Source of the DNA: Eledone cirrhosa
Lineage: Eukaryota
Direction of reading: 5' to 3'
DNA: 64,000 nucleotides
NCBI GenBank assembly: GCA_964016885.1
Contig: OZ024756.1
Coordinates: 39,184,001-39,248,000, forward strand
Both the position numbers and the translations under genes were made by a program. Shown piece after piece: positions 1 through 64,000 of this stretch. The notes below the pieces were generated by a model that saw nothing but the letters and a program-made list of their open reading frames with translations, made no database searches and was not told the origin of the DNA. Each line of letters starts with the position of its first letter. Position 1 is the stretch's first letter.

Positions 1-373
1 CCCAAATCCCTAAGATCTTTCTCTTAGTGTTTTCCTTCCATTAACTCTGCAACATTCTCTCACCACTTTCTGTTCAAACCGGCCATAACTGGCTGCTCAT
101 ACTGATGTTAAGGTATTCTCAAAATAAATAATATCAAAATCTCATAGATTTGATATTATGTGAGGTTAAAGCCTTTACCATGAAAATATATTAGTATATA
201 TAGAGTAATCATCATCATCGTGTCTCCTACACGGCCACCGTACAGTAATGTAAATGCTAAAGTGTTAAATGATTGGTGATGAGATTGTGGAAAAAGACAG
301 TCTCACCACCACTGCCATCATCACCACCACCATTGTCATTTCCTTATGATTTTTTATATTTTCTTTGAACCAG

Positions 374-24809
<24,436 letters not shown>

Positions 24810-25383
24810 AATTTAAAAAAAAAAAGTAGTGGTGTATATATTTTTTTTTTTATTTTTTTTACTATTATTGGTTGCGGTGGCGGTGGGAGGCAGGCTTTGT
24901 TGGTGGTGAGTGAATGGCTTACTGTACTATGTACTAGTACTAGTTAGTACTACATGTTACTAATATTACTTTGTACTAGTGTTACCACTCAGTGACAGAG
25001 TATTGTGTACTACTCAACTATTGGAGGAGTTGTTACCATCTACATCATCATCATCATCACCATTTCAACTGTAACCACCACCACCACAACTACCACCACT
25101 ACTACTACTATTACAATAACTATAAATACCACTACCACAAGTACAATAACTATCACTAAAAAAATATTAACATCACTACTACAACTACAACTACTACTAC
25201 TATTAATGATGCTACTAATAAAGTCCTACTGTGCAGGACATCTCCCCAACCCTAACCCATTTCTCTCACTCTGTCCTTCCTAATGTATCAAAAGAACTGT
25301 CATCAGACATACATTTTTCCATATACTATGTTTATCATGGCATTACACACACATGCACACACAGGCACACAACATCCCTTCCC

Positions 25384-25414
<31 letters not shown>

Positions 25415-25494
25415 CACATACACAGACAGACATCACTATGTTTATCATGGCATTACATACACACATACATAAACACACACAACACTCTTCCTTC

Positions 25495-25533
<39 letters not shown>

Positions 25534-25760
25534 GACAGACATATACTGTTTATCATGGCATTACACACGCAGATACATACATAAACACATCTACATCATC
25601 CTTTCCCCATATTTACACACACACACATATATATATGTATACATATATAAGCATCTATAACTTTCTTTCCTCATATACATACATACACATACATATATAT
25701 ATACATATACTATGTTTATCATAGTATTACTCAGACATGCAACTATAACTTCCCTTCTCC

Positions 25761-25791
<31 letters not shown>

Positions 25792-25828
25792 CACACGCAT
25801 ACACATACCTACAACATCCCTTCCTCCT

Positions 25829-25868
<40 letters not shown>

Positions 25869-26290
25869 GCTAGCTAACAACTGGTCCTTATTTTCTGACC
25901 CTTTCAAATGTTGAAATGTTGCAACAAAGGAAGCAAGACAGAATGGGAGCTAACTAACTAACAAACAAACAAACAAACAAACAAACAAAACAAGAAATAA
26001 AAAACAACCAACAGAAAACAAAAATATTATAAATAAATAAAATAAAATGATTTAAATTACTGTAGTTATTGGAGCATCTTATATGTATGTTGTCTGTATA
26101 TATACATATGTATATATATATATATATATATACATATGTATATATATATATATGTTGGCTAGATATATATATGTATATGTATGTTGGCTAGATATATATA
26201 TATAGTCTATATATATATATATATATGTGTAGTCTATATATATGTATGTTGTCTCTTCATATGTGTTATTTGTGTGTGTTCATATATATA

Positions 26291-28056
26291 TCATCATCGT
26301 TTAATGTCCATCTTCCACGCTTGCATGGGTTTGGACGGGAGTTTTCCCACTTGAGGCAAGATTGGTTGTCCTGCTCGTATAGGACTGTCTGGCGGGTTTT
26401 CTACGGCTGGATGTCCTTCCTAACACCAACCACGTTTACAGTGTGGACTGGGAGGTTTTTACCGCGTTACCTACACGGCCACATTACAGCGTGGACTGTG
26501 TGTTTTTTTTTCGTGAAACCTACATGACCTCATTTGTTTTGGACTGGATGTTGTTGTACCAACATAACATTACATCGAAAGGGGTGGGGGTGGTGGGACG
26601 GGGGTGTATTTTTGTTAGGGGTGCCTACTGACTAGGTTTCGCTTTGTACTTAGGCAAGGCGGGTCTTCTGTATAACTGTGTAGCGCCAAAGATCTCGGTC
26701 CAGTGACATTGTCTTGGAGAGGTGTAAGTGTGTGAGGTCGGAATTTATCAAGTCGTCCCAGGTCTTTCTGGGTCTGCCTACTCTGTGGCTACCATCTATT
26801 TTTATCGCCCTGCTCTTTTTTATACATCTGTCGTCTTTAATGCGCATCACGTGACCATACCAATGTAGTCTTCTCTTGAGTAAACAACATCTGATTCCTC
26901 TTATTCCTAATTTCTCCCTTAGTTCGTTTATGCCTTGCCGTTCACGTATATTACTATTACACATCCAGCGGAGCATGCAAGCTTCGTTCCTCTCCAGTCT
27001 GCATGTATCCTCTGCACACAATGCCCAGGTCTCACTGCCATGTAACATTGCTGTTAGTATGCAGGCATCATACAGCCTACCTTTCATTTTTAGAGAGAAC
27101 CCTTTAGCGGCCAATAGTGGTATAAACTCTGAACTTTTTCCATCTCGTTCTGACTCTAGCTACTGTACTATCAGAGCACCCTCCCCCACTGCTGATTTTG
27201 TCACCAGAGGAAGGTGTCCACTATTTCTATAGAACCATCTGTGCAATGGAATGAGCTAGTATTCTGTGGGCACTTGCTGCTACTTATTGCACCTGAGCAC
27301 CGGCCACATATAAAATCTATATTCTTAGTTAGCTTACCTGTGATCCCACTACATCTTTTATGTACCCATACTTTGCATTTGGGACATAAAATGGAGTTTC
27401 TGCCTACTCCTTTCCTACACACTGAGCATTTCCCAGATGGGACCCGTGCCCTATTTTCCTTCCTACAAACTAGAACTTTAGTCTTAGACAAGTTAATTTT
27501 AAGGCCTTTTGATTCTAGGCCATGCTTTCATGTTTGGAATTTCGTCTCTAGTTCAGCCATTGATTCAGCTATGAGCGTTAGATCATCTGTGTATAGAAGT
27601 TCTCATGGGCAGCTGGTCTTGAACTCCTCTGTTATAACCTGAAGGGCAATAATAAATAGTAAGGGGCTAAGGACGGAGTCCTGATGAACACCAACTTTTA
27701 CGCCAAACTCTTCACTATATTCGTTGTTAATTCTAACCTTGCTGACTGTTTCTTTATACATGGCTTGTATAGCTCTCACAAGCCATTCATCAACACCTAG
27801 TTTTCTAAGGGCCCACCAGATAATCGAGCGGGGTACTCTGTCAAATGCTTTCTCCAAGTCAACAAAAGCTAAGTATAGGGGTTTACTTTTAGCGAGGTAC
27901 TTCTCCTGTAGTTGTCGTACAATGAAAAGAGCGTCTGTGGTACTTTTACCTGACACAAACCCAAACTGCATTTCATCTAGATCAATTCGCTCTCTGATTA
28001 GTTGCGCTATTACTTTTTCTGTGACCTTCATGACCTGGTCAATTAATTTAATGCCT

Positions 28057-28057
<1 letters not shown>
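26291..28057 (-). mobile_element. 5'-truncated, degenerate RTE-clade LINE (RT + Cys-rich PHD-like finger + C-terminus + 3' UTR with (GAT)n tail)
   Basis: QFGF...STTDA, AFVDLEKAFDRVP, GVHQDSVLSPLLF, LLYTDDL; CSVC..CPKC..HKRC..CGRC; WYGHVMR, GRPRKTW; in-frame stop and frameshifts. Confidence 0.95.
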
Positions 28058-28108
<51 letters not shown>

Positions 28109-28699
28109 ATTATATATATGTATGTTTTCTCTCTATATATATATATGTGTTGTGTGTTGGTTGTGTGTGTGTTCATACAAATATGTATATATGTATTGGT
28201 TTTCTCTATTGTGTGTGTGCTAATGTTGTTATCTGTGTATGCTAATGTTATCTGTGTGTGTTCCTATAAATATGTGTATGTGTGTGTGTATGTGTCCATA
28301 TTTATGTCTGTGTATGTGTGAGTGTGTATGTGTCCATATTTATGTCTGTGTGTATGTGTCCATATTTATGTCTGTGTATGTGTGAGTGTGTATGTGTCCA
28401 TATGTGTGTGTATGTGAGAGAATGAGTGCAAAGGAGTTTTTATTTGCTAGAAATATTTCTAGAAATTGGATTAAAGTTGTGACTAATGGAACCTAGTAAG
28501 ATTGGTTGGTCTCTGAAGGTTAGTAATCCACCAATAAAGCAAGCTCTAGTGGGATTATCATTCATAGAAATGAAAATACTAAATCATTCACAACAGTATT
28601 ATATATTTGTATCATCATCATCATCATCATATAAAATATATGGCGCCTGTGTTGGGAGAAGCTTTGTGAATGTTCTAAATTTTACTGTGGGTGTGTCAG

Positions 28700-28743
<44 letters not shown>

Positions 28744-28749
28744 GTGTGT

Positions 28750-28988
28750 GTGTTAGGTAATTCGGAAGGAAAAAAAGAGTGCTCTATGTATAGAACAGAG
28801 CTATTTAATTAGAAAGTGAACAACACAAAATATAATTACTCCATTACCAAAGGTTTCTGGATCCTAGACAATATTGTCATACATCTAGACTGGTCATCAG
28901 ATAGATGTTATGGATAAAAAATATGAAATGGAACCAGAAACCTTTGGTAATGGAGTAGTTATATTTTGTGTTGTTCACTTTCTAATTA
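28750..28988 (-). mobile_element. Penelope-like fold-back element (55-bp arms 28806-28860/28934-28988 + tail)
   Basis: Hammerhead core in the spacer; tail nearly the same as at 58845-58872. Confidence 0.65.
28840..28905 (-). ncRNA. Type I hammerhead motif with degenerate stem II
   Basis: TCTAT-CTGATGA-C...A-GAAA-CC-TTT-GG-TA-ATGGA on the minus strand. Confidence 0.55.
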
Positions 28989-29833
28989 TATATTATGATG
29001 TTTGCGTATATACTGTAATTAAATATAAAACTAGATTTGTTGAAAGTTATAGCGAAGATTAATTTTGGGAGGCAAAAAATTAAATGAATTTTCTGTTTTG
29101 GTCTTGTAAAAAAAAATACTTCAAAAATGGTATTTTCTTTTTTTATTTTAATTTTAAATCTAAATCTGTTTTTGAAATTATGAAACTTCCTTTTTCTTTT
29201 ATAAACTAAGTTTTTGTCAGTCTCAGCCTCTAACAATTAGCTCTTGAACCAACAAGTCTCCCAGCTAAACTTTATATGTAAGATATATTGGATTATATTT
29301 TAACCAGCTGTATCCAGCCAGAATTCTCTCATTTTTATCTGTTCAAACTTTAACCGGTCGCTCATACTTATGTTAAGATATGGTTTGCCAAAAAAATATC
29401 AAAATCTCATGGATTTGACAGTTTGAAATAAAGTGTTTACTGTGAAAATACAATAGTAAATATAGAGTAATGTAGATGCTAAACGGTTAACAGTGTAAAC
29501 ATAATTTCTTTCCCTCCACCAATCTCACCCCAAAAGAGGTAATGGATGCTACCCATCACTAGCTGAAGAGATAAAGCAAAGGTTGAAGATAAAAGGTTTT
29601 ATTACAATAAATATTTTCAATATAAATAATAAAAAAATTAGCCAGAATTGTTGTCTTTATCATTGGAGAGAAATATGTGATTGTGGTATTGCCTAAAAGA
29701 TAACATGTTTCTTATTTAATTATTTTGTTGAGACTTGGGAGACGACGAAGGAACGCAGCGATTGGAGAGACAGTGCTGAAAAGGACCTGTCCAAACCATG
29801 GGAACGTGGGGGAAAAATATTTTATATATACAC

Positions 29834-29865
<32 letters not shown>

Positions 29866-30249
29866 AACGTTAAATTAATTCTTAAAATGATGCAATAGTT
29901 CTATTGTCTTGTTATTGCGGTTTTATATGGTGCAGGACGCTAAGAGATAAAGAGGATTTCTCCATTATATTAATATAGTCACTTGTCTTGAACTAATTTA
30001 CGGTTGCGAAGTTCAAAGCAACCATTTATTAACGAAAGATTAATATGTATTTGAAATATTTAAATCAATCTAGCTTTTGCACGTCGAGATGCGTTGGCAG
30101 TTATCTCCCCTACTTACAAGTTGCGTACCTTGTTTTAATAATTGTAGAAATACAATCAGTTTGTGATAAGCGTTGGATAACGTTATAAAGTATCTTTACA
30201 CTTATATTGTATACACTGTCGGCCATCTTTATCACAAAAAGAAAATAAC

Positions 30250-31190
30250 GATTTCTAATATAGGCACAAGGCCAGCAATTTTTTTTTTGGTAGGAGGCAA
30301 TTAAAACGACTCAGTGCATTACTGGTACTTTATTTTATCAACTCTCATCGGCATTGCGTTTGTGTTTCGTTATTGTTATTTTGCAAATGGCATGATCTGT
30401 TGAAAGTGAAATAATTGTTTCTACTTTTGGAACAAGGCCAGCGATTACCTCAGTACATTACTGGTACTTTATTTTATCGACTCCGAAAGGATGAAAGGCA
30501 AAGTAAACCTCTGCGAGATATGAACTCAGAACGTAAAGGGCCATAACTCTATGCCACCAAGCATGGTGTTCGACGCTCTCCCGATACTGCCAATCCATCG
30601 CCTTTTGAAAATGAAATAATGATTTCTAGTAGAGGCTCTTGGCCAGTAATTTGGGGGGAGGGGAAAGTCGATTACATCGACCCAGTACGTGAGTTACTTT
30701 ATCGACCCCGTCAGGATGAAAGGCAAAGTTAACCTTGGCGAGATATGAACTCAGACCGTAAAGGACCATAACTCTGCTGCAAAGAATGGCGCCAGACCCT
30801 CTACCGATACTGCCAATCCACCGCTCTTTGAAAGTGAAATTAGTTTCTACTTTTGGCACAAGGCCAGCAATTATTCCAGTGTATTACTGGTACTTTATTT
30901 TATCGACCCCGTAAGGATGAAAGGCAAAGTTAACCTCGGCGGGATTTGAACTCAGAACGTAAAGAGCCATAACTCTATCCTGCAAAGCATGGCGTCAGAC
31001 CCTCTACCGATACTACCAATCTACCACCCAGGCACAAGGCTAACACAATTTCGGGGAGGGTACAGAGAAAGTCGATTAAATCGAGCCCAGTGTATTACTG
31101 GTACTTTATTTTACCGACCCCATAAGGATGAACGGCAAAGTTAACCTCGACGGGATATGAACTCAGCCATAACTTTATGCTGCAAAGTGA
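30250..31190 (-). mobile_element. Array of ~5 tRNA-derived SINEs (Meta-domain-like, octopus OK-like)
   Basis: GGCAGTATCGGTAGAG A box, GAGTTCAAATCC B box, GCCTTTCATCCTTACGGGGTCGATAAAA core. Confidence 0.82.
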
Positions 31191-31482
31191 AATAACAACA
31201 TCGTGGAAGAGTCATTTTAGTCATTAGATTTACACACAAAGCTGATATTTTAAATTTTCATTTAATTTGTCAGCACGCTCTTCTCAATAATTATATTTTC
31301 GACTATTTCAAAGTCTGTTTTTAAAGCTTTGTCAAGCTATATCGTAATTTTATTTTATTAATTTTTACTTCTGTTCATCAGGCCTTTTTAATATTTCTCG
31401 TTGCGTGTTAGCGAGATTTTAGTTTTGTAGAATACAGTCTGCAGCCGAACAAACTTCAGTTTTGTGTAGATGTAATATTAGA

Positions 31483-31519
<37 letters not shown>

Positions 31520-32028
31520 CTCTCCCCTCTTTCTTTTATTCATACCCCCCACCCCTCTCTGTCTTTTATATCTCCCCCGTCTCTCTCTCTCATATCTTTT
31601 CCCCTCTTATTCATATTTCCTCTTTCTTTTATATATCTCCCCTCTCTCTTTCTTTTATTTATATCGCTCCCTCTCTTTTATTAATATCCGCCCCCTTTCT
31701 CTCGCCTTGTTCCCGTATATTCCCCCCTCTCCCTCGTTACTTTCCTTTGCCCTCTCTTTTGCTTCTTTGCTCTCTTCTCTCTTCCCCTCTCTTACTTTGT
31801 TGTTTCGTTCTCTCACACACTCTCTCTTATATATATATATATATAGATATAGTAATAATAAATGTGAAGACTAAAAGCCAAAGAGGGCTCGATAAGGATA
31901 GATATATATCAAATATATAAGAACCCAAGAGCAAATATTTAGTATTTAAATATATATAGCTCTGTAACATACATAGAGCACTCTTCACTCCTATGACTTT
32001 TTCAATTTTCAACGGAAACTTCAATACT

Positions 32029-32086
<58 letters not shown>

Positions 32087-34184
32087 TGTGTGTATAAATC
32101 GTTTGTATTTCCACTCTGTAAGTATTATATTATATTTTTATACAACTGTGAAGAAAAGATGTTGATTTTAACGAAGTGCTATACTTTTATCTAAAAATAT
32201 TACTTAACCCTTTCTGAACCAGAAAGGGTTAAGTAATCATATTAGTGGCCTTCCCACAGCCCCGGCGGACAGAATGGAGAAGGCGTTTTCCCTGAGGATG
32301 GTAGACGCGCTGGAAGAGCCATTCCAACTCGCGAGGCTCCCACCTGCGGCTGGCCAGCTCAGCGCCTATGGTGGTGAGTAGGGATGAGTTCTAACTTTCA
32401 AAAGAAGCGATCCAAGGTTTTTTTCATACACTGTACGACTCACGATATATCATAATCCATTTTATATACCTAAACATTCTTATAGATGTGAATCTCATTA
32501 AAATTCAGATCCACATTTAATTTCGTTTGCTATAATTCTTCGTTAATCAGAGACATTCAGAAGTCTTAGATGTGTTGTGTTATATACATACGTTTTGCCT
32601 GGTTTTAGGAGATTATTAATGTATATATTTCTTCACCTTTAGGAAGCTTTCTTGTCAAAAATAGAACACCTTTTAATTATTCTGTTTCTTTTATTTTAAT
32701 TGTGCATTGATCCTTAGATCTGGTTCTGGTTTTACGTTCTGAGTTCAAATCCAGGCGTAGTCAACGTTGCTTTTTATATTTTCAGAGTCAATAAAATACA
32801 CACCCAGTGAAGGTGCATGGCTTAGTGGTTAGAGCATTGGGCAATCGAAAGGTTGTGAGTTCAATTCTCGGATCGAGTGATGTGTTGTTTCCTTGAGCAA
32901 GACACTTTATTTCACGTTGCTCCAGTTTACTCAGCTGTAGAAATGAGATGATAGGACTGGGGTCCCTATCATTAAATTACCCAAGACACCTCCAACGAGA
33001 TATACCTTGGAGGAGGCCAGCTAGACCTGCAGAGGTGTGAGCTGTAACAACAACAACAACTACCAGTAAAGTCCTCCACAATTCGCTCGTCTTGTATCTA
33101 AATTAGAAATCATTATCTAACTCTGAGAAGGGCGAAGGATTTATCTGCTCGGCCCTTTATGTCCTGAGTTCAAATCCCGCCGAGGTTACCTTTGGCTTTC
33201 ATCCTTACGGGGTCGATAAAATAAAACAACAGTAATGCACTGGGGTCGATTTAATCGACTTTCCCCTCCCCGTTGAATTTGCTGGCCTTGTGCCTTTATC
33301 AGAAACAATTATTTAACTCTGAATCAATATATTTATTGTATCGGTATTGGTTATAGTAGTGTTGAAAATATATTTAAGGTGGGAGGGGAGAACAAAATGT
33401 TATAGAAGTTGTGACTGACAGCAGGGAAGGGGAAAGTCGATTAAATTGACCTAGTGTATTACTGGTACTTTATTTTATCGACCCTGTAAGGATTAAAGGC
33501 AAAGCTAACCTCGGCGGGATTTGAACTCAGAACGTAAAGAGCGTAACTCTATGCCACAAAGCATGGTGTTTGACGCTCTACCGATACTGCCAAAGCATGG
33601 TCCTTATGTTAGCAGTGATAATGCTTGTGGGAGATATCATCTTGGTTGCCGTTTGGTTCTTCTCTCTACGTTAAGAAATATGTTCCATTAGAAAAATTAC
33701 ATTACCCAATATCAATATATTTTCTCAACCGCCATCACCTTCAATGTGTTTATCTTAATACATTCTTTCAAAATCTACAACGAATTTCCTTAAAAGAATT
33801 AGTAAGTAAGTTTCTGGCATTTAGCTAAGTGTGACATTTTAAAATTTACGCAGTCGAACTTTAAAACATTGAAAATATAACAAATTACAATAATCTATTA
33901 CAGAGGCATATTAAGTATTGCTGAATTTCATATTCTTCTATAATATTGCCATATGATATTTACGAAATGTATATCATCTACTTCTTTAAGTATTTATAAA
34001 TCTATATTTCTCTTGTCTCGTTTGTTTTATCTTTCTTCTTTATTAATTCCTCTTCGTTCAAGGCTGACAGCACATTTTTCTAACCTGAATCACATAAACA
34101 TTATTTCCAAGTAACTCAATGTAAAACTTGTGGCAGTGTTTCTCGTTTATCAAATGCAGGGTAAGCGTGAGTCTATCCATACAC

Positions 34185-34366
34185 CAGACCTGTCAACTCT
34201 CCCAGTTACGGGGAGATCTCCCACCCATTTTGGGGTGGGTGAGAGATGTCTTCTCTTGTGAAAATGAGTATAGCTTTCATTATATAAAATCTCCCCATTT
34301 TGCCTCATTTCTCCCTGTATTTTTCATGGTACTCCCCGTTTGGATTTTTAGAGGTTGGCAGGTCTG
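34185..34366. mobile_element. MITE-like DNA transposon remnant
   Basis: TIR CAGACCTGTCAAC / GTTGGCAGGTCTG (1 mismatch); no clear TSD. Confidence 0.55.
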
Positions 34367-34464
34367 TTTATGTTAGGCATTGTTTTACTCCCAGTCATCC
34401 AATTCAGAATACCCCAGAATACCCCAGAGTCATACATTTAATAAATTAGTCAGCATCTACCTAG

Positions 34465-34760
34465 ATGTTTCAACATCCTTCAGCCAGAACCACAGCAGGC
34501 TATCTAGTCCTAGTGCCTTCCAAATTAAATAGTTCCATGCCCTGTTTTGCTATAATTATTATATCTACCTGTTGTATTATTCCTCTTAATTCCTTTTCTA
34601 TTTCTTCAATCCACTCTAACTCCACAAACTATCTGCATCTCTTTGCGATTGGTGCTTCTGGTGTTGTTTTAACCACATCCCCCCAATTTCTCAAGCAGCC
34701 TCTTCTGGTTATATGAGAATCAATCTATTCTCCTGGATCTCACCCATAACGTTTGGCTTG
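34465..34760 (-). mobile_element. Highly degenerate R4/Dong-like LINE fragment
   Basis: Across frameshifts: YNQKRLLEKLG, EWIEEIEKELRGIIQQVDI, WKALGLDSLLWFWLK (cf. NWKAPGPDGIQGFWLK). Confidence 0.45.
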
Positions 34761-35486
34761 TTAATTTCATAGTAAAAAGTGTTAAGATGCAAAGAAATTA
34801 CACCACGAAATGTTTTGCATAATTTCTCTTTGTGAATCTCGGAATACAATAATTTCTGATGAACAGAAATTAATTAATGCGGAAATATAATGGTTTCTAA
34901 TTTAGACACAAAGCCAAAACTTTTGAGGGGGAGGGGAAAATCGATTAAATTGACTACAGTGCGGTACTGGTACTTTACTTTATCGATTCTGTAAGGATGA
35001 AGCTAATCTCGACAATATTTGAACTCAACGTAAAGGAACGTAACTTTATGCCACAAAGCACGCTGTCCGATGCTTTACTGATACTGGCAACCCACCGCCC
35101 TTGGATGCTGAAATATATAATAATAATTATTAATATAGTTCTCTACTTTCGTTAAACATATTGCTTTAAATAGAGAAGAATTAACATCAATGAAAACCTG
35201 AAATACATGATCGGAACACACGTTGCAATTTGAATAGAAGATTTGAAAATTTATGAAAATGTGGGAAGTAAGGAAATAAAACAACAGCAACAAGATCAAA
35301 GATATTGGAAGCGTAAAAACATAAAATTCTGAACAACAAAATCACTGGGGGTTCATTGAATCTTCTTTTAAGATGCAATATTCTTTAAGTTGGCGGGCAT
35401 AAACTTAGTAACTCCAATATTTCGGGTCAAAATTATATGAAAATATAATTGATATCTATTTATTTTCAAAATCAATATGTCTTGTT

Positions 35487-35517
<31 letters not shown>

Positions 35518-35639
35518 ACGCACACGCACACACACACACACATTCTGTTCTTCTCTGTTTTTATATTGCGGCAATTTTTTAAGTGCCTTGTAAAAATTAA
35601 TTATTTGTGTTCATTAATAATTCTCAATCAGTTCACTTA

Positions 35640-35641
35640 CA

Positions 35642-35699
<58 letters not shown>

Positions 35700-36410
35700 A
35701 CAGACACACAGACACACAAATACACACACACACATACAGACACAGACATACAAACACACACATACAGACACAAACATACACACACAAATACATACAGACA
35801 CAGACACACAGACAAATACACACACACATACAGACACACAGACACACACAAATACACACACACATACAGACACAGACATACAAACACACACATACAGACA
35901 CAAACATACACACACATACAAATACACAATTACACACACATACAGACACAGACATACAAAAAAAAAATCATTTTGATCTTCTGTAAAAGAATTTAATGAG
36001 AAATATTAATATTAATATTATTGCTGCTGTTGTTGCTGTTGTTATCCTCATCACCACCACCATCATCACCACCATCATCACCACCACCACCACCATCACC
36101 ATCACCACCATCATCATCACCACCACCATCACCATCACCACCACCATCACCATCACCATCATCACCACCACCACCACCATCACCATCACCACCATCATCA
36201 TCACCACCACCATCACCATCACCACCACCATCACCATCATCATCACCATCACCACCACCACCATCACCACCACCATCACCATCACCATCACCATCATCAC
36301 CACCACCACCATCATCACCATCACCATCACCATCACCATCACCATCACCATCACCATCATCACCACCATCACCATCATCACCACCATCACCATCATCACC
36401 ATCATCAATA
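35640..36410. repeat. (CA)-rich repeat followed by a (CAC/CAT)n tract (36048-36407)
   Basis: Directly visible. Confidence 0.9.
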
Positions 36411-38115
36411 TTCATGACTGTTGTTGTCCGTATTTTCTTCTTCTCTTTAAACATCATGTTTCACAAACATCCGAACAGAAGATGTTTTAATCATGCTATG
36501 AACAAACAACAACAACATCATCAACAACAAGAAGCAAACCAAACCAAACAGCCCCCCCCCCCATATTTTTTTGTTGTTCTGTTATCAAAAACTGCGCCTG
36601 AGAACTGAGAACCTTTGAACGTCCAAAGCTATAATTGAGGGTCAACGAAAAATGTGTCTTTAGATTTTATTATCATCTGGTTACTGGATTTTTACAAATA
36701 GTTATTTCCCAATATTTACACAAGCTGCAAATCACAGCCGCCGTAGAACTATCCCCAGGGGATAGTTCTACACAATGATAGTATCAGTAATGTAAATAAA
36801 CACCATCATTCTCCAAATTGTTTTCAAATGAAAAAAAAAAGATATCAAATATCAAATACATAGACAGAAGAATTACAAGATAAAAACATTTATACTTGTA
36901 CATGAGAAGACAGGAAATGGAATGGTGTTGGAATGAGTATTTTCAATGGGATGATTGTGCGACCAGAGATGATTACATAAAAAACAAACCCTCCCCTCCA
37001 CCACCACCTAAAAAATACGAAAATACGCCCCCCCCCCCCAAAAAAAAAAAAAACCCCAACGCGATTCCCTTATTTGCGAATGTTTTGGGTGAAAAGGTGC
37101 GACTCAACGTGAGATAGTTCAAGACAAAAGAAAAAGAATGGAAATACTTGTTCAAGGTGAATCTCTTAAGGAAATGACGAGGAAAGTGGAATGACATTGT
37201 ATAAAATCACCCCCCCCCCCAAAAAAAAACCGGTGATGTTTCCATGTGCCCTCGAAAGAAACGTTTGAGCAATTGTGCTCCATTCACCTCCCCACCAAAA
37301 AGACCCATAAAAACGAGCATTAAAAACCCCCCAAAACCGAAGGCAAAGCAAGGACACACGGTAGGGCTTTACCAGCTTACCTTCCAGCTGATGTTACAGT
37401 TAATGGATCTCAGGAACGTTGTAATTGGTATATGTAATAGTACACATTTCTGATATTGGCCATTTACAATATGTGGCCTCCTAAAATGTACCGGGATGTC
37501 CAGTACAGCGTAGTGGGCAAGTGGTTAGAATGTCTCAGGAAAGAATCGCTGGACAGACTTGTAGCTCAGAGATAAAAAAAAACGGTAGGAAATAAGAGAG
37601 GAAAAAATGAGGTGGGTGTGGTGGGAGTATATAGATAAATAGACAATGGGAGAAAATATTAAGAAGCATGTGCATATGTCAGGTGTGAAGGTGGGGAAGA
37701 ATGAATGGCTATACGTAAGGGAATAAACGACATTTAAAACATATATAAACAGTTGTAGCAATTGAAAGAGATTAACAAACTCTCACTCACCAAGGAACTG
37801 TTTAGAATGGTGAACAAAGAACGCAAGGTTATCCACACAGAATTGAATGTTGAAATACTCAACTTTGACCTTAGTACACAAGAACTAAGAAGTGAGTAAA
37901 TCCAACAAAATTCCTCTCATCCTATCCATCTATAGGAAAACAAAAAAGATATCTATAGGAAAACAGTCAGGACCCCGACGACTGAGCTCTGGCCGTTTCG
38001 ACAGCTAGATCCGGACTAAGCCAGCACTTACCCATTCTACTACCCTAAGTAACGAGTACTCTGGTGCGTTATGGTCCACCTGGTTTCTTACCATACTTTC
38101 TTTGTTATCCCTCCC

Positions 38116-38151
<36 letters not shown>

Positions 38152-39814
38152 CCCCCCTGTATGTAAGAATCTATTTTCCTTTCTCTATTTCCCCCTCTCT
38201 ATCTGTAAAACATAAATTTCTCCCGTGTCCCCCCCCCCCCCCTGTCTCTGGCTTATCTAGACCGAAAGTTCTACTTTAAATATAACATGTCATTGACTTT
38301 TTGTTACTCGATGCTGATGGCGCATAAAAGTAGAGCAACCACACAGCTTCTGTGTGTTTAATATAGACGAATATGAAATGAATTTAATTTACTTGTATAA
38401 AGAAACTATTTTGAGTCATAAAAATTAAATAAAAATTTCAATCATTCTGGTCTTAAACTAATAATATAAACACTCAATTAAATTAAACACTTCTATGAAG
38501 AATATATTAAAGAAACGATCGACATAGGGAAACCGAAGTCCTTATTTATCGGGAAAATAACCAACTTATATTGCTTTAAGAAAAAAATAAACAAAAAGAT
38601 ACCCATTGGCACACAAACACTAAACTAATAATTCTAGATGGGATTGTGTTTTATTTTGTTTGTTTATGGTTGATTGATAAATGGAAGGACCAGCGTCTAT
38701 GAACTTTTTCATAGTCCCTGAACAATGGTGGAACGAATAGACTCTGCTGAAGACAGTCGTGAGTCACGTGATTGTGTTAAACGGGTCGACAGATATAATC
38801 TAACACTGAAAAACAGGAACGCTTTCTTCGCAGTTTCCATCTACCAAATTCCATTTCCGAAGCTTTCACTGTCTAATCGCTTTGATAGATCGACAAGCCC
38901 CCAGACCTTATTCACTTGTCGTGTGGGGTAGACCTCGTCAAATCAGACCAAGGAAACAATGTTTTCCAATGGTCTTTTCATTGCTGATACTATCTGCCTG
39001 TTGCAACTTCTGGCATAAAGAGAAATGTGAAATAAAGTGTCTTGCTCAAGGACACAGCGCATCACCCAGTTCGAGAATTTGAACTCGCAACCTCACGATT
39101 ACAAAAAGTAGAAACAATTATATTCTTTTGTTATATTCTGACGTTCGAATCCCACCGTTGACGACTTGGATTTTTATTCCTTCAGAGGTAAGCAAGATAA
39201 ACTATTGACTATGCACTCACAAAACTAATGTATGGTCACGTGATCACGTGTCATTTCCATAAAAATATATTTTGAAAAACTTATTCCACCATTAAAATAA
39301 TTAACACGAACATATTCAAGAAAATATTTAAATGTCCTATTTTTTTGTTTGTTTTTTTGAAAATTTTCTAGAAACATGACTGAAGTCATTTTTCAGGGGT
39401 TTGTGGGTTGTAGTGGGTGGTGGTGGATGAGAGCGTTGGCAAAGACAGGCAGGTGGCATTAACTTAGTGGGGCTTGCGTTAATAGAGTGAGCTAATTTAA
39501 TATATATAAACTAATTTGTCAAGATGGCTGATTAATGCAAATGATATGTTGCTGATATAGTTTTGATACTCTTGTTGAATGTAGGAGAACAACAACAATA
39601 ACAACAACAACAACAGAAACATCAACATTGGAAAATAAAGCAACAACTGCCTCTATAAAAACGATAATAATGCATCCCCCACCTCAGCAATACCAACAAC
39701 AACAACAACATGTCATATCTGTTGATTAGAGAGCAGCTGTTTTATGCCAGAATAAAGCGGCGCCACCCTACCAGATATTAACATTTCTCATTAAATACAC
39801 CCACATACAAACAG

Positions 39815-40510
39815 GTGCACACATATGTATATATATATATACACACACATATGTATATATATACACATGTATACATACACACGTATGTATACACACATGT
39901 ATACACACACACACACATATATACACACACACATATATACACACGTATTCACACCCACATGTATATATATATATATATACACATGTATACACACATATAT
40001 ACACACATGTATACACACACATATGTATATATACACTTGTATGTATATATATGTATATATACACATGTATACACACACACACATACGTATGTATACACAC
40101 ATATGTATGTATACATACGTATGTATTTACACATACACACACTTATATATACACGCACATACACACGTATGTATATACACATACACACGCAAATATATAC
40201 ACTCATGTACACACACATATGTATATACACATACACACACAAATGTATACACTCATATAAACACATGTATATACACATACACACACATATATATACACTC
40301 ATATAAACACATGTATATACACATACACACACAAATATATACACTTATATAAACACACACATGTATATACACTCATATAAACACACATATGTATATACAC
40401 ATATAAACACACACAAATATATACACTCATATAAACACACACATATATATACACTCATATAAACACACACATGTATATACACTCATATAAACACACATGT
40501 ATACACACCC
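39815..40510. repeat. (CA/TA) compound microsatellite
   Basis: Directly visible. Confidence 0.9.
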
Positions 40511-40656
40511 TAAGTATAACGTCTGTCTCTACTACAATTATGGGATACTTCCATATTTGTAAATGATGGAACCAACTGTTTTATTTTTCTTATTTGACAT
40601 CTCCAAATTTATTCATTCTGAGGAAGTGACATATGGTATTAGAAGTATTTAACAAT

Positions 40657-40928
40657 TAGCAGTGGCGACCTCTGGTGTCCTTGGTCCTAGGGCTAACCCC
40701 TTACTCCCCACCATCGGTACAGAGTTAGCTCCCCGTAGTAGTAGCGACCTCTGGTGTCCTTGGTCCTAGGGCTAACCCCTTACTCCCCACCATCGGTACA
40801 GAGTTAGCTCCCCGCAGTAGTGGCGACCTCTGGTGTCCTTGGTCCTAGGGCTAACCCCTTACTCCCCACCATCGGCACAGAGTTAGCTCCCCATAGCAGT
40901 GGAGACCTCTGGTGTCCTTGGTCCTAGG
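40657..40928. repeat. 79-bp GC-rich tandem repeat x3.4
   Basis: TAGCAGTGGCGACCTCTGGTGTCCTTGGTCCTAGGGCTAACCCC...GAGTTAGCTCCCCG. Confidence 0.9.
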
Positions 40929-41523
40929 AACATCTACCTACTCATTGTTATAGCCCTTTACGTTCTGAGTTCAAATCCCACCGAGGTTAGTTTTACCTTT
41001 CATCCTTACGGGGTCGATAAAATAAAGTACCAGTAATACACTGGGCTCGATTTAATCGACTTTTCCCCTCCCCTAAATTGCTGGCCTTGTGCCTAAAGTT
41101 GAAATCATTATACGACTGTGCTGGCTAAGTCGGTAGAGTGCCGAACAGTATCTGTAAAAGTTTGAAAATATACAATATTTAAATAATATTCCTGCCTCTC
41201 AGATTGTAATTAATGAGAAATAACTGCTGGCCTGGCTTTGCAGTGAAAAACTCGGTCTAATGAAGCGCAAGGATGTTTACAACTGTCTTCTTCTGCAATC
41301 TCCAGTTGACCAGTCCCATGTGAGTGAAACAGTTTGGGCGGAAAATGTAGAGATATCGGTCCCCCACACACACAGATACATATATACATACACACACACA
41401 CACACACACATACACACCTAGATACTCATGCACACACATAGATACACAGGCAGTCATGCATCATTGTTTTGGTAAACCAAATGATTTCTTTGTAAAGCAT
41501 ATTATATTTCAGTTATTAAAATG

Positions 41524-42145
<622 letters not shown>

Positions 42146-42964
42146 AAAAGGTAAACAGAAATAACAAAACAAACGGCACATTACATGGAAGCCATATATT
42201 AGTTTAACGCTTGAAATAGCAGGAAGAGAGTCTTAACATTTCGGGCACTAATCCTTCATCAGAATATATTAACCGTACAGCCATGAAACAGCCTATGTGA
42301 ACGTATTTTAAATATTTTAACGTTCCAACCATTTATATGACTCCTCGGATATACCTCTGTCCTCTGATTGGTGTTGAAAAATATAAATATTCTGTCAGTT
42401 TTTATAAAAAGATCAAAACAAAAACAATTAAAAAAGTTACAGTAACTTTTATTACCTATCGACAGGTGAACAACTTCACGTAATTACTTTAATATTTGGG
42501 AGCGTCAATACGAAGTTATATTTCATTGAAACACACACACATGCCTACACACACACACACACATGCCTACACACACACACCACACACACCACACACATAC
42601 CACACACACCATCACAGACACACACTCATATATACATATTATACATACATAATACATATATATATATATATATATATTCATATATATATATATATGAATA
42701 TATATATATATATAATAGCATTATGTATATATATATAAGGGCGGTGAATGGGCAGTATCGGTAGAGGGTTGGACGCCATGTTTTCTAGCATAGTTACGTC
42801 CCTTTACAGTCTGAGTTCAAATCCCGCCGAGGTTAACTTTGCCTTTCATCCTTACGGGATCGATAAAATAAAGTACCAGTAATGTACTGGGTAATTGCTG
42901 GCCTTGTGCCTAAAATAGAAACAATTATGTATATATATATGAATATATATATATATAATAGCAT

Positions 42965-43005
<41 letters not shown>

Positions 43006-43652
43006 GAATATATATATATATAATAGCATTATGTATATATATATAATAGCATTATGTATATATATATATATATAAATATAAATTAGCGAGAATCGTATTT
43101 CGGCTTTGGAATTAGCGAAAAACAACTTCCGAGATGAGTGGCAAGCGCTCAATAATTCTGACGAATTGAATTGAGTCGTAAAAGTGATTACAGGTAGAAC
43201 ATGCAGTATATCTGAGAGGAATGTGTTCCAACATTATTTCTTAAAGAATCTTGTTATAATTATTGAATTTTCAATATTGCTTTCAGACATCCTGAAAACC
43301 TAGAAAGGTAGTTGGCTATAGCACGGCTGCTGTGGACTGTGTTTATTTTATTTGATTTTGTTTCTACTACATTCTAATTCTAATTCTAATTCGTAGTCTT
43401 ACTACAGACGATAAAATAACCGCCAGTAATACAACAGGGATAATTCAATCGATTCTACTCTGGACACAGACAGACACACAGACAGATACAGACCGTCAGA
43501 GACGGACGGACAGACACACACACACACGCACACGCACACGCACACGCACGCACACACAGACACAAGTAGATATACACACACATACACCCACACACTTTTC
43601 CACTTGCACAACAGAAAGTAGAAAGATGAGATCAAGTGATGTTTAAACCTTT

Positions 43653-44160
43653 GGAGGATTGGCAGTATCGGTAGAGGGTCGGACGCCTTTGACGCATAGA
43701 GTTACGGCCCTTGCCATTCTGAGTTCAAATCCCGCCGAGGTTAACTTTGCCTCTCATTCTTACGGGGTCGATGAAATAAAGTACCAGTAATGTACTGGGT
43801 ATTTGCTGGCCTTGTGCCTAAAGTAGAAACAATTATTATTTCTATATTTATAATTGTTTCTACTTTTGGCACAAGGCCAGCAATTACCCAGTACATTACT
43901 GGTACTTTATTTTATCGACCCCGTAAGAATGAAAGGCAAAGTTAACCTCGGCGGGATTTGAACTCAGAATGGAAAGGGCCGTAACTCTATGCGTCAAAGC
44001 ATGGCATCCGACCCTCTACCGATACTGCTAACCCATATATAATACTTTCTGGAAAGGTTTAAACGGTGGATTGGCAGTATCTGTAGAGCGTTGGCCGCCA
44101 TGCTTTCTAACAATGTACTGGGTAATTGCTGGCCTTGTGCCAAAAGTAGAAACAATTATT
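43653..44160. mobile_element. Inverted pair plus a truncated third copy of the same SINE (others at ~16470-16855, 22627-22838, 33130-33593, 34895-35100, 40945-41110, 42737-42927, 47445-47640, 48300-48410, 51487-51630, 60703-60901, 61813-61972)
   Basis: Same consensus throughout; the 48300 copy has a ~19-bp TSD CATTAATTATTCATCTTAA. Confidence 0.82.
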
Positions 44161-44851
44161 ATTCCTATATTTGGAATGACTTAGATCTTATTGTGAATCA
44201 TAGGTTTACTGTCCGGTACTCCAGGGCGGTTACCTCCTCCCTGCAATTTATAGGAAGAGAAAAGTTGATTAAATCGACCCCCAGTTCATAACTGGTACTT
44301 CACTTTTTTTTATCAACCCGGAAAGAAGAGAAAGGGAAAGTTGACCGCAGTGGGATTTGAACTCAGAATATAAAGAGTCAGAATAGAAACTGTAATGACA
44401 TCTTATCTGACTATATACCAATTCTATCAGTCCACTACTCTGATTAATTATTGAATAATAATCGAATCAATAATTATATAACTATTTGGGTATTAAAGTA
44501 CTGTATTAAAACTTCATAATAAAAATAAAACATAATAATATTTATCAAGTCGAATTCATTAACGACTGAATATTGTAATTAAATAAAAACAATTCAACGA
44601 AGTAGAAATTAAATGTTTAAACAAATTTACATTAATTAATTCTATGATGCATAAATGGAAAGTATGATTGTTCGAATACCCACCATGTAAAATACCATTT
44701 TGAAATCAATATCACTGACCACTCATCGATACATAGTAGTGACTGTTCATAAAAGGAATGTATGATTGTCCGAATACCCCAACACAGGAAAAAACACCAT
44801 TCTGAAGTTAATACTATTGCTCATTCGTCCATATATGGTTCTTTCTCACTA

Positions 44852-45698
44852 AAAGGTAAAGATCCATTATGGCCACGAATGACCATGGGATTTGTACCTA
44901 GAAAGTTTCTCTCCGAGGCCCAAATCCGGGCAAGGTTGTTTGTGGAAGACCAGCAGTCGCCCATGCATACCCGCCTCCCCTCTCCATACCAGCGATGATG
45001 TCCAAGGGAAAGGCAATGGCCGATACAGCTTGACACCAGTGACATCACAACTTACTCTATATATACACCCGGTATACTCAATATATACAATCTATACTCT
45101 ATATATACACCCTCTATACTCTATATATACACCCTCTATACTCTATATATACACCCGGTATACTCAATATATACAATCTATACTCTATATATACACCCGG
45201 TATACTCAATATATACAATCTATACTCTATATATACACCCGGTATACTCAATATATATACTATATACTCTATATATACACTCTATACTCAATATATACAA
45301 TCTACACTCTATATATACACCCTCTATACTCAATATATACACTATATACTCTATATATATACACTCTATACTCTATACATACACTATATACTCTATATAT
45401 ACACTCTATACTCTATACATACACTCTATACTCTTTATATACACTCTATACTCTTTATATACACTATATACTCTTTATATACACTATATATGGTGTTGTC
45501 CAAGAGAAAGAAAGGCAATGGCCGATTCAGCTTGACACCAGTGACGTCACTTCTCATTTCTACAGCTGAGTAAAACTGGAGCAACGTGAAATAAAGTGTC
45601 TTGCTCAGGGACACAACACATCACCCGGTCCGAGAATTGAACTCACAACCCTTACGACTGCAGATGTAATGGTGAAACCACTAAGGCATGCACCTTCA
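44852..45698 (-). mobile_element. CORE-type SINE with a different tail, interrupted by an AT-rich minisatellite (~45055-45490)
   Basis: tRNA head at the 45698 end; ~50-bp segment GTCCAAG...GCTTGACACCAGTGAC is duplicated on both sides of the minisatellite. Confidence 0.7.
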
Positions 45699-46245
45699 AT
45701 AAGCCTTCTTTCTCACTATTAATAAATTAAAAGATAAAATTTAAACAATTTAAAATTAATAGATTTAGTTGAACCTTATCAAGTTTCTATATGCTCGAGG
45801 AAAACAAAAACAAAAAATCAATGTAACGCATCAGTTGAGGAGAAAAAAATAAATATGTGAAAATTTTAAAATACAAATCAAAAGGGAATTATTCCGCAAA
45901 GTAAAACAAGGAAAATTTAGTCAACATAATTATTCAAAATTTCAGGAATTTCGCAGTTATTTTTCTTTCATATCACAAAATTTAAATACTAAAAAAAAAA
46001 AAAATATTAATTTAAAATAAAATAAATGTCATGCTTAAAAATATATATTAGTCACGCCACCCCACTCATATGTGTATGTGTGAGTACATAAATATTTTCT
46101 AACATGTGTGTATTTGTGAATGTATGTGTGTGTGTGTATATAAATGTGCTTGCATATATGATGTCTATATATATGTATATATATGTCTATATATATAAAA
46201 GAATCGCAGCTTTCACCCTTTATATGTATATATATGTATATATAC

Positions 46246-46459
46246 ATAACGAAGGAAGTGTGGTAAGGAACCAGGTGGGCCAGAACGCACCAAAGTACTG
46301 AATACTTTGGGTAGAAGATTGGGTAATAGGAAACGGTTCAGGATCCCGACGGCAGAGCTCAAGCCGTTTCGACGGCTATTTCTGGACCAAAAATAGGGTC
46401 CAGAAATAGCCGTCGAAACGGCTTGAGCTCTGCCGTCGGGGTGCTGAACCTTTTCCTAT
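46246..46459 (-). mobile_element. Penelope-like fold-back element, diverged relative of 48052-48255
   Basis: 134-bp palindrome 46326-46459 with a homologous tail on the minus strand. Confidence 0.68.
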
Positions 46460-46947
46460 ATGTTATACATATATACATAATCCGTATGGAGCCCTCTTCA
46501 GATTTTAGTCTTCACGTTTATTATCATTACTATATATATGCACGCTGAGACATGCACACAAACACACACACTCACACACACATATGTAAATATATATTGA
46601 ATTCATATATGCCATTGGTTTTATTTTATGTTGATTAAATGTTTGTATAATAGAAATAGCGGCATTAAGTCAATTTTTCTGAGACTTCACACGTTAATGG
46701 AATTTCACGCATTTTCAGAGCGAATCACTTTGTCTCTGGTGCGCACTCTCATTAATCATACTAGAAAATAGGAAAAAGATGAGAAAGAATACTTTAGTAT
46801 TATTTAACATGTTCTATAAGTCACACCAAACGGGATTTTTAAAAGTTTAATATTCTAGGAATTTTCATAAGTTTGAATTCGAAGTTGTTTTTCCTACCAG
46901 TGGATGATATAATAACGAAGTAGCTTATCTGAGAATTATTACTAATA

Positions 46948-47424
46948 CTAGCAGAAAAACCACCCTTCGGGTGGTTTTCTGCTGGCCTGTGTAGTGTGTA
47001 TATTGATATTATACGCAAGTATATATACATGTAGATATGATACATCAAATACAATCGTAATTGACAATATACACATAAATTGAACGAAGACTGCGTTACA
47101 CTGTCTTATGTAATCAGTAACGTAATCCATGATACATTAAAAAAGACGATATTATATATAAACTGCATTAGGAGAAAATTAGTGACGGAAATTAATGAAT
47201 GTTTATTTAAGCGATCGCTAACCGGAAGTGTTGACATTTGAGAATTTTAAAGAAGTGAATCTTAAAATAAGCAACAAAATTATTTATATTTAATCAAGAA
47301 TAACGAAATTTAGCAGATAAATTATGTAATATTCATTAATTATTTATTCAAAGTAATCCAATTTATTTTACAAACGAGATAAAAAATATATTCTAGACGC
47401 AGTCTTACTTTATTATAATTTAGA
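46948..47424 (-). mobile_element. Non-autonomous Helitron (copy B, lacking the SINE)
   Basis: Same TC...hairpin-CTAG termini in an AT target; aligns to 1689-2285. Confidence 0.8.
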
Positions 47425-47811
47425 TTTTAAAGTGATGTTAGAATGGTGGATTTGGTTATAATTGGTAGAGTGTCGGACAACATGCTTTGCTGTATATAGT
47501 GTTGAAGTTTATGTTCTGAGTTCAAATCCCACCAAGGTTAGCTTTGCGTTTCATATTTACGGGGTCGATAAAATAATGTACCAGTAAAATACTGTGATCG
47601 ATATAATCAACGCTCCCTACCTGTATATCGCTGGTCTTGTGACGTTAGGCCGGTGGATTGACAGAAGTGCTCTTGTCCGAAACGTTAGGACTCTCTTCCT
47701 TCAATTTCAAGCGTTAAACTAATATATGTTTTCCATGTAATGTGCTGTTTGTTTTATTTTTGTTATTTATGTTTACCTTTTTACACACACACACACATAT
47801 ATATATATACG

Positions 47812-47859
<48 letters not shown>

Positions 47860-48002
47860 AACGTTAAGACCCTCTTCCTGCTATATCAAGCGTTAACCTA
47901 ATATATCCCTTCCATATACTGTACCGATTGTATTGTTATTTCTGTTTACCACACACTGTTTACCACACACTGTTTACCACACACTGTTTATTGTTATTTC
48001 TG

Positions 48003-48045
<43 letters not shown>

Positions 48046-48051
48046 GTGTAT

Positions 48052-48255
48052 ATATGAAAAGCGTCAAGACCCCGACGGCTGAGCTCCGGCCGTTTCGACA
48101 GCTAGATCCGAACAGTTCGGATCTAGCTGTCGAAACGGCTGGAGTTCAGCCGTCGGGGTCCTGACTCTTTTCATATTACCCACTCTACTACCCTAAGTAT
48201 TGAGTACTCTGGTGCGTTATGGTCCACCTAGTATCTTACCACACTTTCTTTGTTA
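48052..48255 (+). mobile_element. Penelope-like fold-back element (125-bp palindrome + tail)
   Basis: GAAA-CGGCTG..CAGCCG-TC hammerhead 3' half in the arms; tail ACTCTACTACCCTAAGTATTGAGTACTCT. Confidence 0.7.
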
Positions 48256-50834
48256 TATATAAAACTATAGATATAACTACTTCATTAATTATTCATCTTA
48301 AGTTCAAATCCCACCAAGGTTAACTTTGCCTTTCATCCTTACGAGGTCGATAAAATAAAGTACCAGTAATGCACTGGTATAATTGCTGGCCTTGTGCCAA
48401 AAGTAGAAGCCATTAATTATTCATCTTAATGCTAAGGTTATATTTCTAGAGTTAACGGTAGTTATGTCTTTCAAGTCATCATGTATCATATATTAATCTA
48501 TCTCTTTCGTGTATGTGTTAAACGTTTCTCTTAATATTTGTTCAAACTAATGTGTTTTGAGAATGAAATTCGAAAGACAGGATCTGTTTGGAAGCTCTTT
48601 TGATGTATCTATAACTGTGATCGAAAAGGTCAGTCAAATCTAATACAGAACCACAAAGAATCTTCCTGGGAATCACATTAATGGTGCATGTATTTGCTGA
48701 ATATTCTGCAACATACATGGTAATTTAGCGAGTGGGCCACTACGTGAATCGAACAACTGGAGTAGTTATTATTGAAACTAACTGGGGGTATATTTCCTAT
48801 TCCATATTTATATCAGGTGTTTATTTAATTTATATATTTCTTAATTAGAATAGACATCTTGACATTTTCTCCCTTCGGATATTCAGCAACTTAATTAGAG
48901 ACCAATTTCTACATGGCATTTCAAATATTACCTCAAAGATGTCCTCTTGATATGTGTTTTCAAAGCTGCCGTAAACTGTAAATATTATTCTTAATTCTAC
49001 ATTGCTGTTTGTCAGAATGAGAAACCTGAGTAATTCTTACGAAATTCATTTTGTCATTTATGTATACGATTGCTGACATTTAATTCATACCAAATTCATT
49101 CTCCATCTCACTAAATATAAATAGACTAGAATTACTTTGGGCATAGAAGAAGTGCCATATGTCGTTATATTAAAGTGATCACGTGACACACCTTGTGCGC
49201 ATGTACTAAGAACGGAGGACGTCGGCCTAAATGCAAACATTAGAATGTTTGTTTTTTGTTATAATAGATTTCGTCATCAACAGATTATCTTTACAAGACA
49301 CCCATTAGATGCTACAAGATTTTGAAGATAAAAGGTTTTGCATATTGTTTTTTCAGTTGACTACATTTGTTGCAACATCAAATCCCCAGTAGATCACCTT
49401 CCATGTCAATATCACAACATGGCCAAACAATAAAATGTATCGCTTGATCTTGCAAACATGCTCTTTATTCCACAAATTGTTCTGTTCACAGCCAAATACA
49501 GCACTACTACTCTATATATCTGATTCCACAGTAAAGATCATTATTTCTCTTCAGCAGCTGATCCAATGGGAAATAACGAAAGCTACATGAATTAAGTTAT
49601 ATATCTAGGACTTGTATATCTTTTATAGGTTATAAACAGTGTTTACACTAGATTTAAGATGACTTATGTAAGAACATCTTAAATCTTGTTTAAAATGTCT
49701 TATGTAAGGACAAGTGGAGCCGCATAGCCTAGTGGTAAGGGTGTTGGACTTACGATCATAATGTCTCTGGACTGGGTTGTGTGTTGTGTTCTTGAGCAAA
49801 ACACTTCATTTCACGTTGCTCCAGTATACTCAGTTGAAAATGAGTACCAGCAATAGCTGGGGGTTTAACCCTGCGGTAGACTGGCGTCCTGTCCAGGGGG
49901 TAATCTTGTCATATCACGAAACCGGGATAATCTCCGGCCTAACGAGCCTTCTGGCTTGAGTCAGACTTTAGACTAGACTATGTAAGGACAAGAAGAGATA
50001 TATCCAACTCTTGTTGTTGTTGTTGTTGTTTATGTTGCCGCTGTTGTTGTCGTCGTTGTTGTTGTTGCTGAAATTATTCCTTTTTACGAAGTTGTTCTCG
50101 TTATTTAATTGGTTAACCGTATCGTGTCTCTCTATTCAATATTTCTGTTCGTATTTCAGAATGAAGGGGAGAAGCAATTAATGAATTTATAAAATTAGCT
50201 ATGGAACTCTTAGGCAACTAATTAAATTAATAAAAAAAGGGGGGGGGGGGAATAACCGGGAAGTTTAATCTAAATGAGAACAAGGTACGGTATTTAAAAA
50301 CAAACAAATGAATTATAAAATATACAAAAGACATATAGAAAAACAAACAAAAACAACAACCCTATAAAAACTAGGAATATTTTATCAACGTATATTGATA
50401 AAATCTTATCGAAATATTGGTTGACGCCATACATTCCCGAAAATATTTTATTTCAGTTTTATTTTTCAATTTGTAAAATGTAAACCATTTTCTCAAGAAA
50501 TTTGCTGGTAGAAAAGTGAAATTAAATGTAAAATGAAAAAAACAAAAACAAAAAAAAATGTATTACAATTATATTTGTAAAAATCTATCATTTATCAATA
50601 ATTCTGAACATAAGGTGACTATATTAACAATAATGTCAAGAATATTGCTAATATACATCCTGAACGATGAAAATCGTTTAAATTGAAGTTTTCTGTTTAA
50701 TAAAAAAATTAACCCTTTATATAAACTAACTGCAATATTTCCACGACATTGTGTCTAAGTCTGATACATATAACACATAAATAGTGCAGTCTGTGCAGCT
50801 GGAAATAAATATCTGAAAATAGAGCTTTAAAATT

Positions 50835-51385
50835 GATAGAGTGCATAGCTGAGAGATGAGAGAGTCACTCCAGGTAGAGCCACTACTTCTCCGAATTGAG
50901 AGATCACAGCTCCGATACTATGGACATGTGGTTAGAATGTCTCAGGAAGGAATCGCTGGACAGATCTGTAGCTCGGAGATCAGAGAGTCACCCCAGGTAG
51001 AGCCACTACTTCTCCGAATTGAGAGATCACAGCTCTGATACTATGGACATGTCGTTAGAATGTCTCAGGAAGGAATCGCTGGACAGATCTGTAGCTCGGA
51101 GATCAGAGAGTCACCCCAGGTAGAGCCACTACTTCTCCGAATTGAGGGATCACAGCTCTGATATTATGGTTAGAATGTCTCAGGAAAGAATAACTGGACA
51201 GATTTTACAGGCAAAACCAACCGGCAGGAGACCCAGGAATAGACCCACCTTGAGCAAGATGGTTGGATAACATCCATTAGCTTGGCTGGTCTAGCTTGGG
51301 GATCCAGCTGGATCAAGTGGAAACGGTTATTGCTTCTGACATGACCCGCTGGAAGAGTGTTTGAGGACTCTGCCTACATGTCCCC
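50835..51385 (+). mobile_element. RTE (Expander/Rex3-like) ORF 3'-end fragment with a triplicated 123-bp unit
   Basis: Translates to IRESLQVEPLLLRIERSQLRYYGHVVRMSQE...QAKPTGRRPRNRP. Confidence 0.8.
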
Positions 51386-54006
51386 AGGGTTCTTTCCTGA
51401 GACATTCTAACCCCATGCCTATAGTATCTGTGCTGTGATCGTCCATGTTTGATGCAATTAGAATAATTAAACACATAGTAACACCATTGTATTACTGGTA
51501 CTTTATTTTATCGACCCCGTAAGGATGAAAAGTTAACCTCGACGGGATTTGAACTCAGACTGTAAAGGGACGTAACTATGTCGGAAAGCATAGCGTCCGA
51601 TCCTCTACCGGTACTGCCAATTCAACGCCCCCAATAAGAAATCATTGATAATAGATAATATGGTTTCATCATTCCAGTTCATCTTCTTGGTCAGACCATC
51701 GTTTTACCAACTTCATAGTTTCTCGTTTTATTCTGGACTTTCATCTACGTTTATTCTCTTTATTTCAACTTTATCCAAACATACAAAACATTCTGCCAAA
51801 ATTCCTATTTACCATTCTGTCGCAGCAAAGATGTTATATTTTTGATAATAGCGATATACTAATATTACATTTCAATAGCGTTTCACACGTATTCGTCATT
51901 TATCTCACAAAAAAAAAAAAAAAACCCTCCCCAAATCTCCAAGAACGTTTAGAATTTTCTACGAATGTTATTCTGAAATTATCTATATTTAACAAACCTT
52001 TCCAAAGGCAGCAATCTAAATGTAATTAGGAATTATTTGTATATTGTTAAGCTGATTCTATAAAATATTTTTTATAGAATGCTGTGTTTCGATGACAAAG
52101 TACGGATGATAGATAAAGTGACTGTATACCTGAACAAACGTGAGTGGGCAGATCCATGTTTTAGAATCTATTTTTGGGTTATCATATAAAGATGTATAGG
52201 TGTATGTTAATATATTCATACAAATCTCTGTGAAATCACATAGAACTTGATTTGATCTACATGCAAACAATCACGCACAAACTAACACACTCCTACGTAT
52301 GTCTGTAGGAATATTTCCTTATGAGACAAATGATGAGATACGTGAAAGCGACTGTACTCAGTGTTGACAATAGATAATATAAGAATAGCTCGGTTATTTC
52401 AGTCAAAATTCCCTCAAAACTATATTCTTCTACAACAATCGTTGGAAGAACATTACATACTTAATATTCCACTCCTCTCATACGAAATTATTTTTCTTTC
52501 TTTCTCTCCTACTTTCTTATCTTTTCCTCTTTTTCAGCTTTTTTCTTTGAAAATTAGTTTTTCTCCCTCTCTTCTTTCTGTTGATTTTCTTTATTTATTC
52601 CCGTGGTTTTCTATATTTCTTTCTTTCTCTTGTCTTTCCATTTACTTTCTTTCTCCTTTCCTTCTTTTTTCTATCGTTATTTTTACCGTTTCTCACTACT
52701 TCTCTCGTTACAAATTTCTCTCAAGCAATTTCGCATCTTTAAATTTTTCTCAAATCCTTTCACACAAAATAATATTTTAACTTTCTCAACAATTTTTCGT
52801 TGTCTCCCCGCCACCTTTTTTTTATTTTATTTTTCCCCTTTTTCCCCTCTACCTTTCTCAACAATCTTTCATCGTCTTCTCTTTTAAAATTCTTTTTATA
52901 TTCTCGATATTTCTCAACAAGTTTTGTCATTCTTTTATTCCCATTAGTTTTCTTTCCATTTGATTTCATGCATTCTTTAAGATTCCTTTTCATAATTCTC
53001 ACATTAATTCATATTCTTATATTCTTATATTCTCTTTGTCTATCAATGTGTAAATATATTGAAAGCTACTAATAAGCCATGAGTAAGATGCAAGCTTGCT
53101 TATTAATGAATTAAGAGAGATGAATGTACTTATATTCTTTTGTTTCTCTAAATATATCATAGTTCTTCCACATCGTTGTATCTATTTGTTATATTAATAA
53201 TGAATATTATATCTATACTTAGATTGTATTTGTGTTTATATATTTCAATCTAGATATAACGCTAGATAAATATGTCCTATATTTCAATGGCTGGTCGAAA
53301 TTAACGGATGCAATATTCATAAGGAAAGAAGAAAAAACTTATTGCTTTCAACCGGATATCGAAAACGGTGTGTGAACTTGTGTCGAGCTTATATGTTGCC
53401 CAACGGTCACACGACAGAGTTGTTTACCTTATAAACCTAGATTTCTATCTAATATACAAGAAACAAGAATAGCTCTCAGTCCTTTCTTTATTTTATATCC
53501 TATATTCTTTTTTCTTTCTATCGATAATCTTGCTTCAAATATATAGAATTATAGTAAGTAAAAACACGGCAGTAAACAATAAAAGTGGGAAAATAAATAG
53601 ATTGCTGCATTTATTTACTTCTTCTTCTTCTTCTTCTCCTCCTCCCCCGCCCACTTATTCCTGGGAAGGTCAGGGTGGGGTTGGCAGAGTCCTCAAACAC
53701 TCCTTCCAGTGGGTCCTGTCAGAAGCAACTGTCTCCAACTGATCTGGCTGGATCCCCAAGCGAGACCAGCCATGCTCGCCGAGGTCAGATTTACTTTTCG
53801 TCTGTATAAGGTCGATAAATTAAGTACTGCTAAAGTATATTCGACAGATTAACTAGACTACCCCGCCACCATCACTGCAGCAACATTTATTGCTTCTTCT
53901 TCACTTTCTCCTTTTTCGCCTTCTTCTTCCTAAAACTCTTTTAGGATTGTTTGATTGGATATTTCTGCTTTTTTTCGTTTTGACTGCATGCCCATATATG
54001 GACTGT

Positions 54007-54102
54007 ACCCCTTGATAAGTTCAGCTAGGTCCCTGCCGTCCTAATACTGCTGGGTTAGTTCGGATCTAGCTGTCGAAACGGCCGGAGCTCACTCGTCAGG
54101 GT
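54007..54102 (+). ncRNA. Type I hammerhead motif with UUGAUAA (U3-A8) core
   Basis: ACCC/GGGT stem I; TTGATAA 54012-18; 11-bp stem II CAGCTAGGTCC/GGATCTAGCTG; GAAA 54075-78; stem III partly decayed; GUC 54095-97. Confidence 0.65.
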
Positions 54103-54147
54103 CCTAACTCCTTTCCTACACACACATATATATATATATATATATGT

Positions 54148-54187
<40 letters not shown>

Positions 54188-55199
54188 AGAGATGTAAAAT
54201 CCCGACCGCGGCGCCAAGCAGTTTCGGCTTTTGTGTTCAGAAAGCCTTTCCAATGGTGTAGAAATATTTGTAGGGTGTGTGTATGTTCTTCTGGTTTTAT
54301 AATGCCATAAATTTTTACCAATAGACACAAGACTCTTTCACTGGAATTTATGTATGTATGTGTATGCATGTATGTGTATGCATGTATGTGTATGTATGTA
54401 TGTGTATAAATGCATATAGTAGGAAAAGAAACAGTGAAAAAAAATACAAAACAAAATAAAAACGGAAACGAGACAGACTCCACTAAAATTAGAGGATATT
54501 GTTTAATGTTCAGAATTGATAGCCAGACGATATCAGTCCAAAGCGTTTCGAGCTAAATCATTCATTAGATGGTAGACAGTGGAAGAAAAAAATATAGGAA
54601 AAAATAGTAAATCTGGAAGAGAGTTGACAAGAAAGTATATATATTATCACTAAGGTTGTTTATTTATGCTTGCTAAAATAGTTTAGCTTAGATGTGGCTT
54701 TTGTAGTAAGAGAACTAATGTTAAGTGAGATACGTTAATATAAGTTGTAGTGTGAATATGGAGCTAAGTTTTATATCATAATGGGGAATACAATGAGGAA
54801 AAACCTCGATAAATGCTTTTGCGGTCTTGTCCGCGGGGCACACTCTCAATACTATAGGGTCCTAGGCCTAGAGCCCACCACCCTCGCCATTCCCGCTCCT
54901 ATTCTTCTGTGACCCTAGAGCACTTGCCTTTCCATTCCTTTTCCGTTTTCAGAACACCACAAAAGACAGTTGAATATTTTACAATAAAGATATGTTTTCT
55001 TATTGATTGTAAAATATTGTGAAACCTGTTCAGATTTGCTCGTCTTAGCTATAAAATGGTTCTGAACACTGCAGTGAATAAATAAATATATACATATACA
55101 CCAGGCCCAAACACAAAGGAACCAAACTCTCACTGTCACTGCCTCAGTCTTTCCCGCTCTCCCCATCTCTCACTATTATGAGTAAATGGGGGGCCTTAC

Positions 55200-55360
55200 G
55201 CACTGTACCCAAGGGAACAACCGCAAACCTGTCGGAGAGCGACCGGTATTTGAAGAGTTTGGCCTCCTCAGCCCCCCGACGTGCAGCAGAACCTGGGTTA
55301 GTTGCAGACTGCACCAGGTTGCGGCTGGAGAAAGTGTCGGTGCAAATGGCATCCCAGACG
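55200..55360 (-). mobile_element. CRE-clade-like non-LTR retrotransposon fragment (restriction-like endonuclease region)
   Basis: IVWDAICTDTFSSRNLVQSATNPGSAARRGAEEAKLFKYRSLSDRFAVVPL resembles the CRE C-terminal WDxTxxDT...AExxKxxKY motif. Confidence 0.6.
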
Positions 55361-56055
55361 ATGTTTGTGTTTGTGAGTGAATGTAAATGTGTGTGTGTCT
55401 TCTGAAAAATCATATCTTAGAACCTAATATATATTTTTTGTATCTTTCTTAAACAGTTTACCAAAATTAATTTATTTGCTTCCTTCGTGCATATGTTTGC
55501 ATTCTTTAAATATTTCTTTGTTTCTCTCTAGTTTTTTACTTTAGCCTACCCCTTCTCCACCTTTCTTTCTCTCTGCTTGTTACTTTAGCCTCCTCCTTCT
55601 CCCCCCTTTCTTTCTCTCTAGTCGTTACTCTAACCTCCCCCTCCCCCCTTTCTTTCTCTCTGCTTGTTACTTTAGCCCCCCCCCCTTCTTTCTCTCTACT
55701 TTTTACTCTAGCCTTTCTCACTTTCTTTCTCTCGTATTTTTTGAATTCACTGTTTATTAAATTCATATTCTGTAATAAATCATAAACCAGAAGTTATATA
55801 CAATATTGATCTTTGCGCTATTTTCAACCAATTTTCTTTCATTCTTATCCATTTATTTTTTGCTATTAATATATTTGTATATTTTATCGAATGCTGTGGT
55901 TCTCTGATGGACAGTGTCTACTTTATACGACAGAAAAAATACATTTGTTCCAATAAATATTGAAATGAATAAAGAAGTTAATTTAATTACTTGTATTTTT
56001 CAAGCGACCAAGATCGATTGTGAATATATATGTGTATGTATTTATATATATATAT

Positions 56056-56665
56056 GTCAGGTCACCAGTTGGTGCTACTGGTAACATGTATCCCAGTACA
56101 ACCTGTCTCATGGTCGGGCCGTTGGCGACTAAACTGGCAACCCCACCAAGGTTTCTTGGTGAGGAGGGTGACTTTGGACATCCTGCAGGACTAAATACAA
56201 AACCTGTCAAAGGGCAAAGGAGCTCTTAAGAGTCAATGGCCGTCCAAAATCACCGGGAGAGATGACCCCTTAGCCTTTGTCAAGGCAGAATTCTAGGAGA
56301 AGGAAAACTCTGATATAACGCCTTCAACCCTGATGGTATCCAATGATGTTGACGTGTCCTTCTTTTTTGGTAAATATCATCTTGGTTAAGAGAGTGGGAC
56401 TGGCTTTGTGCAGTGCCTTTGCTCACTATAAAAGCTTCACGGCACAGGCATTGCTTTATATCTGGAGATCTCTCTGCACTTGTCATCACATGGTACCATG
56501 GGCCCAGCACTATGTGTCAATAATTGTCACAAGTGTAGTGTTTGTACCAGAGTTTTCAAGTCGCTGGCTGGACTAAAAAAGTCACACTCGTTCAGCGCAT
56601 CGGTAGGGTTTCTCCTACATGGATATAAAGTAGTGTCCGTACTCGAAAAAGAGTTGGCAGCCACC

Positions 56666-56667
<2 letters not shown>
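56056..56667 (+). mobile_element. Probable internally deleted RTE/BovB-type element with a C-terminal C2H2-like finger remnant
   Basis: CSVCTRVFKSLAGLK(fs)SHTRSAHR*; tail ACTCGAAAAAGAGTTGGCAGCCACCA; similar tail at ~57000-57032. Confidence 0.55.
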
Positions 56668-56709
<42 letters not shown>

Positions 56710-57102
56710 GGTGTTGGATGCTTAAAGCGTCCGTATGCGGTAGGCCGTATGAGCACTCGATGCTCTAATAGAGCAGAGTATGATATCACAGAAAAAAACG
56801 AAGTATATCGATGTAAAAGGACATAGGAAAATCTGCTTTGTAGAATCAAGACGTATCTGAGGACCTTGCGATTTTCAGAGTCGCTGAGCGAGTGGGATTG
56901 GCTCAGTGCACAGTATTTCCTCACTTAAAAAATATCTTCACGCACAGGTATTGCACAATACCATTAAGTGATAATTATTAATAATGTTATATTTTGCAAT
57001 GGCCATACTCGATAACGAGGGGGCAGCCATCATGTATTTATGTATGTATGTATGTATGCAAGTATGTATGTATGTATATGTGTGTGTGTGTCTGTCTGTT
57101 TA

Positions 57103-57134
<32 letters not shown>

Positions 57135-57364
57135 GGTAGGTAGGTAAGTATTTGTGTATGTACCTCTGTTTAAAGTGTCTGAATTCTAACACACTCGAGG
57201 TAGTGCGCAACCAAGTTGGAGAGCTCCTCTACTATTTATACAGCAACAGCATTAAAGATTAACTTTCAGGGAAGTCTTCGGTATATCTTCTGCTTGGTTT
57301 ATGAATTAAATTTGCAGAATAATGACTAGCTTTTACGTAAAAAGAGTCTTTGGAGTAAGGTTAC

Positions 57365-57632
57365 TTGATAGAGTGCGTAGCTCGGAGACCAGAGTGTCAC
57401 TCCAGGTAGAGTCACTACTTCTCTGAATTGAGAGATCACAGCTCAAATACTATGGGCATGTGGTTAGAATGTTCCAGGAAAGAATCGCTAGACATATTTA
57501 TAGCTCGGAGATCAGAGAGTCACTCCAGGTAGTCACTACTTTTCTGAATTGAGAGATCACAGCTTTATATTATGGGCATGTGGTTAGAATGTCCCAGGAA
57601 AGAATCGTTAGACATATTTTAGAGGCAAAACC
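57365..57632 (+). mobile_element. Same RTE-derived element with a duplicated unit (minus-strand copy at ~10290-10625; tail fragments at ~2610-2720 and ~53650-53775)
   Basis: GAGAGTCACTCCAGGTAG...GAATTGAGAGATCACAGCT repeats. Confidence 0.75.
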
Positions 57633-58162
57633 ATTTTAATCTACAGACGACAAACTATTTTGTTTCAGTGTAAAATATGTTATGGATAAAATGTCTTCGG
57701 AATTAATGTATTTTGTAAAAATATTTTATCCATTAACAGTTCAAAATGTGTTTTGTAATGCGTATGTTGTAACTGAAGCTGTTAAAATTCCTTAACAATT
57801 AATATATTGGGAAAGTCTATCTCGTAATTTATGTGAAGGAAAGTGTTTTCTTTCATTTGTACTGAATACAAAACTACCGTAAAACTGGAACTAAATGTAT
57901 TAATGTGGTTTGGTAAATAACTATATACGTATACATATACATCAGGTGTGAACACAATGAAACCAAATTTCCACTGTCACTGCCTCCACCTCTCTTACTC
58001 TCCCCATCTCTCATTATTATGAGCAAATGAGGGCCCACACGCTGGCGGGTAATGTCACGCAACCTTCTAGTATACGTTAAATAATTGTCGTGTTCATAAA
58101 TACAACAGCAAACGTACTGCCCGTCTGACTGCCCCCCCCTCTCTCTCTCTCTCTCTTTCCCC

Positions 58163-58210
<48 letters not shown>

Positions 58211-58310
58211 TTGACAGTAATCGGGTGTGTTAGACTCTGCGTTCTGAAGTTGTAGGTACTATAATTAAATAAAACTTAAGTTCATCGGTGGGTATATGTA
58301 TTGATTGATT

Positions 58311-58376
<66 letters not shown>

Positions 58377-58905
58377 AGAGAGTGTAGAATTGGTAAAAAT
58401 CTAAAATTGAATTGGGAAATACATAATTAATTGGAGTTGGAAAAGTTGTGTAGGAGTAAAAAATAATAATAAAGCGGGTGTGATGAAGAGAATAGATACG
58501 ATGAATAAAAATCACTATATGGTATTACTTCTTAGATAAATCGATTATATTGGCGCCAAGTGTTCTGTAGTAAGCGTCGAAGAGGGCTGAATTCATTTAG
58601 TGAATCAATGCTGAGACTTGCTACCCCACGGGGACTGATATATACGTTATATGTTAATACACGGATTTACAGACACTATAAACATAACAAGTATACGCAC
58701 CCGTATTTCTTCTTCTTTTTCTTTTCTTTTTCTTTTTCTTTTCTTTTTCTTTTTCTTTTTTTCTTCTTCTTCTTCACTTTTATTATTATTATTACTATAT
58801 ATATATATAAATGAAGTAATTCCGTCGGAAAGGTCCAGGAAAAAAGAGTGCTCTATGTAGGTTACAGAGCTTATTATTTATGTAATAAACAACATAAGAT
58901 AATTA

Positions 58906-58966
58906 TTTCATTTACCAGTGGTTTCTTGAAAGCAAACATAATTTGCTTTCAGTCATCAGAATGAAA
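58906..58966 (-). ncRNA. Type I hammerhead ribozyme motif (mirror copy in the other palindrome arm)
   Basis: Reverse complement of 59031-59091 with one loop difference. Confidence 0.85.
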
Positions 58967-59030
58967 AAATCCTGGTGTATTTATTGACAGTGGTTTTTAA
59001 AATCCACTGTCAATAAATACACCAGGATTT

Positions 59031-59091
59031 TTTCATTCTGATGACTGAAAGCAAATTTTGTTTGCTTTCAAGAAACCACTGGTAAATGAAA
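59031..59091 (+). ncRNA. Type I hammerhead ribozyme motif
   Basis: Stem I TTTCATT/AATGAAA; CTGATGA 59038-44; stem II TGAAAGCAAA/TTTGCTTTCA; GAAA 59072-75; stem III ACC/GGT; GUA cleavage triplet 59082-84. Confidence 0.85.
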
Positions 59092-59123
59092 TAATTATCT
59101 TATGTTGTTTATTACATAACTAT

Positions 59124-59162
<39 letters not shown>

Positions 59163-59886
59163 ATGTGTGTGTGTGTGTGCAGAAAAAGAAGTTAGACATT
59201 GGGAAAAAGAGAAAAGTGATTTTATTCTTTGGAGCACAAGGTTAGAATATAATGTCCGTCGTTTTATTTTATTTTTGTTGCTATTCTTTATCCTATTCTA
59301 CCCCTATTGGGAATATTAACCTTCTTCAAAATACTCCATCTTCATTGCTGATGTCCTATAATATAATCAATGCTATTGTTTGAGGCAGTTTTTTTTCTTT
59401 CTTTATATATCAAAATCTATTGATATGTGTTTATTATAGTTATTGTGTTGTAGGTACGTGTTATTGATGTAGTTTGTCGTAAAGCTTTTCCAAACAATCT
59501 ATCTATTAATAGTCGCCAAACTATTCTACTATTTGTTTTATGTTTTGTCTGGCGACATCGTCTTCCTCTTACCAAAATAATTATCTTTACTCTTATAGTT
59601 CAGCTCTTTTTCATTCATTTTTTTAAAAACTTTCTTCTTTTATCTCTCTTTCTTCTCTTCATTGTCCGGATTTATATATTCATACATTTATATCTTTCTC
59701 TTCTGTTATTTTTTCCTGATTTTTTTTTCTTTCTGTTTTCTTTCTTTCTTTTTCTTTCTTTCTGCCATATTTCCCTCATTTTAAAAGCTTTTTTCTATTT
59801 CTTTCTTTTTTCTTTTTTTTTCTTCTTTTTTCCTTTCTTTTTTCCTTTCTTTTCCTTTCTTTTTTTCATTCTTTTTTATTCTTTTT

Positions 59887-59934
<48 letters not shown>

Positions 59935-61483
59935 GTCTTCTTTCTTTCTTTCCTTCGCGTCTTCTTTCTTTCTTTCCTTTTTGTCTTCTTTCTTTCTCTT
60001 TTTTCGTCCTCCAGCCCCCCCCCCTCCCCACATTCTATATGTTTCTTTCTTCCCCCCACTATAATATATTTCAACAGATATTCCTATATTTCTTCATCTC
60101 AAACATGTATTTTTATCACTATTATCACTATTATCACTATTATCACTGTTATCATTTTATAACATATCACAACTGAAGCTATATAACATTCACTATTCTT
60201 TCTCTCTTTCTCCCACTCACTCATTCTCTCTCTCTCCTTCTTTCACTTTCTCACTCACTCACTCTCTCTCTCACTATTTCCTTCTCTCTATCTTTGCACT
60301 CTTCAAGGACGAGATGATGTCTTTTCCGTTCTTACAGAAACAACTTAGTCAAGGAATACCATTAAAAATTTAAAAAACAATCAGAAGAAGAAAAACGATT
60401 ATTAAACAAAGTTTATTTTTCCTTTCGATGTCCGAAATAATACATTTAGAAAGTTACTGGGGTATGTAAAAAGCGAAATGCAGAAAAACGAAACAATAAA
60501 AGCGCATGAAGAAAATACAAGAAAGTAATTAGAAATAGAATTTCTTTCAGGTGTCGCTGGCCATTATTTGTGGAAATGCTTCTGTGCCTTAAGCCTAGAG
60601 CCCACCACCCTCCCTCCTTCCCCTTCTATTCTTCTGTGACCCCAGAGCCTTGCCTTTCCCTTCCTTTTCCGGTTTGACATATCTGTAGTGTTGTTGTTAT
60701 TTGTGGATTGGCAGTATCGGTAGAGGGTCGGACGCCATGCTTTGCAGCATAGAGTTAGGTTCAAATCCCGCCGAGGTTAACTTTGCCTTTCATCCTTACG
60801 GGGGTCGATAAAATAAAGTACCAGTAATGCACTGGGGTCCATTTAATCGACTTTCCCCTACCTCCAAATTACTGGCCTTGTGCCTCTACTAGAAATCATT
60901 ATTGTTGGCGTCGATGTCGATACAGAATTCTATATAAAAACAGATCTCTTAGACTTTGTTGACTTGGAACAAAAAAAACAACTTTGTATAAAATAATATA
61001 GAATACATTGACAGCCAACAACATTGGGCATTACATTGGCAAGCCCAAATACTTTTAAAGGAAAGGAGGAGCGTGTTGGTAGGTAAGATGTGTCAGAATA
61101 CATATTTCTCTTTTCTATGTTAAGTTGTTGTTTATACGAGAGCTGGAACGGCTCTTCCAGTGCATCTCCCTCACCATCCTCTGAGGAAACGCCTTTTAAA
61201 TTCTGTTCGCCGGGCCACGGAACGGCCAGCACGTGGGCCCTCATTTGCTCATAATAGTGAGAGTTGGGGATAGCGGAAGAGACGGAGGCAGTGGCAGTGG
61301 GAGTTTGGTTCCTTTGTGTTCGGACCTGGTGTATATGAGAGATGGGGAGAGTGGGAGAGACGGAGGCAGTGACAGTGGGTGTTTGGTTCCTTTGTGTTCG
61401 GACCTGGTGTCTATGTGAGATGAGGAGTGTGGGAGAGACAGAGGCAGTGACACTGGGAGTTTGGTTTCTTTGTGTTCGGACTT

Positions 61484-61514
<31 letters not shown>

Positions 61515-61975
61515 TTACCACAGCACACGCACTTTCACCAGGACACCAACTACAACCATGCCATATTCAATAAAACTTCATTTTTATGTCGGTGTATGAA
61601 ACATGTATAATATAAATTGATATTGAAATCACAGAAAGAAATTTATGATTGATAACGTTTCCTGAGTAAATATTCTCTCCATTTTAAATCAGTGGGGGAC
61701 AGCTGCACCATACATGTAACTCAACAGTAGTCAGTACAGGTCACTGTAATTTAATTTAGCGAAGAAAGTAATTGATGGCAAAGATGATATAGTGGTGATA
61801 ATGGTGGCTACTATAGGAACAAGGCCAGCAAGTTGGGGGGAGAGGAAAGTCGATTAAATCGATCCCAGTGCATTACTGGTACTTTATTTTATCGACCCCT
61901 TAAGGATGAAAGGTAAAGCTAACCTCTGCGGGATTTGAACGCAGAACATAGGGCTGTAACTCTATGCTGCAAGGC

Positions 61976-62121
61976 ATATATATACGTATATATACGTATA
62001 TATATATATATATACGTATATATATATATACGTATATATATATATATATATATATACGTATATATATATATATATACGTATATATATATATATATACGTA
62101 TATATATATATATATATATAC

Positions 62122-62211
<90 letters not shown>

Positions 62212-62212
62212 G

Positions 62213-62246
<34 letters not shown>

Positions 62247-62247
62247 C

Positions 62248-62301
<54 letters not shown>

Positions 62302-62707
62302 GTATATATTTATATATATATTTATATATATATATATACGTATATATTTATATATATATATATACGTATATATTTATATATATATATATACGTATATATT
62401 TATATATATATATATACGTATATATTTATATATATATATATACGTATATATTTATATATATATATATACGTATATATTTATATATATATATATACGTATA
62501 TATTTATATATATATATATACGTATATATTTATATATATATATATATATACGTATATATTTATATATATACGTATATATTTATATATATATATATATACG
62601 TATATATATATATATACGTATATATATATATATACGTATATATTTATATATATATATATATACGTATATATATATATATATACGTATATATACGTATATA
62701 TATATAT
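61976..62707. repeat. (TA)n interrupted periodically by CG
   Basis: Directly visible. Confidence 0.95.
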
Positions 62708-63346
62708 TGTTATACTTGGGGAGGCTCATATTGTTGTAATAATACTGCCAGAAATAACATTTACATATATGTATATACATATATATATATATATGTATGT
62801 ATGTATATATGAGTGTGTAACAGGTGAATATGAAGGCGTATACAATACGTTTATGTATAAGCAACATCGCATATGGTTTCTCATATAAACCCCTATTATG
62901 AACCATGCTATTATAGTGCTACCTTTTATATATAAAGTATAATTCGTCCTATAGATGCTGTGGATACATGAAATTGAGATGATGTTGAAAATGAAAGCTT
63001 TTATCTAAAATATACAATAAACCAATCCTATAAATATGTTCAAAAGGCCGTAAAATCTGGCAAAATAAATTTTCTGAAAGATAAAACGCAAACATATTTT
63101 GGTTGGATGAGCAATGTTAGGTATAAACCAAATATGTATCTTTCATTGATTGCTTTCTAGTGATTCAATCAACATAGAGCAAAGGCAATATTTGATATAT
63201 GCTCGCTGTTGCTCATTCCACGTTGACGATGTATTTTCGGCTAGTACAACTTTAAAGCGCAACCAATTTCAACATAGCCGCAATGATATCTTATTTCTGT
63301 TCACGAAAACATCATTAAACTTTTAAATATTGACTCAAAACACTTT

Positions 63347-63394
<48 letters not shown>

Positions 63395-63452
63395 TTATTT
63401 GAGTTCGAGCCGAGGCACTGAGGCCATGCTGGGGGCACCGCTATAAAGGAAA

Positions 63453-63572
63453 TGCTTACAGCACCTACGTTTCCCAAGCGGTCACCCATACAAGTACTAA
63501 CTAGGTTCGGCGTTGCTTAACTTTCAGTGTTCGGACGAGCACCGGTGTTTTCAGCGTGATATGGTCGTAAAT
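63453..63572 (-). pseudogene. 5S rRNA-derived copy (pseudogene or head of a 5S-derived SINE)
   Basis: Reverse complement TTACGACCATATCACGCTGAAAACACCGG...AGTTAAGC...TTAGTACTTGTATGGGTGACCGCTTGGGAA...GTGCTGTAAGCA matches the 5S pattern; several substitutions; no T4 terminator. Confidence 0.9.
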
Positions 63573-63776
63573 TAAACATTGACATATAAGTGTTATACCG
63601 ACACGTCGTACATTTATGAAAGATTAATAAGAATGAACAAGGTAATTACGAGGGATTAGGGTTAAATTTACCTGTCTTAATCTCAGACAGAAGTGTAAGA
63701 GATGTTATGTGGTTTTTAAAAAAAATCCAAATGTAAGTATTACTGTTACAGAGGAACAAGGGTCTTGCAGTCGTAT

Positions 63777-63780
<4 letters not shown>

Positions 63781-63847
<67 letters not shown>

Positions 63848-64000
63848 CAACTGGATTCTTTCCCGTAGGTAATGTCCCTGAAACCCACACATAACCCACA
63901 CACATAACCCCCACATATAACCCCCACACATAACCCCCACACATAACCCACACACATAACCCACACATAACCCACACACATAACCCACACATAACCCACA
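63781..64000. repeat. (TC)n followed by a CACATAACCC(A/C) minisatellite running off the window
   Basis: Directly visible. Confidence 0.9.

What the first reader, a model, noticed from the sequence alone, without database searches (positions are those of the whole stretch)
58878..59119. Two mirror-image complete hammerheads with a C10.1/A11.1 mismatch
Seen: the 242-bp palindrome encodes a full type I hammerhead on each strand (7-bp stem I, 10-bp stem II, 3-bp stem III, GUA site at 59082-84). The base of stem II is C/A rather than the usual purine-pyrimidine pair. The same CTGATGA-C...A-GAAA-CC-NNN-GG-TA arrangement recurs at 28840-28905 in an otherwise different element, which argues for a conserved variant rather than decay. 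A transcript through the locus would set ribozyme folding against a 120-bp hairpin.
Basis: partly seen in the sequence, partly recalled or inferred. Interest (0 to 1): 0.75.

Follow-up and report, generated by a model that had tools for sequence, protein, structure and literature searches.

The report
Head-to-head Penelope-like retroelement ends
This 242-base mirror-image stretch is two short, back-to-back end fragments of an abundant jumping gene (a Penelope-like retroelement), each carrying that element's usual ribozyme motif; it was likely made by copying the element's RNA onto both ends of one DNA cut, and its odd C/A mismatch is one of several states at a variable position, not a specially conserved feature.

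Summary
There is a 242-bp palindrome (238/242 self-complementary) with a type I hammerhead motif on each strand and C/A at the base of stem II. It is not a stand-alone device. The element includes a 63-66-nt one-sided 'tail' at 58812-58877 and lies in (TA)n. The tailed arm is 183/191 identical to the upstream pseudo-LTR of a full-length Penelope-like element whose ORF carries the Hydra-clade motifs.

C/A is fixed in this subfamily but makes up only 1257 of 6947 motif matches genome-wide. The intact-ORF family has U-A. Published Hydra hammerheads often have U·U there, and one published PLE has C·A. Catalytic G5 and G8 stay fixed (about 3% changed) while N7 varies, so the core looks selected and the 10.1/11.1 pair does not.

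Any read-through RNA has only one sense ribozyme, buried in a hairpin favoured by about 76 kcal/mol. The tail sits on exactly one end in 59 of 65 inverted pairs, and the junctions fit annealing of two cDNAs, which supports two-ended priming. The scan reached this model before on other DNA of this genome. Cleavage and expression are untested.

The parts
58797..58811 (.). (TA)n target-site microsatellite, left flank
   Evidence: sequence; same flank type in relatives
58812..58877 (-). One-sided 63-66-nt 'tail'; in full-length elements it continues into the 5' UTR about 120 nt before the ORF start
   Evidence: L050, L068
58878..58998 (-). Tailed arm: 5'-truncated pseudo-LTR copy, sense on the minus strand
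   Evidence: arm plus tail 183/191 identical to the upstream pLTR of L050
58906..58966 (-). Type I hammerhead motif (core 58959-58913; predicted cut after the A at 58913)
58992..59005 (.). Inversion junction at a self-complementary T/A run of the pLTR
58999..59122 (+). Short-ended arm: inverted 5'-truncated pLTR copy ending at the fixed short end
59031..59091 (+). Type I hammerhead motif (core 59038-59084; C59045 opposite A59071; GUA 59082-84; predicted cut after A59084)
59123..59165 (.). (TA)n target-site microsatellite, right flank
   Evidence: sequence
28751..28984 (-). Older insertion of a sister subfamily: tail (about 28751-28810), one complete but decayed motif (28900-28845) and a shorter inverted arm holding only the 3' half of the motif

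Best explanation
The palindrome is two 5'-truncated copies of the ribozyme-bearing end (pseudo-LTR) of a Hydra-type Penelope-like retroelement, joined head to head inside a TA repeat, and it likely arose when the element's enzyme cut both DNA strands and copied its RNA from each cut end. Shown: identity with the pLTR of full-length copies; the TERT-like ORF with Hydra motifs in those copies; two fixed 3' ends about 36 and about 103 nt past the predicted cut site; one of each kind at the two ends of most inverted pairs; C/A as one of several states at 10.1/11.1 with a fixed catalytic core. Inferred: one strand is primed at the 'short' start and the other at the 'tail' start; both cDNAs stop early, here at a self-complementary T/A run, anneal and are filled in. 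Also inferred: the hammerhead works, if at all, slowly, as a stem-III dimer and probably with help from the element's protein, in transcripts of the parent element, and it tolerates loss of the 10.1-11.1 pair. At this locus it is a passenger that a read-through RNA would lock in a 116-bp hairpin.
For: Tailed arm 183/191 identical to the upstream pLTR and 5' UTR of L050, which has pLTR, decayed ORF and pLTR in order, and 168/197 identical to L068, which has an intact 710-aa ORF. The ORF has RWK, DKT, YRDD, CxCX5C, CxxC and CxH, the Hydra diagnostics of PMC8557442 section 11. It is collinear by eye with Hydra-1_Obim. Its model (pLDDT 94) matches telomerase RTs best (E about 1e-8). Tail on exactly one end in 37 of 40 palindromes chosen by a tail-free query and in 22 of 25 close inverted pairs chosen by core motif (p 2e-8 and 2e-4 against 50:50). 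Arms differ by 2.15 sites within a locus versus 4.57 between loci, and subfamily-diagnostic sites are shared by both arms. The same junction site recurs in C/A and U/A subfamilies. Three of the four possible resolutions of a symmetric 12-bp self-anneal are seen: 4 symmetric, 5 from the tail strand, 5 from the other (one of these has no tail to orient it); a further 13 of 40 keep both ends plus filler. In vitro, a PLE protein cuts and extends both strands and starts at two internal sites that bound the tail, and its ribozyme needs protein and is dispensable for insertion (PMC11167929). Core: G5 changed 230 and G8 changed 225 against 6947 intact, N7 changed 8218. Dimer -38.0 vs 2 x -14.5 kcal/mol.
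Against: No biochemical or RNA evidence of any step. The 40 palindromes are the best-scoring of 1618 candidates, so the junction hot spot is partly selected by the query; 5' ends of core-selected copies are scattered (17 to over 128 nt upstream). 13 of 40 junctions fit none of the classes, and the fourth resolution was not seen. In the in vitro paper the RT start did not differ between the two strands, whereas the model needs one start per end. The tail (63-66 nt) and the unit length (about 4.4-4.6 kb between pLTR cores) are longer than the published 30-40 bp and under 3 kb. Pfam gave no RT or GIY-YIG hit on the ORF, and sequence searches of solved structures found nothing relevant. Part of the N7 variation may be CpG decay. 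No target-site duplication can be read in (TA)n.
Confidence: 0.8

Rival explanations
1. Same element, but made by one cDNA that folds back at its 3' end and copies itself; the endonuclease then trims the second arm at the short site.
For: The asymmetric junction can be drawn as a snap-back of a single cDNA end; the arms are more alike within than between loci; Craig et al. attribute the tail to endonuclease resolution of an intermediate.
Against: The asymmetric signature lies on the tail strand in 5 copies and on the short strand in 4 oriented copies, and 13 of 40 junctions keep both ends plus filler. Long inverted pairs with unequal truncation show the same one-tail pattern (L047-L049).
Confidence: 0.13
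2. The hammerhead of this subfamily is catalytically dead because of the C·A mismatch; the conserved core is kept for protein binding or by inheritance. This concerns the ribozyme only and is compatible with the best explanation of the palindrome.
For: Cleavage was not needed for insertion in vitro (PMC11167929); PLE hammerheads are weak even as dimers (PMC4209133); G10.1-C11.1 is described as highly conserved, and its loss lowers activity (recalled).
Against: G5 and G8 are fixed across subfamilies while N7 and stem II change; stem I keeps pairing through sequence changes (175-184 of 190 at the first six pairs); 15 of 26 published Hydra rows also lack the pair.
Confidence: 0.3
3. The palindrome is itself a mobile unit (MITE-like or a non-autonomous hairpin element) whose arms are kept alike by conversion.
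For: All 40 scored matches are near full-length palindromes at 90-100% identity.
Against: Junctions vary among copies, both arms carry the marks of different source subfamilies, and the tail side is not tied to the junction orientation. Many copies are single or long, and turn points vary in DNA contigs.
Confidence: 0.04
4. One reading: a conserved C10.1/A11.1 hammerhead variant on both strands acting as a ribozyme/hairpin switch at this locus.
For: C/A is fixed in the subfamily and appears in two separately supported clades.
Against: Only 18% of motif matches; U at 59045 carries 79% of summed contig depth in one DNA run; hairpin favoured by about 76 kcal/mol with the antisense arm made first; nothing marks this copy as special.
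Confidence: 0.03

Closest known systems
Hydra-clade Penelope-like elements (Craig et al. 2021, PMC8557442; e.g. Hydra-1_Obim, Penelope-13_HM)
   Same: RWK, DKT, CxCX5C, CxxC/CxH motifs; about 710-aa ORF; (TA)n target; hammerhead in the pLTR; inverted 5'-truncated copy (Penelope-13_HM is listed with a hammerhead on both strands); one-sided tail; unpaired 10.1/11.1 followed by Y-G...C-R in many members.
   Different: Different family and hammerhead from Hydra-1_Obim; unit about 4.4-4.6 kb rather than under 3 kb; tail 63-66 nt rather than 30-40; C·A rather than U·U; here both copies are truncated to about 120 nt.
Minimal and palindromic-helix-III hammerheads of metazoan PLEs (Cervera and de la Pena 2014, PMC4209133)
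   Same: Type I, long helix II, short self-complementary helix III, predicted dimer; pairs on opposite strands 100-700 bp apart were reported in Schistosoma.
   Different: They report one extra nucleotide after A9 and a conserved G10.1-C11.1; here the constant G-C/G·U pair sits third on both sides and the first pair is variable.
PAc (Poseidon, Anolis) in vitro system (Frangieh et al. 2024, PMC11167929)
   Same: Two internal RT start sites bounding the tail; both target strands cut and extended; AT-rich target.
   Different: Other clade; its hammerhead overlaps the ORF start, here it lies about 260-270 nt upstream; no strand difference in start site was seen in vitro.
Animal non-LTR retrozymes (bioRxiv 10.64898/2026.07.22.740005)
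   Same: Non-coding, type I hammerhead, PLE-related.
   Different: Retrozymes are tandem arrays of monomers; this is two inverted, truncated pLTR pieces with no tandem unit.

Membership tests
Type I hammerhead, PLE dimer type | Core CUGANGA / GAAA / NUH in a three-way junction with open stem I | tested here: met
Type I hammerhead, PLE dimer type | Short self-complementary stem III able to extend in a dimer | tested here: met
   predicted only: dimer -38.0 vs 2 x -14.5 kcal/mol, intermolecular duplex -8.8
Type I hammerhead, canonical | R10.1-Y11.1 (G-C) pair closing the core | tested here: not met
   C59045/A59071; R/Y in 1927 of 6947 matches, nearly all A-U or G·U in the 100 listed
Type I hammerhead, canonical | Match to an Rfam hammerhead model | tested here: not met
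   none among the 150 rows shown of 153 at E<=1
Type I hammerhead | Self-cleavage after position 17 | not testable with these tools
   needs an in vitro assay
Hydra-clade PLE | Telomerase-like RT in a single ORF | tested here: met
   parent ORF model matches TERT best; YRDD at 346
Hydra-clade PLE | RWK, DKT, CxCX5C linker, CxxC and CxH motifs | tested here: met
   positions 37, 114, 555, 658, 689 against the definition
Hydra-clade PLE | C-terminal GIY-YIG endonuclease | tested here: inconclusive
   YVG at 594 after the linker; PF01541 on 1 of 120 listed homologs; no Pfam hit on the ORF itself; C-terminal part not searched by fold on its own
Hydra-clade PLE | pLTR with hammerhead, (TA)n target, inverted truncated copy, one-sided tail | tested here: met
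Hydra-clade PLE | Generally short (<3 kb) | tested here: not met
   about 4.4-4.6 kb between pLTR cores because of a long microsatellite-rich 3' region; a general trait, not a diagnostic
Hydra-clade PLE | Phylogenetic placement with named Hydra RTs | not tested
   published proteins were seen only as cut text and compared by eye
Non-LTR retrozyme | Tandem monomers, each with a hammerhead | tested here: not met
   no tandem unit
MITE / DNA transposon | Symmetric terminal inverted repeats moving as a unit | tested here: not met
   asymmetric ends, variable junctions

The most novel reading that the evidence does not exclude
Hydra-lineage hammerheads are a natural, active class that has dropped the 10.1-11.1 pair (C·A, U·U, A·A, A·G, even a 2x2 loop before the first G-C) because the element's protein or dimerisation supplies the missing stability. 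Every Hydra insertion uses two different fixed RT starts, one per target strand, and is closed by annealing of the two cDNA ends, so these short palindromes are the direct footprint of the unsolved second-strand step of Penelope transposition.
Probability: 0.35. Interest if true: 0.55.

Novelty: new member of a known kind. Interest (0 to 1): 0.3.

Why it matters
As a locus it is ordinary: one of thousands of truncated Penelope-like insertions. Its value is as data. The one-tail-one-short rule (59 of 65 pairs) and the junction patterns give a testable model of how Penelope-like elements make their inverted copies, a step the in vitro paper leaves open. The genome also holds intact 710-aa ORFs for such a test, and a natural allelic series at the hammerhead 10.1/11.1 position on a fixed catalytic core.

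Tried and rejected
No RNA holder listed, so expression was not examined. DNA contigs showed no empty site and none spanned the element. Idea that the junction marks a transcription start where both cDNAs run off: not supported, because 5' ends of core-selected copies are scattered. Idea that the invariant pair in third position is a displaced G10.1-C11.1: possible, but the listed G-C-G...C-G-C copies (about 3 of 100, my count) suggest an ordinary stem whose first pair eroded, partly by CpG decay at C11.1-G12. Pfam and sequence searches of solved structures were uninformative for the ORF. Rfam miRNA hits over the palindrome are below gathering score and reflect the hairpin. Lunse et al. 2017 was not held and is known here only through a review; it and the unread supplements of PMC4209133 may already describe such 10.1/11.1 variants. 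Literature searches for an octopus PLE hammerhead study or a two-ended priming model found nothing beyond Craig et al.; no measured rate for a C·A variant turned up. A look-up of earlier notes by this sequence found none.

Full report
Observation. The stretch 58878-59119 is self-complementary at 238 of 242 positions. Stem lengths, the GUA at 59082-84 and the C59045/A59071 apposition are as stated. An isolated arm folds as a hammerhead (z -2.5 and -3.0); the 28.8-kb copy does not (z -1.1). Rfam shows no hammerhead among the 150 rows displayed of 153.

It is a repeat family with a tail. The window lies in a 3.0-Gb genome. The palindrome has 1618 candidate matches; the 40 scored are all near full-length palindromes at 90-100% identity. 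Their flanks show that the element is (TA)n, a 63-66-nt tail, the palindrome, then (TA)n. Across loci, the 3' ends cluster about 36-40 and about 99-109 nt past the predicted cut site (that script did not remove overlapping loci, so I use it for positions, not counts).

The parent is a Penelope-like element of Hydra type. Locus L050 has a pLTR with a C/A hammerhead, the tail running on into a 5' UTR, a decayed ORF, a microsatellite-rich 3' region and a second pLTR ending at the short site. The window's tailed arm is 183/191 identical to its upstream pLTR. A protein search gave 66,998 candidates; among the 150 scored, many lie in open frames of about 714 codons. All 16 such loci that I fetched hold an ORF of 713-718 codons. 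The ORF has RWK, DKT, YRDD, CxCX5C, CxxC and CxH, the Hydra diagnostics given in PMC8557442 (section 11 read), and is collinear by eye with Hydra-1_Obim in its supplement. Its model (pLDDT 94) matches telomerase RTs best. Pfam and sequence searches of the PDB found nothing; homologs at 41-59% identity are almost all unnamed. The host is probably a cephalopod, which is an inference from the closest published relative only. Inverted truncated copies and one-sided tails are standard for PLEs (PMC8557442 passages), and hammerhead pairs on opposite strands were reported in 2014 (PMC4209133, parts 1-2 of 4 read).

The C/A mismatch. With U at position 7, the motif has 6947 matches (control 1): 1257 are C/A, 1927 are R/Y (nearly all A-U or G·U in the 100 listed), and 6264 have Y-G...Y at the second and third positions. 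In 190 distinct motifs from my loci (enriched for C/A by how they were fetched), the first pair forms in 88, the second in 156, the third in 184 and the fourth in 186. In the intact-ORF loci the pLTR motif has G7 and U-A (that output was cut, and L074-L076 were only partly visible). On a tree of 32 representatives (reduced from 82 tailed motifs at 93% identity, with 10.1 and 11.1 masked), C/A occurs in two separately supported clades mixed with other states and needs at least 3 changes. In one DNA run, U at 59045 carries 135,307 of 172,209 summed depth. So C/A was present in source elements that amplified, but it is labile. It is also in print: File S2 of PMC8557442 lists C·A for PLE-X1_cBra, and U·U in 14 and U·C in 1 of 26 Hydra rows (my count), with the same Y-G...C-R next to it.

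Is the ribozyme real? Changing G5 or G8 leaves 230 and 225 matches, about 3% of 6947, as expected from decay after insertion. Changing N7 gives 8218 (partly CpG decay, and a few are double counts of one locus). That N7 is the free position and G5 is essential is recalled; G8 is shown essential for a PLE hammerhead in PMC11167929 (parts 1-2 of 4 read). Stem I stays paired in 175-184 of 190 at its first six pairs through sequence changes. Stem III is predicted to extend in a dimer, as described for PLE hammerheads. This favours a selected, probably slow and protein-assisted ribozyme in the parent transcript, but activity is untested, and cleavage was not needed for insertion in vitro. At this locus a read-through RNA of either strand has the antisense arm first and one sense motif second; the hairpin is -195 to -197 kcal/mol against -119 to -121 with the hammerhead forced. 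There is no real competition and no intramolecular dimer.

How the palindrome forms. The tail is on exactly one end in 37 of 40 palindromes (1 on both, 2 on neither) and in 22 of 25 close inverted pairs from several subfamilies that I picked from the listed matches (3 on neither) (p). The arms of one locus differ at 2.15 sites against 4.57 between loci, and both arms carry the marks of their own subfamily. Junctions at the self-complementary T/A run fall into 4 symmetric, 5 tail-strand, 5 other-strand (one without a tail to orient it), 13 with both ends plus filler and 13 other. This fits two cDNAs, primed at two fixed starts from the two ends of a cut, meeting and annealing, independently at each insertion. 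The in vitro data on a Poseidon element support both-strand extension and two starts, but saw no strand difference. The 40 were chosen by likeness to the query, and 5' ends of core-selected copies are scattered, so the hot spot may be overstated. Snap-back of one cDNA remains a rival.

Second locus. 28751-28984 is an older insertion of a sister subfamily with the same tail (70/105 identity downstream of the cut site), one complete decayed motif and a shorter inverted arm. It falls in the other C/A clade, so it is neither unrelated nor proof of conservation.

Earlier notes of this scan, read after I had recorded my reading, report the same two-ended model on retrozyme arrays and a Hydra palindrome elsewhere in this genome. 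They are not independent evidence. Also seen: bioRxiv 10.64898/2026.07.22.740005 (part 1 of 5); passages only of PMC6765202, PMC2837043, PMC11300833, PMC6155905 and PMC2777235. Lunse et al. 2017 and the supplements of PMC4209133 were not seen and may bear on novelty.

Verdict. A new family of a known kind of element, in a known insertion pattern, with a ribozyme irregularity already tabulated for the clade. The quantitative end and junction rules and the natural allelic series are useful for experiments. Interest 0.3.

Noticed in passing
L067-L082, about 2.45-2.6 kb after the ORF start: Most of the intact-ORF loci shown carry a second, diverged hammerhead-like motif in the 3' region (A7, U-A at 10.1/11.1, G at the cut position, which breaks the NUH rule); it looks like an old pLTR end fixed inside the master element.
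   Followed up: no
window 31950-32026 (+): An isolated tail of a related subfamily between TA runs, with no hammerhead before it.
   Followed up: partly
L079 and L082: Other small hammerheads with a canonical G10.1-C11.1 pair, one of them as an inverted pair: further PLE-like families in this genome.
   Followed up: no
L053:2741-4489 (-): 583-codon open frame of a second Hydra-type family, 37% identical to the L068 ORF.
   Followed up: partly
L052:1960-6128 (+): Gag-like and 1061-codon pol-like open frames of an LTR retrotransposon, recognised by eye.
   Followed up: no
window 43687-43979: Two copies of a short interspersed repeat (families D13-D15, D19) in inverted orientation forming a long hairpin.
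   Followed up: no
window 63453-63572 (-): A single 5S rRNA-like copy, 85 bits.
   Followed up: no
L004, right flank: An element of a sister subfamily starts with its tail just beyond the TA run, an example of insertions clustering in the same microsatellite.
   Followed up: no
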